The position numbers were made by a program, and so were the translations under genes. The notes beneath the pieces were generated by a model. It was not told where the DNA came from and searched no databases. It saw only the letters and a program-made list of their open reading frames with translations. This document shows positions 1-64,000 of a stretch of DNA of 64,000 bases, piece after piece. The stretch is from Candidatus Jorgensenbacteria bacterium (lineage in GTDB: Bacteria; Patescibacteriota; Minisyncoccia; UBA6257; GWB1-50-10): the NCBI GenBank assembly GCA_030648515.1, contig JAUSHK010000005.1, forward strand, positions 48,383 to 112,382, in the 5' to 3' direction. Position 1 is the first letter of the stretch, and every line of letters begins with the position of its first letter.

Positions 1-63
1 GTTGTTTCGGATGGGAATTTCATATTCCCCTGCTGGTTAGCGCAATCGGCGCGTGGTAAATCT

Positions 64-98
64 AAAAAAGCCAAGGAAAAAGGATCCTTGGCTTTTTG
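64..98. terminator. Bidirectional rho-independent terminator hairpin (GCCAAGGA...TCCTTGGC) with an A-run on one side and a T-run on the other
   Basis: Perfect 8-bp stem around the palindromic core aggatcct. Flanked by aaaaaa and ttttt. Lies just downstream of the small minus-strand ORF ending at 113. Confidence 0.5.
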
Positions 99-112
99 TT
101 TTACCGAGAAAT

Positions 113-241
113 CTACGCTTCACAGTCGCACGATTCGCACTTTCCTCCGTCGTGCTTTTCGTGATGGCACTCGTTGCAGTGGCAATCACATGAACCGTGA
201 TCATGCTCGTGTTCCTCGCCGCACTTTTTGCAGAATACCAT
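113..241 (-). CDS. Small Cys/His-rich peptide, 42 aa (MVFCKKCGEEHEHDHGSCDCHCNECHHEKHDGGKCESCDCEA); putative metal-binding mini-protein
   Basis: Hand-translated from the minus strand. Below the ORF-track length cutoff. Followed by the hairpin terminator at 64-98. There are 10 Cys and 8 His in 42 aa. Confidence 0.3.
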   Translation of the reverse strand: MVFCKKCGEEHEHDHGSCDCHCNECHHEKHDGGKCESCDCEA

Positions 242-323
242 AGGTATGTTTTGTTTGTTTTATTTTATGCGCATCGACTCCTTGCGCATATCAGAACAAT
301 AAATACTGCACGCAATCCACTTA

Positions 324-647
324 CTATCTTGGGATCGCAAGGGCAAGGGACGCGAGAACTGCGACGGTAATAATAAGCAGAGCCGCTGCTGTATATATTG
401 CAAGTTTTAGCCCCTCTTTTTTCTTGCCGTCTAGATACCACATAATCGGCCGCGCAAAGACGAGAAGCCCGGTGATTGTCGCCGAAGCCACAAAAAGCAG
501 AAGAAAGCTGATGGGCCCGAACATGCTTTTATCCGCCACTGTTCCTAAAAGCGGGCCTACGTTAGTCATGAAAAACGCGACAAGTACGACATAGAGCGAG
601 GTTGCTACGGCATGCAAAACTGCGTACGAGATAATTTTCTTGTTCAT
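324..647 (-). CDS. Hypothetical integral membrane protein (3-4 predicted TM helices)
   Basis: 107-aa ORF, strongly hydrophobic. No recognisable motif. Confidence 0.45.
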   Translation of the reverse strand: MNKKIISYAVLHAVATSLYVVLVAFFMTNVGPLLGTVADKSMFGPISFLLLFVASATITGLLVFARPIMWYLDGKKKEGLKLAIYTAAALLIITVAVLASLALAIPR

Positions 648-656
648 ATATTTATT

Positions 657-1232
657 TTATTTCATCGGCTGCTGAGCCTGCTGATTTTCAACTAACTTGC
701 CGTTTTCTATTGTAAGATATTTTGATACTCCAACTGAAGGTTGTGCCGTCATCGGTTCGCCTGGTTTCCTATCCGCATAGTTTACAACAATCATCCCATA
801 ATGGCTATCCGAAGGCCTCGTTTCTGAAATCAAGTTAATATTTTGCGGGGCAATTCTGTCTCCTAAGTGTATGGCGTTTGTGCCTACGTATCCGCCGTTT
901 TCATTCAACGCCGCCGCGGCGTAATAAAATGTTCCACTCCCGCCGGGATTTTGAGCTATAAATACCGCCGCCTCATTTTTTCCATCTTTATTTAAATCTC
1001 CATAAACCGGATCGCCAAAAATTGACGTTGTTATTTTTGTTGCCGAATCAAACGATATTTCAATTTCCGATTCTCCGTTAACAAAAGTTATTCTGTTCCC
1101 GTCAATGATATACGTTGCGTTTAACGGACTCGCGGCTTGCGTGCTTGGCGCCGAGACCTGCGGCTTCTCCCATACAAACCAGCCTATACCGGCAATGATT
1201 ATTACCGCAATAAGAATTATTAACTTATTCAT
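657..1232 (-). CDS. Hypothetical membrane-anchored extracytoplasmic protein
   Basis: 191-aa ORF. N-terminal TM helix (LIILIAVIIIAGIGWFVW), then a Gly/Asn-rich soluble region. Confidence 0.45.
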   Translation of the reverse strand: MNKLIILIAVIIIAGIGWFVWEKPQVSAPSTQAASPLNATYIIDGNRITFVNGESEIEISFDSATKITTSIFGDPVYGDLNKDGKNEAAVFIAQNPGGSGTFYYAAAALNENGGYVGTNAIHLGDRIAPQNINLISETRPSDSHYGMIVVNYADRKPGEPMTAQPSVGVSKYLTIENGKLVENQQAQQPMK

Positions 1233-1256
1233 ATACGGTCAGTGTAGCACACGCGG

Positions 1257-2729
1257 TTAATCTGACACAGCTTTGTTAGCGGCATTAGCCATCGCCACGA
1301 TTGCGGCGCTGTCCGGCTTGTACCGATGAAGCGGCGCGAGTCCCTGTTGCCACGCCGTAATAAAGGGGTCAATGAAATGCCACATCGCGGCTATCTCGGC
1401 GCTTGAGACAAAGAGCGTCTGGTCTCCGCTCACGCAATCGAGAAGTAATTTTTCATACTCTTCCGTATATTGGCTTTTCGTTGATTCGCGGTCGCGGAAA
1501 TCAAATCGGAATGACCGCTCTTCAAGCTCAAGCGCATAGCCGGGCTTTTTGGCGTAGAAAGAAACAGTGATGCCTTCGTTCGGTTCCGTACGGATAATGA
1601 TACGGTTTCGAACATGATCTTTTCCTGGCGGGCAGAGACAGGGTTCGGGGTGCTTTAAAATAATCTCAACCTCCTTGAGCGGCGCGCCGAGCCGTTTGCC
1701 GCCTTCCATAATAATCGGGACGCTTTTCCATTGCGGCGCGGACAGAAATCCGCGGACGCGGAAATACGTTTCGGTATCGGAATCGGACGCGACGCCGCGG
1801 ATAGTGCGATACCCCTCGTACTGCGCGCGGAACGAGTTTGTCGCCGCATCAGCGATTGTCGGGGCAATGAGTGTCTTAAGTAGTTTTGTGCGCGCCGTGC
1901 GGATAGCGGCGGCGTCATAGCTCTCGGGCCGCTTCATAGTGAGAAGCGCAAGAATTTCAAGAAGATGGTTTTGCCCCACGTCGCGAAGCGCTCCCACGCC
2001 GTCATAAAATTCGCCGCGGTCCTCCACACCCTTACTTTCAAAAAGGCGGATATGAATACTTTGAATAAATTTGCGCCCCCACTCTGCTTCAAAGAGATTA
2101 TTTCCAAATCGAAACGCGATAATGTTCTGAAACATCTCTTTGGCGAGATAATGGTCAATGCGGTAGATTTGTTCTTCTTTGAAAAGTTTTGAAAGCTGTT
2201 TATCAAGCGCTTTTGCGCTTTTTCTGTCGCTTCCGAACGGTTTTTCAACGATAACCCGCGTCCATCCCTCACCTGACCCGCCGCACGGCTTTGTAAGTCC
2301 GCTTTGATGGAGATTATTAAAAATAACGCTATAGAACTGCGGCGGTACCGAGAGGTAAAAAAGCTTATTTGAGCACTGACCCCACTCGTCATCAATCTGC
2401 TTCAGTATTTTGCCGAGAACGCGATAGTTGCTTTCTTCGGAGAACGTGAGCTGGTGGTAACTTGTGAGATTTAGAAATCCGTTGCGCGCCAATCGCGCCG
2501 CTTTCGGGATTGCGTCACCGATAATTGATTTGACGTGCTTTTTAAAATCGCTGTCCTGCCAGTTGCGGCGCGATACGCCGACGAGCCGGAACCGAGACGG
2601 CAATGCTTGCTCCTTGTGCAAATGGAAAAGCGCCGGCACGATTTTTTTCGCCATTAAATCGCCCGTCGCGCCCAAGACGACCATGATGGTCGGCGCTCCT
2701 AAACTGGCAGGATTTATATTCTTTGCCAT
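1257..2729 (-). CDS. zwf: Glucose-6-phosphate 1-dehydrogenase
   Basis: Motifs VVLGATGDLMAKKIVPALF (NADP-binding), EKPFG and RIDHYLAKE. The start is chosen at internal Met (MAKNINP) because the longer track ORF 1257..2798 would overlap the upstream gene; alternative start at 2798. Confidence 0.85.
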   Translation of the reverse strand: MAKNINPASLGAPTIMVVLGATGDLMAKKIVPALFHLHKEQALPSRFRLVGVSRRNWQDSDFKKHVKSIIGDAIPKAARLARNGFLNLTSYHQLTFSEESNYRVLGKILKQIDDEWGQCSNKLFYLSVPPQFYSVIFNNLHQSGLTKPCGGSGEGWTRVIVEKPFGSDRKSAKALDKQLSKLFKEEQIYRIDHYLAKEMFQNIIAFRFGNNLFEAEWGRKFIQSIHIRLFESKGVEDRGEFYDGVGALRDVGQNHLLEILALLTMKRPESYDAAAIRTARTKLLKTLIAPTIADAATNSFRAQYEGYRTIRGVASDSDTETYFRVRGFLSAPQWKSVPIIMEGGKRLGAPLKEVEIILKHPEPCLCPPGKDHVRNRIIIRTEPNEGITVSFYAKKPGYALELEERSFRFDFRDRESTKSQYTEEYEKLLLDCVSGDQTLFVSSAEIAAMWHFIDPFITAWQQGLAPLHRYKPDSAAIVAMANAANKAVSD

Positions 2730-2766
2730 GATATTGCCGTATAAGTAATACGGATTGGTCCGTTGT

Positions 2767-3144
2767 TTATTTTTTCCAGTACGCTTTGAAATTTTCAACT
2801 TCGGATACCAGCGTTTCTGCTGACTGTCCCGCGTATCGAATGGCTTTGTCGTCTATATATATCCACGCCACCGGTTTTCCGGGGTTTTCTCCCTGCATTT
2901 CCGGATTATGATTAATGAAATCAAAAGGAATTGAGAATTTCTCGCAATATTTTCTGATAAATTCATCCCCGCGCGTTGAATATATGAGAATCCTGAATCC
3001 TTTTTCTTTCAACAAACGCATTGCTTTTACCGTTTCCGTTACCGGTTCCTGAACGTCGCTGTGCGACACAAACCCGTTGTATTGCGCGATTGTTCCGTCA
3101 AAATCAAAAGCTATAATTCTTCCCTTTTTTATTGTTTGTTCCAT
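2767..3144 (-). CDS. Small HAD-superfamily hydrolase (phosphatase-like)
   Basis: N-terminal DxDGT motif (IIAFDFDGTIAQ), plus downstream STRG and IYIDDK motifs typical of the HAD fold. 125 aa. Confidence 0.55.
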   Translation of the reverse strand: MEQTIKKGRIIAFDFDGTIAQYNGFVSHSDVQEPVTETVKAMRLLKEKGFRILIYSTRGDEFIRKYCEKFSIPFDFINHNPEMQGENPGKPVAWIYIDDKAIRYAGQSAETLVSEVENFKAYWKK

Positions 3145-3157
3145 GCAGCAAATAAAA

Positions 3158-3892
3158 CTACATCTCCGCTTCTTTTCTTAAGATATAGTTGGTGGACATA
3201 TCACCGCCGTCAACTGTAATAGTAGTGCCGTTTATATAACTTGATTTATCAGAGAGCAAAAAACTTACAACTTGAGCGATTTCCTCGTAGGTGCCGACTC
3301 TCTTAAGCGGATTAAGCGACGCGACTTCCTTAAGCAGTTCTTTCGGAGCTCCCATGCCGCCACCTATCCACCCGGGGGCAATGGCGTTCGTTCGTATCTT
3401 TTTCGGAGCGAGAATATTAGCAAGGCTTTGGGTTATATTAATGAGGGCTGCTTTGCTTGCGGAATAAGCCATGCCTGAAAAAGAACCAATCATGCCGTCG
3501 GTGCTTGAAATATTTACAATTGAAGCATCTTTTTCAAGATTTTCTTTTAAACCCTCTATTAATAAAAGCGGGGCATTTAAGTTAATCTCAAAAGTTTTTT
3601 CCCATACTTTCATATCAAAATTATTAAGGTCAACATCAATAAAAACGCCCGCACTATTCACGATTCCCTTGAAACGAAATTTGCCTAATTTTTGTATTAA
3701 AGCTTCTGTATTTTTCCTGTTGCTGAAATCACATTGAAACATCTCAATGTTTTTAAGTTTATTCTTGAGCTTCTCGGCTTCTTCTTTTCCCGTGTTATAA
3801 ATTCCATACACAAAATAACCCTCTTTTACCAAAAGTTGCGCGACTGCCTTACCCATTCCACTTGATACGCCGGTTACGAGAATGTTTTTCAT
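3158..3892 (-). CDS. Short-chain dehydrogenase/reductase (SDR) family oxidoreductase
   Basis: TGVSSGMGKA glycine-rich NAD(P)-binding motif at the N-terminus; catalytic YxxxK (YSASK). 244 aa. Confidence 0.8.
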   Translation of the reverse strand: MKNILVTGVSSGMGKAVAQLLVKEGYFVYGIYNTGKEEAEKLKNKLKNIEMFQCDFSNRKNTEALIQKLGKFRFKGIVNSAGVFIDVDLNNFDMKVWEKTFEINLNAPLLLIEGLKENLEKDASIVNISSTDGMIGSFSGMAYSASKAALINITQSLANILAPKKIRTNAIAPGWIGGGMGAPKELLKEVASLNPLKRVGTYEEIAQVVSFLLSDKSSYINGTTITVDGGDMSTNYILRKEAEM

Positions 3893-3917
3893 AAGTTGAT
3901 TATAGCAATTTCTCGTA

Positions 3918-4382
3918 TTATAAAATTTTAAGTTCGGAGAGCCATTCTTTCCAGACGGGTTCTATGCCGGGCGATGATTGCCACTCCGTTTCGCTTATTT
4001 TCCCCAAAATATAGTTTTCTGTTCTCTCGGCAAGTTTGCGAATTTGCTCTTTTGTATACCAGCCGTATTGCTTGGTTTCACTTGGGCTTGCTGTAACCTT
4101 CCCTTCTGTTTTCACTTCAAAGATTTTCCAGTAATGCCATGTGCCGTCCTCGCGCCTGCAAGGATTTTCTTTTCTGCCTTCGGCAAGTAATGTAATTTTT
4201 TTGGCATTGAGACCAACTTCTTCTTCAACTTCCTTCCGTGCCGCATCTTCAAAAGACCCATGGTCGTCAATGTGGCCGGCGGGAGGAGCAAAACCATACG
4301 GCGGCTTGCGCCGTTCAATAAGAAGTAGTTTGTCGCCATCCCAAATAAGCATTCCGACGCTTTTATGGTCGCAAATCGCCAT
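3918..4382 (-). CDS. Nudix hydrolase
   Basis: Nudix-box-like segment GHIDDHGSFEDAARKEVEEEVGL. 154 aa. Its stop lies 1 nt from the start of the upstream gene (4384), suggesting translational coupling. Confidence 0.6.
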   Translation of the reverse strand: MAICDHKSVGMLIWDGDKLLLIERRKPPYGFAPPAGHIDDHGSFEDAARKEVEEEVGLNAKKITLLAEGRKENPCRREDGTWHYWKIFEVKTEGKVTASPSETKQYGWYTKEQIRKLAERTENYILGKISETEWQSSPGIEPVWKEWLSELKIL

Positions 4383-4383
4383 A

Positions 4384-4791
4384 TTACGCTATTTTTGTAA
4401 GGTCGCCGTTCAGTACGACTGGCTCAACTGTCAGTATCTCGTCCTCAATATATTTTTGGCTGGGAATTGCGTTTAATAGATAGATTTTCTTATCCCGATA
4501 GTGCGCGAAACCAACTTCAAGAAACGTGTTTGCCCCGATGTAATTTTCAACTTCCCCTTTCGTAATATTCATGACAAGAATGGCGTCTGATTTTTCTATT
4601 TTATCCATGTGTTCCGATATAAGCCCCAATTTCTTTTTTGCCTGAACCCGGCCGGCATTATCCTTAGACCAATAATCAACGCCGTCGGCTTTTATTGGCA
4701 TGAGAACTGTGTGGCCCATTTGCTCAAGCTTACCTTTCACTCCGAGCATTTGGTCAAAGAATTTTATAGATCCGCAAACGGTAATAGTCAT
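4384..4791 (-). CDS. Nucleoside 2-deoxyribosyltransferase-like / LOG-like (SLOG-type Rossmann) small protein, paralog 1
   Basis: 135 aa. Motif NYIGANTFLEVGFA...KKIYLLN resembles the GxT(A/F)xExG(Y/F)A glycine-rich site of the NDT/LOG clan. Clear paralog of 16002..16412. Confidence 0.5.
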   Translation of the reverse strand: MTITVCGSIKFFDQMLGVKGKLEQMGHTVLMPIKADGVDYWSKDNAGRVQAKKKLGLISEHMDKIEKSDAILVMNITKGEVENYIGANTFLEVGFAHYRDKKIYLLNAIPSQKYIEDEILTVEPVVLNGDLTKIA

Positions 4792-4829
4792 GTTTGTATT
4801 ATACTTTATTTTTCGTTTTATTCTATGAC

Positions 4830-5879
4830 TTATACGGTCTGAACTGGCCCGCCTTGATTTGTGCGGTTCAATTTGCGCGAGCGCTGGTACGCTTCAATCT
4901 CACTTAATTTAAGCGCTGTTGTGGTGTTTCCTGTGCGCACATAGAAGTGTTCGTCATTGTCTGTTTTTAAATATACCGGCATTCTACTTTTAAGCGTCTG
5001 GACGACGCAGAGGTTTGTTTGCCCAGCGCTCGGAAACCATAGTTTCACAAGGTGGCGGAACTCCGGTCCGATCATGACGTTAAATACTTGCGTGAAATGA
5101 TTCTCAAATCCGTCGCTGTTCTGATGCTGGAGTGTTTGGTAATCATTCATAAGCCCAATCGGTTCCCGCGCGTTGTTTACGCCTATCACAAGCTCGCCGC
5201 CGTGCGAGTTCAAAAACGCGGCAACCGTTTTCATTGCCGCTTTTTCTAAATCGCGGTTCATTTTGCCGCTATGGTGGTCAAAACGAAGAGATGATTTGAA
5301 TTCAAGGTGCTCGTGCTCTTCAGTTCCAAGAAGTTTCTGCACGTCGGGCGCGGTAAAGCTGTCCCGTTCCGGGTTTATGCATTCTTCTATCGTCTCCACG
5401 AGTTCATCCGGCCGCGAAACATCTGCGATGACAAATGCCGTACCGGAAGAATCGTCTTTAATGCGAATTGAGCCATAATGAAACAGTTTCCCTGGTAGAT
5501 TAGAAGAAACGGTTGCCGTCATGGATTTTTTGAGTGAAACCGCAGTATTCTTTTTCAAGAAGACGCCGCGCTGATGCGAAATAATCCCAGGGCCCGCGGA
5601 ATATGACTCAAAATACCAGCGCGCGAACGCGTAGATAGTAACAAAAAGCTGTACGCCAGCAAGAAATATGAGCTTCGCAATGCTGTATGGAAGCACGCCG
5701 GAAAAGAAGAACGACTGCGTGTAGAGGTCGTATTTGTAGCTGCCGCCGCCGAGGACGAGGAGATATGCGATGAATATAAGAAGCTCTATCCCGATAAACG
5801 TTCGGACGAGAATAAATGGGCTTTTTTTGATTGTTACTACAGTATCGCCCAAACTCTTCATGTATCTAGTGTAAAACAA
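4830..5879 (-). CDS. Membrane protein with N-terminal bPH_2-like (YdbT-like) membrane domain and C-terminal AlbA_2 (Schlafen-type putative nucleic-acid-binding) domain
   Basis: Two TM helices, then a PH-like segment (SYSAGPGIISHQRGVFLKK...HYGSIRI). The C-terminal region EHEHLEFKSSL...MKTVAAFLNSHGGELVIGVNN...HFYVRTGNTTTALKLSEIEAY matches the AlbA_2 signature (E..LEFK ... AFaN..GG.l.iGv). Confidence 0.5.
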   Translation of the reverse strand: MFYTRYMKSLGDTVVTIKKSPFILVRTFIGIELLIFIAYLLVLGGGSYKYDLYTQSFFFSGVLPYSIAKLIFLAGVQLFVTIYAFARWYFESYSAGPGIISHQRGVFLKKNTAVSLKKSMTATVSSNLPGKLFHYGSIRIKDDSSGTAFVIADVSRPDELVETIEECINPERDSFTAPDVQKLLGTEEHEHLEFKSSLRFDHHSGKMNRDLEKAAMKTVAAFLNSHGGELVIGVNNAREPIGLMNDYQTLQHQNSDGFENHFTQVFNVMIGPEFRHLVKLWFPSAGQTNLCVVQTLKSRMPVYLKTDNDEHFYVRTGNTTTALKLSEIEAYQRSRKLNRTNQGGPVQTV

Positions 5880-5962
5880 AATTTAATTGGAGCAAAGGAA
5901 GATGCGACTTCTTCTTTGTGAACGAAGCTTTATTGCAAAAAGGCTAATTTTGATTTTTATGA

Positions 5963-6697
5963 TTAGTTTTGTAAGTCTTGTTGATGCGTCTTGGTTTCTG
6001 GTGTTTGAAGATTAATAATTTCTTTGTTGTTAGAATTTTTTTGCTCTATCTGTTGTTGTTTGATTTTAGTTTTATCTTCTGCTCTTTTTGAAAATAATGA
6101 CGACAAATCTTTGTTATGCAGCCATTCTTGGGGCGCTGGTATTATTTGATTTTTAAAACTCTCAGTAGTTTTATCTTCTAATGTCTGAATCATCATTCCA
6201 ATAATCATTAAAAAATTACCTCTTGGATTAATCATTTCCGACACTATGCGCCCCCTAGATCCTTCCGGAAATAAATTTCTACCTTTCTTGTATACTTCTG
6301 ATACGCTCTGAGAAGACGAGACTAGACTTTCTAGAAAATCTTTTATTCTTCCGGTATTAAAACTTGAGCCATAAACATTATGCGCAAAGTCATTTCTCAT
6401 TTTTCTTATTATGTTAAAATTTTGTGTAAATTTTGCACTTATTAAGCCAAGTCTAAATGCTAACTGAATCTTCGAATTAAATGTTGACACTGGCGCGTTA
6501 TTTTGATCAAATAGTTCATCCTCACTAGTCGTCGTAGGAGCCAAGTGAGATTTCAAGAGGGTGGTTAAAGTATTTTCTAATAATGATACCGATAATATAG
6601 CAGCAGCACGATCTGTTTCTTTTGAAAATTCATTTATAAGAAAGTCCCCTTTTTCCCACGTTGTTTCATGTGAAGATTGGTTATTTGCGTTTTCCAT
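5963..6697 (-). CDS. HEPN-superfamily protein, MtlR/Abi-like (Rx4H motif RNDFAH) with Q/K/N-rich low-complexity C-terminal tail
   Basis: Segment FNSKIQLAFRLGLISAKFTQNFNIIRKMRNDFAHN carries the HEPN Rx4-6H signature. The gene sits in a strongly AT-rich stretch (5880-6760), unlike its flanks. Confidence 0.5.
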   Translation of the reverse strand: MENANNQSSHETTWEKGDFLINEFSKETDRAAAILSVSLLENTLTTLLKSHLAPTTTSEDELFDQNNAPVSTFNSKIQLAFRLGLISAKFTQNFNIIRKMRNDFAHNVYGSSFNTGRIKDFLESLVSSSQSVSEVYKKGRNLFPEGSRGRIVSEMINPRGNFLMIIGMMIQTLEDKTTESFKNQIIPAPQEWLHNKDLSSLFSKRAEDKTKIKQQQIEQKNSNNKEIINLQTPETKTHQQDLQN

Positions 6698-6755
6698 GTT
6701 TTTATTTTATTATTTTAGTACTTCTAAATCTTTTTTGATACTACATTTATCCTAA

Positions 6756-7673
6756 TTAGCCTCTACTCAACCAATCAGCTATCGTTTTTGCCAGCTGTTT
6801 CTCGCGGCCCTTAAATCCGTGGTCCGCGCCTTTAATAATCCGGTAATCTAGTTTCGGTTGATACTGTTTCAGTATCTCAACAATTTTTGGCACATTGCCC
6901 CAGGCGTACTGGTCTTTATCTCCGTATACGACAAGGGATTGTTTTTTGATGGATTTGAAATACCGAAAGAGCGGTTTTGTTGAAAGCTTCTTTTTCCGAA
7001 GAACTTCGTAGAACGGAAATGTGTTATAGTCCCCATCTGGATTTGCTGCGTCATAAAATCCAGCGTAGGAAAATATTTCGTCAGGCAGAATTTCTTTGAT
7101 AATTTCTCCGCCTCGCTTGGCTTTTATTTTTCTTTTGGCCTCGGAGAGAAGTCTTGAGAACCTGGATTTTCCCAATATATCGTAATAGATGCCGGTATCG
7201 TCGCCTCCGCAAAGAAGAACGTATTTTTTGATGTCGTTTTTCGGCTTATAGAAGTTGTAAACGCAAATCTTATTCGCGCCCGTTGAAGTGCCGATGAGAT
7301 AAAACTCGCGATAGCCCCGTTCTTTAAGAAAAGAAATAGCTCCATCAATATCAGGCACGCATTCTTTTATTTTTTCGTACGCCATTCCAAACAGTTTCCG
7401 TTCATCTTTATTACCACGCTTTACATAAAGATTTTTAATAACGTGCGCTCCCCTATTATTGAAATAAAGGGTTGAAATATTTTTCTCGGCCCAGGCGGAA
7501 GCGAGTATGCTATTTTTTGCTTTGTTGTAAAAAACCGACGAGCCCATACCATGCAAACAGATAGCGACGGCTTTTCCCTTTTTCGCTTTGTATAAAAGCC
7601 CGGGAAGCGTAAGCCCGTCTTTTGTTTGAAATTCCACAAATTCCGGCTGTACGGCGGTGTTTTTCATACTCAA
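6756..7673 (-). CDS. Alpha/beta-hydrolase fold protein (esterase/dienelactone-hydrolase-like)
   Basis: Nucleophile elbow GTSTG (GxSxG). HGMGSS near the N-terminus. 305 aa. Confidence 0.55.
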   Translation of the reverse strand: MSMKNTAVQPEFVEFQTKDGLTLPGLLYKAKKGKAVAICLHGMGSSVFYNKAKNSILASAWAEKNISTLYFNNRGAHVIKNLYVKRGNKDERKLFGMAYEKIKECVPDIDGAISFLKERGYREFYLIGTSTGANKICVYNFYKPKNDIKKYVLLCGGDDTGIYYDILGKSRFSRLLSEAKRKIKAKRGGEIIKEILPDEIFSYAGFYDAANPDGDYNTFPFYEVLRKKKLSTKPLFRYFKSIKKQSLVVYGDKDQYAWGNVPKIVEILKQYQPKLDYRIIKGADHGFKGREKQLAKTIADWLSRG

Positions 7674-7737
7674 TTCAATTGTATGCCGTCGCGGAGAATT
7701 GGTCTACCTGCAGAATTTATGACATAATGACATTACA

Positions 7738-8598
7738 ATGAAAGTATTGAATACGGCATGGTTTATCGCGTTATTGCTTTGTGTTTCTGTGGTTCTAAAA
7801 AGCGCGAGCGCGGCGGCAGATTTTACATTTACACGTAATCTTTCTCTAGGAATTCGCGGAGACGATGTGTCCGCCTTACAACAATTTTTAATTGCCGGCG
7901 GTTTTCTAAAAATTCTTACCCCGACCGGCTACTTCGGCCCCCTTACAACAACCGCTCTTGGCGCGTGGCAGACATCAGTGAGTATTTATCCTCCCGCAGG
8001 TTTTTTCGGCCCTATTTCAAGGGGGAAAATCAACACGGTTGCTCAACAAGCGCCGATCAGTGCAACTTTGGCGAAAGATGCCGTAGGAACAACGACTATT
8101 ATTGCTGAAACAACGAGTACAGCGGTTGTAAATATTATTGACGGGTCTCCGGTTCGCCTCAAAATCCCAAAGCTTAACATTGACGCGGGCTTTCAATATA
8201 ACGGCCTTAAGTCCGATGGGACAATGGAGATACCAAACAATGTTACTGACGTAGGGTGGTTTACAGGCAGTCCGCGCCCCGGAGAAAAAGGGAGTTCTAT
8301 TGTTACCGGACATGTTGCCCAAATACGCGGAGGGATAATGACGAAACCTGGAGTGTTCAGTAATTTGAGCGAATTGAAAATCGGAGACAAATTGTACGTT
8401 CTAAACGACAAAGGAGAATCCATTGCTTTCGTTGTCCGCGAAAGCCGCGTTTATGACCCAACGGCCGACGCCACCGATATTTTTACGCCCGGAGACGGCG
8501 GAATTCATCTTAACCTTATCACCTGCGAGGGTTCCTGGAATCCGGAGAAATTAAGCTATACCCAAAGATTGGTGGTATTCACTGACGCCGTGCAATAA
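7738..8598 (+). CDS. Secreted sortase-family transpeptidase (class E/F-like) with N-terminal peptidoglycan-binding domain
   Basis: Signal peptide; PG_binding_1-like segment (GDDVSALQQFLIAGGFL...GYFGPLTTTALGAWQ). Sortase catalytic triad context TGH ... LNLITC ... R. Confidence 0.65.
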   Translation: MKVLNTAWFIALLLCVSVVLKSASAAADFTFTRNLSLGIRGDDVSALQQFLIAGGFLKILTPTGYFGPLTTTALGAWQTSVSIYPPAGFFGPISRGKINTVAQQAPISATLAKDAVGTTTIIAETTSTAVVNIIDGSPVRLKIPKLNIDAGFQYNGLKSDGTMEIPNNVTDVGWFTGSPRPGEKGSSIVTGHVAQIRGGIMTKPGVFSNLSELKIGDKLYVLNDKGESIAFVVRESRVYDPTADATDIFTPGDGGIHLNLITCEGSWNPEKLSYTQRLVVFTDAVQ

Positions 8599-8615
8599 CT
8601 TTCCTCCCCTGTTTA

Positions 8616-9503
8616 TTATTTTGTATAGTATCCAAAAAGCGCTTTGATGCCGGCCAAATTTCGCTCCCACTCAACCGTCTCGTGAGTTTTAAGCTCAACT
8701 GTGATTGCCGGAATGTTGATTGAAGCAAGCCACCCTTCGGCGTCGCCCGTAATCTCGTAGGCGCTAAAAGAATCAACTGCCGGATATCCCGACGCGTGCG
8801 AATACGCCCCAATAATTTCAAGCGTCTTCGGAAGAATTCCTCTTTCGCATTCTGACGCGTACACGGCGTTTGACTGGCTGTGCCAAAACACGACAGCGGC
8901 CGGATTATTTTTAAAAACAAAATCACGAATAGCACGAGTTTCCGGCTCGGAGAACGGCGCCGTCCCCGCGCTTACAACATTTCCCTGCCACATGCTTTCC
9001 GGCTTCCACTTACAATCAAAATTGCGATTCAGGTCAACTTTATGCGCGTTGAAGCGCCCCGGCGCTTCGGAGACGCCCACGGGCACATCTGGGGCGGTGA
9101 AGCGCCCTTCCTTGCCGATTACTTTATATACCCCATCAGGATTAGCGGACGGAATCACGGCAACGGTCAAATTCGCGGGAATGGCTTTTGGATTAGCGTT
9201 AAGATAATCCATAAATGCGTACGCTAAAAGCACGCTGTTCCACTCATAGCCGCCGTGCACGCCGCCCACAAATGCCAGAAGCGTTTTTCCGCTTCCGTAT
9301 GTATACGATTCGATTTGTCGGCCTTCCACTGATAAACCTATTACGTTGCGTTTTGGAGCGTAATTTTCTGTTTTAACCGGCACTATCGTTACTGGCTTTG
9401 GCGTGCTGCCGCTTCGCAATAAAATAAATATAAGCAAACCGACGCCGAGCACGGCAATAACAATGGCCGCAATGACACGTTTAGTCCGCAAGAGGCTTAC
9501 CAC
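8616..9503 (-). CDS. M14-family zinc carboxypeptidase-like protein, membrane anchored (tandem paralog A)
   Basis: N-terminal TM; motifs VGGVHGGYEWN, NPDG and DLNRNFDC typical of M14 / gamma-D-Glu-DAP peptidase-like enzymes. Paralogous to 9507..10427. Confidence 0.6.
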   Translation of the reverse strand: MVSLLRTKRVIAAIVIAVLGVGLLIFILLRSGSTPKPVTIVPVKTENYAPKRNVIGLSVEGRQIESYTYGSGKTLLAFVGGVHGGYEWNSVLLAYAFMDYLNANPKAIPANLTVAVIPSANPDGVYKVIGKEGRFTAPDVPVGVSEAPGRFNAHKVDLNRNFDCKWKPESMWQGNVVSAGTAPFSEPETRAIRDFVFKNNPAAVVFWHSQSNAVYASECERGILPKTLEIIGAYSHASGYPAVDSFSAYEITGDAEGWLASINIPAITVELKTHETVEWERNLAGIKALFGYYTK

Positions 9504-9506
9504 AAA

Positions 9507-10427
9507 TTATTTGGCGTAGTATTTAAGCAAGGCTTCAATGCCAGCCTGATTTTTACTCCATTCAGTATCCGTATGATTTTTAAGAAGAACGCTTATTGCG
9601 GGAATGTTGCTTTTCGCGAGCCAATTTACCATATCGCCGGTTATTTCGTAGAAGTTAAAACTCTCGTAGGCGGGGTACCCCGAGGCATCCGCAAATTTTT
9701 TAGTAATCGTGTTCGTCTCCGGCAAAACACCATTGTGACAGTTTGACGCGAATACACCATTTGCCGCGCTATACCAAACCACTACTGCTTTTGGTTTTTG
9801 AGTTTCAATATAATTTTTAATCGCGAGGCTTTCTGGCTCAGAAAATACAGAGCTTCCACCGCTCACTTTCGTATTCTGCCATTTTGCGCTTTCTTGCCAG
9901 TCACAGTCAAAATTGCGATTGAGGTCAACATTGTTCGCGTTAAAACGGCCTGATGTCTGGATGGCTTGCGACGATGACACCTGAGATGCTGTAAACCGCC
10001 CTGTCGTGCCGATAACTTTATAGAGTCCGTCCGGATTCAAAACCGGTATGACAGTTGCTCTCACATTTGCCGGAATGATGGTCGGGTTCGCCTTCAAATA
10101 ATCCATCGCTTCGTAAGCGACAAGCGCCGTATTCCATTCATATCCGCCGTGTATTCCGCCGACAAACAAAATCTCCGCGTCACCAGTACCATAATGATAC
10201 GCGGTAATATCGCGGCTCTCTACTGATTTTCCAATTACCGATTCTCCCTTGTTTGTAACCGACGTTTCGCCAGTTTGGGCGTCATCCTGCGACTGGGTTA
10301 CGCTGCCTGATATATTCGCATCCTGAACTTTCCCAACATCCGCCGTATTAAATGAGCCACGAATGACAAAATACGCACCGGCGCCAATGATAACCACGAC
10401 TAGAAACACGATGATGATGTTTTTCAT
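9507..10427 (-). CDS. M14-family zinc carboxypeptidase-like protein, membrane anchored (tandem paralog B)
   Basis: Same motifs (VGGIHGGYEWN, NPDG, DLNRNFDC). 4-nt spacing to paralog A. Confidence 0.6.
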   Translation of the reverse strand: MKNIIIVFLVVVIIGAGAYFVIRGSFNTADVGKVQDANISGSVTQSQDDAQTGETSVTNKGESVIGKSVESRDITAYHYGTGDAEILFVGGIHGGYEWNTALVAYEAMDYLKANPTIIPANVRATVIPVLNPDGLYKVIGTTGRFTASQVSSSQAIQTSGRFNANNVDLNRNFDCDWQESAKWQNTKVSGGSSVFSEPESLAIKNYIETQKPKAVVVWYSAANGVFASNCHNGVLPETNTITKKFADASGYPAYESFNFYEITGDMVNWLAKSNIPAISVLLKNHTDTEWSKNQAGIEALLKYYAK

Positions 10428-10471
10428 AATGACTTTAGTGTAGCACTATATTCTCATATTTCCTATAGCCC

Positions 10472-11395
10472 TCAATCAAAAATATTAATGAGATATGCGT
10501 CAATGTCTCTCTGGTCCATATCGTAAAAATTCAGTTTGTTGTCATGGAGATACGTTGCGAATTTTACGCCTACAAAGCGCCAATGCCACGGCTCGTAGAC
10601 GTAGTGGGTATTGCCTTTCGGATAAGAAATCTCAAAGCCAAAACGATACGCATTAGCGAGAAGCCATTGATAGGCCTGCGTGTTTTCAAAGCCCTCGGTT
10701 TGGCCGCCAAGTCCGGTAGTGATGAAATCCAATGTCGTTCCAAGCTGGTGCTCTGAATAACCCTGGTCCGCCGCGAACGAGTTGGCGGTGCCTGCGCCGT
10801 AAATAACGGTATATAAAGATTTAAGCGATTGCTGTTCTGCAAACGACCGGTAAGCGGATTCCGCGTAGAGCGCAATTCCGTTTGATTTTGCCGCATCAAA
10901 TAAGTTTTTAAGAAACGGCCATGCCTCCGTTAGGAATTGTTCCGAACTTGATTCCTTGTATAAATAATCGGCCGGCATACTAATCAGGTGCGGCGGCGTA
11001 TAATTTTCATTCAAAAAATATACTTTGGAATATTTTTTGAGAAGTTCAGGGTCAATTTTTGAAAGTTTTTGAAGCGTGCCGACGGTGCCGGAAATTGAAC
11101 CGACGGTCTGTTCAACTCCGCCAACCTGCGTTTTAACGGCGTCAATATTTTGCTGAGCGCTTGAGAGCGTATCGGAAAGTCCGGTGGTTTGCGAGCGCAG
11201 GTCCGCAAGATTTTTCGCAAGCTGGCCCGTATTCTGTGATAGCGTCGCGGTTGTAGACGCGAACTCCGTTGTAAGAGACCCTATCTGTTCCGTTAACGCG
11301 GAAATCCGCAGAAACCCGTAAACAAAAAGGCCGCCGAGCACGACAAAAACAATCCCTGCGGGGATTATATACGGCAAAAATCTTTTATATCCCAC
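10472..11395 (-). CDS. D-alanyl-D-alanine carboxypeptidase, VanY / peptidase M15B family, with N-terminal TM and coiled-coil repeat region
   Basis: Motifs YRSFAEQ, SEHQLGTTLD and YEPWHWRF (VanY zinc-binding H/D/H context). Confidence 0.7.
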   Translation of the reverse strand: MGYKRFLPYIIPAGIVFVVLGGLFVYGFLRISALTEQIGSLTTEFASTTATLSQNTGQLAKNLADLRSQTTGLSDTLSSAQQNIDAVKTQVGGVEQTVGSISGTVGTLQKLSKIDPELLKKYSKVYFLNENYTPPHLISMPADYLYKESSSEQFLTEAWPFLKNLFDAAKSNGIALYAESAYRSFAEQQSLKSLYTVIYGAGTANSFAADQGYSEHQLGTTLDFITTGLGGQTEGFENTQAYQWLLANAYRFGFEISYPKGNTHYVYEPWHWRFVGVKFATYLHDNKLNFYDMDQRDIDAYLINIFD

Positions 11396-11443
11396 GCAAA
11401 AGATTATACCGCATTTTCACCCAAATTTGAATTCAATTGATAA

Positions 11444-12037
11444 CTATTTTTTTCTTTGAATCTCGAGCCAATCCGGCGTCGGGATAAAAGTAATTTCTTT
11501 CCACGCGTCTATTTCTTTTTCCGTAACATTAAAATATTTTTGGTACGCGGTTTCTACACTTCCATGCATAGCTTGCGACCAGTCAAAACCCAATTTATCT
11601 ACTCCATCCTTAACTTCTTCCTCGGTTGACGCTTCAAATTCTACAAAAGAGGGAATCCATGGCCACGTATCAATGGTAATTTCGCAATCATTTAGTTTCC
11701 AAGTTTCGCGGCGCGTTTCTTGATATGAGCTTTGTTTTAATCCTATTGCTAAAAAAATATTACAGGCATCGTCAAAGTTATCCGCCGTAATGGTTATTTC
11801 TTTGGTTCCATACAAAGAGCGGTCCAATAGGCGCTTATAGCTAACTGTTATTTTATCTCCTTCGTCCCGTACTCTAATCCACGCGCCTTCTTTTTCCAAC
11901 CGTTCATCCGGGAAATCAAAAACCTTGCGCTTCATAAGGCGCTCGGCAGTAATTAAAATTGCCCCGACCTCAATGAGTTTCTTGCGAAATAATACCGGGT
12001 CTATATCTAAAAATTTGGCTTCTAATTCGGTTTTCAT
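11444..12037 (-). CDS. CYTH-domain protein (class IV adenylyl cyclase / triphosphatase fold)
   Basis: N-terminal EAKF motif (MKTELEAKFLDI), then acidic/basic residue pattern of the CYTH tunnel. 197 aa. Confidence 0.55.
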   Translation of the reverse strand: MKTELEAKFLDIDPVLFRKKLIEVGAILITAERLMKRKVFDFPDERLEKEGAWIRVRDEGDKITVSYKRLLDRSLYGTKEITITADNFDDACNIFLAIGLKQSSYQETRRETWKLNDCEITIDTWPWIPSFVEFEASTEEEVKDGVDKLGFDWSQAMHGSVETAYQKYFNVTEKEIDAWKEITFIPTPDWLEIQRKK

Positions 12038-12040
12038 TAC

Positions 12041-12709
12041 TCAGTTGAATTCAAAGTATTTACCTCCGCCGATTACTTTAACTTTTCCGTCAACAACTTT
12101 CAAGGCAGATTGATCATCAAGGGCGTAGGTTTTTTTGGTTATTTCTTTTATAACTTCTTTTATGGTGGCATCCATTCGTGCTGGGAAGTACGGGGAATTA
12201 AGGTGCGGCAAAAAATAGAAATCTACAAAGCCGAGCCCCGCCATAGCACTTTCTTCGGTGTCGTCCCCATATATTGCCCGGGAGAGCCTTAGTCCAAGGT
12301 CGGGAGCAGTTACCATACTCCCCGCACTGACACCGACATAAACTTTTGTCTTGAGTAATTCCGGCAAAATCTTCACTAGTCCAGATGTGTTAATCCACCT
12401 CATAAGATGGTACGTGTTGCCTCCCTCAAAAAACAAAACGTCAGCTTCTTCAATCTGTGGCCTCCAAATGTTTTCCGGAACGGCAGAAATATCAACTATC
12501 GCAATGGACTTAAATCCCTGCTTTTTGATGTTTATAAGGTCATTAATAAGCCAGTCCTTGTCCCCAACTTCCACATTCGCGGCCGTTGGGATGAAAGCAA
12601 CTGAGGTCTCGGCCGCTGGCTTCCCAACTAATTCAAACAGCCCTTTTGCGATTAATTGATTGGAAATCCCGCCTGATGTTAGTAACAATTTCATAAAGTT
12701 ATTATACAT
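12041..12709 (-). CDS. Peptidase S51 (dipeptidase E / cyanophycinase-like) family protein
   Basis: Motifs FFEGGNTYHL and GVSAGS (catalytic Ser elbow). 222 aa. Confidence 0.65.
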   Translation of the reverse strand: MYNNFMKLLLTSGGISNQLIAKGLFELVGKPAAETSVAFIPTAANVEVGDKDWLINDLINIKKQGFKSIAIVDISAVPENIWRPQIEEADVLFFEGGNTYHLMRWINTSGLVKILPELLKTKVYVGVSAGSMVTAPDLGLRLSRAIYGDDTEESAMAGLGFVDFYFLPHLNSPYFPARMDATIKEVIKEITKKTYALDDQSALKVVDGKVKVIGGGKYFEFN

Positions 12710-12926
12710 TAGCTGGCACGATTGGACGAGTTTCGAATGACAGATTTGGCAAGTTTGTTTGAGGGTTTTAAAAAACCATGGAGAAAATCAAAGAATTATT
12801 TTGTTTACTTGTTTAGAATAGCGGGAATTTTACACAGGAGAAAGAATGGAAATATTGCCATAAATAAAAAACCGCCTTCCAAGAATACTCATTGGTCGGC
12901 GGCGAGATACAAGGGATTGATTTTTA

Positions 12927-13520
12927 CTACGAAGAAACAACCAGGACGAGCGGAATTTTGTATGCATCCGCGACTTCCTTGAGACGCTCCCATACGTCCA
13001 CATAACGGCCTTCCGGACAGTAATGCCTCATCACGCCATCGGTAATAATAGCAGCTGGAAGAGTCATTGGTTCTTTACCTGAAAAAAGCTGCTTGCAGTT
13101 GTAAAAACGTGTCCAAAAGAGCCCCACGTCGCGGCTGAATTCCCACGTGTTTGAACCATCGAATTTGAAACCGGCGTTCGCGCACGCATTGCTGACTTTC
13201 AGGGGAATTTGCCGAACGGGACTCGACGGCTTTACGCCGGCAAAACCCATTTTTTCAAATCCAATTGTTGAACTGCAAACAAGAATTCTACCGGATGAAA
13301 CCGCGTTCCCCGGCATGATACTCTCGCTCCACGGATTATTCTCCCAAGGATTCGCAGAAAATGCCTCATAACCGCCGTCACTGTTCTTGGGAGGGGGTGT
13401 TTGGCCATCTCCGGTTAGGACCATCCAATGCCAGAGATCATGGTTTGTTACTTCCCGTTTTTTTTCTCCTAAGCTCGAAAGCCACTCGAGCACTTCAATT
13501 CTTCCTTTTTCAAGATTCAC
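12927..13520 (-). CDS. Hypothetical Trp-rich protein
   Basis: 197-aa ORF in a normal-GC region. No confident motif; weak resemblance of SNTWEF to the GNVWEW motif of FGE-like proteins, but motif order does not fit. Confidence 0.35.
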   Translation of the reverse strand: MNLEKGRIEVLEWLSSLGEKKREVTNHDLWHWMVLTGDGQTPPPKNSDGGYEAFSANPWENNPWSESIMPGNAVSSGRILVCSSTIGFEKMGFAGVKPSSPVRQIPLKVSNACANAGFKFDGSNTWEFSRDVGLFWTRFYNCKQLFSGKEPMTLPAAIITDGVMRHYCPEGRYVDVWERLKEVADAYKIPLVLVVSS

Positions 13521-13656
13521 GGGACTTCTCCTTTTTTGGTATATGTTTGACTATTTGAATGTTTCTAAATGAATTGTATCACATATATACCATTTGTCAA
13601 TCAGCTAGATTTTTAATAGCTTTAGAGCTGTTTGTCTGTTATGATGGGTTTTAACA

Positions 13657-14919
13657 ATGGAAACTAAAAGAGATTTTTATGGGCTCGGTATCGCGCCTGG
13701 CATTCTCCAAGTTCTTACCAAACTTGGTTTTAATACGCCAACTCCGATTCAAGAGCAGGCTATTCCAATCGCGATTGAAGGCAAGGATTTAGTGGGTGTT
13801 GCCCAAACCGGCACCGGGAAGACCCTCGCCTTTGGCATACCCTTGATTCAGCATGTCCTTCGTGGCGCTGGCACAGGTCTTGTTATCGTACCCACGCGCG
13901 AGCTCGCCCTGCAGATTGACGAGACCTTCCGCGGAGTCGGTACGCCGCTTAATTTGAGAACTGCTGCTCTTATCGGCGGGGAATCCATTTCCAGGCAAAT
14001 TCGGGACCTCCATCGCAGCCCGCAGGTTATTATCGGTACGCCTGGCCGGATTCTTGACCATCTCGCGCAAAGAACGCTTTCTCTTCAAAAAATAAGCATA
14101 TTGGTTCTTGATGAAGCCGATAGGATTTTGGATATGGGTTTTGCTCCCCAGTTGAAACGCATTCTTTCTGCTTTGCCGCGTAATCGGCAGACGATGCTGT
14201 TTTCTGCGACAATGCCGGAACAAATCATTAGGATGGCCAAAGAATATTTGAAACTCCCAATTAGGGTTGAAATCGCGCGCTCTGGCACGACCGTGAAGGA
14301 CGTTACTCAGGAATTGTTTTTCGTTCTTCAGGAAGAAAAACCTCGACTTTTGGAAAAAATTCTTCAGGAATATCGGGGTTCAGTACTGGTTTTTTCGCGC
14401 ACGAAACACAGCGCGAAAAAAATAGCCGCCTTGCTGCGCGCTTTAGGGCATACTGCCGCCGAGATTCACAGTAATCGTTCCCTGGGTCAGAGGAAAGAAG
14501 CTCTTGAAGGATTCAAAACTGGAAAATATCGGGTCCTCGCGGCAACGGATATTGCGGCGCGAGGGATTGACGTGACAAATATCGAACTCGTACTGAATTA
14601 CGATTTACCAGAGAATGCCGAAGATTATGTCCATCGGATCGGCCGCACGGCCCGGGCTGGTGTAAGAGGCCACGCCATTTCCTTTGCCCGCCCGAACCAG
14701 AAGAGAGACGTTCAGGCAATCGAAAAACTGATTAAAAAAACATTGCCCGTTTCCAAAATTCCGACTCTTCCCCCGCCCACGCCCTTTAAATTCAAAATAG
14801 AAAGGCCAGAGCGCGGTTTTTTCCCACACGGCCGGAGAAGTTCTTTTCACTCTCGCGGCCGCGGAAATTCTAAATTCGGAGGCAAACGGCCGCATTCCAA
14901 TTTTTTCAGGGGAAAGTAA
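13657..14919 (+). CDS. DEAD-box ATP-dependent RNA helicase with basic RGG-like C-terminal tail
   Basis: Q-motif region, GVAQTGTGKT (Walker A), VLDEAD, SAT, HRIGRTAR. Confidence 0.9.
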   Translation: METKRDFYGLGIAPGILQVLTKLGFNTPTPIQEQAIPIAIEGKDLVGVAQTGTGKTLAFGIPLIQHVLRGAGTGLVIVPTRELALQIDETFRGVGTPLNLRTAALIGGESISRQIRDLHRSPQVIIGTPGRILDHLAQRTLSLQKISILVLDEADRILDMGFAPQLKRILSALPRNRQTMLFSATMPEQIIRMAKEYLKLPIRVEIARSGTTVKDVTQELFFVLQEEKPRLLEKILQEYRGSVLVFSRTKHSAKKIAALLRALGHTAAEIHSNRSLGQRKEALEGFKTGKYRVLAATDIAARGIDVTNIELVLNYDLPENAEDYVHRIGRTARAGVRGHAISFARPNQKRDVQAIEKLIKKTLPVSKIPTLPPPTPFKFKIERPERGFFPHGRRSSFHSRGRGNSKFGGKRPHSNFFRGK

Positions 14920-14949
14920 GTATTATCTCTTTTAAAGTAAACTCTCGCG

Positions 14950-15912
14950 CTATTTTTCTGACTTAATAACGTTCAAGATTTTTTCCACTTTTTTGATGCT
15001 TTCGGAATCGTCCGTGGAAATCGCGATCGCGTCCGGCTTTATTTCTTTCAGCGCTTTTAATTTTGTCTCAACGGACTTTTTATCCATAAGGTCGCTTTTC
15101 GTGAGAAAAAGATATTCGCGCTTTTCGAGAAGTTTTTTGTTGTAAGCGCCGAGTTCCTTACGGATTATTTCATAATCTTTTTGGATTGAGGCGGACTCCA
15201 CCGAAATCAAATGGAAAAGTATTTTTGTGCGCTCCACGTGCTTCAAGAATTTTATTCCCATGCCTTTGCCCTTGGACGATTCTTCTATGAGTCCGGGGAT
15301 GTCGGCCAGAATAATTTCGTAATAAACGCCAAGATTAGGTTCCAAAGTAGTGAAAGGATAATTCGCCACTTTGCTTTTGGCGTTTGTGAGTTTATTAAGC
15401 AAGCTTGATTTACCTACGTTAGGAAGTCCTACGAAGCCGACATCAGCGATTAGTTTTAATTCGAGGCGAAGCGTAAAATTTTCTCCCTGCAGTCCGTGCT
15501 GGAATTGCTTAGGGGTAGTATTTCTGGACGAACGGAAGTGAAAATTGCCCTTTCCTCCCCTGCCGCCTTTAGCCAGAAGCAGGCGCTCGCCGATTTTTGT
15601 TGTTTCAACTTCTGTCCCGGTCGTCAGATTATGGATTACTGTGCCCACGGGAACCTTCAAAACAAGATCGTCGGCGTCCGCGCCGTCCTTAAATTGCCCT
15701 CTCCCTGGTCCCCCATTCTTTGCTTTAATTTCTTTTTTATATCTAAATTGGCCCAAAGCGTTCAAATCAGAAACACCCTCGCAATAGATGCCACCGCCCT
15801 TGCCGCCGCTCGTGCCCGTCGGCCCCAAACTCATCGAATTCGTATTAAAAGCTACTGCGCCGTTTCCACCGTTACCAGCGGCTACTTTTATAACAACGTC
15901 ATCGATTAACAT
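14950..15912 (-). CDS. obg: GTPase Obg (lacks the long C-terminal extension)
   Basis: Gly-rich Obg fold (GGNGGNGAVAF, GGKGG) followed by G-domain GLPNVGKSSLL. Confidence 0.85.
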   Translation of the reverse strand: MLIDDVVIKVAAGNGGNGAVAFNTNSMSLGPTGTSGGKGGGIYCEGVSDLNALGQFRYKKEIKAKNGGPGRGQFKDGADADDLVLKVPVGTVIHNLTTGTEVETTKIGERLLLAKGGRGGKGNFHFRSSRNTTPKQFQHGLQGENFTLRLELKLIADVGFVGLPNVGKSSLLNKLTNAKSKVANYPFTTLEPNLGVYYEIILADIPGLIEESSKGKGMGIKFLKHVERTKILFHLISVESASIQKDYEIIRKELGAYNKKLLEKREYLFLTKSDLMDKKSVETKLKALKEIKPDAIAISTDDSESIKKVEKILNVIKSEK

Positions 15913-16001
15913 AGAATTGTTTTAGTAGTATAAGGGTTCTTGTGTCAACTTTTCAATCTTATTCTTGTTGGCTGACACAATGGGACAATACAGGAATCCT
16001 T

Positions 16002-16412
16002 CTAAATGACTTTGTGTAAATCTCCATTAATAACCTCAACACCCATACCAATCAATTCGTCTTTGAAATTAGATTCAGGAATTGGATTATATAAATATGC
16101 CTTTTTCCCAGAATCAAATGCTCTAAAAATTTCTAGAAAAGTAGCCCCTCCAATATAATTCGGCTGTCCATTTTTTTCAAAATTTAATACTAAAACACAA
16201 TCATTTGCGTCTACTTTCTCTTTTTGCAACCGAATCATATTCCCTTTCCATTTCCTATGTTCCTCAATCCCTAAATTTTTAATTTCTTCCTCCTTCATTG
16301 GCTCATCATAACTATTTGGAACAGTTATGATGTGTCCCATAACCTCAAGTTCATTTTTGATCTTTGTAACATAACAATAGTTATGTTTACTTGCACAAAT
16401 AAGTATTTTCAT
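16002..16412 (-). CDS. Nucleoside 2-deoxyribosyltransferase-like / LOG-like small protein, paralog 2
   Basis: 136 aa. NYIGGATFLEIFRAFDSGKKAYLYN aligns with paralog 1 (4384..4791), sharing MGH, IP and NGDL positions. Confidence 0.5.
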   Translation of the reverse strand: MKILICASKHNYCYVTKIKNELEVMGHIITVPNSYDEPMKEEEIKNLGIEEHRKWKGNMIRLQKEKVDANDCVLVLNFEKNGQPNYIGGATFLEIFRAFDSGKKAYLYNPIPESNFKDELIGMGVEVINGDLHKVI

Positions 16413-16443
16413 AGATTGAATATGTTATGTATGAAATTAATTG

Positions 16444-16514
16444 CTGCGGGACAGGGATTCGAACCCCGATACCGTGCTCCAGAGGCACGAGTCCTACCAT
16501 TAGACGATCCCGCA
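16444..16514 (-). tRNA. tRNA-Gln (anticodon CTG)
   Basis: Hand-folded cloverleaf. Acceptor stem U1-A72 is typical of bacterial tRNA-Gln (TGCGGGA/TCCCGCA). D loop AATGGTA, anticodon loop CTCTGGA, T loop TTCGAAT, discriminator G. No encoded CCA. Confidence 0.75.
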
Positions 16515-16760
16515 ATGATTCTCAATCTGCCTTATTATCGTTTCTTTTTCAATGCGACAATCCTTGACCTTATGTTCATATTCCCTTGCCTCCTTCTCCA
16601 ATTCAAATTTTCTCGTAAAAACTAGCTCAAAAGGTTTATAAGGTTTTGTCGATTTAACTCTACCACTATTATGCTCACAAAGTCTTTCGTCCAATCTATT
16701 GGTACTTCCTGTGTAATACCATTCTCTTTGTTTACTTTTTATAATATAAACATACCACAT
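16500..16760 (-). CDS. GIY-YIG nuclease family protein (UPF0213/YhbQ-like), overlapping the 5' end of tRNA-Gln
   Basis: YVYIIKS...YTGSTNRLDERLCEHN matches the GIY-(x10)-YTG core. Start taken at Met26 of track ORF 16500..16835, because the upstream codons are read through the duplicated tRNA fragment. The stop TAA is tRNA positions 13-15. Confidence 0.6.
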   Translation of the reverse strand: MWYVYIIKSKQREWYYTGSTNRLDERLCEHNSGRVKSTKPYKPFELVFTRKFELEKEAREYEHKVKDCRIEKETIIRQIENHCGIV

Positions 16761-16766
16761 GTTACA

Positions 16767-16808
16767 GACTACCATTAGACCTGCCTGCGCAGGCAGGCGA
16801 TCCCGCAA
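16767..16808 (-). repeat. Partial duplicate of tRNA-Gln positions 1-21, interrupted by an 18-nt perfect palindrome (CCTGCCTGCGCAGGCAGG)
   Basis: 16798-16808 equals tRNA nt 1-10 (plus 1 nt upstream). 16769-16779 equals tRNA nt 11-21. The 18-nt palindrome 16780-16797 lies between them. Confidence 0.7.
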
Positions 16809-16901
16809 CATATAGAAATTAAACAGCAAAAACACTTAAAAATCAATAAAAACAGCCCTTAGCATGAAAGCGCTAAGGGCTATGTGATACGAGATATAAA
16901 A

Positions 16902-17588
16902 CTATACTGCCTGAGAAACCGGCTCTTCTTCCAAAAGTGCCAAAAGATCTTTCGCTTCGGCTATTTTGCTTTTTATATCTATTTCCGGGAATTTCTCCCT
17001 CGCCCATTCGGTGGCGAATTTTAAGTTGCCAAGGAACAAGTCTTGCATTTTTAGAATTTCGCACGGAGTCTTTCCCCATTCGGCGGCGAGACCTAAAACC
17101 ACTTGTTGTAACCACACAGGATCAAGCACTTGGCTCAAATCCGCGTCACGGATAATTTTGAGCGTTAGGCCCAACTGATCGGATGGAGTTTGGTAGGGAA
17201 ATTCAGTGGCCATGATAATCTCTATGATTTTAGGAAGCTCCTCAATATCTTCGTCCATAATATGCTCTTTTAGCGCTACGATTGCCCTCTCTATATTCAC
17301 TGAATCCGGGCCCGATTTACCCGTGTGATTAAAATCGTGGAACATTGCCGCAATAAAAATATTTCGGACTTCTCTCTTTGATAATGTCCCGTAGAAAATA
17401 CACGCTTGATAGCATAACCACAAAACGTGAAGCATGTGCCTCCCGTTGTGATATGGATTAAGAAGATTCCGTGCGTCGTAAAAAATTGCTCGGAAATAAG
17501 GTCTTAAGTCGCCCTCGAAGAGAAGTGCATCGTTTCTGATTATTCCAGCAATTCCTCCGCGAACTTTTGATTCTTGTTCCATATACAA
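16902..17588 (-). CDS. HD-domain metal-dependent phosphohydrolase
   Basis: H...HD signature (YHNGRHMLHV ... FHDFNH ... RDADL). 228 aa. Confidence 0.7.
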   Translation of the reverse strand: MYMEQESKVRGGIAGIIRNDALLFEGDLRPYFRAIFYDARNLLNPYHNGRHMLHVLWLCYQACIFYGTLSKREVRNIFIAAMFHDFNHTGKSGPDSVNIERAIVALKEHIMDEDIEELPKIIEIIMATEFPYQTPSDQLGLTLKIIRDADLSQVLDPVWLQQVVLGLAAEWGKTPCEILKMQDLFLGNLKFATEWAREKFPEIDIKSKIAEAKDLLALLEEEPVSQAV

Positions 17589-17769
17589 TTCCCTCCTTGT
17601 TAAGATTTACTTTATCCACATTAATTACGATTTAAGAGTTCTACCGGTAGGATACGCAGTGTTTACATTTTTGTCAATAGAAACACCGCCAAAATGTAAG
17701 CGGTGTCTTATGTGTGGACGACGATATTTTTAGTATCCTGGCCTGGGCTATATTTAGGTGGATTTATGG

Positions 17770-18390
17770 TTATTTAATACAAAACTCTCTCTCGACGGGC
17801 TTGATAACGACGATCATACCTCCCTGTTTTATAATTGAGTAGACGTTTTTATTTGGAATTTCACCGCTTGTAGACTTTACTATTACGCCCTTTTCGTAGG
17901 ATATTTGGAAAGCGGGTTCGTCAAAAAGTTTCATTTGTTTTTCTTTCTTCTCTTTTTCCTCTTTTCGTAGAATTTCTTCATCTCTGCACTGGGTCATGTC
18001 TATAATTTGAACCGTCAATTGGCCCACGACGTTTATACCTGGCAGAAATAAAAAAATTTCTCTTGGAATCCTCTCGATAAATAACCACACATTCTCTGAT
18101 ATGGATTTAATAGCTTCCGGCGATGGGAACTCCCACTTCTTATCGGAAAAATTAGGGTATTCCAGCACTTCCTGCGTGGGTAATTCTGATCTTATTATTT
18201 CGCAAGTGTCTTTTAGATAACGATTCTTGCCCCTTAGAATGGTTACTCCGCTACTATTTTCGTCAATCTCCTTTTTCATTTTCCCAACTGCGTGCTCAAT
18301 TTGTTCTTTTCCAATTGGTGATATCCCGTGGTTTGCCATAAAATCCCCAGGGGAAACCATGATTACTTTCTTATTCTTGCTTACCTCCAT
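17770..18390 (-). CDS. Hypothetical protein in AT-rich island (weak histidine-phosphatase-like N-terminus, ANHGIS instead of RHG)
   Basis: 206-aa ORF. Local GC is clearly lower than the flanks. No confident family assignment. Confidence 0.4.
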   Translation of the reverse strand: MEVSKNKKVIMVSPGDFMANHGISPIGKEQIEHAVGKMKKEIDENSSGVTILRGKNRYLKDTCEIIRSELPTQEVLEYPNFSDKKWEFPSPEAIKSISENVWLFIERIPREIFLFLPGINVVGQLTVQIIDMTQCRDEEILRKEEKEKKEKQMKLFDEPAFQISYEKGVIVKSTSGEIPNKNVYSIIKQGGMIVVIKPVEREFCIK

Positions 18391-18464
18391 GATACCCCCT
18401 ATTTTTTAAGTTTTTTATGTTTAATAACTGGCAAAAGGATACATGAAAAGAATTTATTTGTCAA

Positions 18465-18497
18465 ATAAAAAAGAGCGCATTTAATACAGCGCTCTTT
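18465..18497 (-). terminator. Rho-independent terminator (stem AAGAGCGC/GCGCTCTT, 10-nt loop, followed by TTTTTT on the minus strand)
   Basis: 8-bp GC-rich stem plus a U6 run, about 95 nt downstream of the stop of gene 18591..19112. Confidence 0.6.
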
Positions 18498-18590
18498 AAT
18501 AGTCGGCGGCTAAGCATTAAAAGTGGCAAATGATCCGCCGCGATCCCAATCACTTGCCTAGCATTTTAATATGCCAGCCGCCCTGATTCT

Positions 18591-19112
18591 TTAATTAAGT
18601 GCAGTAAGGTATTTATTTCTTACCCACTTCAAATTCGGGAAATAAAACGAAAAAATCCCAAGCGGTGTTATGATGAATAGCTGTTTTAGCTTTTCTTTGA
18701 AATCCCTTTTAAAACTGAATTTCGTCACTATAATTTGTCCATTAAAAAGCTTTTTAGCAGAAAGTTTTACAACGCTCGCGTATGCCTCTCCGCAAAAAAT
18801 AATAATTTCGTTTTCAATTGTAATATTGAACATTTCAATTTTTTCCAAATTTTTCCGTGCGGATTCCAGCTCTTCGGTGATTGCTGAATTGTTTCCCATT
18901 TCTAAAACGGTTCTGCCCATACTAAGCGACTCGTATTTTAGCAATAAACTTTTTAGTTTTTCTTCTTTTGGAACTGACTCTGCGCCTGTTTCAACAATTA
19001 TCATCCTCGTTGCGACATACGTCTTCATTTGCTCGGTAATAAAATCTACGAATCTTAAACGCTTTTCCAGGTTATTAAATCCGTTTCCTATCACAATAAC
19101 AAATTTTGCCAT
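18591..19112 (-). CDS. Hypothetical protein in AT-rich island
   Basis: 173-aa ORF, low GC. Followed by a structured 3' region and a strong terminator. Confidence 0.4.
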   Translation of the reverse strand: MAKFVIVIGNGFNNLEKRLRFVDFITEQMKTYVATRMIIVETGAESVPKEEKLKSLLLKYESLSMGRTVLEMGNNSAITEELESARKNLEKIEMFNITIENEIIIFCGEAYASVVKLSAKKLFNGQIIVTKFSFKRDFKEKLKQLFIITPLGIFSFYFPNLKWVRNKYLTALN

Positions 19113-19200
19113 TCAACACCTCCTCGGTAATTTTTACCTTATAGTTATATTTAGTTTTTTATTAAGCTAGGTTGGATTTTGCTCTTTTTGTGTTTAAAAG

Positions 19201-20196
19201 TCAAGCCCGCTCAATACCCGAATAGAGGAATGATTTTATGGCTTTTTCAGCCTCGGCGCCGGTTTTTGCTACCATGCACGCCGTGCGAAGCTCTTTTGCG
19301 CCGTCAAAACCGGAGATGTATGCCTTGAGATGCTTTTTCATAACATCAAAGTTTTTCTTCTTGTGAAAAATCTTTTCAAATAGTTTTGCGTGCTCAATTG
19401 CGACTCGGAGTTTTTCTTGGACCGTAGGCGGATTTTTTCTGCGCGCGTAAAAAAACCACGGGTTTCCGAAAATTCCCCTGCCGATCATCACGCCATCTGC
19501 GCCGGTCTCCTTTGCGCGCGCTTTTGCTTCAGTGAGGTTTTTTACGTCCCCATTTCCGATAATGAGCGTGCGGTTAGGCGACGAATCGTATTTATGCGCG
19601 ATTTTTACGGCTTCCTTTATCACACTCCAATCAGCCGGAACATCGGACATCCCTTTTCGCGTACGGGCATGGATGGTAATTGCAGACGGTTCGGCTTCCA
19701 ACAGATACGGAAGCCATTTTTTAATCTCGTTTTTCGCGTCACCTATCCTTGTCTTTACGGACACAGGAATCCGCCGGCCGGCGGATTCCGCGCCTCTTTT
19801 TGTTTCTTTTATAATTTCCCGCGCAAGCTTCGGGTTTTCGATAAGCGCCGCGCCAGCGCCTTGTTTTAGTATTTTCCGGTCCGGACAGCCCATATTGATG
19901 TCTATTCCGTCAAAGCCAAGCTTTTGGAGTATGCGCGCGGACTTATAAAAATGTTCAGGCGTTGCGCCAAAAAGCTGGGCCACAATCGGCCGTTCTTTTT
20001 TTGTATATGACAAATCAAGTTCAAATGCTTTTCTCCCCTTCGAACACAGTCCGTCAGCTGGGACAAATTCCGTCCATAAAATGTCCGGTTTGCCATATTT
20101 TGTGACAATTCTTCGAAACGCGGCGTCGGTCACATCAGACATCGGCGCAAGCGCAAAAAACGGCCTTTTTAGCTTTTTCCAGAAACCTTGGACCAT
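19201..20196 (-). CDS. dusB: tRNA-dihydrouridine synthase (DusB-like)
   Basis: Dus TIM-barrel motifs: FALAPMSDVTDAAFR, NMGCP (catalytic Cys), IGNGDV. Confidence 0.8.
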   Translation of the reverse strand: MVQGFWKKLKRPFFALAPMSDVTDAAFRRIVTKYGKPDILWTEFVPADGLCSKGRKAFELDLSYTKKERPIVAQLFGATPEHFYKSARILQKLGFDGIDINMGCPDRKILKQGAGAALIENPKLAREIIKETKRGAESAGRRIPVSVKTRIGDAKNEIKKWLPYLLEAEPSAITIHARTRKGMSDVPADWSVIKEAVKIAHKYDSSPNRTLIIGNGDVKNLTEAKARAKETGADGVMIGRGIFGNPWFFYARRKNPPTVQEKLRVAIEHAKLFEKIFHKKKNFDVMKKHLKAYISGFDGAKELRTACMVAKTGAEAEKAIKSFLYSGIERA

Positions 20197-20278
20197 TGTG
20201 TTATGGTAATCCAGTTAGCCAACAATCAAAAGCCCCGTCGGAGAGGCGGGACTTAGTGCGTCTAGTAAATTTTTACTA

Positions 20279-20596
20279 TTACGATGTAACCTTGTTAAGA
20301 AAATCAATGCTTGATTGCTTAAAGTCGGAAATTTCTTTTGCAACCATACCGTCAAAGTTCGGGATCTTTGACCGAAGAAACGTTATAATTGCTTCTGGAT
20401 TTTCCGTTTCCTTGCCAAGAATGGCGTCAAATGCGTCTTTATCTTCATCAGAAAGACTATCAAGGGCTTTTACAATAATCCGCTGATTGATAATTTCACC
20501 TATTTTTAAGAGCGTATCAGCCTGCTGATCCGCTGGTAGGGCATCTAACCCGAGTTCTTTTATTATGTTTTTAGACAGCGCGTCTTGTTGTGTCAT
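20279..20596 (-). CDS. Small hypothetical protein (conserved-looking acidic helical protein, DUF-type)
   Basis: 105-aa ORF directly downstream of the giant protein on the same strand. Confidence 0.4.
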   Translation of the reverse strand: MTQQDALSKNIIKELGLDALPADQQADTLLKIGEIINQRIIVKALDSLSDEDKDAFDAILGKETENPEAIITFLRSKIPNFDGMVAKEISDFKQSSIDFLNKVTS

Positions 20597-20615
20597 GTAT
20601 CTATTATATCATTAT

Positions 20616-23600
20616 CTACTGCTTGAGTTGTGCGACCTTTTTAAAGAACTCATCGATCGTCATTTGTTGAGCTTTTATACCAGAGGGAAGGTGCTTATCA
20701 ACATTTTTAATATTTTCTTTTATAAGATGCGCTATTTTTACGAATTTCGGATCAATCCCCTTACTTTCATACATTTTTACGACATCACTGACTTTTATTG
20801 TCGGCGCCATCGCGTCATATTGGTATCTCACTAGGCCCGTCTTCTTAATCATCTTTTCGTAAATCTCAGTTGCGTGCCAGTGGGCGGCCTTAAGCGCCTC
20901 AATTTTCCGCTCCAACACATCAACAATCTTTATTCTGTCCGGTGTGGGATTCCACCCATTTTGTTTCATGTGTTTAAGATATTCACGAAACCTTGAAATG
21001 TCGTCGCTAAACACTTCATAACCAGACAATACCCTTTCTTGAGCCGCGAGCGAGCTTGTTTTAAAAGAATGTTCCGATTGGCGACTTAATGTTCCAATAG
21101 CTTTTTTGAAAATTTTTTCGTGGTCGTAAATCCACTCCTCCGATGGCAACGGCGGTTTTCCAATTACATAATCTGGGGCATTTGGATGAATTATTGCCTT
21201 TGGTATGCTGGGATTTTCTTTTAGCGATTCCATGAATTTTTCAACATTGCCATGCAGGCCTTGTTCAGGTATTGGCTCATCGCTTTCCATACCACCACTA
21301 ACATTGCGGACAGGTTCTGGCGGTGTCTCAATTTTTTGTTTCCATTCGTATGTTTTTGATTTAACATCCTCAATTCCAAGCTTCACCTTGTATTCATTAA
21401 GGTACACCTTCGCCCCAGGATGAGTCCTTACTTGTACAGTTCCGTCGGGCGACATGTATTTTTGGCTAATCAGTTCTTTCGTGGTGAATTTATCTATTAT
21501 TGCATCCACTTTTGCCTTATTACTAAGCTCTTCAGGACTTAAACCATATTTTTTGAAATCTCCATGCTCAATTTGATCTCTGATTTGCCGCGCTATAGCT
21601 TTCCATGGGCTGTTTTGTCCCTTACCAATGGTCGCAAGCTCTTCAATTCGACTCCTTTCTGCTGATGGGTCGCTTTCTGGCGCCACTTCCTTGCCTGTTG
21701 TTTCTTCAGGTTTTATTTGTGCCTTAGGGGCTTGATCATTGACTGGGCTTTCAGGATTTTGGCTCTTTAATCCAATTTGTTGATCCGTTTTATCAGTGGT
21801 GCTAATGTCCGGTTCTTTTTCTGTTCCGACAGACACCGGTTCACTTTGAGTGGGTTGGTCCTGATCAATAATTTTTGGCCTTACCACAGCTTCGCCATCT
21901 ATTTCAGTACCTGGCTTTGCGCCACCAACATTCTCACTGACAGCGCCACTCCCTTCCCCAGCCGCAGGAACCTCCTTTTCTATGCTATGAAAAGAAACTC
22001 CTGAGCTGTCCATACCAAGCGCATTTTCAAGCATTCCGGAACCTAAGAATGACGCGCCTCCACCGATGGCCACGGAAGCTAAAAGCTTTCCGATATTTAG
22101 CCATCTTTGCTTCCATTTTGCGGTAGATGTTATCTTTTCAATTTTATCGTGTAATTCATACATTTCTTCAATAAAGTCTGGAATCTCAGAAGATGGGCCG
22201 GATTTCTCGTTTTCAAATTCTAATGAACTTTCCTCATCAAGGTCTTCTTCGTTTTTTTCTTGGTTAGAGGTTATTTCATAAAGCTTTGCGATTTTTTCTT
22301 CTTTTCCTCTTTCTATTGATTCCACCCATTTTTTGACGCCCAATTTATCAAATCCCTTAGAAACCATCGGGATGAGTGAACCGCCGATAACGGAGCGAAT
22401 AAGCCTGATCTTGAAAACCGTTCCGACGCCCGCAGTAATTGCCCATGAAGCGCCGAAAAAGCCAGCTATTGCGCTTGCGCTTACCATAACCCCCGTACCG
22501 ATACCGGCAGCAATAATCCACTTTATTGGCGGTTTTAATTTACTATATCTTTCAAATGCTTTTCCTAGTATGCCCCTATCTTTTGAAGATTCACTTTCCA
22601 GCTTTTTAAGCATTACTTCCTCATCAACGAACCTTTGAGAAATTTCCGCTCTCACATATTTTTCCTCGCTGCCCTTGCTAATTTCTTCACGGTAAAGTTT
22701 TCTTGCTGCATTTACTTGTCCGAATTCGTATTCTGTTTTTGCAACATTCATCGCCTCTTTAAGTTTTTCCCCTTCATTTGTTTTTTTGTCTTTTCGCGGC
22801 AGATTATTCCATTCTTTGTAAAGTTTTAGATACGTGTTTCGCTTTTCGGTGATTTGGTCTAACTCAATTTTTTCTTCCGGCGCCATTTTTTCTACTGACG
22901 TTTCTTCTTTTTTCGGCTCGGATGTCGTAGAAACTCCTGCCTTAGACTGTTCTAATTCTGATTTTTCTTTTTCCCATTCCCTCATCGAGCTAAATGGAAG
23001 ATTTTCTTCTTCTCCGGGTGTTACTGGTTGAGATTCTGGTATATTTTCAATTTGTTTTTTTAAAAACGTCGGGATATCTAACTCTGGAAGATCTCCAGTA
23101 AAATAATCTCCGGCTTGTTTTGTTTCTTGTAATCCGGTTCCAGTAACGTCTTGTAAAACTTCTTGTCCTGTCCCTTCTGGTTTAATTTCCGGCGAAACGC
23201 TTTCGCTTTTTTCTGATTGCCCAACAACACTATTTTTCAATTCGGTTCTTACTGGATTATCTCCATGAAAAGGCGTTCTTTCGTTATCCGCATAATTAGC
23301 CACTCTTGCGATGAGGCCACGTTCAATTACCATTTTGGTTCCCCAGTCAATTTTCGCCGGCTTTAGAATTTCATAGAGTCCCTCTCCCTCTCCTTGTCGC
23401 GGTTTCTCCGTTATAAACTGAAATGCCATTTCCAGTACAATATCAAGAGCCATGTCTGGTTTTCGATTCAATATTGAAGGTTTAACAAATAAACCATTCC
23501 CCTGAATATAGAAGTAGTCGGCGTTTTCCTCGGGAACCAGTTTACCCTTCTCTATTTTAACGCCAATCCTTCCGGTTTCGGGTGAGCTATTTTTTTCTTC

Positions 23601-23759
23601 GCTAATAAAAGGCGCCTCCTCAGAGGTTCGCGGAACTTTTAGCTCAACCTTACTCATCGCATTATTAATAGCTTTGGCTTCCGGCGACGGCTCGCCTTTT
23701 ACCAAAACCTTTTTCCATTGAGGGCCCCCTTCGTGAGACAATAGATTTATATGGAGCAT
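20616..23759 (-). CDS. Giant (1047 aa) acidic low-complexity protein with two internal hydrophobic helical hairpins; no recognisable catalytic domain
   Basis: Uninterrupted 3.1-kb ORF; E/K/S/P-rich. Hydrophobic segments near residues 410-460 (IIAAGIGTGVMVSASAIAGFFGASWAITAGVG) and 555-585 (LLASVAIGGGASFLGSGML). Confidence 0.6.
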   Translation of the reverse strand: MLHINLLSHEGGPQWKKVLVKGEPSPEAKAINNAMSKVELKVPRTSEEAPFISEEKNSSPETGRIGVKIEKGKLVPEENADYFYIQGNGLFVKPSILNRKPDMALDIVLEMAFQFITEKPRQGEGEGLYEILKPAKIDWGTKMVIERGLIARVANYADNERTPFHGDNPVRTELKNSVVGQSEKSESVSPEIKPEGTGQEVLQDVTGTGLQETKQAGDYFTGDLPELDIPTFLKKQIENIPESQPVTPGEEENLPFSSMREWEKEKSELEQSKAGVSTTSEPKKEETSVEKMAPEEKIELDQITEKRNTYLKLYKEWNNLPRKDKKTNEGEKLKEAMNVAKTEYEFGQVNAARKLYREEISKGSEEKYVRAEISQRFVDEEVMLKKLESESSKDRGILGKAFERYSKLKPPIKWIIAAGIGTGVMVSASAIAGFFGASWAITAGVGTVFKIRLIRSVIGGSLIPMVSKGFDKLGVKKWVESIERGKEEKIAKLYEITSNQEKNEEDLDEESSLEFENEKSGPSSEIPDFIEEMYELHDKIEKITSTAKWKQRWLNIGKLLASVAIGGGASFLGSGMLENALGMDSSGVSFHSIEKEVPAAGEGSGAVSENVGGAKPGTEIDGEAVVRPKIIDQDQPTQSEPVSVGTEKEPDISTTDKTDQQIGLKSQNPESPVNDQAPKAQIKPEETTGKEVAPESDPSAERSRIEELATIGKGQNSPWKAIARQIRDQIEHGDFKKYGLSPEELSNKAKVDAIIDKFTTKELISQKYMSPDGTVQVRTHPGAKVYLNEYKVKLGIEDVKSKTYEWKQKIETPPEPVRNVSGGMESDEPIPEQGLHGNVEKFMESLKENPSIPKAIIHPNAPDYVIGKPPLPSEEWIYDHEKIFKKAIGTLSRQSEHSFKTSSLAAQERVLSGYEVFSDDISRFREYLKHMKQNGWNPTPDRIKIVDVLERKIEALKAAHWHATEIYEKMIKKTGLVRYQYDAMAPTIKVSDVVKMYESKGIDPKFVKIAHLIKENIKNVDKHLPSGIKAQQMTIDEFFKKVAQLKQ

Positions 23760-23915
23760 TTCTTAATGTAAAATATAATAAGCCACCTTTTTGATTATTG
23801 TAGCAAACTACGTTAGTAAGCTCTGTGCATATCTTTGAGCGTGATACCAGAATCGGACTGGCGCCACTGCCTACCAGCAGGCAGGTCGACCTTGGTCACG
23901 CCAAATTTTTTTACT

Positions 23916-23989
23916 TGGAGCGGGTAACGGGAGTCGGACCCGTGTCTCAACCTTGGGAAGGTTGCATAATACCGTTATACAATACCCGC
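23916..23989 (-). tRNA. tRNA-Gly (anticodon CCC), CCA encoded
   Basis: Hand-folded: perfect 7-bp acceptor GCGGGTA/TACCCGC; anticodon stem CAACC/GGTTG with loop TTCCCAA; T stem ACGGG/CCCGT with G53-C61. D stem is only 3 bp plus a mismatch, and the T loop reads TCCGACT (C at position 55). Confidence 0.5.
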
Positions 23990-24028
23990 ATTCGTTAAAG
24001 CTTCGGCTGGCAAGCCCGCCTATTTCAT

Positions 24029-24340
24029 TTATTGCGTACTCGTGGCTTTTGAACTTGCGGTCGTTGTCGCGGTTTTTGTTTCAGGGACAACAATAATTAG
24101 TTTCTCGCCGGAATTTACCAGGTTCTGCTGTTTTTTTACTTCTTTCAGGCGATTTTCCGGATTGTTGAAATACTCAATATCCGAGGCTGTCGTGTCCTTT
24201 TTGTGCTGAAGCTTTTCGAATTTCGCCCGAAGATCGGCAACTTCCGCATCAAGCGCTTTACGCTGACCGTGGAGATTATAAATGCCGAACCCGAGAAGGG
24301 CAATAACCGCGAGTAATGCGACGGAGCGCCACGAAATCAT
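24029..24340 (-). CDS. Septum formation initiator family protein (FtsB/DivIC-like)
   Basis: N-terminal TM, coiled coil, then the conserved ...ENRLKEVKKQQNLVNSGEKLIIV C-terminal motif. 103 aa. Confidence 0.55.
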   Translation of the reverse strand: MISWRSVALLAVIALLGFGIYNLHGQRKALDAEVADLRAKFEKLQHKKDTTASDIEYFNNPENRLKEVKKQQNLVNSGEKLIIVVPETKTATTTASSKATSTQ

Positions 24341-24353
24341 AGTTCAATAAATA

Positions 24354-24605
24354 TTATGCAACCTGGTGGTGTGTATAAAACCGTTCCGCAAATGTTTTTC
24401 CAAACACAATGAGCCACGCGGTAAGCGCGATATGGAGAAACATGAGAATGTACCGCGCGTTGTAGAGCGAGCTTGCAATATCAATGCTATATGAAACGGC
24501 GGCGTACACAAAAACGAGCTCAATGATGCACTGAATTAGCACGAACGTGAGCGCCGTTAAAAAAATCGCCCAGTAATGATGTTTTTCCATGACGCGCTTT
24601 GCCAC
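24354..24605 (-). CDS. Small hypothetical membrane protein (2 TM)
   Basis: 83-aa hydrophobic ORF between lepA and the ftsB-like gene. Confidence 0.4.
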   Translation of the reverse strand: MAKRVMEKHHYWAIFLTALTFVLIQCIIELVFVYAAVSYSIDIASSLYNARYILMFLHIALTAWLIVFGKTFAERFYTHHQVA

Positions 24606-24617
24606 GCGTTCAGTATA

Positions 24618-26438
24618 TCATTTTTTCAGGAGTTCTTTGAATGTCTCTGGCGCGATATGAACCTCGGCGCGGGCGTTTAGGCGTTTTTTCCCGCGCTGCT
24701 GCTTTTTCCACAGCTTCATTTTGCGCGTGCGGTCTCCGCCATAGAGATAATCAGTGACGTCTTTTCGTAATGCGGCTATATCATCGCGCGCGATAATCCT
24801 TCCGTCCGCCTGTGCCTGTATCGGCTGGTTGAACTGCTGGCGCGGAAGAAGTTTTTTGAGCTTTGCGACCATTGCGCGCGCCTCGCGCTCAACTGAATCG
24901 CGCGGAAAAAATCTGCTCAGCCCAGGAAGTATCTCGTGCGAGACCAAAATATCAGTGCGCACCACATCCGCTTTTTCATAGCCCACAAGCTCGTAGCTGA
25001 ACGATGCAAGGCCGTGCGTTGCCGATTTCAATTGGTCGTCAAAATCGCTTACGAGCTCGGCGAGCGGCATTTTTGTGGAAAACTGCAGACGGTCGCCGAT
25101 TGTTTCCGTCGTGACGCCTGACATTCTAAATGTTTTTTGAAGCGCCATAATATCCGAGAGATTTTCCTGCGGCAAAATAATGTCTATCGCGATAATCGGC
25201 TCTAAAATTTCCTCATATTCGGCCGGCAGGTCTTCGGGTTTTACAATCTCTTTCCATCCTGACGGTGTTTTAATTTTGTAGAGCACCGACGGAAACGTGT
25301 TTACCGTTTCCACGTGAAACTCGCGGCGCAAACGCTCCGATGTAATTTCAAAATGAAGGCGCCCTAAAAATCCCACCTTAAATCCCCTGCCGAGAACTTC
25401 GTTTTGATCCGGCTCAATTAATAGCGCGGAATCGTTTAAGTGAAGCTTCTCAAGCCCGTGCTCTAAAAGCTCGTACTCGTCGCTTTCGCTAGGATAGAAC
25501 GAGACGAAAACAACTGGGCTCGGCTCTTTGTATCCGGGCAATGGCTTTACTAATGAAACTTGCTTTTGGTTTCCCGCGCCGACTTGTACTAACGTGTCGC
25601 CGATTTTAATTTTTTCAGGATCGCGCACGCCTGTCGCAACATAGCCGAACTCGCCCGTTCCGATTACCGCGCCTTTCGCAAGCAACCGAAGTTCTGGAGC
25701 AAAATAACCAATCTCTTTTATTTTTGAGCGCGTTTGCGTCGCAATCAAAAAAATATCATCTTCCGAGTTTATTACACCGTCAAAAACGCGAACTGAGGCA
25801 ACAACGCCTTTGTGGTCATCATAGAACGAGTCAAAAACTAGCGCGCGCGCGTGAGAAACATCGCTAGCCTCTGTCTGTCGCGGAGGCGGAACAAGCTCTA
25901 TTACTTTTTTAAGCAATTCTTCCGCGCCCTTGCCGGTTTTCCCCGACACAAAAAGAATTTCTTCTTGTTTCACGCTAATAAGCTTCGCGAGCCCGTCCAC
26001 AACAGAGCGCAGGCGCGGATCATTTTTATCTTCAAATAAATCAACTTTGTTAACTGCGCCGATTACCGTAAGTCCAGCGGCTTTTGCCAAACGAAAATTT
26101 GCGAGCGTTTGCGCTTGAATTCCCTGTGTGGCATCAACTAAAAGAATTGCGCCTTCAACAGCGTGCAGTGAACGCGAAACTTCATATGAGAAATCGGAAT
26201 GGCCTGGCGTGTCTATAAGGTTCAAAAGATACTCCGTGCCGCCAATTGCATAGCGCATTCGAACCGGCGCCATCTTAATAGTGATGCCGCGCTCGCGTTC
26301 CAAGTCAAGCTGGTCCAAAAATTGCGCTTTCATTTTGCGTTTATCAACCGTGCCGGTTATTTCAAGAAACCGGTCGGCAAGCGTGCTTTTGCCGTGGTCA
26401 ATGTGCGCGATGATTACGAAGTTGCGTATATTCTGCAT
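24618..26438 (-). CDS. lepA: Translation elongation factor 4
   Basis: N-terminal GTPase motifs AHIDHGKST, DTPGH, NKVD; LepA-specific C-terminal region. 606 aa. Confidence 0.9.
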   Translation of the reverse strand: MQNIRNFVIIAHIDHGKSTLADRFLEITGTVDKRKMKAQFLDQLDLERERGITIKMAPVRMRYAIGGTEYLLNLIDTPGHSDFSYEVSRSLHAVEGAILLVDATQGIQAQTLANFRLAKAAGLTVIGAVNKVDLFEDKNDPRLRSVVDGLAKLISVKQEEILFVSGKTGKGAEELLKKVIELVPPPRQTEASDVSHARALVFDSFYDDHKGVVASVRVFDGVINSEDDIFLIATQTRSKIKEIGYFAPELRLLAKGAVIGTGEFGYVATGVRDPEKIKIGDTLVQVGAGNQKQVSLVKPLPGYKEPSPVVFVSFYPSESDEYELLEHGLEKLHLNDSALLIEPDQNEVLGRGFKVGFLGRLHFEITSERLRREFHVETVNTFPSVLYKIKTPSGWKEIVKPEDLPAEYEEILEPIIAIDIILPQENLSDIMALQKTFRMSGVTTETIGDRLQFSTKMPLAELVSDFDDQLKSATHGLASFSYELVGYEKADVVRTDILVSHEILPGLSRFFPRDSVEREARAMVAKLKKLLPRQQFNQPIQAQADGRIIARDDIAALRKDVTDYLYGGDRTRKMKLWKKQQRGKKRLNARAEVHIAPETFKELLKK

Positions 26439-26481
26439 AAATGTTCAGTATCAGGTATTTAGTATTAAGTATCAAGTATAA

Positions 26482-26520
26482 ATACAAAAAGAAAAGCGCC
26501 GTACCTTTCGGTAGAGCGCT
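26482..26520 (-). terminator. Rho-independent terminator downstream of gene 26534..27040
   Basis: Minus-strand hairpin AGCGC-TC-TACC-GAAA-GGTA-CG-GCGCT followed by TTTCTTTTTGT. Confidence 0.5.
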
Positions 26521-26533
26521 TTGATCTTAATTA

Positions 26534-27040
26534 TTAATATCCTTTCTCAATCATCCGAGTGTCTGCCTCCAGCGCCTCTTTCTCCTCTTGGGTTACAACT
26601 TCCGGGATTTCCATTTTTTTAACCTCTTCGAGGATGAGATTGAGTTCCTCATTTCGCTGAGTTAATCCCGCCTTGAAGGTTTCTGTGAGTCTTATCATGA
26701 CTTTGACTCGGTCGCACATTTTTTGAATCCGATCAGATTGATCTTTGGACGTCTGTTCAGAAACATTCTCCTTTGTAACTCTTTTTTCGGCGACTTCGGC
26801 CTCCGCGATTTCTTTTTGCTTGAGAAGATTGGCACTTATTTTTGTAACTTCTTTTTTCCATTCCTCACTTTCGTAGTCCTTAAAATACTCCTCGAGTGCC
26901 TCAATTATTTCACTTTGACCTTTAGGAATCTTTGTATCACTGATGAGCGACATCAAAAACTCCATATCTGTAATGGATAAGCCGGCTTTAATCTTACTCA
27001 AAGCCACTTCGTGAAAAGGACGATATTGTTTCTTAGACAT
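26534..27040 (-). CDS. Hypothetical coiled-coil protein
   Basis: 168-aa ORF, charged/helical. No motif. Confidence 0.4.
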   Translation of the reverse strand: MSKKQYRPFHEVALSKIKAGLSITDMEFLMSLISDTKIPKGQSEIIEALEEYFKDYESEEWKKEVTKISANLLKQKEIAEAEVAEKRVTKENVSEQTSKDQSDRIQKMCDRVKVMIRLTETFKAGLTQRNEELNLILEEVKKMEIPEVVTQEEKEALEADTRMIEKGY

Positions 27041-27174
27041 TTACGTTCCTCCCTTTAATTAAGTAGGTATTAAATTTTGATTATTAATTACTAGTTTAAC
27101 AATAACAAAACCTGCTGTTTTTGTCAAATCCCCTTTAGAAGCGCCCTACTACAAAATAGCAAAGCAACAGTAGC

Positions 27175-29292
27175 CTAGGGGCGACTTACTTCTAACAGGG
27201 CAAGCGTGAGTTTTATTATCGTCCTTCCTTCGGGATTTTTATCTTCGTATGTAAAAACAGTATTTCCTGTTTCTTGCCATACATATCCAAGCGGAGCGGA
27301 AATTGTCGCCTGAAATTCATTTTCCACACCAGACTGCTTTTCAAATATAAACTCAAATATGTTTCCAGGCGCGACCACGGCAGAATCAGACTGCGTGGTT
27401 TGATACCGCAACTCAAGGTCTTTTGACTCGCCCGCCAATACTGTGAACCACGTTGCGAAAACGTTTTTGCCGTCCTCAATCATACTCCAAACTTTATGTT
27501 CCGTGAGATATTTCTCCGTTTCTTCAATCGCAAGAAGATCGGGGTTGTGCTTGTAACCGCCTGTTTCGTAATCAAACGAGCTTACCGAGTTCCGATCTAT
27601 ATTCCCCTTCGCGTTCAAAAGCATCGTCTCGGGATTCGTAAAAATCTTGATGTAATCCTGATTCGGCGATTTCCACCACGAATCGGTTTGCGTATCGCCA
27701 GAGTGCGCGCGGGTTACCGTGAGATTCGTGAGCGCGCTGCCGTCGGTGCCGATATCAATCGCCGCGCGCACTGTTTCTTTTACAAACGCGTCGCTTTTCC
27801 CGCCAGCGATGTTTGTATTCACAACAGCGAGGTAACTTCCCCAGAAACTGCTCGGCAACTCATACACCGCACCGCTTAGTCCAGACGAAGCGATGAAACT
27901 TTGGATTTTATCGTCTTTCGCGTACACCATAATGTCTTTTTTCGCGAAGTGCTCCTCAAAACGCGTGAGAAGCGCCTTTTGTTCCGTTTGCGTGAGCGCG
28001 CCCAGGCGTTCAAAGAGAATTGGCGCGAGAATTTTTAAAATCCGCTTCGGGTGCCCTGCTTTATTATCCTTCCCCGCCTCTACCTCACGCTGGATTTCGT
28101 GCAGAAAGTTTTCGCTATCAATAGTTAGCTTATATTCATCAAGCGGAATGGAGCCTGTAACGTCTAGAAGCGTTTCAAGCACGTTAATGTTAATTGCGAC
28201 AGCCGCGTCAAATTTTATACCGCGTTCCTCATACATTTTTGACGACTCAAGAAAACCAAGAACTGTTTTCGCGGACGTCGGGAAATCAAAGAACCAGTTT
28301 GCGTCGCGCGCTTCCCAATCGGTTGTCGTTTTCTGAAGCGGTTTAGGCGGGATAATTTTTGAGAACACCCAGCCGTCGGGGTCGTAAATATCGCGCACAT
28401 CAAGCGAGACCATCTGCCCGCCACGGACCGTTATATCTGCGTAGCTTCCCAAGAAACCTCCGCCTGGTCGTATCTCCGCCGGATTCTGAAACAAGATAGC
28501 AACGTGCGTATCAGTGTCGCGTTTTAAGAGTGCAAGCAAATTATTTAAAAATTCTTCGGCGCCATAGAGCGCCGCGCTGTGCGCTATGTATTGGTTGCCG
28601 ATAAGGCTGTCAATGCCGTCAAAAAGAGAGGCGGTCTGTTTGAGGCTCGCGGTCGTATTTTTAATATCTTGCGTTTTTGCTAGAATCGCGCTGATTGCGT
28701 CGCGCGCTTCCCCGAGACGCGCAAGAAGCGTTGCTCCGTCGCTTTCAAAATATTTGAAGCCGTTTTGTTTTGCGTCCGCGATGATTTGCGAGATTTTAAG
28801 AAGTTCTATATTTAATCCAGTGATTCCCCCAATGAGAGAACCCGAACTTTTGAAAGCCGGGACGACCCACCCCAATGCGGCTGTGAGCGTTTTTCCGCGC
28901 CCATTTTCCAAGAGCGCATCAAGCGTTGCGAGATCCTTGTTATTTTGGGTAAGGCTTTGCTGCGCGGCTTCCGGGTCAAGATTGCTTAACGCCTCAACTG
29001 ATTTTTGAAAATTACCCGATATAGCGGAGCTTGAATTTTTAATTACGTCGCGCGTTTGAACGGCTGTCTTCGCGACAAAAACAAAAAGAATTCCGACCAT
29101 AATAAAGGAGAACGCGCCGATGATTTTTGCCACAGCACCGCTCGTGTTGCGCTTTGGCGCCTGCGGGATGCGGGCAAGGTCAAGCGACGGCGTGCGCATA
29201 ATGCGCTCATAGTTAAGGTCGGGATGCCGCACGTCAAAAAGAACCGGGTCAATGTTTTTCGCGGAAACTTTTCTCTTTATCGGGTGTTCCAT
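27175..29292 (-). CDS. Large membrane-anchored extracytoplasmic protein, DUF4012-like
   Basis: N-terminal TM (IIGAFSFIMVGILFVFVA). Segment LFQNPAEIRPGGGFLGSYADITVRGGQ resembles the DUF4012 signature. Sits at the head of a glycosyltransferase cluster. Confidence 0.5.
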   Translation of the reverse strand: MEHPIKRKVSAKNIDPVLFDVRHPDLNYERIMRTPSLDLARIPQAPKRNTSGAVAKIIGAFSFIMVGILFVFVAKTAVQTRDVIKNSSSAISGNFQKSVEALSNLDPEAAQQSLTQNNKDLATLDALLENGRGKTLTAALGWVVPAFKSSGSLIGGITGLNIELLKISQIIADAKQNGFKYFESDGATLLARLGEARDAISAILAKTQDIKNTTASLKQTASLFDGIDSLIGNQYIAHSAALYGAEEFLNNLLALLKRDTDTHVAILFQNPAEIRPGGGFLGSYADITVRGGQMVSLDVRDIYDPDGWVFSKIIPPKPLQKTTTDWEARDANWFFDFPTSAKTVLGFLESSKMYEERGIKFDAAVAININVLETLLDVTGSIPLDEYKLTIDSENFLHEIQREVEAGKDNKAGHPKRILKILAPILFERLGALTQTEQKALLTRFEEHFAKKDIMVYAKDDKIQSFIASSGLSGAVYELPSSFWGSYLAVVNTNIAGGKSDAFVKETVRAAIDIGTDGSALTNLTVTRAHSGDTQTDSWWKSPNQDYIKIFTNPETMLLNAKGNIDRNSVSSFDYETGGYKHNPDLLAIEETEKYLTEHKVWSMIEDGKNVFATWFTVLAGESKDLELRYQTTQSDSAVVAPGNIFEFIFEKQSGVENEFQATISAPLGYVWQETGNTVFTYEDKNPEGRTIIKLTLALLEVSRP

Positions 29293-29293
29293 G

Positions 29294-30442
29294 TTACAGA
29301 GTTTTAAAAAGATTCAGTACGTCTCTCGCGGTTTTCTCCCACGAGAATCTTTTCGCGTTTTCAAATCCTTTTTCAATATAGCGCGAACGCACTGACGCAT
29401 TTCCAATAACCGCCTCAAGCGCCGCAATCTGCTCGTCTATATTCCACGGATCAACCAACAGCGCGGAATCCCCGAGAACTTCAGGTGTGGACGACCTGTT
29501 TGAGGCAACAACCGGCGCGCCGCACATTTGCGCCTCAAGCGGCGGAAAACCGAACCCTTCAAAAAAAGACGGGTAGAGAAGCGCTTCGCACGCATTATAG
29601 AGGCACGTGAGTTCTTCATAATTTCCGTCGCCCCACAAAACAATATCGTCCTTCGCGCGCGAATCGGTAATCTCTCTAAAAATTGTATCATAGCTCCATC
29701 CTTTCCGCCCCACGAACACTAGTTTTAAATCGTGAAATGCCGGTTTTGATTTCAACACGGAGAACGAACGGATGATGCTCGCGACATTTTTTCGCGGCTC
29801 AAGAACACCTACAAAAAGAATGAACGGCTGTTTGAGGCCGTGCCGCGCGCGGAAATCATCAACGGCTTCTTTGCTTACTTTTTTGTACGCGGGATTTATT
29901 CCCGGATAGATGACGGCAACTTTTTCTTTAGGAACACGCAGGGTTTGCACGATATCGCGCGCGGTGAAATGTGAGACAGTCAGGATTGCGCTCGCTTCGT
30001 CCGCTCCGCGCTTATAACGCTGGAGAACGTGCCACAAGCGCGCGCGCCATGAATAAAACTCGGGGAAATGAAGAAATGAGAGGTCGTGGAATGTGATGAT
30101 TCGTTTTGATTTCCGCGATGTTGAAAGCAAATTGATGTTTGGGCTTAAAACAATATCTGCTTGTGCCTTTCGATCAAGAAATGGGCGATGAAACACGATG
30201 TTTGAAAAATCAAGAAACTTGTTCGGCATCCGCCACGCGAGCCGCGAAGCATTCGTTTTGCTTTCAAACGTTTCCGGAAAAAACGGCTTTCTTAGGCCAT
30301 TTGTAAAAAAGATGTAATGGTTTTCATGGTCCGCCGCGAGGAGATGCTCGGACAAAAGCCGCGTGTATTCCTCTACGCCGGATTTTCTCCCCTTGCCCAG
30401 CACGCGGGCGTCAATCAAGATACGGAGCGGCGTACGGCTCAT
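29294..30442 (-). CDS. Glycosyltransferase family 4 (GT-B, retaining)
   Basis: C-terminal [20 protein letters not shown] (E-x7-E motif). Overlaps the next GT4 gene by 4 nt. Confidence 0.75.
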
Positions 30443-31563
30443 ACGATATTAGTCGGCTCACTATCAACGCAGAAACCGCACTTCCCGAGTTTCTTAATGA
30501 AATTCTTTTTGAAGTTCTCTTTTGAAAATCTCTGGGCATGGTGCGCGATGTACGTTCTGTCCCATTTTATGCCATCGCTTTCATGTATCGCCCTTATAAC
30601 CGCGTCAGTGGTTTGTTTATCAAACAAAAGTCCCGTGCGGCGCATTTCTACAATCTCTGGGCCACCGCCGACGTTATACGCGATAACCGGCACTCCGCAT
30701 GCTTGCGCTTCGGCCGCGACAAGCCCGAAGTCCTCAATCTGCGGAAAGATAAACGCTTTCGCGTTGCTGTAGAGCCGGCGCAATTCTTCATCCTCCGGAT
30801 GTTTTATAAAAGAAACATAGTTCGGATCCGCAATCTGCTTCAATTTTTCAAATTCGGGACCCATGCCAATAATTTTTAATTTCTTTCGCAGTTTGTTGCA
30901 CGCGAGAATTCCAAGGTCAAACCGCTTGTAATACAGGAGACGTCCCGCCATCATGTAATATTCTTCGCTATTTATTACGTTGCGCTCGGGATAAAACGTT
31001 TTTACGTCAACTGGCGGATATATGACTTCCGCATTGCGCTTATAGTACGCGCGCACTTTTTCACCGATGTATGAGGAGTCCGCAAAAAACACATTTACGC
31101 GCGATGAGCTTTTTACATCCCATGCACGAAGCCATTTCGCAATCGGCCGAATCACCATTTCTTTCAATGGCCACGGCGAGAACGGCAAATCCTTAAGATA
31201 ATCAATTTCCCACGCGTACCGGAGCGGACTCAGGCAATAGCAAACGTGGTACGGCGACTCAACGCGGAATCCTTTTCCATAGCCAGCGGTTGAGGAAATT
31301 ACTAAATCGTATTTTTCTTTTGATTTTAAAAAGCGCGACGCGAGCGGCATAAATGGAATAAACATCCGATGCTTTCGGCGTACGAACGGAATATTTAAAA
31401 AACTGACTTTCTTTATATTGTTTTCAAACTTTCCGAACGTCCGCGCTTTGTCATAGAGTAAAGTATAAATATCCGCTGACGGAAAAATTTCAAGCAGAAC
31501 TTCCAGCACGCGTTCGGCTCCCCCATATTGGTTTAAATAATCATGTAAAATCGCAACGCGCAT
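30439..31563 (-). CDS. Glycosyltransferase family 4 (GT-B)
   Basis: EDFGLVAAEAQACGVPVIAY motif. 374 aa. Confidence 0.75.
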   Translation of the reverse strand: MRVAILHDYLNQYGGAERVLEVLLEIFPSADIYTLLYDKARTFGKFENNIKKVSFLNIPFVRRKHRMFIPFMPLASRFLKSKEKYDLVISSTAGYGKGFRVESPYHVCYCLSPLRYAWEIDYLKDLPFSPWPLKEMVIRPIAKWLRAWDVKSSSRVNVFFADSSYIGEKVRAYYKRNAEVIYPPVDVKTFYPERNVINSEEYYMMAGRLLYYKRFDLGILACNKLRKKLKIIGMGPEFEKLKQIADPNYVSFIKHPEDEELRRLYSNAKAFIFPQIEDFGLVAAEAQACGVPVIAYNVGGGPEIVEMRRTGLLFDKQTTDAVIRAIHESDGIKWDRTYIAHHAQRFSKENFKKNFIKKLGKCGFCVDSEPTNIV

Positions 31564-31677
31564 TGGGATTATTCTATATCTTTCGCCTTTGTAACGCCAA
31601 ATTGAAAAAGAAAAAACCGCCCGGGTGTATTTATCCGAGTGGTTTTGATGTTTTTCTCCTGCAGTTTGTAATAAATC

Positions 31678-31872
31678 TTAGTGAGTTGCTTTTAAGATGC
31701 CGGCAAGAATGAAAAAGAAGCCGACTATCATCCCAAACGCAGGCCATGGAATTTGGAGAGTGTCTGCTGCACAAAATCCTGAAATTATAAGCAAACCTCC
31801 TACTAAAATGAGGGTAGGAAATTTTGTAGAAGATTCTATCTTTCCAATTTTGATTTTCTTTATTCTCACCAT
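31678..31872 (-). CDS. Small 2-TM membrane protein within the glycan operon
   Basis: 64-aa hydrophobic ORF between GT4 and the sugar transferase; the alternative-frame ORF 31631..31903 is less protein-like. Confidence 0.35.
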   Translation of the reverse strand: MVRIKKIKIGKIESSTKFPTLILVGGLLIISGFCAADTLQIPWPAFGMIVGFFFILAGILKATH

Positions 31873-31969
31873 TCGAAGCCTCCTTTGCCAATATTAAGCA
31901 CAAATCTCAGTTTTATTTATTTAAAAATGACTGAGTGAATTGTAGCATCTGTATTACTTTGTGTCAAAC

Positions 31970-32560
31970 CTACACCCCCGTCGGGTCAGAGAAGAAAATC
32001 CAGATAGTTTTGAAGAGAATCTTAATATCCAGCCAGCATGATTTGTGCTCGGCATAATATTCGTCAAATTCAAGCTCTTTGCGGAACGGAAGAGACGAGG
32101 CGCCGTTCACCTGCGAAAGCCCTGTGAGTCCCGCCTTTGTGAAACGGAGGTTTTTAAACTCCAGCGGATAGGCATCAATTTCCTCCGGTTCGTGCGGGCG
32201 CGGGCCGACGAGCGAAAGGTTGCCCATGAGTACATTAAAGAATTGCGGGAACTCATCCAGGCGAAACCTGCGCAGAAACTTCCCTACTTTTGTAAGGCGC
32301 GGGTCATTTTTAATTTTAAAAAGCGGGCCGTCGGTCCGCTCATTCAAATGCGCGAGTTCTTTTTTCTTTTCGCGCGCGTTTTTTACCATCGAGCGGAATT
32401 TATAAACTTTTATAATCTTTCCTTCACTTACCCTATCGAGCGCGACAAAAATCGGAAACCCGGTTTCTAATACAATGGCGAAACCGACAAATGGAGTGAG
32501 TACAATAGTTAAGCAGGTTCCAACTAGCCCGCATATTACATCAATGAGCCGTTTTAACAT
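31970..32560 (-). CDS. Polyprenyl-phosphate sugar phosphotransferase (bacterial sugar transferase, WbaP/PglC-like small form)
   Basis: KFRSM...DGPLFKIKNDPRLTKVGKFLRRFRLDEFPQFFNVLMGNLSLVGPRP is the PF02397 core. Confidence 0.8.
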   Translation of the reverse strand: MLKRLIDVICGLVGTCLTIVLTPFVGFAIVLETGFPIFVALDRVSEGKIIKVYKFRSMVKNAREKKKELAHLNERTDGPLFKIKNDPRLTKVGKFLRRFRLDEFPQFFNVLMGNLSLVGPRPHEPEEIDAYPLEFKNLRFTKAGLTGLSQVNGASSLPFRKELEFDEYYAEHKSCWLDIKILFKTIWIFFSDPTGV

Positions 32561-33231
32561 TACAAAATTACGATAACAAACTCTCCTTTTTCCTTTTCGC
32601 CCTTAAAATGGAGGAGCGCGGATTCAAGCGTTCCACTAAAAATGTCTTCATGGATTTTAGTGAGTTCTCTGCCAACGACTATCGCGTGTTCTTTTCCATA
32701 AACAACCGACAAACTCTCCAGCGCTTTCCTTGCGCGAAACGGGGATTCGTAGAACACGACGGGGCGGGCTTCAATTTCCTTTGTCTTTTTGAAAAACGTT
32801 TCGCGCCCCTTTTTGTGCGGGGCGTATCCTAAAAACGTGAACTCCCCCGCCGAAATTCCAGAAACGGAAAGTATTGAAGTGATTGCTGAAGCGCCCGGGA
32901 TTGGAACAATTAAGATTTTTATATCTTGTTCACGCAGAAATTTAACTAGCTTTGAACCCGGGTCTGAAATTCCCGGCGTGCCGGCGTCCGATACAAATGC
33001 GATGTTTTCGCCATGTACTAGGCGTTCCTTAACTGATTCAAAGAAAGATGCGTTTGCGTATTCATCGCACCGCAGAATTGGCTTTTTGATTTCATAGCGG
33101 TCAAGAAGTTTTTTCGTCACGCGCGTGTCCTCGGCTAAAATAACATTAACGCTTTTAAGCGTTTCAATCGCCCGTATTGAAATATCGCCTAAGTTTCCTA
33201 TCGGCGTCGCAACAATGTATAAAGTGCCCAT
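32560..33231 (-). CDS. rsmI: 16S rRNA (cytidine1402-2'-O)-methyltransferase
   Basis: TPIGNLGDIS and DTRVT N-terminal motifs of the tetrapyrrole-methylase-fold RsmI. 223 aa. Confidence 0.8.
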   Translation of the reverse strand: MGTLYIVATPIGNLGDISIRAIETLKSVNVILAEDTRVTKKLLDRYEIKKPILRCDEYANASFFESVKERLVHGENIAFVSDAGTPGISDPGSKLVKFLREQDIKILIVPIPGASAITSILSVSGISAGEFTFLGYAPHKKGRETFFKKTKEIEARPVVFYESPFRARKALESLSVVYGKEHAIVVGRELTKIHEDIFSGTLESALLHFKGEKEKGEFVIVIL

Positions 33232-33281
33232 AGGAAAAGTATATTGTGTTTTGGATTAAAATAATAGTTCGACTTCGCTCA

Positions 33282-33317
33282 CTATAATAAAAACAGGGCG
33301 GAGATGTTTTTCCGCCC
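33282..33317 (-). terminator. Rho-independent terminator (GGGCGGA-loop-TCCGCCC followed by T-run), copy 1 of 3 related hairpins
   Basis: Minus strand: GGGCGGAAAAACATCTCCGCCC then TGTTTTTATTAT. Immediately after the stop of small ORF 33329..33493. Confidence 0.6.
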
Positions 33318-33328
33318 ATTATCTTTAT

Positions 33329-33493
33329 TTAACCACCACACCTAAATGAGTTTTTTGTGAAATTTACGGTGGTTATATTTCCACAAAACGGAACGCATCT
33401 GAATGTGCCTTTGTTGCCCGAAAATTTCTCTTGTTTATTTTTCGGGACTACCCTCCGAGAACATTCGGGTGGGTTTTTATCTTTTTTCTCCAT
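33329..33493 (-). CDS. Small basic Cys-containing protein, 54 aa (MEKKDKNPPECSRRVVPKNKQEKFSGNKGTFRCVPFCGNITTVNFTKNSFRCGG)
   Basis: Hand-translated, not in the ORF track. Canonical AGGAGG Shine-Dalgarno 6 nt upstream of ATG; own terminator. 4 Cys. Confidence 0.45.
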   Translation of the reverse strand: MEKKDKNPPECSRRVVPKNKQEKFSGNKGTFRCVPFCGNITTVNFTKNSFRCGG

Positions 33494-33572
33494 TTGTTCC
33501 TCCTTCCTGTTTTATTTTTAGATTCCTTATGTTTCTTATATTAATCTAAACTCCAAAATTTCATGTGTCAAT

Positions 33573-33606
33573 TAATAATAAAATGTGGGCGGAGAATATA
33601 TCCGCC
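33573..33606 (-). terminator. Rho-independent terminator (GGGCGGA-loop-TCCGCCC plus T-run), copy 2
   Basis: Minus strand: GGGCGGATATATTCTCCGCCC then ACATTTTATTATTA. Abuts the stop of small ORF 33610..33817. Confidence 0.5.
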
Positions 33607-33609
33607 CAA

Positions 33610-33817
33610 TTTACAGCTCGGAGATTGATGGAACTTCGCGGGGAAGAGGAGGATTTTTGGATATTTCTTTTATGAGCTCAGCCATCCCCGGTGGAAATTT
33701 TCCTCTAAAATTCCTTAAAAAAGCTTTTCTAACACCTTTTCTGCGCGCCGTTTCCGCGGTCTGTGTGTCTTCAGAGAGCCGCGTTGTCGCATTACCACTA
33801 TTCGATTTTGGGCTCAT
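33610..33817 (-). CDS. Small basic hypothetical protein, 68 aa
   Basis: Track ORF 33611..33817. AAGGAGAGG Shine-Dalgarno 5 nt upstream of ATG; own hairpin terminator. Confidence 0.45.
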
Positions 33818-33880
33818 TTTTCCTCTCCTTTTAAATTATTTTCGGTTATTGTGTTCTGCTTTAAGTCTAGCTGTTTGAAC

Positions 33881-33910
33881 AATAAATACAAACCGCCCAC
33901 GAATGGGCGG
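33881..33910 (-). terminator. Rho-independent terminator of rplS (CCGCCCA-TTCG-TGGGCGG plus T-run), copy 3 of the GGGCGG hairpins
   Basis: Minus strand: hairpin directly after the rplS stop, followed by TTTGTATTTATT. Confidence 0.6.
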
Positions 33911-33911
33911 C

Positions 33912-34244
33912 TTATTTTGCCTCTTCTGTTTTCTTTAAACGTTCTCTGGCTTTCTTGCTTGAAAATCCTCTAAGGAAGTAAAGCTTTGCGCGGTGAACTT
34001 TCTTGGGCGAGGAAATAACATCAACTTTTGCGATTGACGGAGAATGAATCGGAAACACTTTTTCAACCCCTATCTCGTCAAGCACTGCGCGGACGGTGAA
34101 CGTGGCGCCGGATTCTTTTCCGTGTTTGCGCGCAAGCACCGTGCCCTCAAATGCCGACAGGCGCTCTTTGTCGCCTTCTTTTACCTTTTCCCAGACGCGG
34201 ACTTTCGCGCCCGGTTTGATTTTTTCCATTATTGTTTGATCCAT
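33912..34244 (-). CDS. rplS: 50S ribosomal protein L19
   Basis: VRVWEKVKEGDKERLSAFEGTVLARKHG and PSIAKVDVI segments are diagnostic for bL19. 110 aa. Confidence 0.85.
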   Translation of the reverse strand: MDQTIMEKIKPGAKVRVWEKVKEGDKERLSAFEGTVLARKHGKESGATFTVRAVLDEIGVEKVFPIHSPSIAKVDVISSPKKVHRAKLYFLRGFSSKKARERLKKTEEAK

Positions 34245-34257
34245 AATTCGTTTTTCA

Positions 34258-34286
34258 AGTTTACCTCGCTTTTCTCAAATCGTCAA
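34258..34286 (-). promoter_or_regulatory. Candidate sigma70-type promoter for rplS (TTGACG-17 nt-TAAACT)
   Basis: Minus strand: -35 TTGACG at 34281-34286, 17-nt spacer, -10 TAAACT at 34258-34263, 13 nt before the ATG. Confidence 0.3.
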
Positions 34287-34366
34287 CCCCGATTAGAAAT
34301 ACCCGCCCCGGGGCAGCTCCGCTGTTTTTATAGAAAGGCGATTTCTAACGGGGCAGGGAAACGCTG

Positions 34367-35092
34367 TTATTTGTTTCGTAAGGTGTTGAGAAAAGACGAC
34401 AATTCATCTGGTAACGCGCTTTCAATCCGCAGGCGCTTGCCGTCAGCTTTTATAAACTCTATCGCCGACGCGTGCAAAAACTGGCGGTTCAGTCCGAACG
34501 GATTATCTCTCGGCCCATACAGCTTATCGCCCACAATTGGATGCTTTATTGACGCAAGATGAACGCGAATCTGGTGAGTCCTCCCTGTTTTTGGCGTAAT
34601 TTTAAGCAATGTTGTTTCTGAGAACTGTTCCATTGGGGAATATTCAGTAACGGCATCTTTTATCATCTTCATATTTCTCGCGTTCACGCTTCGGCGCGTT
34701 GACCCTGAACGGAGCCCGATTGGCTTATTAATTATGCCGTGTCCCTCAATCTTTCCGCGGACAAGCCCGATATATTCCTTTTTAACCTCGTGGTTTTGGA
34801 ATTGTTTCTTTAAAAGATCAAAAAATATCTGCGTGCGGGCAACCACCACAATACCGGACGTTTCTTTGTCCAGCCGGTGCACGATTCCATAGCGCTCCAA
34901 CTCGTCATGGTTTTTGTCCGTGTCTCCAATGTCCAGCACTTCCGGGTACCGTTTAAGAATCCAATCAACAAGCGTTTCCTCGCTTGTATGGGCGTCTTTT
35001 GCAATTCCGCCCCTTGTTTTATGCACTAAAACCCCAGACGGTTTGTTTACAGCAACGAAATCTTTGTCCTCATAGATAACCTTTATTTCCAC
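34367..35092 (-). CDS. RluA-family pseudouridine synthase (RluD-like)
   Basis: VHRLDKETSGIVVVART catalytic-Asp motif. 241 aa. Confidence 0.8.
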   Translation of the reverse strand: MEIKVIYEDKDFVAVNKPSGVLVHKTRGGIAKDAHTSEETLVDWILKRYPEVLDIGDTDKNHDELERYGIVHRLDKETSGIVVVARTQIFFDLLKKQFQNHEVKKEYIGLVRGKIEGHGIINKPIGLRSGSTRRSVNARNMKMIKDAVTEYSPMEQFSETTLLKITPKTGRTHQIRVHLASIKHPIVGDKLYGPRDNPFGLNRQFLHASAIEFIKADGKRLRIESALPDELSSFLNTLRNK

Positions 35093-35224
35093 TGTTTAAG
35101 TATGCACGAAAGTGCGAAAAATGCAATAAAAACGAGGTTTTTAGCCCATTTTCATACCCCCTTGATTTTTCTAGAACTATGTGCTAGTATATGACTATAC
35201 ACCCTTAGGTCCGGGTGTTTTTAT

Positions 35225-35641
35225 ATGGAAACAATTTTACCGGCACTTATTAGTTTTGTTATGGCAATTTCACCGCAGACCGCGGGGATTTCTGCCACAA
35301 CGCAAATCTCAATCCCTATAGTTCAGGCCGCGCAGGAGCGCGTTTCTGCTCCCCGCATTTTTGACGTGTGGGTTACCGCATACTCAAGCTCACAGGATGA
35401 AACCGACAGCACTCCTAATATAACAGCTTCAAACAAAGCGCCACACGACGGCGTGCTTGCCGCAAACTTTCTTAAGCTTGGTGAGAAGGTAAAAATTCCG
35501 TCTCTCTTTGGCGACAAAATTTTTACCGTTGAGGACCGCATGAACAAACGCAAAAAGAACTTTGTTGACATCTGGATGCCAACAAAACAGGACGCGCTTA
35601 AGTTCGGCATCGCGAAAGCGGATATTGTACTTGTAGATTAG
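35225..35641 (+). CDS. Secreted 3D-domain protein (MltA/YuiC-like cell-wall-associated domain)
   Basis: Signal peptide; YSSSQDETDSTPNITASN ... LAAN ... FTVEDRM ... VDIWM pattern with the three conserved Asp. Confidence 0.45.
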   Translation: METILPALISFVMAISPQTAGISATTQISIPIVQAAQERVSAPRIFDVWVTAYSSSQDETDSTPNITASNKAPHDGVLAANFLKLGEKVKIPSLFGDKIFTVEDRMNKRKKNFVDIWMPTKQDALKFGIAKADIVLVD

Positions 35642-35967
35642 CGGTTGTCGCCGTCCCCCGAAATTACGCTTCGCTCTTTGCGAAAGCGTAATTTTTCTAT
35701 ATTCGCATCCCCGATTTCTTCCAAAGACAGATTGAGCTCGCGGGCTAATTGCGAAATGTACCATAACATATCTCCTAGTTCATTCGCGATTGCTTTTTTT
35801 ACTTCTTCATCCAGAATGTTTCCTTTGTCTCTTTGTATTTTCTTTATCTTATTCGCAACTTCCCCGCCTTCTCCTACCAATCCTAGGGTTGGGTAAATAT
35901 AATTGTTTCCGACGTTAGGATATTGCGCCGTTTCGGTCGCTTTTTTCTGATATTCATCAAGAGTCAT
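35638..35967 (-). CDS. MazG-like nucleoside triphosphate pyrophosphohydrolase (small all-alpha NTP-PPase)
   Basis: EVANKIKK...ELGDMLWY with the E..E....(K/R)...E..D metal-binding pattern. 109 aa. Confidence 0.65.
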   Translation of the reverse strand: MTLDEYQKKATETAQYPNVGNNYIYPTLGLVGEGGEVANKIKKIQRDKGNILDEEVKKAIANELGDMLWYISQLARELNLSLEEIGDANIEKLRFRKERSVISGDGDNR

Positions 35968-35976
35968 AAAAAGCGT

Positions 35977-36591
35977 TTATTTTCCAAAATTATTTCCGAC
36001 TTTTTCCCAGTTAACAATGTTCCACCAGTTTTCTATATATTCCGCCCGGCGGTTTTGATACTTAAGGTAATACGCGTGTTCCCACAAGTCGAGCGTGAGA
36101 AGCGGCATCTCTTTGATTGAAATCGGAGAATCCTGATTTGGCAAGGAATTTACCTTGAGTTTGCCAGCAGCATCGCGCGTGAGCCATGCCCAACCGCTTC
36201 CAAAATGCCCCGCGGCGACTTTCGTAAACTCCGATTTAAATACGTCAAAACCTCCGAATGTTTTTGTAATAGCTTCAAGCAGGACCCCTTGCGGCATTCC
36301 CCCGCCTCCCCCGCTAGCTGGCGGATTCATAACCGTCCAAAAAAATGAGTGGTTGAAATGACCGCCGCCATGGTTTTTAACCGCGGTACGGATGTCCTCA
36401 GGCATTGTCTCAAGCGACATAAGCAGCGATTCAACCGTCTGGCCCTCGAGCTCGGGGTGCTTCGCTATTGCCTCATTCAGCTTCGCCACGTAGGTCGCGT
36501 GGTGCTTCGCGTGATGCAATTCCATTGTTTGCGCGTCGATGTAAGGCTCAAGCGCGTTGTATGAGTATGGAAGTTTCGGAAGCTCGTACAT
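35977..36591 (-). CDS. sodA: Fe/Mn superoxide dismutase
   Basis: LPYSYNALEPYIDAQTMELHHAKHH (N-terminal His ligands) and DLWEHAYYLKYQNRR (C-terminal D...H). Confidence 0.9.
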   Translation of the reverse strand: MYELPKLPYSYNALEPYIDAQTMELHHAKHHATYVAKLNEAIAKHPELEGQTVESLLMSLETMPEDIRTAVKNHGGGHFNHSFFWTVMNPPASGGGGGMPQGVLLEAITKTFGGFDVFKSEFTKVAAGHFGSGWAWLTRDAAGKLKVNSLPNQDSPISIKEMPLLTLDLWEHAYYLKYQNRRAEYIENWWNIVNWEKVGNNFGK

Positions 36592-36598
36592 GATTATT

Positions 36599-36838
36599 TT
36601 ATCCGTTTATTCCGAGAAGCCCCTCAATATTGCTCTTATTAAAACCGATAACAATAGAGCCGTTGATTTCAATCACGGGCACGCCAAGCTGGCCCGTTTT
36701 TTTAATCATTTCCTCCTGCGCTTTTAAATCGCTTTCCACGTTCATTTCGCGATACTCTATGTTGTGCGACTTAAAAAACTCCTTCGCCATCTTGCAATAA
36801 ACACAGCTCGGTGTCGTATAAATGGTTACGTTCGGCAT
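36599..36838 (-). CDS. Glutaredoxin-family small redox protein (NrdH/Grx-like)
   Basis: CVYC active-site motif at residues 12-15 in a 79-aa thioredoxin-fold sized protein. Confidence 0.7.
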   Translation of the reverse strand: MPNVTIYTTPSCVYCKMAKEFFKSHNIEYREMNVESDLKAQEEMIKKTGQLGVPVIEINGSIVIGFNKSNIEGLLGING

Positions 36839-36893
36839 ATAAAATTCTTTTGATTAATAATTAATTTTTCGACCGATATATAGTATACACTAT

Positions 36894-38567
36894 TTATTTA
36901 GTCATTTTCCGAAAGAGCGCTAGGTCGTGTTCTTTAAGCTGCCTTAAGATTTTCATATCAGGATCAATGGCAATGGTTTTCCCGAGGTACTGTCCGGAAG
37001 TGAAGTGCGGTAAAAGCACGTAGTCGGCGCCGGCCTTATAAAGCGTGCGCGCGTCTTCTTCGGTTTCCGCCCGTATAATTGTTTTCGGGCGGCCCTTGCG
37101 CCTTGAAAGCTCTGATAGCAGCGTGAGATTGTTTTCAAGGTCGGGACTTGTCGAGATTATCAAATTCGCATCCTTCGTGTTTGCCTTTTCGAAAATCTCC
37201 GCGTCTTCAATATCGCCAAACAAACATTCGTACCCGCGCTCGCTCATCGCGCGAATCACGTCCGGATCAAAATCAACAATGAGCAGGCCTTTTTTGGGCA
37301 AGCTCATTGCGATACTTTCCCCCGTCCGATGGCACCCTATAAGAATAATCGGTTTATGAAACTCTTCTTCTGGTACACTAAACTCGGATGTTTTCTTTCG
37401 CTCAAAAATCCGCAGGAGCGGGTGAATATGCTTAAAAATGGCGTCCGAATGTGTAATGAGATACGTCGAAAGGGCAATGGTAATAATGCCGACCATGGTG
37501 ATGAGCGCTACTACATTCTCAGAAATATGCCCAATCTTAAGCCCGAGCGCCGCAAGCACCAAACTGAATTCAGAAATCTGCGCGACAGTCACGCCGGCAA
37601 AGAAGCTTGTCCGGCGCCGATATCCCATAGCGCCCATAAGGACGAGAACTATGATTGGATTCCCTATCAAAACAAACAGAGAAAACACAATTACTGGAAT
37701 TGTAAGCCCCCCAAAGTTTGACAACACAATGGAAGAGCCGAGAATTACGAAGAAAATGAGGAGGAAGAAGTCGCGGAGCGGTTTTACGCGGCTCGCGATT
37801 TGAAAATGCTCTGATGAATTTGCGAGCGCGAGGCCCGCAAGAAATCCGGCTATCTCAACGGAAAATCCTATCCAGTACGCACCCGCCGCAACCAAAAACA
37901 GCCACGCGAGAGAAATTAAAAAAAGAAGTTCCTGTGAGTGCGCGACGTAGCCGAATATTCGCGGAAGAATTTTTCTCCCGAGAAGAAGCATGATGATTAA
38001 AAGTCCTACACCTTTTCCGATTGTCGCGAATGCCTGGACTGCCAAGTGCCCGCCGCCAGACGCGAGACCAGCTAAAAAAATCAAAAGAATCGCCGCCACA
38101 AAATCCTGCACAAGGAGAAAACCGACTGCGATTTTCCCATATAAGCTGTTAAGGTCTTTTTTGTCGGACAAGAGCTTTACGACAATAACCGTACTTGAAA
38201 ACGTGAGAGCTATCGCAATATAGAGCGCTGGAACCATTGAAAAACCGAATGCCACAGCGATGAGATATCCAATTGCGGCGGTAAATATGATTTGTCCTAA
38301 TCCGACGATAATTGAAGTTTTCCCTACAAGGCGCAACGCTGCGTAATTGATTTCAAGCCCGACCAAAAAAAGCAGAAACATTATCCCTAGATTTGAGAAA
38401 ACGGAAAACACCTCGTTATTTACAAGGTTCAGCGCGCCGAGCGAACCGATTACGATTCCAGTCAAAAGATACGCGAGTATAATCGGCTGGCGCAAAAGTT
38501 TTGCGATTACACCAAGAACCGAGGCAATGAGTATGATAACCGCGAGTTCAAAAATTCCCGATGCCAT
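36894..38567 (-). CDS. Monovalent cation:proton antiporter-2 (CPA2, KefB-like) with C-terminal RCK/TrkA-N domain
   Basis: 12-13 TM Na_H_Exchanger core, then a Rossmann GxGxxG-type region (ILIGCHRTGESIA). Confidence 0.8.
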   Translation of the reverse strand: MASGIFELAVIILIASVLGVIAKLLRQPIILAYLLTGIVIGSLGALNLVNNEVFSVFSNLGIMFLLFLVGLEINYAALRLVGKTSIIVGLGQIIFTAAIGYLIAVAFGFSMVPALYIAIALTFSSTVIVVKLLSDKKDLNSLYGKIAVGFLLVQDFVAAILLIFLAGLASGGGHLAVQAFATIGKGVGLLIIMLLLGRKILPRIFGYVAHSQELLFLISLAWLFLVAAGAYWIGFSVEIAGFLAGLALANSSEHFQIASRVKPLRDFFLLIFFVILGSSIVLSNFGGLTIPVIVFSLFVLIGNPIIVLVLMGAMGYRRRTSFFAGVTVAQISEFSLVLAALGLKIGHISENVVALITMVGIITIALSTYLITHSDAIFKHIHPLLRIFERKKTSEFSVPEEEFHKPIILIGCHRTGESIAMSLPKKGLLIVDFDPDVIRAMSERGYECLFGDIEDAEIFEKANTKDANLIISTSPDLENNLTLLSELSRRKGRPKTIIRAETEEDARTLYKAGADYVLLPHFTSGQYLGKTIAIDPDMKILRQLKEHDLALFRKMTK

Positions 38568-38640
38568 ATATGACTAATGATAACAAATAGGATTGCGCTC
38601 TCCGTAAAACAACGCCGCTTCTTGTGCTATCCTTTAAGCA

Positions 38641-39189
38641 ATGGGAATTTTTTATACTGGAAAGGGCGATAAAGGGAAAAGCATTATCGGGAAAAGGAAA
38701 GTGGATAAGACCTGCCTTGAGATTTCCGCGCTCGGGGATTTGGATGAGCTAAATTGCCTGCTTGGCGCGGTTCGGAACGAGAAGCTCCTCCCCTACCACA
38801 AAAAAGTAATCAGCGAGGTTCAGGAGAACCTCTTTATCATTCAGGCAAATGTTGCGGGCGCAACGTTGTTTTACGGAGAACACAAGAGCCCCGATTTTCC
38901 AGCAGGAAAAATAACAGAGATTGAAAAAATAATTGACGGGCTTGAGCGCGAGATAAAACCGGCAAAAAAGTTTGTTATACCGGGCGAGACGCGCGAGTCA
39001 GCGTGGCTTGATGTCGCGCGCACGGTTTCTCGCCGCGTTGAGCGCGAGGTTTTGAAAGTGCACAAGAAACGCCCGCTTCCACCCACAATTCCCGCTTACC
39101 TCAATCGCCTTTCGAGTTTGCTCTTCGCGCTCGCGCGCGCCGAAGCAAAACGTGTCGGCAAAAAAGAGCGGCATCCGAGATATAAATAA
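38641..39189 (+). CDS. PduO-type ATP:cob(I)alamin adenosyltransferase family protein (MMAB-like)
   Basis: MGIFYTGKGDKGKS N-terminal motif and helical-bundle size (182 aa) typical of PF01923. Confidence 0.65.
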   Translation: MGIFYTGKGDKGKSIIGKRKVDKTCLEISALGDLDELNCLLGAVRNEKLLPYHKKVISEVQENLFIIQANVAGATLFYGEHKSPDFPAGKITEIEKIIDGLEREIKPAKKFVIPGETRESAWLDVARTVSRRVEREVLKVHKKRPLPPTIPAYLNRLSSLLFALARAEAKRVGKKERHPRYK

Positions 39190-39190
39190 T

Positions 39191-40606
39191 TTAATTGATG
39201 GCTGGAAATTGTTTTTCTGCTGATTTGGGGATTAACTCAACGAGGCCGTCCAAGTCGCCGGAGGTTAATATAAGGATCGCGTCGTCCGCCTTCCATTCAT
39301 TTTGAATCAGCTTTAATCCTTCTTTGACATCCTCAAACCCCGTGACTTTTGTGCCAGACTTTTTCACGCGATTTACTATGTCACCTAGTGTGAGTTGATT
39401 ATGGGTTGCGGCGCCCTGCAAGGGCGGTTTGTAAATAAATACTTTATCCGCGCCTTCAAAAACATTGTCGTACTGGCTAATGTAGTCACTGTTTCGCCAA
39501 CTGAACGTGTGCGGCTCAAAAATTATAATCAGCCGTTTATCAGGATAATGAAGCTTTATTGCCTCAATCGCTGCGCGGGCTTTTGTAAACGACGAACCGA
39601 ACCCCTCGTATATTTTAAGCGTGGTTTTTTCGGACTTCAGGTCAAGGCGGCGCGCGAGCGTCTGAAACGTTTCAACCCCGCTTGCTAGTTCTTCGGTAGT
39701 AACCGCGTTTTCGGAAAGCAGAAGCGCCGAGACACCGATAATGTTTTCTATATTATGTTTGCCAAGAAGGCCTGTTTTGAGTGAGACAATCTTTTTTCCA
39801 TTGTGAACAAGATTAAAAAATGTTTGCGCGCCGTATTGTATGTCTTGAGCAGTCCAGTCAGCTGAATTTTTTAATCCATACGTTACCGCGCCCGGAAAAT
39901 TTTTATCTATAAATTCACGGACATTTTCTCCATCAACACACGCTATGAGTTTGCCTTCCCTAGGAATCATCTTAACGAGTTTTGAGAACGGCTCTAAGTA
40001 GCTTTCAAGTGTTTTAAATACGTTTACATGGTCATGGACCAAAGAAGTCAGAAGAACGTGCTTTGGGTTGTAATACAAAAATTTTGAAGATGTGTCCCAG
40101 TTTGATGCTGGGTACTCATCCCCCTCCAAAACAAAATACCGCCCCTTGCCCAAGCGCGAGCTGCTGTCAGGCGTTTTAGGCACGGCGCCTATGAAGTAGC
40201 TTGGGTCTTTCAGGGCGCGTTCCAGACACCACGCGGCGAGCGCGGTACAAGTTGATTTTGCGTAACTGCCGACGATTATCATATTCTCCGTTTCTTTCGT
40301 AAGTTCGCTTAAAACTTCAGGAAATGATTTGACTGTGATTCCGCTTTCGAAAGCCGCTTTTACTTCTTTGTTGTCTTCCGGCGTGAGTTTTGCGTTCCTG
40401 CCGATAACAATCATATCGGTGTCTTTAGGGATATTGTTTTCTGAATAGTACGGGACGCACGGAATGCCGAGCTCCGTTAGATATGCACTCACGGGAGGAT
40501 AGAACCCCTCGTCCGAGCCGGAAATCTGCCACCCTTTTGATTTCAAGAGATTTGCGACCGCGCTCATGCCGGCCCCGCAAATTCCTATAAAATAAGCTTT
40601 CTTCAT
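39191..40606 (-). CDS. Mur ligase family protein, MurC/Mpl-like (UDP-N-acetylmuramate-L-alanine or -tripeptide ligase)
   Basis: N-terminal YFIGICGAGMSAVANLLKSKGWQISGSD matches the MurC/Mpl Rossmann start. 471 aa. Confidence 0.65.
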   Translation of the reverse strand: MKKAYFIGICGAGMSAVANLLKSKGWQISGSDEGFYPPVSAYLTELGIPCVPYYSENNIPKDTDMIVIGRNAKLTPEDNKEVKAAFESGITVKSFPEVLSELTKETENMIIVGSYAKSTCTALAAWCLERALKDPSYFIGAVPKTPDSSSRLGKGRYFVLEGDEYPASNWDTSSKFLYYNPKHVLLTSLVHDHVNVFKTLESYLEPFSKLVKMIPREGKLIACVDGENVREFIDKNFPGAVTYGLKNSADWTAQDIQYGAQTFFNLVHNGKKIVSLKTGLLGKHNIENIIGVSALLLSENAVTTEELASGVETFQTLARRLDLKSEKTTLKIYEGFGSSFTKARAAIEAIKLHYPDKRLIIIFEPHTFSWRNSDYISQYDNVFEGADKVFIYKPPLQGAATHNQLTLGDIVNRVKKSGTKVTGFEDVKEGLKLIQNEWKADDAILILTSGDLDGLVELIPKSAEKQFPAIN

Positions 40607-40608
40607 GT

Positions 40609-41367
40609 TTATAAATCAAAGGTTTTGAGCCCGCCTTTCCAAATGTCGCGCAAGCCGATGATTCGGTTGTTGTCCTCGCGCCCGAGCTGTTTAATTTTTT
40701 TAATATCAGCTGTCCAGTTGTCACCATTCCAATATTCAATGTTTTCAAAAGCGGTTTTATATAATGCCTTTTGGCCATAGACCGTACCGACATAAAAATA
40801 CTCAGCTCCGCGAGTTTTCGCCTGCCGCGCGCTATCAACCATAAGCCACGTGCCGAGCGATTGATTTGCCAGCGACAAATCATAGAAAGAAAACCAAAAG
40901 TGGGTCATTCGCCCGTCAGAAACTTCAAATACGTACGCGACCGGCTCGGTTTTGTTTTTGTAAGAAACGATATTGGCGATGATTCCTGAATTCAAAATTG
41001 TTTTCAGGCGCTCAAGAGGCATTACGCCAGGGCCGTGTCGTTTTAAGAAATATTCAGTGCAAAATGAAAGAAAAGAATCATCGTCCGTTTTAAATTGATT
41101 TATCGGAGTAGAAGTTCTCTCGAAACTTCCGTCAAATTTCCCCGCTACTCGCCTGTTCTCACTTGACATATTGAATGAATTCAGCGGCACTCTGGCGCTC
41201 CGCGCCATGTAGAAAATATTTTTTGCTTCCGGACTGCCAGAGTACGGCAAATAGCCAAGATTGTATATGTCCGAAAGCTTGTCGTTTTCTTCACGGACGC
41301 AGTAATTGGCGTACGCAAAAGTATATGTATTGTAATTGTGGCCGGTTTCGCTTGAAAATATTTTCAT
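40609..41367 (-). CDS. Arginyl/leucyl-tRNA-protein transferase family protein (Bpt / ATE_C domain)
   Basis: HFWFSFYDLSLANQSLGTWLMVDSARQAKTRGAEYFYVGTVYGQKALYKTAF matches the ATE_C core (VYFFYDP..SLG ... YYYLGY.I..C.KM.YK..F). 2-nt gap to the upstream mur ligase. Confidence 0.5.
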   Translation of the reverse strand: MKIFSSETGHNYNTYTFAYANYCVREENDKLSDIYNLGYLPYSGSPEAKNIFYMARSARVPLNSFNMSSENRRVAGKFDGSFERTSTPINQFKTDDDSFLSFCTEYFLKRHGPGVMPLERLKTILNSGIIANIVSYKNKTEPVAYVFEVSDGRMTHFWFSFYDLSLANQSLGTWLMVDSARQAKTRGAEYFYVGTVYGQKALYKTAFENIEYWNGDNWTADIKKIKQLGREDNNRIIGLRDIWKGGLKTFDL

Positions 41368-41407
41368 AGATTATTTTTCTCCTGCGATTTCAAACACCTC
41401 GCTTAAT

Positions 41408-41602
41408 TTATAAAAAGTATGTTTTGTAAACAATCGTTCCGTCGATTAAAAGCCCGAGTATTCCTATTACAAGTAATAGTACAAAAACCCATCTTGGTAT
41501 ACGCTTTTTAGTTTTAATCGCCCGCACCGATTCGATTGTAATAAATAAAAACACGGCGATTCCAAAAAGATCAAAAAATTCTGGCCGGATAAATGATGGC
41601 AT
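41408..41602 (-). CDS. Small 2-TM membrane protein
   Basis: 64-aa hydrophobic ORF. Confidence 0.3.
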   Translation of the reverse strand: MPSFIRPEFFDLFGIAVFLFITIESVRAIKTKKRIPRWVFVLLLVIGILGLLIDGTIVYKTYFL

Positions 41603-41609
41603 AAGGATT

Positions 41610-41686
41610 TGGTGGACCCGGGGAGATTTGGACTCCCGACCTCCTCATTGCAAATGAGGCGCTCTACCAGGCTAAGCTACGGGCCC
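41610..41686 (-). tRNA. tRNA-Ala (anticodon TGC), CCA encoded
   Basis: Hand-folded: acceptor GGGCCCG/CGGGTCC with the G3-U70 wobble that is the alanine identity element. 9-nt D loop. Anticodon stem CCTCA/TGAGG with loop TTTGCAA. T stem GGGAG/CTCCC; T loop TCCAAAT has C at position 55. Confidence 0.6.
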
Positions 41687-41765
41687 TAACACCAATTGAG
41701 GATAAATTAAAATTCCCTTTCTGTGAAGACCTCGATTGGTGTGGGAACAGGCCCTCTTTTATATG

Positions 41766-41837
41766 TGGGTGTGGAAGGAATCGAACCTTCGACTTCTGTC
41801 TTATCAGGACAGCGTTCTACCACTGAACTACACACCC
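41766..41837 (-). tRNA. tRNA-Ile (anticodon GAT)
   Basis: Hand-folded canonical cloverleaf: GGGTGTG/CACACCC acceptor, D loop AGTGGTA, anticodon loop CTGATAA, T loop TTCGATT, discriminator A. No encoded CCA. Confidence 0.75.
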
Positions 41838-41887
41838 GGCAAAACCGGGTAAATTAATGAGGTAATCTAACCACCAGCCGCTAATTA

Positions 41888-42103
41888 CTAGCCTCCTAAA
41901 TTTAACTTTTCAAACCCCTTAATGTCAAACTGCTTTGTTGGCGGCGGAGGCGTCGTCACGTTTAATACGCCACTCAGGTTTGAAACGAGGAATGTAAGAA
42001 GATAGGCGCATATCCCGATTGTAATGAGCCCAAGAAGAACGGCTCCCGTGAGAAATATTGCCTGATGATCAAGTTTTGCGTTCCATTTTTTAAGTTTCTC
42101 CAT
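41888..42103 (-). CDS. Small membrane protein (possible pilus-assembly accessory)
   Basis: 71-aa ORF with one TM and a Pro-rich stretch, upstream of the PilO-like gene. Confidence 0.3.
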   Translation of the reverse strand: MEKLKKWNAKLDHQAIFLTGAVLLGLITIGICAYLLTFLVSNLSGVLNVTTPPPPTKQFDIKGFEKLNLGG

Positions 42104-42224
42104 CCCATTAGAGACAGGAAGCGCTTTGCGCGATTCCTGGCATAGTATTATTTCCCATAACCTTTTCTTTTATTGTACATGATGTTGGCATAGAACATTA
42201 TCGTCTCTAACGGGACAAGTACCA

Positions 42225-42749
42225 TTATTTTTGAAAAAAGATTTTCCCGCGGATTGAAACGTTATTCCCCCCGTCTTTCGTGCGGCCGACAGCAAAACTT
42301 TCAAGCCGCGTGAGATACCGGAATTGCTCCAAGCTTTTTACAAATATTTCAATGCCTTGAATATCCCCGTCGGCCTGAAGGCGAAAACTCACGGCCCCTA
42401 AGCCACTTCCACTAACGGAGTTTTCTCCGGTAAAAGCGAACGTATGATTAACGCCGGCTTGTGTCGCTAGAACCTGAAAATCGCGCGAGATATTAAAGAG
42501 ATCCGCCTCGCGCGGTATCGCGCCGTTTATCATAAGCGAGTAATCCTTCGCTTTTTTATATTGCGACTCCAAACTAGCAAGCTCTCCTAGAGACGCGCTC
42601 CGCGACGCAAGCTCGCTTCTGGCAGTAATGAGATCCCTGCCGTTCGTTCCGATACTGCTTGCAAAAACCGCGATTCCAATTGCCAGTAAAATTATTGCGA
42701 CTCCCGCAATTGAAACCTGTATAGTGAGCTTTTTTTGAAAGGCCGTCAT
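42225..42749 (-). CDS. PilO-like type IV pilus assembly protein (N-terminal TM, coiled coil, ferredoxin-like C-terminal domain)
   Basis: Architecture and size (174 aa) only; no strict motif. Adjacent to dprA. Confidence 0.35.
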   Translation of the reverse strand: MTAFQKKLTIQVSIAGVAIILLAIGIAVFASSIGTNGRDLITARSELASRSASLGELASLESQYKKAKDYSLMINGAIPREADLFNISRDFQVLATQAGVNHTFAFTGENSVSGSGLGAVSFRLQADGDIQGIEIFVKSLEQFRYLTRLESFAVGRTKDGGNNVSIRGKIFFQK

Positions 42750-42802
42750 GAGACAAGTGTATAATGAATTGAAATCGCTTCATTCCATTTTACCACATTA
42801 GA

Positions 42803-43666
42803 GTGACGCAAAACATTTTTTCAATAACAGCGAACGACGCATTATATCCTCCGCTTCTCCGCGAAATTCCGGGCGCTCCGCAGAAGTTGTATTATCGCGG
42901 TGAAATACCCCGCGCGTGGACGCACACCGTTGCGATTGTCGGCACGCGCAAAGCGACGCGCGATGGCATTCTAACCGCACGTGAGATTGCGCGCGATCTT
43001 GCTTCCCGCGGCGTTCTCATTATAAGCGGCCTCGCGCTAGGAATTGATGCCGCGGCGCACGAAGGGGCGCTTGCGGGCGGAGGGAAGACGTATGCGGTCC
43101 TCGCGAACGGACTTGATACCATTTATCCGCCAAGCCACGAGTCGCTCGCAAGACAAATTCTTGAAACCGGCGGATGCATCTTTTCCGAATATCCAGAAGG
43201 AACGCCGAGCTATCCAAGCCAGTTTCTTGAGCGCAACCGCATTGTAAGCGGTTTATCGCTCGCAACCGTGGTTATTGAGGCGCCTGAGCGTTCTGGGGCG
43301 CTTGTAACCGCACGCAACGCGATTGAACAGGGGCGTGACGTGTTTATCATCCCCGGGCCGGTTCATCACAGCAACTACCGTGGGTCGCATTTTTTGGTCC
43401 GCGAGGGCGCGCGGCTTGTTACGTCCGCCGAAGATATTATTCGCGATTTAGGCATTGAAGCGCAAAAGAAATTGCCAGAGTTCTCTAGCGAGCAAGTTAA
43501 AGTTTTTTCCGTAATAAAAGAACAAAAAGTACCGCTTGACGTTGACAGAATCGCAGAATTGGTTACACTAGAACCTCACGTTGTGCAAAGCGCACTTACT
43601 TTTCTCTCTCTTGAGGGTTATATTGAAGAAGCGAGCGGAAAGTTTTGTATAACAAAAACATTATGA
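42803..43666 (+). CDS. dprA: DNA processing protein A (DprA/Smf)
   Basis: SLOG/Rossmann core VAIVGTRKAT ... IISGLALGIDAAAHEGAL ... ERNRIVSGLS ... IEAPERSGALVTAR. Confidence 0.85.
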   Translation: MTQNIFSITANDALYPPLLREIPGAPQKLYYRGEIPRAWTHTVAIVGTRKATRDGILTAREIARDLASRGVLIISGLALGIDAAAHEGALAGGGKTYAVLANGLDTIYPPSHESLARQILETGGCIFSEYPEGTPSYPSQFLERNRIVSGLSLATVVIEAPERSGALVTARNAIEQGRDVFIIPGPVHHSNYRGSHFLVREGARLVTSAEDIIRDLGIEAQKKLPEFSSEQVKVFSVIKEQKVPLDVDRIAELVTLEPHVVQSALTFLSLEGYIEEASGKFCITKTL

Positions 43667-43852
43667 ATCCCGTTAGAGAAGATACTGTGCTATATCTATG
43701 CCTTATACAATAACCAAGACCAAAAATAACATACTCATCATGCTCAGCATATACGGAAGCGCCTTTCTAAACGCGATTGATATTTTTATTGCGAAAGGTT
43801 CGAACAAGTACCATATCAGGAATCGCGTAAGGCGCTTCCTTTCTCTAACGGG

Positions 43853-46027
43853 ATGAAACTCGTCATTGTAGAATCACCTACAAAAGCGAAAACCATTTCG
43901 CATTATTTGGATTCATCATTCAAAGTGATGGCGAGCGTAGGACATATTCGCGACTTGCCGAAAAAAAACAGCGGCGCAATTGATATCGCGCATGGCTTTG
44001 TTCCGCACTACGAAGTCGTAAAAGGGAAGGAAAAAATTGTCGCTGAAATCAAACAGCTTTCAAAGAAAGCGAGCGAAGTATATCTCACAACCGACCCTGA
44101 CCGCGAAGGCGAAGCAATAGCGTGGCACATCAAAGAAGCGTGCGGACTTAAAGATCCAAAACGCGCCGTCGTGCACGAAATCACAAAAGAGGCCGTTATG
44201 GAGGCGCTCGCGCACCCGAGGCACATAGACGAGGATTTACGGAAGGCACAGGAGGCGCGACGCGTGCTGGATAGATTATTTGGTTATGACTTAAGCGGTC
44301 TTATTTGGAAAAAAGTTCGTTACGGGCTTTCCGCCGGCCGCGTGCAATCTCCCGCGCTTCGGATTCTCATGGAGCGCGAGCGCGAGATCCGCGCTTTTGT
44401 GCCGGAAGATTTTTGGGTTATCACCGGCGAATTCAACACCGAGAAAAATTCAACGATTACACTTGTCTGCGATGAAACTCCCGCGAAGGAAACTGAGGCG
44501 GAACGGATTATCGCTGCTGCGAAGAAAAATCCGTGGCATGTCATTGAAGTAAAACAGACGGAAGCAAAACGCTCTCCGCGTCCCCCGTTTATTACATCAA
44601 CCTTACAACAGGCGGCGAGCTCCGAGCTTGGGTTCGCGCCGTCGCGGACGATGCGCATCGCCCAGCATCTTTTTGAAAACGGGTTGATAACCTATATGCG
44701 CACTGACAGCACGAACTTAAGCGCCGCGGCTCTTGCGGAAATTTACGGAGAAATTGAAAAGACGTACGGCAAACAGTATCTCTCGCCACGCGCGTATCAT
44801 ACGAAAAGCAAAACCGCGCAGGAAGCGCATGAAGCGATACGGCCAACAAGCGCGCGGAAGCGTCACGCTGGCAGCGGCGAAGCAGAACGGCTTTACAACA
44901 TGATCTTGGAGCGAACTGTCGCTTCGCAGATGGCTGATGCTAAAACTCTGCGTACAAAAATCTCCGCGAACATTATAGGCAAGGGTGATGCTATTCCAAA
45001 TTTTTCAGTAAACGGAAGCGTGATTGTTTTTCCCGGGTGGTTTGCCGCGGATCCCGGCGCTCGCGGGGAAGAAACTGAGTTGCCGAAGATTATGGAGAAC
45101 GATCCGCTTACGCTCAAAAATATAGCGAGCGAGGGAAAACAGACGGAACCGCCTGGTAGGTACACGGAGGCGGGGCTTATCAAGGAACTTGAGAAACGCG
45201 AGATCGGGCGGCCGAGCACGTACGCGTCCATAATTCAAACGCTTTTGACGCGCGCGTACGTTCTAAAAAATGGCAGAGCACTCCAGCCGACCGACGTCGG
45301 CGAGGTGGTTAGCACGTTTCTTGAAAAGAATTTTGAAAAATACATAAGCGACTCATTTACAGCTGATATGGAAAACAAGCTGGACCTTATCGCTGACGGC
45401 AAGGAAAATTATGTGACAACGCTTAAAAACTTCTACACGCCGTTTTCAAAAGACGTTGCCGCGAAGGCAAAAATAGAAAAGCTTACCACGCTCGGCGAAG
45501 CGGACAAGAAATTCAAATGTCCAGTCTGCGGTTCATCGATGGATATAAAACTCGGGCGGAGCGGAAAATTCCTGAGCTGCAGCCGGTTCCCAAAGTGCAA
45601 GGGCTCGCTAAAAATTGACGGGGCTCCGTTTGAAGAACCGAAAGAAACCGGCGAGATGTGCCCTGAGTGTAAAACCGGAAAACTCGTTGAGCGCGAAGGC
45701 AAGTTCGGAAAATTCATCGCGTGCAACAATTATCCGAAATGCAAATATATTAAAGAAGATCCGGCGGAGGTTGCAAAACGGAAAACCGGCGTCACGTGCC
45801 CGCTTTGTAAGGAAGGCGAGATTACCGAGCGCCGCGGACGATTCGGCTTTTTCTACAGCTGTTCAAATTATCCGAAATGCAAATTCGCTATGAAGGCGCG
45901 CCCGACAGGCAATATCTGTAAACTATGCGATTCTCTTATGATGGAAGGGACAAAAACAATTCCCGAACGTTGTTCTAATAAAGATTGTCCGAACCATAAT
46001 CCTCTTAAAGCCGCAAAGAGGAAATAA
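43853..46027 (+). CDS. topA: DNA topoisomerase I with C-terminal tandem zinc-ribbon domains
   Basis: TOPRIM start MKLVIVESPTKAK; catalytic-Tyr region TYMRTDST; several Cxx C...Cxx C ribbons in the C-terminal 200 aa. Confidence 0.9.
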   Translation: MKLVIVESPTKAKTISHYLDSSFKVMASVGHIRDLPKKNSGAIDIAHGFVPHYEVVKGKEKIVAEIKQLSKKASEVYLTTDPDREGEAIAWHIKEACGLKDPKRAVVHEITKEAVMEALAHPRHIDEDLRKAQEARRVLDRLFGYDLSGLIWKKVRYGLSAGRVQSPALRILMEREREIRAFVPEDFWVITGEFNTEKNSTITLVCDETPAKETEAERIIAAAKKNPWHVIEVKQTEAKRSPRPPFITSTLQQAASSELGFAPSRTMRIAQHLFENGLITYMRTDSTNLSAAALAEIYGEIEKTYGKQYLSPRAYHTKSKTAQEAHEAIRPTSARKRHAGSGEAERLYNMILERTVASQMADAKTLRTKISANIIGKGDAIPNFSVNGSVIVFPGWFAADPGARGEETELPKIMENDPLTLKNIASEGKQTEPPGRYTEAGLIKELEKREIGRPSTYASIIQTLLTRAYVLKNGRALQPTDVGEVVSTFLEKNFEKYISDSFTADMENKLDLIADGKENYVTTLKNFYTPFSKDVAAKAKIEKLTTLGEADKKFKCPVCGSSMDIKLGRSGKFLSCSRFPKCKGSLKIDGAPFEEPKETGEMCPECKTGKLVEREGKFGKFIACNNYPKCKYIKEDPAEVAKRKTGVTCPLCKEGEITERRGRFGFFYSCSNYPKCKFAMKARPTGNICKLCDSLMMEGTKTIPERCSNKDCPNHNPLKAAKRK

Positions 46028-46056
46028 AAACCGCCCCTTAAATTAACGGCGGTTTT
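46028..46056. terminator. Bidirectional rho-independent terminator between convergent topA and the Nudix gene
   Basis: AAAAACCGCC-CCTTAAATTAA-CGGCGGTTTTAT. Confidence 0.55.
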
Positions 46057-46528
46057 ATGTAAACTCAATTTTTTCCACATTACCAAGTGCGTCTTTGAAA
46101 AATACGTTCGCCCTTATTATTTCTCCTCTTAAGATTTTTGGCAGCCATTGAATATCATCGGGCCACATTTTCGCATATGGGATATCTTTTATCTTAAACC
46201 ACTGCGGCTTCATCTCATCGCTTTCCTGCAAAATACCTCTCCATTCGATTACTGTAAAAATGTGCACGCGCTGATTCCATTCCGGTTTTGTGAGGAAAAA
46301 AAAATTTATTACTCCTGCATTTCGGATACTGCCCGGTTCAATAATTATTCCAAACTCGTCCTTTCCCTCCCGGATTAAACAACCTTCTACTGTCTCTCCG
46401 TTTTCCAGTTTTCCACCGAACCCGTTCCAGTACCCTGCGCCGAAACCCCTTTTCTTGAGCCCGAGCGCTATTTCGTCACCAAAAATAAGAAAACCGAGCG
46501 AGCGCTCTGAACGAATGCTGAGATCCAT
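46055..46528 (-). CDS. Nudix hydrolase (MutT-like)
   Basis: Nudix box GGKLENGETVEGCLIREGKDEFGI. Start taken at internal Met (MDLSIRS); the track ORF extends to 46597. Confidence 0.65.
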   Translation of the reverse strand: MDLSIRSERSLGFLIFGDEIALGLKKRGFGAGYWNGFGGKLENGETVEGCLIREGKDEFGIIIEPGSIRNAGVINFFFLTKPEWNQRVHIFTVIEWRGILQESDEMKPQWFKIKDIPYAKMWPDDIQWLPKILRGEIIRANVFFKDALGNVEKIEFT

Positions 46529-46604
46529 AGTTTGCCCCCTTGTTAATTTGTGGTTATAACTACAGCTATATAACCACGGAAATCGTCCTGCGTCCAATTC
46601 TAAC

Positions 46605-47363
46605 CTATAGCGTCAAAATTTCCGGCTCTCCGTATGTGATAAGAACCGTGTGCTCAAAATGAGCCGTGAGCGAACCGTCTTGCGTTGCGAAGCTTTCGTC
46701 GTCGTTTTGAATAACGTCCGAAGAACCAGCGGAGAGCATCGGCTCAAGCGCGAGCACGAGGCCGGGTTTTAGAACAAGCCCTTCCCCTTTTCTCCCATAG
46801 TTATAAACAGTTGGGTCTTCGTGAACGGCAAAGCCGACACCGTGGCCTGTTAAGCCGCGAATCACTTTGAATCCGCGCCGTTTCGTTTCTTTTTCAATTT
46901 CAAATCCGATGTCTCCGATATGGTTTCCTGCACGGCATGCTTTAATAGCGTTTCTGAGCGCTTCTTCGGTTGCCCGAATAAGTTCCCGCGCTTCTCCTGT
47001 AATTTTTCCGATACCGACCGTAACTGCGGCGTCAGTGAAATAGCCGCGATAGTTTACGCCAAGATCTATCTTAAAAACGTCGCCGCTTTTCAAAATCCGC
47101 TTCGTTGGGATACCATGAACGACTGTTTCATTTAACGAGGCGCAGATTGCTGCCGGGAACGGCTTATCGCTTCCGTCTGGCATATAGCCCAAAAAGGCAG
47201 GTTTTGCGCCTGCCGCGCGGATAAGCTCCCGCGCTTTCATTTCCAGATCAATGAGAGCAACGCCCTCTTTAGCTAAATCTTTTAAGGCGCGTAATACTGA
47301 CGCTAAAATCTTTCCCGATACCCTGAGTCCCGCGATATCCTTTTCTTTTTTAATAGTGACCAT
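46605..47363 (-). CDS. map: Type I methionine aminopeptidase
   Basis: Pita-bread fold metal ligands: D...D (FKIDLGVNYRGYFTDAA), HGVGF, E...E. 252 aa. Confidence 0.85.
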   Translation of the reverse strand: MVTIKKEKDIAGLRVSGKILASVLRALKDLAKEGVALIDLEMKARELIRAAGAKPAFLGYMPDGSDKPFPAAICASLNETVVHGIPTKRILKSGDVFKIDLGVNYRGYFTDAAVTVGIGKITGEARELIRATEEALRNAIKACRAGNHIGDIGFEIEKETKRRGFKVIRGLTGHGVGFAVHEDPTVYNYGRKGEGLVLKPGLVLALEPMLSAGSSDVIQNDDESFATQDGSLTAHFEHTVLITYGEPEILTL

Positions 47364-47389
47364 AGTTCGACAAGCTCACTACAAACTAT

Positions 47390-48076
47390 CTAGCCGGTTA
47401 GTTTTAGGGCTTTTTTAACGGATTCAAACACTTTGTATGGTAACGGCTCCCCATTGATTTCACAAACCTTAAACCCATGTTTTTTCATTTCTTTTATAAC
47501 TGGGTATGAACGTTCGCGATATTCCTTAAGGCGAACTTTTATAACTTCGGGCTTGTCTAGTGTGCGTTTACGGAGCGGCCCAGAGCACAGAGAACACTGT
47601 TTTGCTTTCGCCGCTTCAAGTGCCTGCAGTCCGCAGACGGAACATATGAGTCGGCCAGTGTTTCTTTGAAGCGAGCTTTTGTCTGCGACATTAAGTCGAA
47701 TGACAATTACGTTCTTTTTTCCATACTTTCGCACCAATAGAGGGACAAGCCCCTCTTTTTGTTTGTCCCCAAATGCTTCATATACAGTCCTTAAGGAGCC
47801 GCTGAGAACTATATTATGGCCAGAGTCGGCTATCCCACTTATAATACCGTGCATAAATTTCAACACCCACGACGGGGACGATAAAATTCCGGCGTCAAAA
47901 AGTTTCTTCTCTTTCTGAAGTTCCGGACTTTTTTTCGCATCCGGGTCGCGTAATGCAGATTCTATGTAGCGACCCGAGTCTATATTGATAAATAAATACC
48001 TGCGCGCTAAAAGTTCAGCTTGCGTTCCTTTCCCCGAACCAGGCGGGCCAAATATCACAACGGCTTGTTTCTTCAT
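47390..48076 (-). CDS. adk: Adenylate kinase-like protein with Cys4 zinc-lid (divergent)
   Basis: P-loop VIFGPPGSGKGTQAELLA. LID Cys pairs CSVCG and CSLCSG. Operon position between secY and map. Confidence 0.65.
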   Translation of the reverse strand: MKKQAVVIFGPPGSGKGTQAELLARRYLFINIDSGRYIESALRDPDAKKSPELQKEKKLFDAGILSSPSWVLKFMHGIISGIADSGHNIVLSGSLRTVYEAFGDKQKEGLVPLLVRKYGKKNVIVIRLNVADKSSLQRNTGRLICSVCGLQALEAAKAKQCSLCSGPLRKRTLDKPEVIKVRLKEYRERSYPVIKEMKKHGFKVCEINGEPLPYKVFESVKKALKLTG

Positions 48077-48106
48077 GATGTGTTTTATTGTACCACGCCC
48101 TGGATT

Positions 48107-49378
48107 TTAGGAAATCGTGTCGTACTCGCGAACTGTGAGTTGAGAATCCACTTGCTTCATAATTTCAAGAGCGACTCCGACAACAATTAAAAGTGCTGCA
48201 CCGCCGACTGTGAATACCTCGAGGCCCGTAAGCATCTGCGTTATGTTTGGGAGAATTGCGATGATACCAAGAAAGATCGCGCCGAAAAACGTTGTCCTGC
48301 GCGTAATCGCAGCAATAACATCCGATGTGGACTGCCCGGGCCTGATTCCTGGGATAAACCCGCCGCTTTGCTGGAGATTTTTTGAAATTTCCTTCGGATC
48401 AAACGTGACCGCCGTGTAGAAATAAGTAAACAAGAACACGAGAACGAAATATATTCCGCTGTATAAAAACTGGTTATTGAAAATCGCCGTAACAATCTCG
48501 TTTAAGCGCAGCGATAGATTGCTTGAAAATACAGAGCTCGCCTGCGCGATAAATTGCGGGAAAAGCAAAATGGAAATTGCAAAGATAATCGGAATCATTC
48601 CGGCTTGGTTCACCTTGAGCGGAAGATATGTTGAAACGCCGCCGTACATTTTATTGCCGCGAACTTGCTTTGCGTATGTTACAGGAACTTTTCGCTCGCC
48701 TTCGTTTACGAAAACCGTCGCAGCTGTAACAATTACTCCCAACACTATAAATATGAGGTATGTCGGAAGCACTGATGGGTTGTAGTTTAAAAACGCGTTT
48801 GCGGCGGTACTGGGAATTGAACTTACAATTCCGGCAAGAATAAGAAGCGATATGCCGTTTCCGATGTTGTATTCAGAGATGAGCTCACCAATCCACATAA
48901 GGAGGAGACTGCCGGCCGTGATGATAATTACGTTTGCTGCGGTGTTAAAGAAGTCCAGACGCGTAACCACGCCCTGCGACATAAGGAGGTTTAAAAAACC
49001 GTATCCTTGGAGTAAAGCGATTGGAACCGTTATCCAGCGAGAATAGCGGTTGAATTTTGCACGGCCTTCTGCGCCCTCTTCGTAGTACGCTTTTTTAAGC
49101 GACGGGAAGATGATGGTCAAAAGCTGCATGATGATTGTTGAAGTAATATACGGGCCCAAGCCAAGCATTATAATGGAGAGGTTATTAAGCCCTCCGCCTG
49201 AGAAAATATTAAGAAAACCGAATAATTGGTTTGATGAGAGAAAGTCTTGGAGACGGATAGCATCAACTCCAGGAATTGGAATTGCCGCTAGAATCCGGAA
49301 CACAACAAGCCACATAATGACCATCAGGACTTTTCTACGCAGATCCGGGATTTTAAAGATTTTTAAGAATTTTTGCAT
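48107..49378 (-). CDS. secY: Preprotein translocase subunit SecY
   Basis: 10-TM profile and position after rplO. 423 aa. Confidence 0.85.
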   Translation of the reverse strand: MQKFLKIFKIPDLRRKVLMVIMWLVVFRILAAIPIPGVDAIRLQDFLSSNQLFGFLNIFSGGGLNNLSIIMLGLGPYITSTIIMQLLTIIFPSLKKAYYEEGAEGRAKFNRYSRWITVPIALLQGYGFLNLLMSQGVVTRLDFFNTAANVIIITAGSLLLMWIGELISEYNIGNGISLLILAGIVSSIPSTAANAFLNYNPSVLPTYLIFIVLGVIVTAATVFVNEGERKVPVTYAKQVRGNKMYGGVSTYLPLKVNQAGMIPIIFAISILLFPQFIAQASSVFSSNLSLRLNEIVTAIFNNQFLYSGIYFVLVFLFTYFYTAVTFDPKEISKNLQQSGGFIPGIRPGQSTSDVIAAITRRTTFFGAIFLGIIAILPNITQMLTGLEVFTVGGAALLIVVGVALEIMKQVDSQLTVREYDTIS

Positions 49379-49413
49379 GTGACTTTATTATAGACGCTTC
49401 CGCCAGCCAGTTT

Positions 49414-49836
49414 TTACTTTTTAACAGAGCCACCAGCCGCTTCAATTTGTTTTTTTGCGCTTTCAGACACACGAATACCTTTTATTGTGAATGCGCGACG
49501 CACTTCCCCGCCGCCTAAAAGCTTTATTGATATTGATATTTCTTTAATCAGCCCCGAAGCAAGGAGCGTTGCTTTTGTAACGTTCGTATCCTTCATTTTC
49601 CTTTCGAGTTCTCCAACACTAATAGCAATCGGCTTTACGTTTTGTATTTTGCGTTTCGAACCGCGAAGCTTCGGTAGTCGCATAATAAGGTCGCGTTCTG
49701 CTGGCCGAATCCGGTGGCCAGCGCGCGAACCCTGCCCTTTCTGGCCGCGCCCGGAATACGTTCCGCGTTTTCCACCGCGCCCAATGCGTTTTCTTCCCCT
49801 CTTTTTAGTTTGTGGAACAATTGTATGAAGTTGCAT
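49414..49836 (-). CDS. rplO: 50S ribosomal protein L15
   Basis: Gly/Arg-rich N-terminus (KRGRKRIGRGGKRGTYSGRGQKGQ) typical of uL15. Follows rpsE directly; no L30 gene between them. Confidence 0.85.
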   Translation of the reverse strand: MQLHTIVPQTKKRGRKRIGRGGKRGTYSGRGQKGQGSRAGHRIRPAERDLIMRLPKLRGSKRKIQNVKPIAISVGELERKMKDTNVTKATLLASGLIKEISISIKLLGGGEVRRAFTIKGIRVSESAKKQIEAAGGSVKK

Positions 49837-49839
49837 ATA

Positions 49840-50340
49840 TTAGATGTTTTCTGATTTTTCTACTGCCTGCGAACGCGGGGTAAGATCCATTTGTTTTAAT
49901 GCTTCTATAGTAGCAAGAGCGTTTGCGATTTTGTTTTTTGTCCTGCCTAAAATCTTTGCAGAAACATCGCGCACTCCTACAAGCTCAAGCACAGTGCGGC
50001 ACGAACCACCGGCAATAAGCCCGTGCCCCTTCTTCGCTGACTTGATCCGCACGTGCGCCGCGCCGTATTTTGCCTCAGTTTCATATGGAACTGTGCGTCC
50101 TTCAATAAGCGATATCATTACTATATTCTTCTCAGCTTGGCGGCGCGCTTTATCAACGGACGAGCTGAAGTCCAATCCCTTTGCAATACCAAGGCCAACG
50201 CGGCCCTTCTGATCGCCCAAAACAACGGTCGCGCGGAAGCTAAACCGCTTTCCGCCAGCCATAACGCGGGTTACCCGGCGCACTTCAAGCACCTTTTCCT
50301 TAAATTCGCTTTTCTGATTTTTCGAAAAAGTACGTCTCAT
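49840..50340 (-). CDS. rpsE: 30S ribosomal protein S5
   Basis: VRRVTRVMAGGKRFSFRATVVLGDQKGRVG dsRBD-like N-domain; S5 C-domain. Confidence 0.9.
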   Translation of the reverse strand: MRRTFSKNQKSEFKEKVLEVRRVTRVMAGGKRFSFRATVVLGDQKGRVGLGIAKGLDFSSSVDKARRQAEKNIVMISLIEGRTVPYETEAKYGAAHVRIKSAKKGHGLIAGGSCRTVLELVGVRDVSAKILGRTKNKIANALATIEALKQMDLTPRSQAVEKSENI

Positions 50341-50341
50341 A

Positions 50342-50701
50342 TTAAATCTTTAATCCTGCCTCCCGCGCGGCGTCTACGACTGCTTTTACCCTTCCATGAT
50401 AGCGGTATTTTCCGCGGTCGAGAACTGCTGTGTTTATGCCGGCTTTTTTAGCCTGTTCCGCGATGTGTTTTCCGATAACGCCGGCGCTTTCAATTTTCTT
50501 ACCCGCTTTTGCTCCTTTTTCTTTATGAGAAGAAGCCGCCGCAAGCGTTTTACCAGCTTCATCATCAATGAGCTGGGCGTACGTAAAGCGATTACTTCTA
50601 AAAATAGAAAGTCGCGGTTTTTCTTTTGTTCCGGAAATCCGCGCCCGCACGCGATGCGCGCGACGCGCACGTATTGCATTTTGTTTTTTTGCTTTATTCA
50701 T
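50342..50701 (-). CDS. rplR: 50S ribosomal protein L18
   Basis: RLSIFRSNRFTYAQLIDDEAGKTLAAAS pattern. Confidence 0.85.
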   Translation of the reverse strand: MNKAKKQNAIRARRAHRVRARISGTKEKPRLSIFRSNRFTYAQLIDDEAGKTLAAASSHKEKGAKAGKKIESAGVIGKHIAEQAKKAGINTAVLDRGKYRYHGRVKAVVDAAREAGLKI

Positions 50702-50714
50702 ACTGTTTTATTTA

Positions 50715-51272
50715 CTACGCTGCTTTGCCCGCGGTCGCCGCGGCTTTCTTGCCGGCCTTTCTCTGGATGACCTCGTCCGAGTAGCGAAATCCTTTTCCTT
50801 TGTATGGCTCCGGTTTTTTAAGCTCCCGTATTTCAGCTGCGACTTGTCCGACAAGCGCTTTGTCAAAACCGCTGATTTTTACGATTGAATTTTTTTCTAC
50901 TTCAAAACTAACTCCTTCCGGCTTTTTATATTTTACAGGGTGCGAAAATCCCAAGCTCATTGTAAGGTCTTCTCCCTCTTTTGTGACTTTAAAACCGACC
51001 CCCTCTAAAATGAGTTTCTTTTCAAACCCTTTCACAAGGCCCTCAACAGCGTTCGCGACAAGCGCGCGCACCGTTCCCCAATTGCTCCTTGTCTGTTTTG
51101 TGTCGTTTATGAGCTCAAACCGGATTGTGTTTCCCTCGCGAATAGAACGCACTCCGCGCAGAAGCGGAACTTCAAGCTTGCCTTTTGGGCCGTTCACAAC
51201 AATGTTATTTTCACTAACATCTAGGGTGACGCCTTCAGGGATTTCTATAATTTGTTTTCCTATTTTTGACAT
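50715..51272 (-). CDS. rplF: 50S ribosomal protein L6
   Basis: Two-domain uL6 pattern (SKIGKQIIEIPEGVTL ... GVGFKV ... LGFSHPV). Confidence 0.85.
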   Translation of the reverse strand: MSKIGKQIIEIPEGVTLDVSENNIVVNGPKGKLEVPLLRGVRSIREGNTIRFELINDTKQTRSNWGTVRALVANAVEGLVKGFEKKLILEGVGFKVTKEGEDLTMSLGFSHPVKYKKPEGVSFEVEKNSIVKISGFDKALVGQVAAEIRELKKPEPYKGKGFRYSDEVIQRKAGKKAAATAGKAA

Positions 51273-51281
51273 AGTAAATTT

Positions 51282-51653
51282 TTACCAGATTTCGCAAAGA
51301 AGCTCGCCTCCGACTTTTCCGCGCCGCGCCATTTCGCCCGTCATAATCCCTTTTGGCGTTGAGAGAATTATAATGCCGTGTCCGTGCTTTACTGGCTTCA
51401 TTGCCCGATAACCGCCGTAGCGTCGCACTGACGGTTTACTCAAGAATTTTATGCCTCGTATCGGGCTTTTTACATCACAGTCAACCTCAATGATTTTTTT
51501 AAATGATTTTCCCTTAACCTCCGCTTTCTTTAAAAATCCATGCGCGCAAAGAAGCTCGGCTATCGCGAGGTTCATTTTTGAATAGCGAACTTTGAGGGGC
51601 TTCTTTCCTGCCGCCTGCGCGTTTTTAATTTTGATTAAAAGGTCAATAAACAT
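51282..51653 (-). CDS. rpsH: 30S ribosomal protein S8
   Basis: IDLLIKIKNA ... GIIILSTPKGIMT. Start chosen at internal Met, 1 nt after the rpsZ stop; the track ORF runs to 51677. Confidence 0.85.
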   Translation of the reverse strand: MFIDLLIKIKNAQAAGKKPLKVRYSKMNLAIAELLCAHGFLKKAEVKGKSFKKIIEVDCDVKSPIRGIKFLSKPSVRRYGGYRAMKPVKHGHGIIILSTPKGIMTGEMARRGKVGGELLCEIW

Positions 51654-51654
51654 A

Positions 51655-51840
51655 TTACCAGGAAGATTTTTTAACACCCGGGATCATTCCGCGCGACGCA
51701 AGCTCGCGGAAACAAATGCGACACACGTTGAAATCGCGCATATAACCGCGTTTCCGCCCGCAACGAAAACACCGCCGGACGATCCGTGTCGTGTATTTCG
51801 GCGTTTTTCTTGCTCGTGCTTTTACTGATGTTTTTGCCAT
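51655..51840 (-). CDS. rpsZ: 30S ribosomal protein S14 type Z (zinc-binding, 61 aa)
   Basis: CxxC...CxxC ([23 protein letters not shown]). Confidence 0.9.
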
Positions 51841-51871
51841 ACAATACGATTTCCGCGTTTATTACAACGCT

Positions 51872-52375
51872 TTATTTCTTCAAGGGTACCCTAATCGACC
51901 GGTAAAAATCAATCGCCTTCACCCGATTGCGCACTTTTGGCACGCAGGTCACTTGGAGCCCGAACGGTATCCTCGACTTTTCCATGTTAATTTCCGGGAA
52001 CACATATTGGTCGTGAAACCCGATGTTTAGGTTGCCGTTTGTATCAACGTTTGAGAGTTCAAGCCCGCGGAAATCTTTCACGCGAGGAATGACTACGGCA
52101 ACGAGCTTCTTCAGAAAATCGTCCATGCGCGAACGCCGGATTGTCACCTGAAGCCCAATAATATCGCCCTCGCGGGTGCCAAATCCGGCAATTGATTTCT
52201 TTGCAACGCGATTTGCCGGTTTCTGGCCGGAGATAACTGCGATTTCTTTCGCAATCTCAGGCAAAACTTTTTCTTCAAAATTCGCCTGGCCCTTGAGACG
52301 CCCCAAACCTACGTTCACTACGATTTTCTCGAGGAAACGCCGCGCAGTATACTGTTGTTTTGTTATTTCTTTCAT
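51872..52375 (-). CDS. rplE: 50S ribosomal protein L5
   Basis: uL5 pattern (GLQVTIRRSRMDDFLKKLV ... NIGFHDQYVFPEI). Confidence 0.9.
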   Translation of the reverse strand: MKEITKQQYTARRFLEKIVVNVGLGRLKGQANFEEKVLPEIAKEIAVISGQKPANRVAKKSIAGFGTREGDIIGLQVTIRRSRMDDFLKKLVAVVIPRVKDFRGLELSNVDTNGNLNIGFHDQYVFPEINMEKSRIPFGLQVTCVPKVRNRVKAIDFYRSIRVPLKK

Positions 52376-52381
52376 ATGCGG

Positions 52382-52693
52382 TTATTTTTCAAGAATGTTT
52401 TTGCACTTTTTGCAGTAGCGCTTTTTTACGCCGTCCTTGACTTCGAAGCCGACGCGGACCGTTTTATTGCATGACGGACACACCAACTGGACGTTTGCGA
52501 TTGGAAGCGGGCGCGCGATTTCAACAATCTGGCCCTTCTCGCCCTGCTTGCGCGGCCGCACGTGTTTTTTAAAGCGATTCAATCCTTCAACCACGACCTT
52601 CATGGCGCTTACATCAACACGAAGTATTGGCCCCGTCTTTCCGCGGTCTTTTCCTTTCATTATTTTTACCGTGTCTCCTTTTCGTATGCGCAT
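52382..52693 (-). CDS. rplX: 50S ribosomal protein L24 (with C-terminal Cys4 zinc ribbon)
   Basis: KIRKGDTVKIMKGKDRGKTG KOW motif. C-terminal CPSC...CKKC. Confidence 0.85.
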   Translation of the reverse strand: MRIRKGDTVKIMKGKDRGKTGPILRVDVSAMKVVVEGLNRFKKHVRPRKQGEKGQIVEIARPLPIANVQLVCPSCNKTVRVGFEVKDGVKKRYCKKCKNILEK

Positions 52694-52711
52694 AGTAATA
52701 AGTTTGCTAAT

Positions 52712-53077
52712 TTAGACGAGTTCTTTCGCCAGCGATGCGATTGTTGTATATCCCTTTTCTTTTATTTCGCGCGGGATTGGACCGAAGATGCGGGTGCCGC
52801 GCGGCTCGCCTTTTTCAATTAATACAACGGCGTTGTCGTCAAATCGTATATATGAACCGTCAGACCTGCGAAGCTTGGCGCGATGGCGCACTACAAGCGC
52901 CCGCACAACATCTTTTTTCTTTACTTGTTTTCGCGGCTCCGCGGACTGCACTGAAGCGATGATAATATCCCCGATTTTTGCATATCGCTTTCGGTCGCCT
53001 CCCAAGACGCGAAAACAGCGAACGAGTTTCGCTCCGCTATTATCTGCAACTTTTACTACGCTGCGTTCTTGGATCAT
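52712..53077 (-). CDS. rplN: 50S ribosomal protein L14
   Basis: [17 protein letters not shown] ... [12 protein letters not shown]. Confidence 0.9.
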
Positions 53078-53125
53078 AAATAAATAGAAATTAGTAAATG
53101 GTAATTAGTAATTAGGAAAATTGGA

Positions 53126-53398
53126 TTACTTCGATTCGGATTTCTTTTCTTCCGGCTTTTCCAAAGCGCGTTTTATCAAGGCAACGATTTTCCACCGTTT
53201 CTCCTTTGAAAGCGGGCGCGTTTCCTGAATTGTAACTCGGTCACCGGATTTGTATTCGTTGTTTTCATCATGCGCTTTCATCCGCTCCGAAACTCGGTAA
53301 CGCTTTTCATAGCGCGGGTGACGCACGAGGCGCTCAACTAAAACGACGCGCGTTTTGTTCATTTTGTCCGATACTATGGTACCTTCGAGTTTTCTCAT
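53126..53398 (-). CDS. rpsQ: 30S ribosomal protein S17
   Basis: GTIVSDKMNKTRVVLVERLVRHPRYEKRY. Confidence 0.9.
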   Translation of the reverse strand: MRKLEGTIVSDKMNKTRVVLVERLVRHPRYEKRYRVSERMKAHDENNEYKSGDRVTIQETRPLSKEKRWKIVALIKRALEKPEEKKSESK

Positions 53399-53402
53399 AA
53401 AT

Positions 53403-53606
53403 TTAGAATCCTTTTCCTTCTGATTGCGCTATGGTATGCAATTGCGCGATTGTTTTTCGAACCTTTCGCGCTTCGCGTACATTCTTCGCCTTTCCAAGAG
53501 CAATATCAAATTTCAATTTATTCAGCGTCGCGTAGGCATCGCCGAGCTCCTTGCGGATTTCCGCAGCTGTTTTATTTTTCCACATTGTCATGTCTTTCTT
53601 TTTCAT
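53403..53606 (-). CDS. rpmC: 50S ribosomal protein L29
   Basis: 67-aa helical protein AAEIRKELGDAYATLNKLKFDIALGKAKNVREARKVRKTIA. Confidence 0.85.
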   Translation of the reverse strand: MKKKDMTMWKNKTAAEIRKELGDAYATLNKLKFDIALGKAKNVREARKVRKTIAQLHTIAQSEGKGF

Positions 53607-53610
53607 AATT

Positions 53611-54030
53611 TTATAAGTTAGCCGCAGATACGAATTTAGTTTTTATCGGCAATTTATGCCCGGCCTTTCTCAGCGCTTCCCGCGCAGCCACTTCGTCTAC
53701 GCCGCCGATTTCAAATAAGATGCGGCCTGGCTTCACTGGAAAAACATAGTGGTCAACCTCGCCTTTTCCACCTCCTAATGTCACCTCCGGAGGAAGCTTT
53801 GTCACTGGCTTATCAGGGAACACGCGTATCCAGACCCGCCCTTCGCGCTTAAGGGAGTGCGCGATTGTTTTCCGCGCAGCCTCGAGCTGGTTGCCCGTAA
53901 TCCATATCGCTTCAAGCGCCTGAAGGCCGAACTGGCCAAAACCAAGCGTCATGCCACGCGTTTCAACTAGACGCCTTCGGGAGCGCCCTTTCTGCTGTTT
54001 GCGATATTTTTGTTTCTTAGGTTGCAGCAT
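53611..54030 (-). CDS. rplP: 50S ribosomal protein L16
   Basis: MLQPKKQKYRKQQKGRSRR ... WIRVFPDKPVTKLPPEVTLGGGKG. Confidence 0.9.
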   Translation of the reverse strand: MLQPKKQKYRKQQKGRSRRRLVETRGMTLGFGQFGLQALEAIWITGNQLEAARKTIAHSLKREGRVWIRVFPDKPVTKLPPEVTLGGGKGEVDHYVFPVKPGRILFEIGGVDEVAAREALRKAGHKLPIKTKFVSAANL

Positions 54031-54035
54031 ATGTA

Positions 54036-54713
54036 TTAGGATTTCTTGCTATTTTTAAAAATTTCTCCCTTATAAATCCAGACTTTGACGCCAACCGTTC
54101 CGTACGAATTAAATGCTGTCGCGGTTCCATAATCAACATTCGCGCGCAATGTCTGAAGCGGCATGCTTCCATTTGCAAGAAAATCTCTCCGTGAAATTTC
54201 CGCTCCGTTTAGCCGTCCTGATAATTTTATTTTTGCCCCTTTTACTTCGCGATTTTGCATAACGCTTTCAAGATACCGCTTCATAATACGACGGTACGGC
54301 TGGCGCTTTTCAATATCAAAGGCGATGTTTTGCGCGACAACGGGCGCCGAGATTTCCGAGCGTTTCAGTTCTTCTATCGTGAGGTTCAGTGAGAATTTCG
54401 GCTTCACGGAATTTTTCTTTCGTAGTTTTGCTATTGCAGTAGCGAGCCCGGTTTTAAGCTCTTCTATCCCCTTGCCGCCGCGTCCTATAATTAAACCCGG
54501 CTTACTTGCCTGAATCGTCACGCGTATCGCGTCTCCCATGCGTTCAATAGCAATTCCGGCGATTCCCGCCTGAAGGATTTTCTTCTCAATAAATTTGCGT
54601 ATGTCGTGGTCTTCTTCTATGAAATACCGCGTAGACTTTTTCCAAAACCACCGGCTGACCCACGGAATCGTGACGCCTAATCTATGTGTAATTGGGTTGA
54701 TTTTCTGTGCCAT
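54036..54713 (-). CDS. rpsC: 30S ribosomal protein S3
   Basis: MAQKINPITHRLGV ... KH domain ... GAKIKLSGRLNGAEISR. Confidence 0.9.
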   Translation of the reverse strand: MAQKINPITHRLGVTIPWVSRWFWKKSTRYFIEEDHDIRKFIEKKILQAGIAGIAIERMGDAIRVTIQASKPGLIIGRGGKGIEELKTGLATAIAKLRKKNSVKPKFSLNLTIEELKRSEISAPVVAQNIAFDIEKRQPYRRIMKRYLESVMQNREVKGAKIKLSGRLNGAEISRRDFLANGSMPLQTLRANVDYGTATAFNSYGTVGVKVWIYKGEIFKNSKKS

Positions 54714-54718
54714 ATGTA

Positions 54719-55267
54719 TTAAACAGCTTTTCTCCTAAAGACCTTCGGTAGAAATCCCTTTTTCTCGACTGGTTTTTCAGACGCCGATTTTGCTTCTGGC
54801 TCCGCATGTTCATGCGCGTGCTTTTCGCCCTTCTTCATATGTTTTGCGTCTTCCGTAAGCTTCTTTTCTTTTTTGCCGTGAATAACAAATCTCTCGCCAG
54901 CCTTGCCTTCTGCAATTGATACGCCCTCGCGCACCGCAATTACAAGACTAACATGACTTGTTTTCTTTTCTATGCGAGCACCTCCGCCGCGCGCGCGCGG
55001 TGTCCACCTGCGGAGTTTTGGCCCCTGGTCAACGCGAATTTCTTTTACGTACATAGTCCCAGGATCAAGCTTCATAGTATTCTTAGCATTTGCAACCGCA
55101 CTCCTTAAAAGTTTCAAAATCGGAATACCGGCTCGCTTTGCGAGCGAAAGGAGGCGAGCCTCCGCTTCATTTATAGAAAGGTTCTTAATAACGTTCGCCG
55201 CAAGTCGCGTTTTTCGCGGGGCAATCCGTAGGTATTTAAGTTGTGCTGTTGCAAATTTCTGTTCCAT
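54719..55267 (-). CDS. rplV: 50S ribosomal protein L22 with basic C-terminal extension
   Basis: LRIAPRKTRLAANVIKNLSINEAEARL ... VKEIRVDQGPKLRRWTPRARGGGARIEKKTSHV. Confidence 0.85.
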   Translation of the reverse strand: MEQKFATAQLKYLRIAPRKTRLAANVIKNLSINEAEARLLSLAKRAGIPILKLLRSAVANAKNTMKLDPGTMYVKEIRVDQGPKLRRWTPRARGGGARIEKKTSHVSLVIAVREGVSIAEGKAGERFVIHGKKEKKLTEDAKHMKKGEKHAHEHAEPEAKSASEKPVEKKGFLPKVFRRKAV

Positions 55268-55272
55268 AATAA

Positions 55273-55596
55273 TTATTTCTTAGCACCTGCTGCGGCCGGC
55301 TGGGCCGCCTCGGTTGCGCCTTTTTCAATATCTTTTTGAATCTTTCCGCCGTGCTTAATGAATTTCCGCGTCGGTGAAAATTCTCCAAGCTTATGGCCAA
55401 CCATATCTTCATTAATTCTGACTTCAATGAAATTTTTTCCGTTATGAATCGCGAAAACAAAACCAACCATCTCAGGAGAGATTTCAGAATCCCGCGACCA
55501 TGTTTTAATCGGCGTCAGGTCCCCTTGCTTCATTTTGCCCATCTTTTCCACAAGCTTCGGGTCAACCCACGGTCCTTTTTTTGATGATCTGCTCAT
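55273..55596 (-). CDS. rpsS: 30S ribosomal protein S19
   Basis: [11 protein letters not shown] ... [30 protein letters not shown] ... [15 protein letters not shown]. Confidence 0.9.
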
Positions 55597-55642
55597 AATA
55601 AATCAGGTTGGTAGTATATCCTGTTAGAAGGCTTTGGACAAG

Positions 55643-56470
55643 TTATTTCCTCCGCTCTACGACGAATTTACCCGACCATTTTTTCTTATTGCGTGTTTTG
55701 TGTCCGCCGGTAATCTTGCCCCATTTCGTTTTTGGACGGCGCGTGCCGCGCTGCGTGCGTCCTTCACCGCCTCCGTACGGATGGTCGCGCGGATTCATAA
55801 CCTTGCCGCGGACGGTCGGCCTTATGCCGAGCCATCTCGAGCGTCCTGCTTTTCCTATTACAACCAGGTTATGCTCCGGATTTGAGACTTGTCCGATTGA
55901 GGCATAGCACTCCCATGAAACTTTCCTGATTTCTCCCGATGACATTTTGAGATGCGTGTAGCCGTCTTCATTCGCTAGAATCTGAACCGAAACTCCTGCC
56001 GAGCGAGCAATCTTCGCTCCTCCGCGCGGATGAATTTCTATTGAATGCACGAATGTTCCGACCGGAATTCTTTTTAATTTCGTGCGATTTCCGGTTGTAA
56101 ACGCCGCATCGTCGGATGTGATAATAGCATCACCAACCTTAAGCCCGTTCGGAGCCAAAATATACCGGCGTTCTCCGTCGTGATAAACAACGAGCGCGAT
56201 GAACGCGGTGCGATACGGATCATATTCAATGGATTCAACGCGTGCCGGAACGCCGATTTTCATCTGCATAAAATCAACATCGCGGTACAGCGTTTTATTG
56301 CCTCCGCCCTGATGCCGCACAGTGATTCTTCCCTGGGTGTTGCGTCCGGCATGCTTTTTAATCCGCCATGTGAGCTGTTTTTGCGGTTTCGCGCGCGTAA
56401 GCGTGCTGTAATCAGTAACGCTGTAATGGCGCCTTGAAGGAGACGTCGGCTTGTATTGTTTGATTGGCAT
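55643..56470 (-). CDS. rplB: 50S ribosomal protein L2
   Basis: PIKQYKPTSPSRR ... GGGNKTLYRDVDF ... HPYGGGEGR. Confidence 0.9.
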   Translation of the reverse strand: MPIKQYKPTSPSRRHYSVTDYSTLTRAKPQKQLTWRIKKHAGRNTQGRITVRHQGGGNKTLYRDVDFMQMKIGVPARVESIEYDPYRTAFIALVVYHDGERRYILAPNGLKVGDAIITSDDAAFTTGNRTKLKRIPVGTFVHSIEIHPRGGAKIARSAGVSVQILANEDGYTHLKMSSGEIRKVSWECYASIGQVSNPEHNLVVIGKAGRSRWLGIRPTVRGKVMNPRDHPYGGGEGRTQRGTRRPKTKWGKITGGHKTRNKKKWSGKFVVERRK

Positions 56471-56471
56471 A

Positions 56472-56846
56472 TTAGTTTTCTATTTTTTGGCCGGCAGCGA
56501 GTGTGACGATTGCCTTTTTTATAATCGGTTTTTTTCCCGCTTTTCCCCTCCAGTGCGTTTCTCTCCCTTTCTTTATAACTGTATTTACGGAACTGACTTT
56601 AACGCCGTATCGCTCCTGGATTTCTTTTTTGATTTCCGGCTTTTTCGCATTCCTCGTAACCAAAAACACGTATCTGCCATTAGCTTCGTCTTGCGCCGCT
56701 TTTTCACTGATATGCGGCTTAAGAATTATGCTTTTTGTGATTCGTGAGCGCGTTCCAGAAACCGACGCTATTGGCGCCTGTTTTTTTACCGCATCAACCG
56801 GCTGGTTTTCTTTCTCTTTTGGTTTGTTTTTTGTAAAAATACTCAT
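56472..56846 (-). CDS. rplW: 50S ribosomal protein L23 (N-terminally extended)
   Basis: SIILKPHISEKAAQDEANGRYVFLVTRNAKKPEIKKEIQERYGVKVSSVNT. Confidence 0.85.
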   Translation of the reverse strand: MSIFTKNKPKEKENQPVDAVKKQAPIASVSGTRSRITKSIILKPHISEKAAQDEANGRYVFLVTRNAKKPEIKKEIQERYGVKVSSVNTVIKKGRETHWRGKAGKKPIIKKAIVTLAAGQKIEN

Positions 56847-56850
56847 GGGA

Positions 56851-57486
56851 TTATTTATTCAATCGCGACTGCACTGGAATTTCGTTTAACGCATTTTTCT
56901 CAAGAATAACGAATTTATGCGATGCGCAGTCATACACATTTAAATTCGGCGCTTGAAGCACGGCTACCTGCGGGATATTCCTTCCAGCGCGTGAAAAGAG
57001 CGCGTGCTCTTTTGCCGGGACAAACAGAACGCTAGTGCTCTTGCCGATAAGTTGTTTAACTACATGCGCGGCAAGTTTTGTTTTGTACGCTTGAAGTGAA
57101 AGGTCGTCAATAATTTTTACTTCTCCGTCTTTGAGCTTCCTTGAAAGGAGCGAGGAGAGAGCGACTTCGCGCATCTTCTTATTAATCTTCTTTATAAAAT
57201 TGCGTTCCTTAGTCGGTCCGAATGTCACGCCGCCTCCTTTCCATAATGGCGAACGCGAAGAACCTTGCCGGGAACGGCCCGTATGCTTCTGCGCATACGG
57301 CTTTTTACCTCCACCGCTTACGTCTCCGCGCCCTTTTGTGTGCGCGAGCGGTTGCCTGCGATTTGAAAGTTGCGCAAGAATAACCTGGTTCACAAGATCA
57401 GGATTCCACTTTTGAGAAAATACAGCATCTCTTAGTTCAACTGTTCCGATTTTCTCGTTTTCTTTGTTGTAGAGATCAGTGATCAT
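56851..57486 (-). CDS. rplD: 50S ribosomal protein L4
   Basis: HTKGRGDVSGGGKKPYAQKHTGRSRQGSSRSPLWKGGGVTFGP. Confidence 0.9.
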   Translation of the reverse strand: MITDLYNKENEKIGTVELRDAVFSQKWNPDLVNQVILAQLSNRRQPLAHTKGRGDVSGGGKKPYAQKHTGRSRQGSSRSPLWKGGGVTFGPTKERNFIKKINKKMREVALSSLLSRKLKDGEVKIIDDLSLQAYKTKLAAHVVKQLIGKSTSVLFVPAKEHALFSRAGRNIPQVAVLQAPNLNVYDCASHKFVILEKNALNEIPVQSRLNK

Positions 57487-57525
57487 AGTGATAGTAAATA
57501 GTAATTTGTAATTAGATATTAGAAA

Positions 57526-57957
57526 TTACTTTCGGATTTCAATTTTCGTTCCGCGCATACCCGGTACGGCGCCGCGCACCATAATAAGGCGTTCCTCCGG
57601 CACCATTCTGGCAATCTTTAAATTTCTCACCGTTACGCGCTTTGCGCCCATGCGCCCAGCCATCTTTCTTCCTTTAATAACGCGCTGCGGAGCCGTCGGA
57701 CCCAAAGATCCCGGGGCGCGAAGCCTGTCCTTTTGGCCGTGACTCTTAGGACCTCCGTGGAAACCGTGCCTTTTTACAACGCCCTGAAACCCCTTACCAT
57801 GCGAAATGCCGGAGACACGAACCATATCCCCGGCTTTTAGTTTTTCTATTTCTCCTGATTCTATTTTGGGAGCAAACTCAAGAACCGTCACAGGAACGAC
57901 GGTCTCTCCATCCCAGATCTGGGTCATATGTTTTTTTGTAGCAATGATTTTTTCCAT
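57526..57957 (-). CDS. rplC: 50S ribosomal protein L3 (compact 143-aa form lacking the usual central region)
   Basis: KKHMTQIWDGETVVPVTVLE ... ISHGKGFQGVVKRHGFHGGPKSHGQKDRLRAPGSLG. Confidence 0.85.
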   Translation of the reverse strand: MEKIIATKKHMTQIWDGETVVPVTVLEFAPKIESGEIEKLKAGDMVRVSGISHGKGFQGVVKRHGFHGGPKSHGQKDRLRAPGSLGPTAPQRVIKGRKMAGRMGAKRVTVRNLKIARMVPEERLIMVRGAVPGMRGTKIEIRK

Positions 57958-58011
57958 ACAAAACTATATACACATGCCGCGTACGTGGCATTATCTAGGA
58001 CAAACTCACCT

Positions 58012-58044
58012 GATATGAAAACGGCAGGGGCAAGCCCTGTCGTT
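58012..58044 (-). promoter_or_regulatory. Hairpin plus U-run between rpsJ and rplC (possible intra-operon attenuator/terminator)
   Basis: Minus strand: AACGACAGGGCTTGCCCCTGCCGTTTTCATATC. 9-bp imperfect stem followed by UUUUC. Confidence 0.3.
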
Positions 58045-58084
58045 TTCCTTAGACTTAGATAGGCTAAACCCGTTATGGGGTATG

Positions 58085-58417
58085 TTAGCTCATCTTAATT
58101 TCCACGTCAACACCCGCGGGAAGGTTCAAATCCGTCAGCGATTCAATGATTTTCTGCTGAGGATTTAGAACGTCAATCATGCGCTTATGCACGCGAATCT
58201 CAAACTGGTCGCGGGATTTCTTGTGTACAAACGTCGAGCGGTTTACCGTGTACTTTTTGAACTCGGTCGGTAGCGGGATTGGGCCGACAATCTGCCCGCC
58301 CTGCCGCTTTATGGCTTCAATTATCTGATGGACTGAACTATCAATAAGCTTCGCATCGTATGACTTTATGCGGAGGCGGAGCTTTTCGCGCGGAAGTTCT
58401 GCTTCTTTTTTTGCCAT
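58085..58417 (-). CDS. rpsJ: 30S ribosomal protein S10
   Basis: LRIKSYDAKLIDSSVHQIIEAIKRQGGQIVGPIPLPT ... RSTFVHKKSRDQFEIRVHKRMIDV. Confidence 0.9.
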   Translation of the reverse strand: MAKKEAELPREKLRLRIKSYDAKLIDSSVHQIIEAIKRQGGQIVGPIPLPTEFKKYTVNRSTFVHKKSRDQFEIRVHKRMIDVLNPQQKIIESLTDLNLPAGVDVEIKMS

Positions 58418-58468
58418 GATTATTGTTAATATTTCAACCGAGTTTCAAAGAGCGGCATTCGAAAAACT

Positions 58469-59668
58469 TTACTTCAGTATTTTTGTGACCGCGCCCGCTC
58501 CAACCGTCTTGCCTCCTTCGCGGATAGCGAACCGCTGTTTCTCTTCAAGCGCTACTGGCGCCATAAGTTTTACAGTAATGCTAACCGTATCGCCAGGCAT
58601 AACCATCTCAGTTCCCTCCTTGAGGATAACTTCTCCGGTAACATCCGTGGTTCTGATATAGAACTGCGGCTTGTATCCCTTGAAGAACGGCGTGTGCCTT
58701 CCTCCTTCTTCTTTTGAGAGCACGTAGATTTCTGCTTCAAATTCAGAATGCGGCGTGATGCTGCCTGTCTTTGCGATAACCTGGCCGCGTTCCACGTCTT
58801 CTTTCTTAAGTCCGCGGAGAAGGATTCCGACGTTGTCGCCGGCGCGTCCTTCATCAAGCGTTTTCTGAAACATTTCAATGCCAGTTACCACCGTCTTCTG
58901 CGTCGGCTTCAAACCGACAACTTCAACTTCCTCGTTTACCTTAATGACACCGCGTTCCGCACGGCCAGTTACCACCGTACCGCGCCCTTCAATTGAAAAG
59001 ATGTCTTCAATCGGCATAAGGAACGGCTTATCGGTTTCACGAACCGGATCAGGAATGTAAGCATCCAAAGCATCAACAAGATCCAAGATCGGTTTTACTG
59101 CCGGGTCTTCCAATGTCTTCGCTTCAAGCGCTTTTAGCGCCGAACCGCGAATGACTGGAGTTGCGTCGCCATCAAAGTGATACTTCTTAAGAAGCTCGCG
59201 CACTTCTGACTCCACGAGATCGACGAGCTCTTTATCGTCAACCATATCAACCTTGTTCAAGAAAACCACAATCTTCGGAACACCAACCTGGTATGCCAAA
59301 AGAATGTGTTCGCGCGTCTGAGGCATTGGGCCGTCAGTTGCAGCAACTACAAGCACCGCGCCGTCCATCTGAGCCGCGCCGGTAATCATGTTTTTGATGT
59401 AGTCCGCGTGTCCTGGGGCATCAATGTGCGCGTAGTGGCGCTTCGCTGTTTCATATTCAGAGTGATGAAGGGCGATAGTAATACCGCGCGCCTTCTCTTC
59501 GGGAGCATTGTCAATCATATCGACTGACTCTTCCTTCTTTGCAAAGCCTTTCATGTGGAGAACATGCGTGATGGCGGCCGTAAGGGTCGTCTTTCCGTGG
59601 TCAACGTGTCCAATCGTGCCGACGTTTACGTGCGGCTTTGTTCGCTGAAATTTTTCTTTTTCTGCCAT
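58469..59668 (-). CDS. tuf: Translation elongation factor Tu
   Basis: [29 protein letters not shown]. 399 aa. Confidence 0.95.
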
Positions 59669-59819
59669 AATTTTGGTTAATGTATATTAATGTATTTTTC
59701 GACCTATATAGTACCAGTTATAATAACAAGAGTGATTGTATCCCTTACGCCCTAATTGTCAAGCCATTGCTTTAAAAAACAACGCGGCGCGTTCGCCTAC
59801 TCTTTCAGTATATCATACT

Positions 59820-61928
59820 TTATTTCTTTCTGCCCTCAACTATCTGCTGGGTGATGCTTCCCGGGACCTCGTCATAATGCGAGAACTCCATATTGAAATT
59901 GCCGCGCCCCTGCGTAATTGAACGGAGATTCGTGACATATCCGAACATTTCGGCCATCGGCACGGTTGAATTTACAATTCTTAAATTGCCGCGTTCTCCC
60001 ATGTCGGTTATTTTCGCGCGCCGCGAGCTGAGGTCGCCGGTTATGTCTCCCAAAAATTCCGCCGGCGCTATTGTCTGCACTTTCATGACTGGTTCAAGTA
60101 AAACCAATTTTGCCTGCCGCGCCGCTTCCTGAAGCGCCATTGATGCGGCGATTTTGAAAGCAAACTCAGACGAGTCAACTTCGTGGTACGAGCCGTCAAA
60201 CAGCGTAACTTTCAAATCAACGAGTTTGTAGCCAGCGAGAACGCCCTTATCCAGCGCTTCCTCAACGCCTTTTTCAATAGGCGAGATAAATTCGCGCGGA
60301 ATTGCACCTCCCTTAATCGCGTCAACAAACTCAAATCCTTTTCCGCGTTCAAGCGGTTCAATCTTAAGCCACACGTGCCCGTATTGTCCTTTTCCGCCGG
60401 ACTGCCGGATGTACTTACCCTCCGCTTCGGCTTTGCCTTTAATCGTTTCCTTATAAGCAACCTGCGGGCGTCCTACGTTCGCTTCAACGCCGAATTCGCG
60501 CTTCATGCGTTCCACAATGACTTCAAGGTGAAGTTCGCCCATGCCACCGATGATCGTTTCGCCGGTTTCTATGTCGCCGCTCACACGAAACGTCGGGTCT
60601 TCATCAGAAAGCCTATGAAGCGCAAGTCCCATTTTTTCCTGGTCGGCTTTTGTCTTCGGCTCAATACGAATTGAAATGACCGGTTCAGGGAAAACAATGC
60701 TTTCAAGAATAATCGGATGCTCCGGATCAGCAAGCGTGTCGCCCGTTGTCGTATCTTTCAATCCAACAATCGCGCATAGGTCGCCGGCGTAAATTTCTTC
60801 CGCCTCTTCGCGATGGTTTGCATGCATAAGAACCACGCGCCCAATGCGTTCCTGCGTATTCTTTTTAACATTTAAAACATAGCTGCCGCGCTTCAAAATA
60901 CCCGAGTACACGCGAACATATGTGAGTGCGCCCACAAACGGGTCCGCGGCGATTTTAAACGCGAGGCCAGAGAACGGCTCATTGTCATCGGGGTGCCGTT
61001 CCTCTTCAGTATTTGTTTTGGGATTTGTGCCCTTGACCGGCGGAAGGTCTATCGGGGACGGGAGATAATCAGCAACCGCGTCCAACATAAATTGCACGCC
61101 CTTGTTCTTTAGAGCCGAGCCGCAGAGAATCGGAACGAGCTTGACCGCAAGCGTCGCTTTGCGAAGCGCTTTTTTTAAATCTTCAAGTGGGATTTCTTTT
61201 CCTTCAAGATAGATGCCTATGAGAGCATCGTCGGTTTCAGCGATTTTTTCAATAAGGTCTTTTCGTTTCTCGGCAACAAGTTTTTTCATATTTTCCGGTA
61301 TGGGAATTTCCGTAATGCGTTCGCCGTGTTCACCTTCAAAGCGATACGCTTTTTCTTCAAGAAGATTTACCACACCCTCAAAATGCTCCTCGGCGCCTAT
61401 CGGGAGCTGAAGCACAATCGCGTTCGGCGTAAGCCGTTCGTGGATGGACTCAACGTCTTTTTCAAAATTCGCGCCCATGCGATCAAGTTTGTTGATGAAA
61501 CAAACGCGCGGCACGCCGAACTCATCCGCATACCGCCAGTTCGTTTCCGACTGAGGTTCAACGCCTGCTACTCCGTCAAAAATAACAACTGCTCCGTCAA
61601 GCACGCGAAGCGAGCGTTTTACCTCAACTGTAAAGTCAATATGTCCCGGCGTATCAATTAGGTTAATGCGGTATTCATTTGTCTTCTTATTCTCTTTTGT
61701 GTACGTCGGAGTCCAAAAACACGTTGTCGCGGCTGATGTGATTGTAATGCCGCGCTCGCGCTCTTGTTCCATCCAGTCCATAACCGTGTCGCCCTCGTGC
61801 ACCTCGCCGATTTTATGGGAAATTCCGGTATAAAATAAAACGCGCTCTGATACCGTTGTTTTGCCGGCATCAATGTGCGCAATAATACCAATGTCCCTAA
61901 CTTTTTGAATCGGGTATTGCCGCGGCAT
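59820..61928 (-). CDS. fusA: Translation elongation factor G
   Basis: [22 protein letters not shown]; five-domain length of 702 aa. Confidence 0.95.
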
Positions 61929-61934
61929 ATAGCT

Positions 61935-62423
61935 TTATTGCCGAACTGTTGGCTTTCTCAAAAGCGACGCGAAAGCGCGGTTCGCTTCGGCCATGCGGTG
62001 CATGTCCTGCTTTTTCTTGATAGCTATGCCTTCGTTCTTTGAGGCGGCGATGATTTCATCGGCAAGTTTTTCCGCCATCGGTTTCCCCTTCTTTCCGCGC
62101 GCGGCTTGGATAAGCCAGTGCGTCGCAAGGAAGAATTTCCGTTCCGGCCTGATTTCGCGCGGAATCTGGTAATTTGCTCCGCCGATACGCTGAGAGACAA
62201 CCTCAAGCATCGGGGTGGCATTTTCTATCGCTTTTTCAAAAATAGAAACTGGGTCTTGTTTCGTGACTTCCTGAAGTTTTTCCATCGCGCCGTAAAACAC
62301 AAATTCCGCGCGGGTCTTTTTTCCGCCAGTCATTAAATAATTAATGAAACGCGCAATATCCACGCGTGTGAATTTGTGGTCGCTATCGTGGTCTCTTTTT
62401 TTATAATATCCTTTCTTACGCAT
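61935..62423 (-). CDS. rpsG: 30S ribosomal protein S7
   Basis: LMTGGKKTRAEFVFYGAMEKL ... ATPMLEVVSQRIGGANYQIP ... HWLIQAARGKKGKPMAEKLADEI. Confidence 0.9.
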   Translation of the reverse strand: MRKKGYYKKRDHDSDHKFTRVDIARFINYLMTGGKKTRAEFVFYGAMEKLQEVTKQDPVSIFEKAIENATPMLEVVSQRIGGANYQIPREIRPERKFFLATHWLIQAARGKKGKPMAEKLADEIIAASKNEGIAIKKKQDMHRMAEANRAFASLLRKPTVRQ

Positions 62424-62436
62424 AAAATATGTTCGT

Positions 62437-62853
62437 CTACTTTTTTACGTGCTTTGCGCCGTATTTGCTTCTTTGCTGTTTTCTGTCTTTTACGCCTTCC
62501 GTATCAAGAACGCCGCGAACGATGTGGTACCGAACGCCCGGCAAGTCCTTTACGCGGCCGCCGCGAATTACCACCACAGAGTGTTCCTGAAGATTGTGCC
62601 CCTCACCTGGAATGTACGCCGTGACTTCCATGCCGTTTGTGAGGCGGACGCGGGCGACTTTCCGAAGCGCTGAGTTCGGCTTCTTTGGAGTCGTGGTAAA
62701 CACTTTAACACATACTCCGCGCTTAAATGGCGACGATGAATCCACTGGCCTATTTTTGAGATAGTTAAAATAAAAACCAAGCCCCGGCGTCTTGTCTTTC
62801 GGTTTGCCGGTCCTTCGTTTGTGTTTTTTGAGTAATTGATTGATTGTCGGCAT
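62437..62853 (-). CDS. rpsL: 30S ribosomal protein S12
   Basis: [14 protein letters not shown] ... [18 protein letters not shown] ... [36 protein letters not shown]. Confidence 0.95.
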
Positions 62854-62905
62854 ATGTGAAAAACAGTTAGTAGTTGGTAGTGAGTAGTTTGTAGTGAGTT
62901 ACCTC

Positions 62906-62927
62906 TGATTCATTCAAAAACGCCAAC
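62906..62927 (-). terminator. Rho-independent terminator after the site-2 protease gene, upstream of the rpsL leader
   Basis: Minus strand: CGCCAA-ACGG-TTGGCG followed by TTTTTG. Confidence 0.5.
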
Positions 62928-63011
62928 CGTTTGGCGATGTATGTGTATATAGTAACCGACCTGCCTAAGAAGTCAAGATAATGGCCGTAGAATAAAAAAA
63001 TCGTTTGATTC

Positions 63012-63611
63012 CTACCCCATTCCGCCCATGAGGATGCGGTAAATAAAAAAGATTATGAAATCAATGACGCGCGAGCCGAGGAAGATGATGATGAGCAGAA
63101 AAATGAATCCCTGGCGTTCAAACATGGCATACCATGCGTCGGTCCGCGGAGAATGCGGGAGTACTGCATAGAGAATTTTTGAGCCGTCGAGTGGCGGAAT
63201 TGGAAGCGCGTTAAAAATCGCAAGTGCGATATTTACCTGAATAACCATAAGGAAAAGCGGAGAGGCGGAAACAACGCGATAGAGAAAAATAAAAACGAGC
63301 GCGATGATGAAGTTGCTTGCCGGGCCTGCGAGCGCGACGAGCCCTTCATCGCGCCGTGGATTCTTTAGATTCCGCGGATCAAACGGAACTGGCTTTGCCC
63401 AACCGAAAATGACTCCACCAGCGAGAGCAAGAAATCCGGGGACTAAAAAGGAACCTACAAGATCTAAATGTTTTATTGGATTGAGCGTCAAGCGCCCCGC
63501 CCTGCGCGCGGTGTCGTCTCCTAAATGTTCCGCCATATACCCGTGTGACACTTCATGAATTACAACGGAAAATAATAAAATCACTAGGGCAAATACAAAC
63601 GTCATATCCAT
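63012..63611 (-). CDS. Site-2 protease family zinc metalloprotease (peptidase M50, small SpoIVFB-like form)
   Basis: HEVSHG (HExxH) in TM1. Downstream NALPIPPLDGSK (LDG motif). 5-6 TM helices. Confidence 0.75.
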   Translation of the reverse strand: MDMTFVFALVILLFSVVIHEVSHGYMAEHLGDDTARRAGRLTLNPIKHLDLVGSFLVPGFLALAGGVIFGWAKPVPFDPRNLKNPRRDEGLVALAGPASNFIIALVFIFLYRVVSASPLFLMVIQVNIALAIFNALPIPPLDGSKILYAVLPHSPRTDAWYAMFERQGFIFLLIIIFLGSRVIDFIIFFIYRILMGGMG

Positions 63612-63635
63612 ATTTTTATGATATACTAGTTTGTA

Positions 63636-64000
63636 ATGGAAAGAAAAAGCGATGCGCCGATTTATATAACAATTGTTGTTTTTGCATTTCTTGTCGCGGG
63701 AGGATTTTTGTTAATGTCCGACCGGATTGGCTCGCTTTCAACGGACCTCAAAAATACGCAGTCACAGCTTGAGATGGCAAACGGCTCAATAAGCTCTCCG
63801 CAAACTGGTTCGCAGCAAACAAATACGACGCCGGTTCAAAATGTGACTCCTCAACAAACGGCGCCGCAGAATAGCGTTAGCATTCCCACCGCGATTATTT
63901 TTACCACGCAATCCAGCCCAGCACTCTCGCCGCAAACAAGCATTACTGTGACAGTGGAAGACGCGCGGAGGGAAACAGACGGAACGCTTACATTGGATCT
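63636..64000 (+). CDS. Membrane-anchored secreted protein, 5' partial (runs off the window end)
   Basis: ATG at 63636, one TM (IYITIVVFAFLVAGGFLLM), then an S/T/Q/P-rich region. No stop within the window, so it is absent from the ORF track. Confidence 0.4.
   Translation, partial: MERKSDAPIYITIVVFAFLVAGGFLLMSDRIGSLSTDLKNTQSQLEMANGSISSPQTGSQQTNTTPVQNVTPQQTAPQNSVSIPTAIIFTTQSSPALSPQTSITVTVEDARRETDGTLTLD

Follow-up and report, generated by a model that had tools for sequence, protein, structure and literature searches.

A membrane-anchored bacterial PH/AlbA_2 protein of Candidatus Jorgensenbacteria as a candidate stand-alone Schlafen-type endoribonuclease

The window analysed here, a stretch of 64,000 nucleotides from a Candidatus Jorgensenbacteria genome, carries on its minus strand a gene (the target) for a protein with two predicted transmembrane (TM) helices, a bacterial PH domain and a C-terminal AlbA_2 domain of the Schlafen type. 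The features of the gene are given below, with the residues of the domains counted from the ATG.

4830..5879, minus strand: open reading frame of 349 amino acids from a TTG (list of open reading frames).
4830..5861, minus strand: coding sequence of the 2TM-bPH-AlbA_2 protein, 343 amino acids from the ATG at 5861 (NCBI protein P0001, dN/dS).
5610..5819, minus strand: TM hairpin, residues 15-84, including a short loop helix (model helices, hydropathy, charge).
5748-5819, minus strand: TM1, residues 15-38 (model helix, hydropathy).
5610-5687, minus strand: TM2, residues 59-84 (model helix, hydropathy).
5376..5606, minus strand: bacterial PH domain (bPH_2/YdbS type), residues 86-162, predicted to be cytoplasmic.
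5319..5375, minus strand: linker from the PH domain to AlbA_2, residues 163-181 (model secondary structure, lower conservation in the alignment).
4857..5318, minus strand: putative nuclease domain of the AlbA_2/Schlafen type, residues 182-335, one lobe.
5295..5318, minus strand: E-x4-E-x-K motif EHEHLEFK, that is E182/E187/K189 in the 343-residue numbering and E188/E193/K195 in the 349-residue numbering (direct reading).
5172..5177, minus strand: Asn-Asn (IGVNN) at the peripheral tandem-Asp position (SLFN14 D248/D249, 'GVDD'; family column).

The NCBI protein P0001 is identical to the 343-residue product and begins MKSLGD at the ATG at 5861, a start in accord with the N-termini of the homologues in the alignment; two residue numberings are in use, one from this ATG (343) and one from the TTG (349). 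Compared with the 82%-identical orthologue at the most closely related locus (L001), the gene has a dN/dS of 0.118 over its whole length, with 0.074 for AlbA_2, 0.16 for the PH domain and 0.14 for the TM hairpin, and the same comparison gave 0.085 and 0.057 for two flanking genes. Since dN/dS is low, the gene is under purifying selection and functional in the Jorgensenbacteria lineage. A pseudogene or decaying copy had been suspected from the Asn-Asn pair and was ruled out by a dN/dS of 0.07-0.16 in every domain and by the Asn that 24 of 238 family members carry. A scan for promoters and terminators found nothing beyond shuffled expectation, no second bPH or AlbA_2 gene was found within the 64-kb window, and neither NCBIfam nor PADLOC has a model that matches the protein.

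The preliminary description of this DNA had read two TM helices followed by a YdbT-like bPH segment, and Pfam, hydropathy, the helices of an AlphaFold2 model and Foldseek agree with a 2-TM, YdbS/YdbT-like bPH arrangement. The model (a single chain, 35 homologues, mean pLDDT 87.2, pTM 0.71) contains the hairpin, the PH sandwich and the AlbA_2 alpha/beta domain. Kyte-Doolittle values above 1.6 occur in two segments, centred on aa 28-39 and 67-79, that coincide with the model helices 15-38 and 59-84. Averaged over the family, the net charge is +1.5 at the N-terminus, -0.1 in the loop and +2.3 after TM2; this positive-inside distribution indicates an N-in/C-in topology of the hairpin, so that both PH and AlbA_2 are predicted to be cytoplasmic, the orientation also predicted for membrane PHb families (Xu et al., PMC2817789). 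A Glu inside TM1 (E26, 343 numbering) is conserved in 188 of 238 sequences and suggests that the hairpin does more than anchor the protein passively. For the PH region, the Pfam match to bPH_2 (PF03703, aa 92-164, E=1.6e-4) lies just above its cut-off (22.3 bits versus 22) and is marginal taken alone; it is backed by precomputed PF03703 matches in 101 of the 120 best of the 685 homologues. Foldseek matches this middle region to bacterial PH structures (3hsa/3b77/3dcx), and residues 86-162 are modelled as a sandwich of six strands followed by a helix at the C-terminal end.

The assignment of the C-terminal part to AlbA_2, also proposed earlier, is borne out by a Pfam match to SLFN_AlbA_2 (PF04326; E=2.6e-16, aa 188-323) that at 60.6 bits is well above the cut-off of 25.3 and spans positions 1-117 of the 118 in the profile. 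The fold matches as well: the model has an alpha/beta domain at 186-335, and Foldseek with the C-terminal half returned the AlbA_2 domain of SAMD9 (7ksp, a top match), DIP2311 and SLFN13/5/11, so both the profile and the AlbA_2 fold place the domain in the Schlafen/AlbA_2 superfamily. In a phmmer search against the PDB the best match was SLFN12, at E~0.8 only. The three segments quoted in support of the assignment, EHEHLEFKSSL, AFLNSHGGELVIGVNN and HFYVRTGNTTT, are all present in the sequence.

The first of these segments contains E-x4-E-x-K, and E-x4-(E/D)-x-K is the catalytic motif of Schlafen RNases (PMC13056530, PMC12215978). Of the three residues in SLFN14, both Glu are metal ligands and the Lys is in contact with an RNA phosphate, and even conservative substitutions abolish activity (PMC12215978). 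The motif is needed for phage-triggered tRNA cleavage by RorSlfn5 (E15/D20; PMC13056530) and for cA4-triggered tRNA cleavage by CbCash (E17/D22; PMC13462974). Its register was taken here from the start of the Pfam model (profile position 1 = E188) and from its position in bacterial Slfns, as HMMER profile alignments to SLFN14 displace it by about 8 residues relative to the phmmer alignment. In the family alignment of 238 sequences the motif is near-invariant (E 238/238, E 237/238, K 238/238), and this suggests that AlbA_2 serves as a nuclease effector in its own right and is more than a module for binding. Strong constraint is also evident from other near-invariant positions (D201, K217, N224, G228, G233, D246, D256 and R315 in the 349 numbering). 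Asn-Asn occupies the peripheral tandem-Asp site both in the window protein and in its closest relative; the second position is D in 213, N in 24 and E in 1 of the 238 sequences. The SLFN14 D-to-N exchange affects tRNA cleavage only moderately (PMC12215978) and 24 members share the Asn, so we do not read the pair as an inactivation, though it might lower activity.

Far from the isolated oddity for which it was first taken, the fusion had 685 matches at E<=1e-3 in a word-indexed search, essentially all in Patescibacteria. The best 120 of these 685 are 318-366 aa long and 50-82% identical, and come from Jorgensen-, Ryan-, Lipton- and Wolfebacteria and from Minisyncoccia. An exhaustive search of representatives at 50% identity extended to 27% identity and gave about 70 full-length clusters, among them one with the name Dojkabacteria. 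With one genome per GTDB species, 75 loci were collected, all from Patescibacteria-type MAGs except one labelled Chloroflexota. No relative of the 2TM-bPH-AlbA_2 protein was found on the viral contigs of IMG/VR. A short variant of about 245-260 aa has the homologous TM hairpin, including the Glu of TM1, and the AlbA_2 domain without the PH domain; because these variants drop the PH domain and keep both other parts, the hairpin and the putative nuclease domain are the conserved core. AlbA_2 domains of this subtype (35-50% identical) also lie C-terminal to TIR, HsdR, GmrSD_N-like, TPR or beta-propeller N-termini, and every such relative keeps E-x4-E-F-K. Database names among the homologues include 'DNA binding domain-containing' and 'RNA-binding domain-containing', and JGI uses 'membrane protein YdbS with pleckstrin-like domain'. 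As judged from these searches, the protein belongs to a widespread, conserved Patescibacteria family that is already generically annotated in databases.

The neighbourhood of the gene in the window is given by the following features, the first two as compared with L001 and the last two at 8-10 kb from the target.

3144-4830: about 1.7 kb extra versus L001, with NDT-like, Nudix and SDR genes.
5886-6763: about 880 bases extra versus L001, with a HEPN-like gene, GC 0.32 versus about 0.45.
13675-14775: DEAD-box helicase gene.
14953-15912: Obg gene.

The preliminary description had linked the target to its NDT-like, Nudix and HEPN neighbours. When the proteins encoded by the window neighbours were used in tblastn searches, the NDT-like, Nudix, SDR and HEPN-like genes were found in none of the 75 related loci, the very outcome that the description had itself named as a refutation. 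They are absent in L001 too, where the genes for an abhydrolase (alpha/beta-hydrolase), the target and a HAD protein adjoin directly with no gene between them, and which aligns to the window at the DNA level with 82% identity in the abhydrolase, 81% in the target and 86% in the HAD gene. Given this direct succession in L001, the NDT-like/Nudix/SDR and HEPN-like neighbours are lineage-specific indels (local insertions). The neighbours in the window are co-directional with the target, with gaps of 84 bp upstream and 39 bp downstream, and long runs of genes in one direction are the rule within the 64-kb window.

De novo clustering of the open reading frames across the loci gave no neighbour family above 14/75. 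Recurrent neighbours were TypA/BipA, an M23 peptidase, a DEAD-box helicase (near the target in 13/75 loci), an ABC ATPase, Fmt, Obg, a P-type ATPase and PilB. In the 134 genes that directly adjoin the target in the 75 loci, Pfam found no family more than 6 times and housekeeping families were seen; bPH_2, the family of a YdbT-like partner, is absent from their 25 most frequent Pfam families. PADLOC gave only 4 matches among the same 134 genes, all housekeeping-type DEAD-box helicases on generic helicase models. Judged on its immediately adjacent genes, the target does not reside among defence genes, and with 0/75 loci sharing the window's neighbours and no recurrent neighbour family it is a stand-alone gene without a conserved partner.

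An arrangement of Obg, DEAD-box helicase, target and M23 genes recurs in pieces and in varying orientation at many loci, including those of deeply diverged members. It is core-chromosome synteny, neither an operon nor an island, as the adjacency of DEAD-box and target genes is of mixed orientation and mostly tail-to-tail. Over genome pairs, the median pairwise identity is about 50% for the target, 50% for TypA and 47% for Fmt, and the identities of the target correlate positively overall with those of core genes (Spearman 0.36, p=8e-9). The target thus resembles a core gene in divergence and inheritance, which is atypical for immune effectors.

The explanation that we favour, and to which we give about an even chance, is that the protein is a stand-alone, single-polypeptide, membrane-gated Schlafen-type endoribonuclease. 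The N-in/C-in hairpin, with the conserved Glu in TM1, would insert the protein into the cytoplasmic membrane, and the YdbS-type PH domain would lie directly beneath the membrane on its cytoplasmic side. By analogy with characterised Schlafen nucleases, the C-terminal AlbA_2 domain would be a divalent-metal-dependent RNase acting through E-x4-E-x-K. The TM/PH module may keep the nuclease inactive at the membrane and set its oligomeric state, until a membrane-associated cue (envelope or membrane perturbation, phage entry or stress) licenses cleavage; a cut in tRNA or rRNA would then shut down translation. The protein would act alone, the NDT-like, Nudix, SDR and HEPN-like genes being unrelated to it. 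Crystal structures of PHb1 and PHb2, which are bacterial PH domains, show pentameric to dodecameric rings (PMC2817789), and Schlafen nucleases function as dimers or in filaments (PMC13462974); we propose oligomeric gating because PHb domains form such rings and Schlafen nucleases need a dimer or higher assembly to clamp RNA. Oligomerisation and gating are thus extrapolated from PHb and Schlafen proteins other than this one, and we infer the RNase activity, its substrate, the membrane gating, the trigger and the biological role. Three observations speak against a triggered RNase of this kind, namely the lack of a defence-island-like neighbourhood, the core-gene-like inheritance and the Asn-Asn at the peripheral site. 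The inheritance in particular leaves room for a constitutive housekeeping role.

Such a role defines the main alternative, possible if rather doubtful, in which the protein is a housekeeping membrane-tethered endoribonuclease of the Patescibacteria clade, an analogue of RNase Y/E that processes or turns over RNA constitutively, possibly with a DEAD-box helicase, and is no triggered toxin. The divergence similar to that of TypA and Fmt, with its correlation to core genes, is what this explanation would lead one to expect, as are the recurrent synteny with Obg, DEAD-box and M23 genes in deeply diverged members, the low dN/dS in every domain including the putative sensor, and the lack of both defence neighbours among the 134 adjacent genes and phage-borne copies in IMG/VR. 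It is also in line with the proposal that the 30.4% of pSlfn genes without defence neighbours may be non-immune (PMC13056530). However, the prokaryotic Schlafens studied experimentally are all triggered defence effectors (PMC13056530, PMC13462974), the AlbA_2 subtype is elsewhere fused to TIR, HsdR and GmrSD_N-like modules, and the mostly tail-to-tail DEAD-box adjacency reflects synteny and no operon. The multi-gene proposal, that the target is the sensor or anchor subunit of a nucleotide- or nucleic-acid-directed system that also comprises the HEPN gene and the NDT-like/Nudix pair, fares far worse and is in our view very improbable. Co-directional genes and short gaps speak for it, but long stretches of co-directional genes are commonplace in the window, the linkage is missing in 75/75 related loci, and the contiguous abhydrolase-target-HAD order of L001 makes the low-GC HEPN-like gene and the NDT/Nudix/SDR segment indels. 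The role of sensor or anchor component in such a system could not be upheld, as there is no conserved partner and the motif points to a nuclease effector.

Two further alternatives deny the AlbA_2 domain its catalytic role, and we consider each of them improbable. The roles of the two halves could be reversed, with AlbA_2 as the sensor of foreign nucleic acid and, as effector, the TM hairpin (alone or with a PH ring), which would form a pore or depolarise the membrane. AlbA_2 domains do bind DNA and RNA, as in the AlbA_2-DNA structure of SAMD9 (7ksp) that is a top structural match; membrane PHb proteins were proposed to assemble by way of PH rings into pores or transporters (Xu et al., PMC2817789), YdbS/YdbT-type proteins function in bacteriocin transport (PMC8657885), and the conserved Glu within TM1 would suit such a role. 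The invariance of the catalytic Glu, Glu and Lys over 238 sequences is, however, hard to explain by pure binding, some binding-only mammalian Schlafens having lost the catalytic residues (PMC13462974), and a hairpin of two helices would be a minimal effector. The same invariance argues against a non-catalytic membrane tether that anchors or handles DNA or RNA at the membrane, for example in uptake or salvage. The database names that refer to DNA and RNA binding would fit a tether, as would the NDT-like and Nudix genes of nucleotide salvage that adjoin the target in the Jorgensenbacteria genome, but this adjacency is unique to the window genome (0/75 loci). The Asn-Asn of the window copy could also be taken for a sign of lost catalysis, but the moderate D-to-N effect in SLFN14 (PMC12215978) and the 24 of 238 members with Asn weaken this argument.

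Tentatively, and as a minority reading, the protein may be a vertically inherited membrane-tethered RNase in the core genome of a Patescibacteria clade and not an accessory immune gene, serving in housekeeping RNA turnover or as a translation brake gated by the state of the membrane. The translation brake would use the conserved intramembrane Glu, and the RNA-turnover version would perhaps work with the neighbouring DEAD-box helicase. If this is true, the Schlafen fold would have a physiological, non-immune role in reduced-genome bacteria. Prokaryotic Schlafens were shown to be tRNA-cleaving antiviral effectors only in 2025-2026, with a fused sensor giving specificity (PMC13056530); a membrane-embedded partner would bring the state of the membrane or envelope to these effectors as a new class of input. 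The target family offers a concrete case for asking whether Schlafens without defence neighbours (30%, PMC13056530) have non-immune roles, and a testable function can now be proposed for a conserved 'hypothetical/DNA-binding' protein of Patescibacteria. Unusual are the input from the membrane and an inheritance like that of a core gene; as such, the fusion is not rare, and the class of effector is already known.

Among known systems, the closest are pSlfn (RorSlfn5, EcoSlfn7; PMC13056530) and CbCash (PMC13462974), which likewise have a one-lobe AlbA_2 domain with E-x4-(E/D)-x-K, combine the nuclease domain with a presumed regulatory non-nuclease module in one polypeptide and have no separate antitoxin. 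Presumed sensor domains are the fusion partners of 97% of prokaryotic Schlafen domains (PMC13056530), and the partners named in the main text are HisKinase-like, HTH, DUF5929, Ig-like, DUF262, TBP-like and Csx15 domains, whereas here the partner is a membrane hairpin with a bacterial PH domain. The Schlafen domain is C-terminal here and N-terminal in pSlfn and CbCash. While 69.6% of pSlfn genes lie near known defence genes and 30.4%, with possible non-immune functions, do not (PMC13056530), the target, judged on the genes directly beside it, lies away from such genes and is passed on like a core gene in its Patescibacteria clade. Membrane or PH fusions are not mentioned in the main texts of the 2026 papers PMC13056530 and PMC13462974 and of a third discovery paper, the 55-architecture table of the first lying outside the scope of this comparison; a search of the accessible literature turned up no membrane-tethered version whose function had been described, in agreement with what the preliminary description had supposed.

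The other half of the protein resembles the YdbS/DdE-type membrane PH proteins (bPH_2, PF03703, COG3402) in its 2-TM hairpin directly before a cytoplasmic PH domain, a likeness for which the Pfam bPH_2 score is at threshold only. YdbS-type proteins stop after the PH domain, whereas a putative nuclease domain is added here, and their genes are usually paired with YdbT-type genes in envelope-stress or bacteriocin loci (PMC8657885), with no YdbT-like gene among the frequent neighbours of the target. Mammalian SLFN11/12/13/14 have a two-lobe N-domain, many with a C-terminal helicase, and are soluble, whereas the protein described here has one lobe of about 155 aa, no helicase and a predicted membrane anchor. 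Where mammalian Schlafens have a tandem Asp (SLFN14 D248/D249), the window copy has Asn-Asn and the family mostly Asp (213/238). By this predicted architecture the protein is not a mammalian-type Schlafen. With RNase Y and RNase E the analogy is functional only, in that they are endoribonucleases held on the cytoplasmic side of the membrane, an activity that is putative here, and in that a DEAD-box helicase gene is often near the target (13/75). Their catalytic domains (HD/KH or S1/DNase I-like) are not homologous to AlbA_2. On its predicted domains, the protein fits best among the prokaryotic Schlafen tRNases/nucleases, as a variant with a new architecture and not as a new kind of system.

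The gene for the bPH_2/AlbA_2 membrane protein (the target) was compared with the locus of its closest relative (L001), in which the abhydrolase, target and HAD genes are in direct succession, and with the other related loci. Four stretches of the window enter this comparison:

3158-4791, minus strand: block of about 1.7 kb with an NDT-like, a Nudix and a short-chain dehydrogenase gene
5963-6697, minus strand: HEPN-like gene, immediately upstream of the target gene
7674-16433: stretch of about 8.7 kb that is extra relative to L001, separating the abhydrolase gene from the genes that correspond to L001 6517-6934
8616-10427: two tandem M14-type carboxypeptidase-like genes, inside this extra stretch

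The HEPN-like gene has a GC content of about 0.32 versus about 0.45 in its surroundings, and its product carries an R-x4-H motif (RNDFAH) and gave only weak Pfam matches, to MtlR/DUF4145. The gene is missing in L001 and in all 75 related loci, and it is therefore an insertion specific to this lineage, about 880 bp long. In L001 the target and HAD genes are not separated by the NDT-like/Nudix/dehydrogenase block, and no related locus was found to contain it. Within the block, the Nudix gene gave a match at 72 bits and the NDT-like gene matched Nuc_deoxyrib_tr at 21 bits, under the cut-off of 28.8.

Besides the M14-type pair, the genes in the extra stretch include an L,D-transpeptidase-like, a VanY-like and a CYTH-like gene together with the DEAD-box helicase and Obg, and the gene content of this region varies between close relatives. 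A neighbourhood of Obg, DEAD-box helicase, target and M23 peptidase recurs, in mixed orientations, in deeply diverged members of the family (L005, L014, L030, L032, L038, L042, L075 and other loci; window 13675-15912). This recurrence may be plain core synteny or may hint at a link to RNA metabolism.

The MAG JBGPNL01 harbors two full-length target copies on different contigs of one bin (L020 and L021), which could be a paralogue pair or the product of a mixed bin. The sole locus without a Patescibacteria label (L070, JADFQT010000120.1) lies on a 7.7-kb contig of a "Chloroflexota" MAG, an occurrence that may reflect mis-binning rather than horizontal transfer.

The alignment of the family brought out one residue of the membrane hairpin:

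5784-5786, minus strand: Glu E26 (numbering of the 343-aa protein), middle of the first transmembrane helix (TM1)

E26 is conserved in 188 of the 238 relatives, the others having Q, D, S or N, and it may have to do with how the helices pack, with oligomerisation or with the sensing of ions or protons. In a short variant of about 245-260 aa (P0126, P0158, P0166, P0197, P0208 and P0220), AlbA_2 directly follows the homologous hairpin without a PH domain, and the Glu is retained in five of these six proteins. In the AlbA_2 domain itself, P0118 has 16 extra residues following the IGVxD strand, and the closest relative (P0002) has a 12-residue loop insertion (alignment A1, columns 270-285 and 334-345, respectively), so the surface loops of this domain tolerate indels.

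In other organisms, the same AlbA_2 subtype, 35-50% identical, is the C-terminal part of architectures of the conflict-system type, where it follows TIR_2 (P0182, P0204), HsdR (P0202, 1149 aa), GmrSD_N-like (P0254) or PQQ beta-propeller (P0207) regions and retains E-x4-E-F-K.

Follow-up and report, generated by a model that had tools for sequence, protein, structure and literature searches.

The nearest characterised solo relative of the gene described here is HepS, the HEPN Solo defence element of the Salmonella prophage Gifsy-1 (PDB 9oij and 9oik; PMC13043305). HepS is a solo HEPN protein of 212-218 aa with the functional residues R100, N101 and H105, which is present constitutively and acts without partner genes (PMC13043305). 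At rest it is an inactive tetramer; binding of the phage J tail-tip protein opens the tetramer, upon which tRNA anticodon loops are cleaved, and overexpression of HepS without this trigger is not toxic (PMC13043305). That study selected proteins that stand alone, are no longer than 250 aa and combine a single HEPN domain with an RX4-6H motif (PMC13043305). [quoted passage not shown] MtlR, for its part, has been placed in a DUF4145-like assemblage in which about 60% of the members carry the motif; the motif-bearing members were predicted to be active RNases and MtlR proper to be a non-catalytic derivative (Anantharaman et al. 2013, PMC3710099).

We examined a gene for a solo HEPN protein in a stretch of 64,000 nt, here called the window, from a Candidatus Jorgensenbacteria MAG. 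The 244-aa product is identical (100%) to NCBI Q7R98_02580, which is encoded on a contig of 278 kb. We read it as a horizontally acquired solo HEPN RNase with a role in defence, a chain of claims to which, taken in full, we give a probability of about 0.55. That the product is an acquired HEPN protein of the MtlR clade is very probable, and its signature residues make it likely that the protein is a catalytically competent RNase; the odds that it serves as a sensor-effector in defence or abortive infection, judged by analogy, are about even. The gene and its surroundings are as follows.

4830-5879: AlbA_2/Schlafen-domain protein (PF04326, E 2.6e-16), which also has a bPH_2 domain and, at its N-terminus, hydrophobic helices.
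5862..6755, no strand: AT-rich spacer from the hydrolase stop codon to the AlbA_2 start codon, GC 0.317; defined by tblastn/blastn synteny with the relative L009 and by junction alignment.
5963..6697, minus strand: CDS of the solo HEPN (MtlR/DUF4145-clade) protein, 244 aa, with an ATG start and the stop codon included.

To place the gene in the context of related genomes, we used the flanking hydrolase as a query on species-representative genomes and obtained 49 loci, of which the closest relative was L009, a Patescibacteria MAG. The hydrolase (85% amino acid identity), the AlbA_2 protein (82%) and a HAD protein (92%) are encoded there in the same order and orientation as in the window, and the distance from the hydrolase stop codon to the AlbA_2 ATG is 65 nt in L009 versus 894 nt in the window. 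The part left unaligned by blastn was 5886-6763, with similarity reaching 6764 on one side and restarting at 5885 on the other, and weak nucleotide similarity to L009 extended to about 5914. The difference is an insertion of about 830 AT-rich bases between the DUF1749-type hydrolase gene and the AlbA_2 membrane-protein gene, containing this one gene: the HEPN CDS together with 58 nt upstream and about 50-75 nt downstream. Since the conserved TAAATTTTGTTTTACACTAGA upstream of AlbA_2 is common to the window and L009, the probable promoter of AlbA_2 was left intact after the insertion.

Universal presence of the gene at this position had been set beforehand as the refuting outcome. What we found was its absence from L009 and no HEPN homologue within 10 kb at any of the 49 hydrolase loci. 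The converse event, a deletion in L009, is less likely than an insertion in the lineage of the window because the segment by which the two genomes differ coincides with a compositional anomaly, and the gene occurs at 0 of the 49 loci. Comparison with L009 fixes the position of the insertion to tens of bases, and the locus represents a clean single-gene acquisition in a streamlined CPR genome that is datable in principle.

The compositional anomaly is pronounced. The GC content of the HEPN CDS (0.329) and its GC3 (0.265) are the lowest among the 52 long ORFs of the window, for which the means are 0.459 (sd 0.040) and 0.475 (sd 0.058), corresponding to z values of -3.2 for GC and -3.6 for GC3. 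The 1-kb bin at 6001-7000 likewise has the lowest GC of the 64 bins in the window, where GC is 0.454 overall. As the earlier note had described it, the CDS and its flanks form an AT-rich segment between genes of ordinary composition (GC 0.476 for AlbA_2 and 0.417 for the hydrolase). The measures did not all agree, in that GC and GC3 flag the gene whereas by codon-usage log-likelihood it is not among the six most atypical ORFs of the window. The same note had taken the AT-richness as a mark of recent horizontal acquisition; the acquisition is borne out by the insertion relative to L009, while its recency does not follow from the composition. At 54 loci carrying members of the family the HEPN gene was AT-richer than its flanks in 94%, with a mean difference of 8.5 GC points. 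AT-richness is thus a trait of this mobile gene family, and therefore does not by itself date the acquisition as recent.

Little else marks the site. No target-site duplication was recognisable at the junctions with L009, no integrase marks the insertion site, no tRNA lies near it (the nearest, tRNA-Gln, is at 16443), and around the HEPN gene the window shows neither a prophage nor an integrase nor any recognised defence gene. The insertion is flanked by an imperfect inverted repeat of 14 nt (5941-5954 and 6749-6762), which is one of 19 similar pairs in the AT-rich kilobase and was for that reason treated as a chance occurrence. Scanning gave no promoter-like or terminator-like site for the HEPN gene, and there was no Rfam match at E<=1 in 4500-8000. 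TRF detected no tandem repeats at the locus other than a duplication of 29 nt within the CDS and an AT repeat of 8 nt.

Within the protein, the following features were distinguished.

6155..6667, minus strand: HEPN core domain, residues about 11-181, all-helical.
6608..6622, minus strand: conserved helix-1 motif K26-E27-T-D29-R30; based on invariance in 18 homologous sequences and conservation in 100.
6380..6397, minus strand: putative catalytic Rx4H motif R101-N-D-F-A-H106, in which a polar residue follows R; based on direct reading and conservation in 100 homologues.
6230..6262, minus strand: lineage-specific 11-residue loop insertion G146-I156, GSRGRIVSEMI; a gap in all 17 homologues aligned.
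5966..6115, minus strand: non-conserved, Q/K/N-rich C-terminal tail, residues 195-244; based on composition and the lack of alignment with the tails of homologues.
6020-6081: imperfect 29-nt tandem duplication inside the tail-coding region (TRF).

The fold is that of the HEPN/MtlR proteins, in agreement with what had been supposed from the letters. A predicted structure lacking this fold was the second outcome set beforehand as refuting, and it did not arise. The AlphaFold2 model (pLDDT 83, pTM 0.70) is all-helical and has both the all-alpha helical bundle of HEPN domains and the fold of the solved MtlR and YggD structures. In residue blocks 131-150, which overlap the start of the G146-I156 insertion, pLDDT falls to 57-69. 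The tail is modelled as a helix at 196-227 and as disorder thereafter. Its description as low-complexity and rich in Q, K and N was accurate: these three residues make up 44% of positions 195-244 versus 19% of the remainder of the protein, and the sequence entropy is 3.48 bits versus 4.04 bits elsewhere. The tails of homologues are 1-35 aa long, polar and unrelated in sequence, and none of them aligns with the tail of residues 195-244. The protein contains no cysteine.

Family membership was apparent from groups of sequences. On its own, the protein scored below threshold for PF05068 (14.1 bits versus a cut-off of 25.2), for the NCBIfam model NF008234 (MltR; 17.8 versus 149) and for DUF4145. 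A word-indexed search returned 17 relatives with 31-53% identity, those with a named source being Nealsonbacteria and Aenigmarchaeota MAGs. When these were aligned with the query, 14 of the 18 sequences matched PF05068, and the profile of the alignment reached two MtlR entries of the PDB, 6kcr from E. coli at 1e-6 and 3brj from Vibrio at 5e-4. Among the best 100 relatives from a wider search, 49 matched PF05068 (E<=1e-3) and 22 matched DUF4145. The proposed likeness to MtlR and DUF4145 proteins accordingly stands at the level of the family, and not for the single protein, which remains under the cut-offs.

The residues expected of a HEPN nuclease are kept in the protein, namely R101-N102-x3-H106 together with E27, D29 and R30 in helix 1. 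As had been pointed out, RNDFAH (residues 101-106) is an Rx4H motif, and it is the sole R-x4-6-H match in the protein. A bare Rx4H motif is trivially common; here it is backed by conservation and by its alignment with the catalytic helix of HEPN structures. Across the alignment of 18 sequences, E27, D29, R30, R101, N102, F104, A105 and H106 are invariant, and in the best 100 homologues N102 and H106 are invariant while R101, E27 and R30 are at least 90% conserved. The helix-1 motif K26-E27-T-D29-R30 probably corresponds to the acidic motif that is the second of the HEPN superfamily, with a putative functional role; its spacing is E-x2-R, as compared with the Ex3[KR]-like form of the superfamily.

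The conservation of these residues bears directly on the alternative that survives best, in which the protein would be a non-catalytic regulator of the MtlR/YggD type whose HEPN-like domain binds a partner protein or RNA and modulates expression without nuclease action. Although MtlR and YggD are the proteins that match best in structure and in sequence, and the nearest solved structures are thus those of regulators and not nucleases, the solved MtlR proteins have degraded motifs (KNHLNS in 3brj, and REELNH in 6kcr, which has no equivalents of E27, D29 and N102), whereas the strict conservation of R101, N102, H106, E27 and R30 in the present clade implies selection on catalysis. The label 'DNA-binding MltR family transcriptional regulator', which JGI attaches to many relatives, is in keeping with a regulator, but the MltR score of the protein falls far below the NCBIfam cut-off, and motif-bearing members of the MtlR family have been predicted to be active RNases (Anantharaman et al. 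2013, PMC3710099). Several homologues are placed among housekeeping genes, as a regulator might be, yet the patchy, AT-rich and phage-borne distribution of the family is atypical for a housekeeping regulator. Moreover, there are no mannitol (mtl) operon or PTS genes near the HEPN gene, its neighbours being the DUF1749 hydrolase and AlbA_2. We therefore regard a regulatory function as unlikely.

To determine the extent of the family, we searched 1.84 billion cluster representatives exhaustively with the profile. At E<=1e-3 there were 13,853 matching representatives, of which 10,362 remained at E<=1e-10 and 708 at E<=1e-30. Almost all members are 170-220 aa in length and are matched over one stretch. 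The closest homologues come, where a host is named, from Jorgensenbacteria, Nealsonbacteria and Aenigmarchaeota. In PHROG, the window protein matched phrog_22031 (1.4e-16) and phrog_5483 (8e-6), both of them families with no function assigned. With one exact peptide pattern, relatives were recovered from 52 IMG/VR contigs; in one of these the gene lies between a phage DNA polymerase and a primase and in another between a tape-measure protein and tail proteins. Gp48 of Burkholderia phage KS9 is also a relative (hhalign probability 99.8%), encoded after the replication genes and before an HNH endonuclease and the terminase; Klebsiella and Mesorhizobium phages match the family, as does an Agrobacterium phage protein in BFVD. 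As for cellular homologues, the one from Nealsonbacteria adjoins an N6_N4 methylase and HinfI restriction-modification pair, and another has a phage integrase one gene away.

We clustered the three genes on each side of the HEPN gene at the 54 loci, and the commonest neighbour family occurred in 6 of them, all six being related prophages. The family is thus very large, single-domain, often borne by phages or prophages, AT-richer than its surroundings and without a conserved neighbour. The conservation pattern, AT-bias and phage association of the motif-intact MtlR-like HEPN proteins suggest that they act in conflicts as RNases, as HepS does, and thousands of 'MltR regulator' annotations probably denote RNases.

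The absence of a conserved neighbour extends to the window. The earlier note had reported that an AlbA_2/Schlafen-like membrane protein adjoins the HEPN gene and that no partner was evident, and both observations hold. The two genes do not form a dedicated module, because the relative L009 keeps AlbA_2 without the HEPN gene. Nor does an AlbA_2-like neighbour recur in the 54 loci, and AlbA_2 was rejected as a dedicated partner. The PADLOC (2023) models matched neither the HEPN protein nor either of its neighbours.

Another alternative is that the protein is the toxin of a toxin-antitoxin or addiction module. Its antitoxin would be a small protein that escaped recognition, an RNA (antisense or structured) or a product encoded elsewhere. 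A small-protein antitoxin finds no place in the insertion, as the spacer (5862-6755) holds no second credible ORF and merely AT-rich antisense ORFs that overlap the CDS. There is no MNT nucleotidyltransferase gene adjacent to the HEPN gene. For an RNA antitoxin, neither an upstream tandem-repeat RNA nor an Rfam RNA was present, and the 3' region of the HEPN gene has no significant structure (z = -0.8). A conserved neighbour is absent across the 54 loci, and overexpressed HepS shows no toxicity as long as its trigger is absent (PMC13043305). A toxin of this kind is accordingly improbable.

Just as improbable is a gene without function or in decay, be it a phage 'moron' or another hitch-hiker that drift has fixed in a small symbiont genome. 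In favour of this, the gene is found in a single contig, its closest homologue is 50% identical, the protein carries the lineage-specific insertion of 11 aa and a tail lengthened by duplication, and the scan gave no clear promoter. Against it, the ORF is uninterrupted and retains every residue that is invariant in the family, the core is modelled with high confidence, and CPR genomes, which are small, as a rule shed DNA of no use.

A solo RNase with a role in defence is therefore the reading that we favour, and a HepS-like sensor-effector role is probably the form that it takes, as judged by analogy. Counting against this reading are the absence of a PADLOC match, of a prophage or recognised defence gene near the HEPN gene and of a promoter-like or terminator-like site, the placement of several homologues among housekeeping genes, the fact that the nearest solved structures belong to regulators, the non-significant similarity to HepS and the missing terminal beta-strands. 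If the protein works in the manner of HepS and of other HEPN defences made up of one protein, it would be synthesised constitutively as an auto-inhibited oligomer. A protein of a phage or other invader would bind the oligomer and rearrange its subunits, such that two R/N/H motifs could form a composite, metal-independent endoribonuclease site at the dimer interface. The activated enzyme may then cut tRNA or another RNA, so that translation stops and the infection is aborted. In such a scheme RNA would be cut by the conserved core, and sensing, or oligomerisation and assembly, may be the task of the variable polar tail.

A more far-reaching proposal is that the protein belongs to a distinct branch of solo HEPN sensor-effectors enriched in CPR and DPANN, with the hypervariable polar C-terminal tail as the module that senses the invader or controls assembly. 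We regard this as unlikely. If it were true, the branch would provide one-gene abortive infection for ultra-small episymbionts that are poor in CRISPR, and the target might be their own phages or even the RNA of the host cell. Confirmation of the function itself would extend one-protein HEPN immunity to CPR and DPANN and would make a case for re-annotating thousands of proteins.

Of the characterised systems, HepS is the nearest analogue of the protein. The window protein falls within the selection criterion of PMC13043305 (244 aa, one domain, RNDFAH), and like HepS it has no conserved partner gene, as seen at the 54 loci. The profile of 100 sequences reached HepS at E 0.08 with 13% identity, aligning IRNKYAH with IRNDFAH, a similarity that is suggestive and not significant. 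Further differences are the long Q/K/N-rich tail of the window protein and its AlphaFold2 monomer model, which has no N- or C-terminal beta-strands, whereas such strands have been implicated in the activation of HepS. The host is a CPR bacterium in which the gene is an isolated insertion without a surrounding prophage, a phage location being a property of the family. We found no HepS-like ORF in the LT2 Gifsy-1 record, and tblastn of a HepS fragment against the phage collection gave no match.

Among the other HEPN systems, the type II toxin-antitoxin systems of the HEPN-MNT kind, HepT/MntA included, differ in their adjacent MNT antitoxin gene, which is absent here; the domain of the present protein is also larger and closer to MtlR, and its motif is not placed C-terminally as is typical of HepT. 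Type III toxin-antitoxin systems and AbiF-like proteins with a non-coding RNA differ as well, as there is no tandem-repeat or structured antitoxin RNA beside the HEPN gene. RAZR shares with the window protein the DUF4145-like HEPN domain, and 22 of 100 relatives of the latter match DUF4145. RAZR has, however, an N-terminal Cys4 zinc ribbon and a motif of longer spacing (R146...H154 versus R101...H106), whereas the window protein is free of cysteine and has no extra N-terminal domain. The fold is held in common with MtlR/YggD, the mannitol operon repressor family (PF05068; PDB 3brj, 6kcr, 3c8g). MtlR proper is a gammaproteobacterial, HPr-binding protein associated with the mtl operon, and its active site is degraded; the window protein, in contrast, has the full motif, no mannitol or PTS context and scores under the Pfam and NCBIfam cut-offs. 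The HEPN gene itself is an ordinary member of a very large family, for which a structurally and mechanistically characterised analogue is already known.

The surroundings of the tRNA-Gln gene (16443-16514) are rearrangement-prone. In L009, the Patescibacteria MAG that is the closest relative found and that has the same hydrolase and AlbA_2 genes, tRNA-Gln directly adjoins the hydrolase gene, whereas in the window the two are about 8.7 kb apart (7738-16434). The features of this and the neighbouring stretches are as follows.

3158-4791, block of three genes separating AlbA_2 from the HAD gene: SDR, NUDIX and a protein weakly resembling Nuc_deoxyrib_tr
5941-5954 and 6749-6762, imperfect inverted repeat of 14 nt (AGGCTAATTTTGAT / ATCCTAATTAGCCT), flanking the inserted segment on both sides
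7738-16434, sortase, three large ORFs, CYTH, a PepE-like gene and a DEAD-box helicase
16500-16835, ORF with a GIY-YIG nuclease domain, directly adjoining tRNA-Gln
17770-18390, low-GC ORF after the GIY-YIG ORF, GC 0.385
18591-19112, low-GC ORF after the GIY-YIG ORF, GC 0.339, z = -3.0

Neither of the two low-GC ORFs had a match in Pfam. The second has the second lowest GC content in the window, and a copy that is 47% identical is present in L009. On the other side of the inserted segment, the block of SDR, NUDIX and Nuc_deoxyrib_tr-like genes is missing from the syntenic stretch of L009, where AlbA_2 is followed directly by the HAD gene; the SDR part of the block is also low in GC (about 0.35-0.39).

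The hydrolase, which is of the DUF1749 type (6756-7673), showed 70-77% amino-acid identity to genes at the loci L010-L018, in MAGs whose labels range over several CPR phyla (Saccharibacteria, Liptonbacteria, Magasanikbacteria) and extend to 'Gammaproteobacteria'. This mixture of labels suggests either that the hydrolase gene is often transferred or that contigs were mis-binned. The stop codon of the hydrolase gene is overlapped by one arm of the 14-nt inverted repeat. The repeat that brackets the insertion is probably fortuitous in DNA this rich in AT, where 1 kb contains 19 pairs of the kind; alternatively, it may represent a recombination scar.

The AlbA_2 gene probably starts at the ATG at 5861 rather than at the mechanically listed TTG at 5879. 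Upstream of it, the window and L009 have TAAATTTTGTTTTACACTAGA in common (window 5859-5893), and this conserved sequence looks like the AlbA_2 promoter.

Two other loci with relatives of the HEPN protein were observed. At the locus of the homologue P0258 (L114, ENA contig_13, 176 kb) the gene calls are very sparse, with 6 genes in 12.6 kb; a non-standard genetic code, or a source other than a prokaryote, may account for this. In the IMG/VR contig L061, the family member (5926-6462) has been inserted into the tail module of a phage, with the tape-measure gene immediately before it and, two small ORFs downstream, a tail protein similar to J, the tail-tip protein that triggers HepS, the solo HEPN defence protein of the Salmonella prophage Gifsy-1.

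Follow-up and report, generated by a model that had tools for sequence, protein, structure and literature searches.

A probable selfish GIY-YIG nuclease cassette lodged between tRNA-Gln and a palindrome-bearing partial copy of the same tRNA

What is a small nuclease gene doing between an intact tRNA gene and a broken copy of that tRNA's own 5′ end? This question was posed by a locus within a 64-kb stretch of DNA (hereafter "the window") in which a promoter-like region, a copy of nucleotides (nt) 1–21 of tRNA-Gln, a nuclease open reading frame (ORF), and an intact tRNA-Gln gene follow one another, all on the minus strand. The tRNA-Gln(CTG) gene occupies positions 16444–16514, reading from 16514 to 16444. 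ARAGORN calls it at 16443–16514, and it scores 57.4 bits against Rfam model RF00005 (gathering score 29); both programs report an uninterrupted tRNA, and at the gathering threshold Rfam detects only tRNAs in the window. The ORF, which is present in the ORF list and encodes 86 amino acids, lies at 16500–16760. Its ATG is at 16760, and its stop codon (TAA, 16502–16500) doubles as tRNA nt 13–15; the 3′ end of the ORF is thereby overlapped by tRNA nt 1–15. An 8-nt spacer (16761–16768) separates the ATG from the partial tRNA copy, which we call the orphan. The orphan comes in two segments: TCTAATGGTAG at 16769–16779, equal to tRNA nt 11–21, and T plus TGCGGGATCG at 16798–16808, equal to nt −1 to 10. 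Between them, at 16780–16797, is a perfect 18-bp palindrome, CCTGCCTGCGCAGGCAGG, to which no strand is assigned and which we term P1. Nucleotides 1–10 of the orphan are at 16807–16798, and T16808 also equals the base preceding the tRNA; this 5′ segment is a direct repeat of 16505–16515. The region of the 3′ segment forms a 12-nt exact direct repeat with 16494–16505, and the full direct repeat is 22 nt long (tRNA nt −1 to 21).

These observations agree with an earlier note on this DNA as to the intact tRNA, the GIY-YIG-type ORF with its stop codon inside the tRNA, and the second copy of nt 1–21 upstream of the ATG, with the amendment that the repeat also takes in nt −1. The same note had the copy split by a perfect 18-nt palindrome exactly between nt 10 and 11. 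The palindrome is there, but its terminal G and the G at tRNA nt 10 render the split point ambiguous by one base.

The deposited annotation gives the protein 103 amino acids, starting from an ATG at 16811 and running through both the tRNA copy and the palindrome. In a related locus (L002), the frame of the same DNA relative to the MWYVY start is different; a coding reading of the extension was therefore rejected. The cassette architecture described below explains such artefactual N-terminal extensions in database entries of the family. In relatives, the 3′ segment of the orphan extends to GGTAGGA(C), a possible Shine-Dalgarno-like element.

Upstream of the orphan, a promoter-like TTGATT-N17-TTTAAT (16818–16846, minus strand) ends 10 nt before orphan nt 1. 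A scan with a strict consensus called no promoter at the window cassette; the identification of this element as the original tRNA promoter, now driving the orphan, ORF, and tRNA, is for that reason inferred only. At a syntenic locus (L232), a promoter-like region nearly identical to that in the window occurs at the same spacing. Farther upstream, a terminator scan located the intrinsic terminator (16852–16883, minus strand) of an HD/PDEase-like gene (16902–17588). It is conserved in L231 and L232, and the transcription unit of the cassette extends no farther upstream than this point. The cassette's neighbors in the window are Obg, a 136-amino-acid ORF without a Pfam match, and the HD/PDEase-like protein.

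The ORF product has the profile, catalytic motif, and fold of the GIY-YIG superfamily. The earlier note had left room for the ORF to match no GIY-YIG profile; it matches Pfam PF01541 with E = 2.9e-16 (60 bits vs. a cut-off of 22.6; profile positions 1–70 of 78). Among homologues that are 41–66% identical, residues Y3, Y5, Y16, G18, R26, E29, H30, N31, and E62 are invariant; we take these positions to be the catalytic residues known from I-TevI (the tyrosines of the GIY and YIG elements, the Arg, the His/Asn, and the metal-binding Glu). An AlphaFold model (pLDDT 85.6) features a three-stranded sheet with helices, i.e., the alpha/beta GIY-YIG fold. The best Foldseek match to this model was the UPF0213 protein 1ZG2 (E = 1e-4), followed by Slx1 (TM 0.66, rmsd 1.8 Å over 70 columns), with further matches to the I-TevI catalytic domain and the N-domain of UvrC. 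A phmmer search of the PDB returned 1ZG2 (BH0048; E = 2.6e-9) and 1YWL (EF2693; E = 8.7e-5). With 86 residues, a single domain, and similarity to BH0048 and EF2693, the protein has the attributes of UPF0213/COG2827; searches of NCBIfam, PHROGs, and PADLOC gave no match. Beyond the catalytic region, residues 69–83 are a single basic helix, and the separate DNA-binding domain of the Seg and I-TevI homing endonucleases is absent from the 86-residue protein according to Pfam, the model, NCBIfam, and PHROG. Because this is a catalytic domain lacking a recognizable DNA-binding module, sequence-specific homing is doubtful. Further, the occupied allele retains an intact tRNA, so a nuclease with tRNA sequence as its sole recognition cue would cleave the very allele that hosts it. 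The product is a putative nuclease.

Does the arrangement occur elsewhere? Related proteins amount to 3444 cluster representatives (50% identity, E ≤ 1e-3). A genome scan for relatives of the ORF found 445, the best 80 of which, corresponding to 86 loci, were examined. Among these 86 loci, a tRNA is present within 500 nt in 69, and it is on the strand of the ORF in all but two of the 69. Twenty-three ORFs from this set of the best 80 adjoin the 5′ end of a tRNA (gap of −50 to +15), and 40 are situated 18–246 nt downstream of a tRNA, mostly tRNA-Ser. The ORFs downstream of tRNA-Ser are from Bacteroidota and others; in the downstream group, a copy of the tRNA 3′ end follows the ORF, and tandem arrays exist at some loci.

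The architecture at tRNA-Gln is stereotyped: tRNA-Gln nt 1–10, an identical P1, nt 11–2x, the ORF, and the intact tRNA-Gln. This layout was found in 10 of the first 12 Gln loci examined, and in at least 48 distinct loci of other Patescibacteria, where the 18-mer is identical and occupies the same tRNA position. It occurs at both tRNA-Gln isoacceptors (CTG and TTG) amid unrelated flanking genes, and a synteny search with the window's neighbor genes found no match in any other fetched locus. The window itself contains no second P1, even when three mismatches are allowed, and the 18-mer occurred in 0 of 100 shuffles. Because the full arrangement recurs in dozens of independent contigs and the 18-mer is absent from the shuffles, chance is excluded. 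Across the family, protein clades follow both tRNA identity (Gln, Leu, Val/Ile, Tyr) and hairpin type: each cassette type has its own GC-rich hairpin inside the partial tRNA copy, and perfect GC-rich hairpins are approximately 11-fold enriched within 150 nt of the ORFs. Clade 13 (YhbQ-like) was not tRNA-linked in the sample. The window cassette falls in the clade that is specific for tRNA-Gln, one branch of a large family of UPF0213/Slx1-like mini-nucleases with linkage to tRNA genes. Our searches of the literature on GIY-YIG proteins with tRNA or Patescibacteria, on UPF0213, on palindromes in CPR bacteria, and on the 18-mer found no published description of the arrangement. The group I tRNA introns of Patescibacteria (PMC13011429) are a different phenomenon, and a tRNA intron of either the group I or the archaeal type was rejected for the present locus: the functional tRNA is uninterrupted, and the palindrome resides in redundant copies only.

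We consider it probable (roughly 0.6) that a selfish, tRNA-specific cassette of about 300 bp, with a free-standing GIY-YIG gene, is resident in the window. According to this proposal, the cassette would sit between the tRNA-Gln promoter and the tRNA, the orphan having become a 5′ untranslated region. The tRNA promoter would make one RNA comprising orphan, ORF, and tRNA, from which RNase P would excise the tRNA; the host would keep a working tRNA while the ORF borrowed a strong promoter. Such co-transcription from a displaced tRNA promoter, with release by RNase P, is plausible. The cassette would spread or be exchanged between genomes via break-stimulated or ordinary homologous recombination, with portable homology arms provided by the conserved tRNA on the right and by the orphan copy or the upstream flank on the left. 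Homology arms of this kind would explain why there is one tRNA identity per clade and why breakpoints fall inside the tRNA. After invasion, the ORF would decay and be lost, leaving solo orphans, and new cassettes could re-invade, stacking further orphans.

The direct repeats might instead be the classic attL/attR picture, that is, the remnant of an integrase-mediated island at tRNA-Gln with the GIY-YIG gene as leftover cargo. Repeats of a tRNA end do flank the insert, with one of them inside the intact tRNA. However, they enclose only about 275 nt in every locus, the insert's content is the same everywhere, and no recombinase was seen between the repeats or among the neighboring ORFs. Moreover, the duplicated part is the 5′ end of the tRNA, and integrase-type attachment sites generally use the 3′ end. 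We thus regard an att-site remnant as highly improbable.

A second alternative holds that the nuclease is a vertically inherited, tRNA-linked housekeeping or regulatory gene, and that the tRNA-like leader with its hairpin is a functional RNA (a decoy, processing signal, or stabilizer) matched to the downstream tRNA. Several observations suit it. Within each clade, the ORF keeps strictly to one orientation and to a place beside one tRNA identity, it often stops within the tRNA, and P1 is perfectly conserved across deep lineages, which could reflect a function of the leader. The orphan also covaries with its tRNA, an observation that counts in favor of the selfish cassette as well. Its 5′ segment equals the local tRNA in 40 of 48 related loci; nt 1–10 do so in 83% of loci vs. 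12% of cross-locus pairs (17 tRNA variants), and nt 11–20 in 67% vs. 34%. None of 20000 permutations reached either observed value. The match of nt 1–10 is thus far above chance and has decayed less than that of nt 11–20. In the predicted minimum-free-energy fold of the whole transcript, the 5′ strand of the orphan pairs with the 3′ acceptor strand of the tRNA (z = −3.4). Both this pairing and a stable P1 hairpin fit the RNA folds, which do not discriminate between models. Weighing against a host function are the variable 3′ extent of the orphan (15 nt to full length across loci) and the orphans that are foreign to the local tRNA (L223, L030, L075, L089), as well as a patchy distribution and the evidence of loss, replacement, tandem arrays, and transfer that follows. 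We judge this alternative to be quite unlikely.

That evidence begins with a series of decayed forms. The ORF is pseudogenized in L036 and truncated in L149, and at least 14 loci consist of an orphan and a tRNA with no ORF. The clearest pair is L032 and L155, which have 95.8% identical flanks and identical tRNAs; where the former has a 251-nt ORF segment, the latter has 14 nt. L155 nonetheless retains the orphan and P1. ORF-less alleles with these features are thus not pristine empty sites. ORF decay and ORF-less alleles in near-identical backgrounds count against a housekeeping role. There are also tRNA-Gln genes with no cassette, which disposes of the possibility, raised in the earlier note, that every tRNA-Gln in related genomes would be occupied. 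In the comparison of empty with occupied sites that it suggested, a clean pre-insertion site in a close relative was not found. Two candidates for such a site were rejected: L231, which by its neighbor gene is closest to the window (protein 90% identical), is rearranged after the terminator, and L233, from a search with the neighbor gene, has other genes there.

Turnover is evident at the syntenic locus L232. The terminator, promoter-like region, and tRNA are as in the window, but between them are a pair of stacked orphans, whose hairpins are of other types, and an ORF from a different clade. Similarly, L181 and L211 have identical tRNAs and ORFs that are only 71% identical. The presence/absence pattern expected of a homing-type element is hence found in the L032/L155 pair, in the exchange of clades at L232, and in the ORF-less orphans. 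This portion of the homing interpretation in the earlier note is supported; recognition of the D-arm by a homing endonuclease is doubtful for the bare catalytic domain described above.

A signature of transfer comes from L113 and L120. These loci differ at 34 of 647 nt upstream (5.3%) and then at none of the next 404 nt, a tract comprising 44 promoter-proximal nt together with the orphan, P1, the ORF, and tRNA nt 1–46. Past it, the two T-stems differ in compensatory base pairs, and farther downstream the DNA shows no relationship. We estimate that, at the upstream divergence, 404 nt with no differences would occur by chance with a probability of approximately 7e-10. A third locus, L171, combines the upstream flank of one of the two with the tRNA of the other; metagenomic contigs may be chimeric at repeats, and this possibly applies to L113, L120, and L171. 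A cassette tract identical in diverged strains, with its right breakpoint inside the tRNA, is the co-conversion pattern of homing-type elements, and it runs counter to vertical inheritance. Together with recurrence, decay forms, and turnover, it provides the comparative support for what the earlier note had suggested, namely a small mobile cassette specific for tRNA-Gln that leaves the tRNA intact.

Among the nearest known counterparts are free-standing GIY-YIG homing endonucleases of the Seg/Mob type ("intronless homing"), such as SegB of phage T4, which is encoded among tRNA genes and cuts tRNA genes (PMC2330249). SegB recognizes a conserved tRNA-gene sequence and drives the inheritance of itself and of flanking tRNA DNA (PMC2330249). 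Like SegB, the cassette ORF is free-standing and tRNA-linked, is present or absent among relatives, and has flanking tRNA sequence that is co-transferred. The two differ in several respects: SegB has 221 residues and a 27-bp recognition sequence, is phage-borne, and leaves no tRNA duplication, whereas the cassette ORF is a bare catalytic domain of 80–90 residues in bacterial chromosomes, always co-oriented with and abutting one specific tRNA and flanked by a hairpin-bearing partial tRNA duplicate. In size and catalytic motif, the protein is the same as UPF0213/COG2827 (YhbQ-like) proteins and the Slx1 domain. In eukaryotes, Slx1 has Slx4 as its partner in acting on branched DNA; for bacterial UPF0213, we know of no function and of no described linkage to tRNA. 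The cassette resembles integrative elements that insert at tRNA genes in that a tRNA end is directly repeated on either side of the insert and a functional tRNA is preserved. The cassette departs from them in having no integrase, in its insert of about 300 bp, in the duplication of the 5′ tRNA end (in the Gln, Leu, Val, Ile, and Tyr classes), and in the interruption or partial replacement of the non-functional repeat by a hairpin. If the cassette is confirmed, parasitism of tRNA genes would supply a biological context for the very large, uncharacterized UPF0213/COG2827 family. The element would be among the simplest conceivable target-specific mobile elements, with approximately 300 bp, one catalytic domain, and a presence in several phyla, and its specificity would come from borrowed tRNA homology.

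What, then, is the palindrome? It is not confined to this insertion, and the caution in the earlier note, that no further copies might exist, was not borne out. P1 is a recurrent 18-bp element that also stands alone. Cassettes at tRNA-Leu carry it, as do other tRNA fragments; pseudo-copies of tRNA-Gln contain it at several sites, and housekeeping protein genes (TsaD, RecG, MiaA, Tmk, and TopA) have it in frame, where it reads "LPAQAG". As RNA, it is predicted to form a hairpin of −11 kcal/mol. The bare 18-mer had 25 matches in viral contigs, mostly in GC-rich phage DNA or terminators, and a tRNA context was seen for none of the 25. Because the bare 18-mer is not specific, TCTA was added to it for the metagenome scan. 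As a separate observation, L175 and L226 differ in the apparent presence of P1 inside the downstream tRNA, possibly because of a chimeric assembly; this pair was left out of the evidence.

In the selfish-cassette reading, P1 would be a separate, recurrent GC-rich mini-insertion occupying a dispensable tRNA copy, where it would split the 22-nt direct repeat into 11 + 11 nt. It may stabilize the cassette against repeat-mediated deletion; alternatively, it may mark or destroy a cleavage site, or it may be a structured site for the Slx1-like nuclease.

A closer relationship between nuclease and palindrome can be envisioned, akin to that of REP sequences and RAYTs: the Slx1-like enzyme would act on, disperse, or maintain cognate GC-rich hairpins, with the ORF and its flanking hairpin as the autonomous copy, solitary palindromes as non-autonomous copies, and tRNA duplications and orphans as collateral products of breaks near the gene. 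In keeping with this idea, each protein clade has its own hairpin type, and the hairpin enrichment beside the ORFs has been noted above. Wherever the flank of a clade-10 locus is long enough, a tRNA-Gln copy with P1 is present upstream or downstream, and additional copies of P1 accumulate in tRNA pseudo-copies close by (D-stem, anticodon loop, and T-loop). P1 is perfect at orthologous positions with diverged flanks (TsaD in L122 and L209), and a variant palindrome, P2, is identical in two loci. Slx1, among the closest folds, cuts branched and stem-loop DNA. On the other side, P1 is rare, with one copy in the 64-kb window and few away from tRNA-Gln in approximately 1 Mb of fetched loci; it is common to the tRNA-Gln and tRNA-Leu clades, whose proteins are clearly different; and GIY-YIG enzymes hydrolyze DNA, with no known strand-transfer chemistry. 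As a replacement for the selfish cassette, such a partnership strikes us as rather unlikely.

A broader and still speculative proposition, which we consider unlikely, is that mini GIY-YIG nucleases and clade-specific GC-rich palindromes form an unrecognized two-part mobile system. Structured DNA, at palindromes and at tRNA genes, would be cleaved by the nuclease; through repair, stretches of tRNA would be duplicated, the ORF would pass from one tRNA gene to another, and the 18-bp palindrome would be copied to new sites, including the in-frame "LPAQAG" sites in essential proteins of Patescibacteria. If true, this would assign a function to the widespread UPF0213 family and would make the palindromes a new bacterial analogue of two known classes of short, GC-rich, palindromic selfish insertions, the Rickettsia palindromic elements (RPEs) and the GC clusters of yeast mitochondria, with the enzyme identified. 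In Neurospora mitochondria, 18-nt PstI palindromes flank tRNA genes. P1 shares with such insertions its GC-richness in AT-rich genomes, its identical recurrence, and its association with tRNA genes, and shares with RPEs its in-frame occurrence within housekeeping protein genes. Unlike RPEs, it is much shorter, occurs in Patescibacteria, and is tightly tied to a specific nuclease gene family. With REP/RAYT systems, the cassette has in common a nuclease gene flanked by its own short palindrome, with one repeat type per clade; RAYTs, however, are HUH/Y1 enzymes, and REPs are highly repeated and have no tRNA specificity, whereas P1 is rare in each sequence stretch examined. The locus was consequently rejected as a REP/RAYT system proper: its enzyme is of the GIY-YIG and not the HUH (Y1) transposase type, and P1 occurs once in 64 kb.

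Whatever its role, the analysis exposes an 18-bp palindrome that is perfect across deep lineages and that, in Patescibacteria, recurs in pieces of tRNA as well as in frame within housekeeping genes. Both it and the nuclease are directly testable with a small recombinant protein and synthetic DNA. The orphan and the P1-bearing copy were also inspected as potential halves of one tRNA: joining nt 1–10 of the upstream orphan to the downstream P1-bearing copy rebuilds a coherent tRNA in L178, an uninformative locus, and not in L223.

All parts of the locus proposed in the earlier note were recovered in this MAG of Candidatus Jorgensenbacteria: an intact tRNA-Gln (by ARAGORN and Rfam), a GIY-YIG ORF (by Pfam), and a partial copy of the tRNA 5' end, hereafter the "orphan," that is split by a palindrome (from the sequence itself). 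That description needed amendment in its strand, which is minus, and in its exact split point, which carries a one-base ambiguity. Read along the minus strand, the terminator of an upstream HD/PDEase-like gene (16883-16852, from a terminator scan) is followed by a promoter-like TTGATT-N17-TTTAAT, read from the sequence (16846-16818). The orphan then begins with T+TGCGGGATCG, a direct repeat of tRNA nucleotides -1 to 10 (16808-16798), is interrupted by the 18-nt palindrome P1 (CCTGCCTGCGCAGGCAGG in the minus-strand reading; 16797-16780), and resumes with TCTAATGGTAG, a direct repeat of nucleotides 11-21 (16779-16769). An 8-nt spacer leads to the ATG (16760) of an 86-codon GIY-YIG ORF (Pfam E = 2.9e-16), whose TAA (16502-16500) overlaps the intact tRNA-Gln(CTG) (16514-16444; ARAGORN; Rfam, 57 bits). 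P1 has no second copy in the 64-kb window, and shuffled sequence gave zero matches. The upstream neighbor (16902-17588, minus strand) encodes a 228-aa HD/PDEase_I-like protein that scores 22.3 bits, under the Pfam threshold of 24.8; at E ≤ 1e-20 its homologues number at least 180, chiefly from Patescibacteria, and a specific functional name is absent from all of the named ones. Elsewhere in the window, adjacent tRNA-Ile(GAT) and tRNA-Ala(TGC) genes (41610-41837) resemble the spacer of an rRNA operon; no rRNA was detected in the 64 kb by Rfam at the gathering threshold.

The 86-aa product retains the GIY, YIG, Arg, His/Asn, and Glu positions that are invariant among its homologues. The wider family numbers 3444 cluster representatives at E ≤ 1e-3. 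NCBIfam, PHROG, and PADLOC returned no match for the 86-aa product, and the only solved structures related by sequence are the UPF0213 proteins BH0048 and EF2693. Its AlphaFold model (pLDDT 85.6) matched UPF0213 best, then the Slx1 nuclease domain (TM 0.66, rmsd 1.8 Å), and then the I-TevI catalytic domain and the UvrC N-domain. The protein holds no DNA-binding domain; the Slx1 fold neighbor and the constant hairpins described below suggest that the enzyme may be structure-specific rather than sequence-specific. The deposited version of the protein (P0001) is 103 aa long because the gene caller, starting from an ATG at 16809-16811, upstream of the orphan, read through the tRNA copy and the palindrome. 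P1 is stop-free in every frame, and the N-terminal extension translates the orphan and palindrome (MLRDRLPAQAGLMVVCN...). That this extension is coding was ruled out, as its frame is not kept in relatives; similarly spurious extensions of 20-45 aa are common among family members in protein databases.

The two closest proteins (64-67% identity) lie on short contigs with the layout of the window (loci L001 and L002), and L002 has the identical P1 at the identical tRNA position. Scanning one genome per species with a protein pattern yielded 445 relatives, the best 80 of which were examined together with five contigs fetched earlier and the window (n = 86). A tRNA gene lay within 500 nt in 69 of these 86 loci, and all but two of these tRNAs were on the strand of the ORF. 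Two layouts were evident. In class A, mostly from Patescibacteria, the ORF abuts the 5' end of a tRNA (Gln, Val, Ile, Tyr, Pro, Gly, or Ser). In class B (40 loci; Bacteroidota, Ignavibacteria, Balneolaceae, Peribacteria, and others), it lies 18-246 nt downstream of a tRNA, mostly tRNA-Ser but also tRNA-Glu, and has on its 3' side a hairpin motif and 13-18 nt that repeat the 3' end of the tRNA plus trailer (e.g., L053 2351-2900, L067 2399-2900, L050, and L056); some class B loci hold tandem arrays. The inverse motifs ACTACGCTnAAGCTTCGT and ACGAAGCTTTAGCGTAGT flank the class B ORF (L039-L110) on its two sides, and the hairpin arms in L067 are those of P1 (CCTGCCTGA...TCAGGCAGG).

Clustering of 152 distinct ORFs gave groups that follow the tRNA. 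The Gln clade (about 70 members, the window's included; motif WYYVGSTNRL...RIEKE.IIR.IE) is always found at tRNA-Gln, with CTG and TTG genes interleaved, and every locus with enough flank has a P1-bearing tRNA-Gln copy up- or downstream. Further clades are Leu (with P1), Val/Ile (with its own hairpin), Tyr/Ser/Arg, Pro/Gly, class B Ser, and a YhbQ-like clade that showed no tRNA linkage in this clustering.

Upstream of class A ORFs, the orphan carries a GC-rich hairpin of constant sequence per type: P1 between nucleotides 10 and 11 for Gln; GGTCGCCTNAGGCGAC replacing the anticodon arm for Val/Ile; CCCCGCCAYGGCGGGG in the D-loop or CCCGCTATAAGCGGG replacing the anticodon arm for Tyr; and a different sequence, in the D-loop, at an Elusimicrobia Gln locus. 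In the tRNA-Leu cassettes, which come from the metagenome scan described below, the orphan reads GCCGAGGTGGCGAAATGGTAGA|P1|CGCGCACG; their ORF belongs to another subfamily, and their tRNA-Leu is intact. Perfect GC-rich hairpins were concentrated near the ORFs: their density at distances up to 150 nt (28 in 24 kb) was about 11-fold that elsewhere in the loci (33 in 319 kb). Two tRNA-Leu orphans (L111 11280-11400 and L229 7120-7220) contain, besides P1, another insertion in the acceptor/D region that is likewise GC-rich but longer, and both loci have a 5'-truncated, P1-bearing tRNA-Leu copy 3' of the intact gene. Two Val/Ile cassettes (L077 2810-2880 and L089 2800-2880) likewise show a second tRNA-like fragment 3' of the intact tRNA, in which the Val/Ile hairpin again replaces the anticodon arm. 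The 3' acceptor strand of the L089 fragment, CCGACCC, complements the 5' strand of the upstream orphan, GGGTCGG. From their sequences, it looks as if the ORF and tRNA had split a single hairpin-bearing tRNA-like gene into two halves, the orphan and the fragment.

Gln orphans covary with their local tRNAs. Among 48 distinct Gln loci, whose tRNAs comprise 17 variants, orphan nucleotides 1-10 equaled those of the local tRNA in 83% (vs. 12% of cross-locus pairs) and nucleotides 11-20 in 67% (vs. 34%); for both segments, 0 of 20000 permutations reached the observed value. Eight "decay" variants absent from real tRNAs occur in the 3' segment and hardly any in the 5' segment. The better preservation of nucleotides 1-10 fits a model in which the DNA left of the palindrome belongs to the recipient, is refreshed at each transfer, and is selected for acceptor-stem compatibility; it would also fit constraint by RNA pairing with the tRNA 3' strand. 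The orphans of L223 (Gln) and of L030, L075, and L089 (Val/Ile) are foreign to the tRNA beside them.

Comparable contigs include cassette-free tRNA-Gln genes. L032, from another Jorgensenbacteria MAG, and L155 share flanking DNA over 2 kb (95.8% identical) and have identical tRNAs and orphan-P1 units; a 251-nt ORF in L032 corresponds to 14 nt in L155. The ORF is reduced to a pseudogene of 36 codons in L036 and is truncated in L149. L232, found via the window's neighbor gene (70% protein identity), is syntenic with the window, with the same terminator and a near-identical promoter-like region and tRNA-Gln(CTG); there (1338-1816), two stacked tRNA-Gln orphans with different long GC hairpins (41 nt at nucleotides 10/11; 38 nt in the D-loop) precede an 84-aa GIY-YIG ORF of a clade other than the window's. 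L113 and L120 differ at 34 of 647 upstream positions and then at 0 of 404; the identical tract spans the promoter-proximal 44 nt, orphan, P1, entire ORF, and tRNA nucleotides 1-46. Past it, compensatory pairs distinguish the two T-stems, and the two loci have unrelated DNA downstream. At the 5.3% divergence seen upstream, the probability of finding 404 nt free of differences is ~7e-10 by our own estimate, which indicates that the cassette was recently transferred or converted and that a breakpoint fell within the tRNA. In L171, the upstream flank is that of L120 and the tRNA that of L113, and L181 and L211 have identical tRNAs and ORFs that are only 71% identical.

Of the readings considered, a selfish, tRNA-specific, free-standing GIY-YIG cassette has the best support. 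It would spread by recombination, with tRNA sequence as portable homology, and then undergo the degeneration usual for a homing gene, a course that fits the fidelity of clade to tRNA, the CTG/TTG jumps, the stacked orphans, the decay series, and the identical tract with its breakpoint in the tRNA. Since the ORF lies between promoter and tRNA, strictly co-oriented and without a promoter of its own, the arrangement indicates that it is probably expressed as the leader of the tRNA transcript. Because the stop codon falls within the tRNA in the window and in several relatives (nucleotides 13-15 at Gln loci; U8-A9-G10 at Val/Ile loci), only a precursor that is still unprocessed allows the complete ORF to be read. 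Free-standing nuclease genes of the homing type that target tRNA genes are already known: the closest characterized precedent is T4 SegB, a GIY-YIG homing endonuclease whose gene lies among tRNA genes and which cuts such genes, recognizing the conserved TpsiC motif (PMC2330249). Unusual here are the minimal size, the duplicated tRNA end, the clade-specific hairpins, and the distribution over several phyla. The searchable literature, with subscription journals outside it, held no description of tRNA-linked UPF0213-type cassettes, the orphan-plus-hairpin architecture, or the 18-mer.

P1 also occurs apart from the nuclease gene. A metagenome scan with P1+TCTA found at least 120 loci, and about three-quarters of the matches listed were in tRNA contexts. 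Among these, the standard form has orphan-P1, an ORF of ~80 aa, and tRNA-Gln 280-310 nt on; an ORF-less form has the intact tRNA 31-100 nt past P1; full-length P1-bearing tRNA-Gln copies adjoin an intact copy and ORF, and in some of them the anticodon loop holds an extra P1 or the T-loop a variant palindrome; and ORF-less orphans of other tRNAs are also present. The remaining matches listed were at non-tRNA sites, many within long ORFs (L209 2204, L122 5156, L117 1126, L147 1455, L169 4333, L157 486, L185 7819, and L145 3360) and always in the (D/I)LPAQAG frame. The housekeeping genes concerned are TsaD, RecG, ThrRS-like, MiaA, Tmk, S1-like, and TopA; two diverged contigs, with TsaD proteins 64% identical, share an unchanged P1 at the identical position of that gene. 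Its recurrence in tRNA fragments and at in-frame protein sites makes P1 an independent, recurrent mini-insertion, and the linkage of such an element to the cassette is a further unusual feature. Short palindromic insertions are familiar as RPEs and mitochondrial GC clusters, and 18-nt palindromes flank tRNA genes in Neurospora; P1 resembles these elements. Candidate roles for P1 are to split the 22-nt direct repeat, such that repeat-mediated deletion would be rare or its product lethal; to mark or destroy a cleavage site; to serve as a structured recognition site; or to stabilize the 5' UTR.

A variant 18/19-mer, CCTGCATGCGCAGGCATG(G), is identical in two unrelated loci, nested inside P1 in L001 (367-402) and in the T-loop of a tRNA-Gln pseudo-copy in L178 (1128-1146). 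It differs from P1 by two changes that break base pairs without compensation, and for this reason sequence rather than structure seems to be conserved. In the window, a perfect 24-bp palindrome, GGAATCCGCCGGCCGGCGGATTCC (19766-19789), lies in frame within a 331-aa tRNA-dihydrouridine-synthase-like ORF (19201-20196, minus strand), where it encodes ..ESAGRRIP..; it is possibly a further P1-like mini-insertion in a reading frame.
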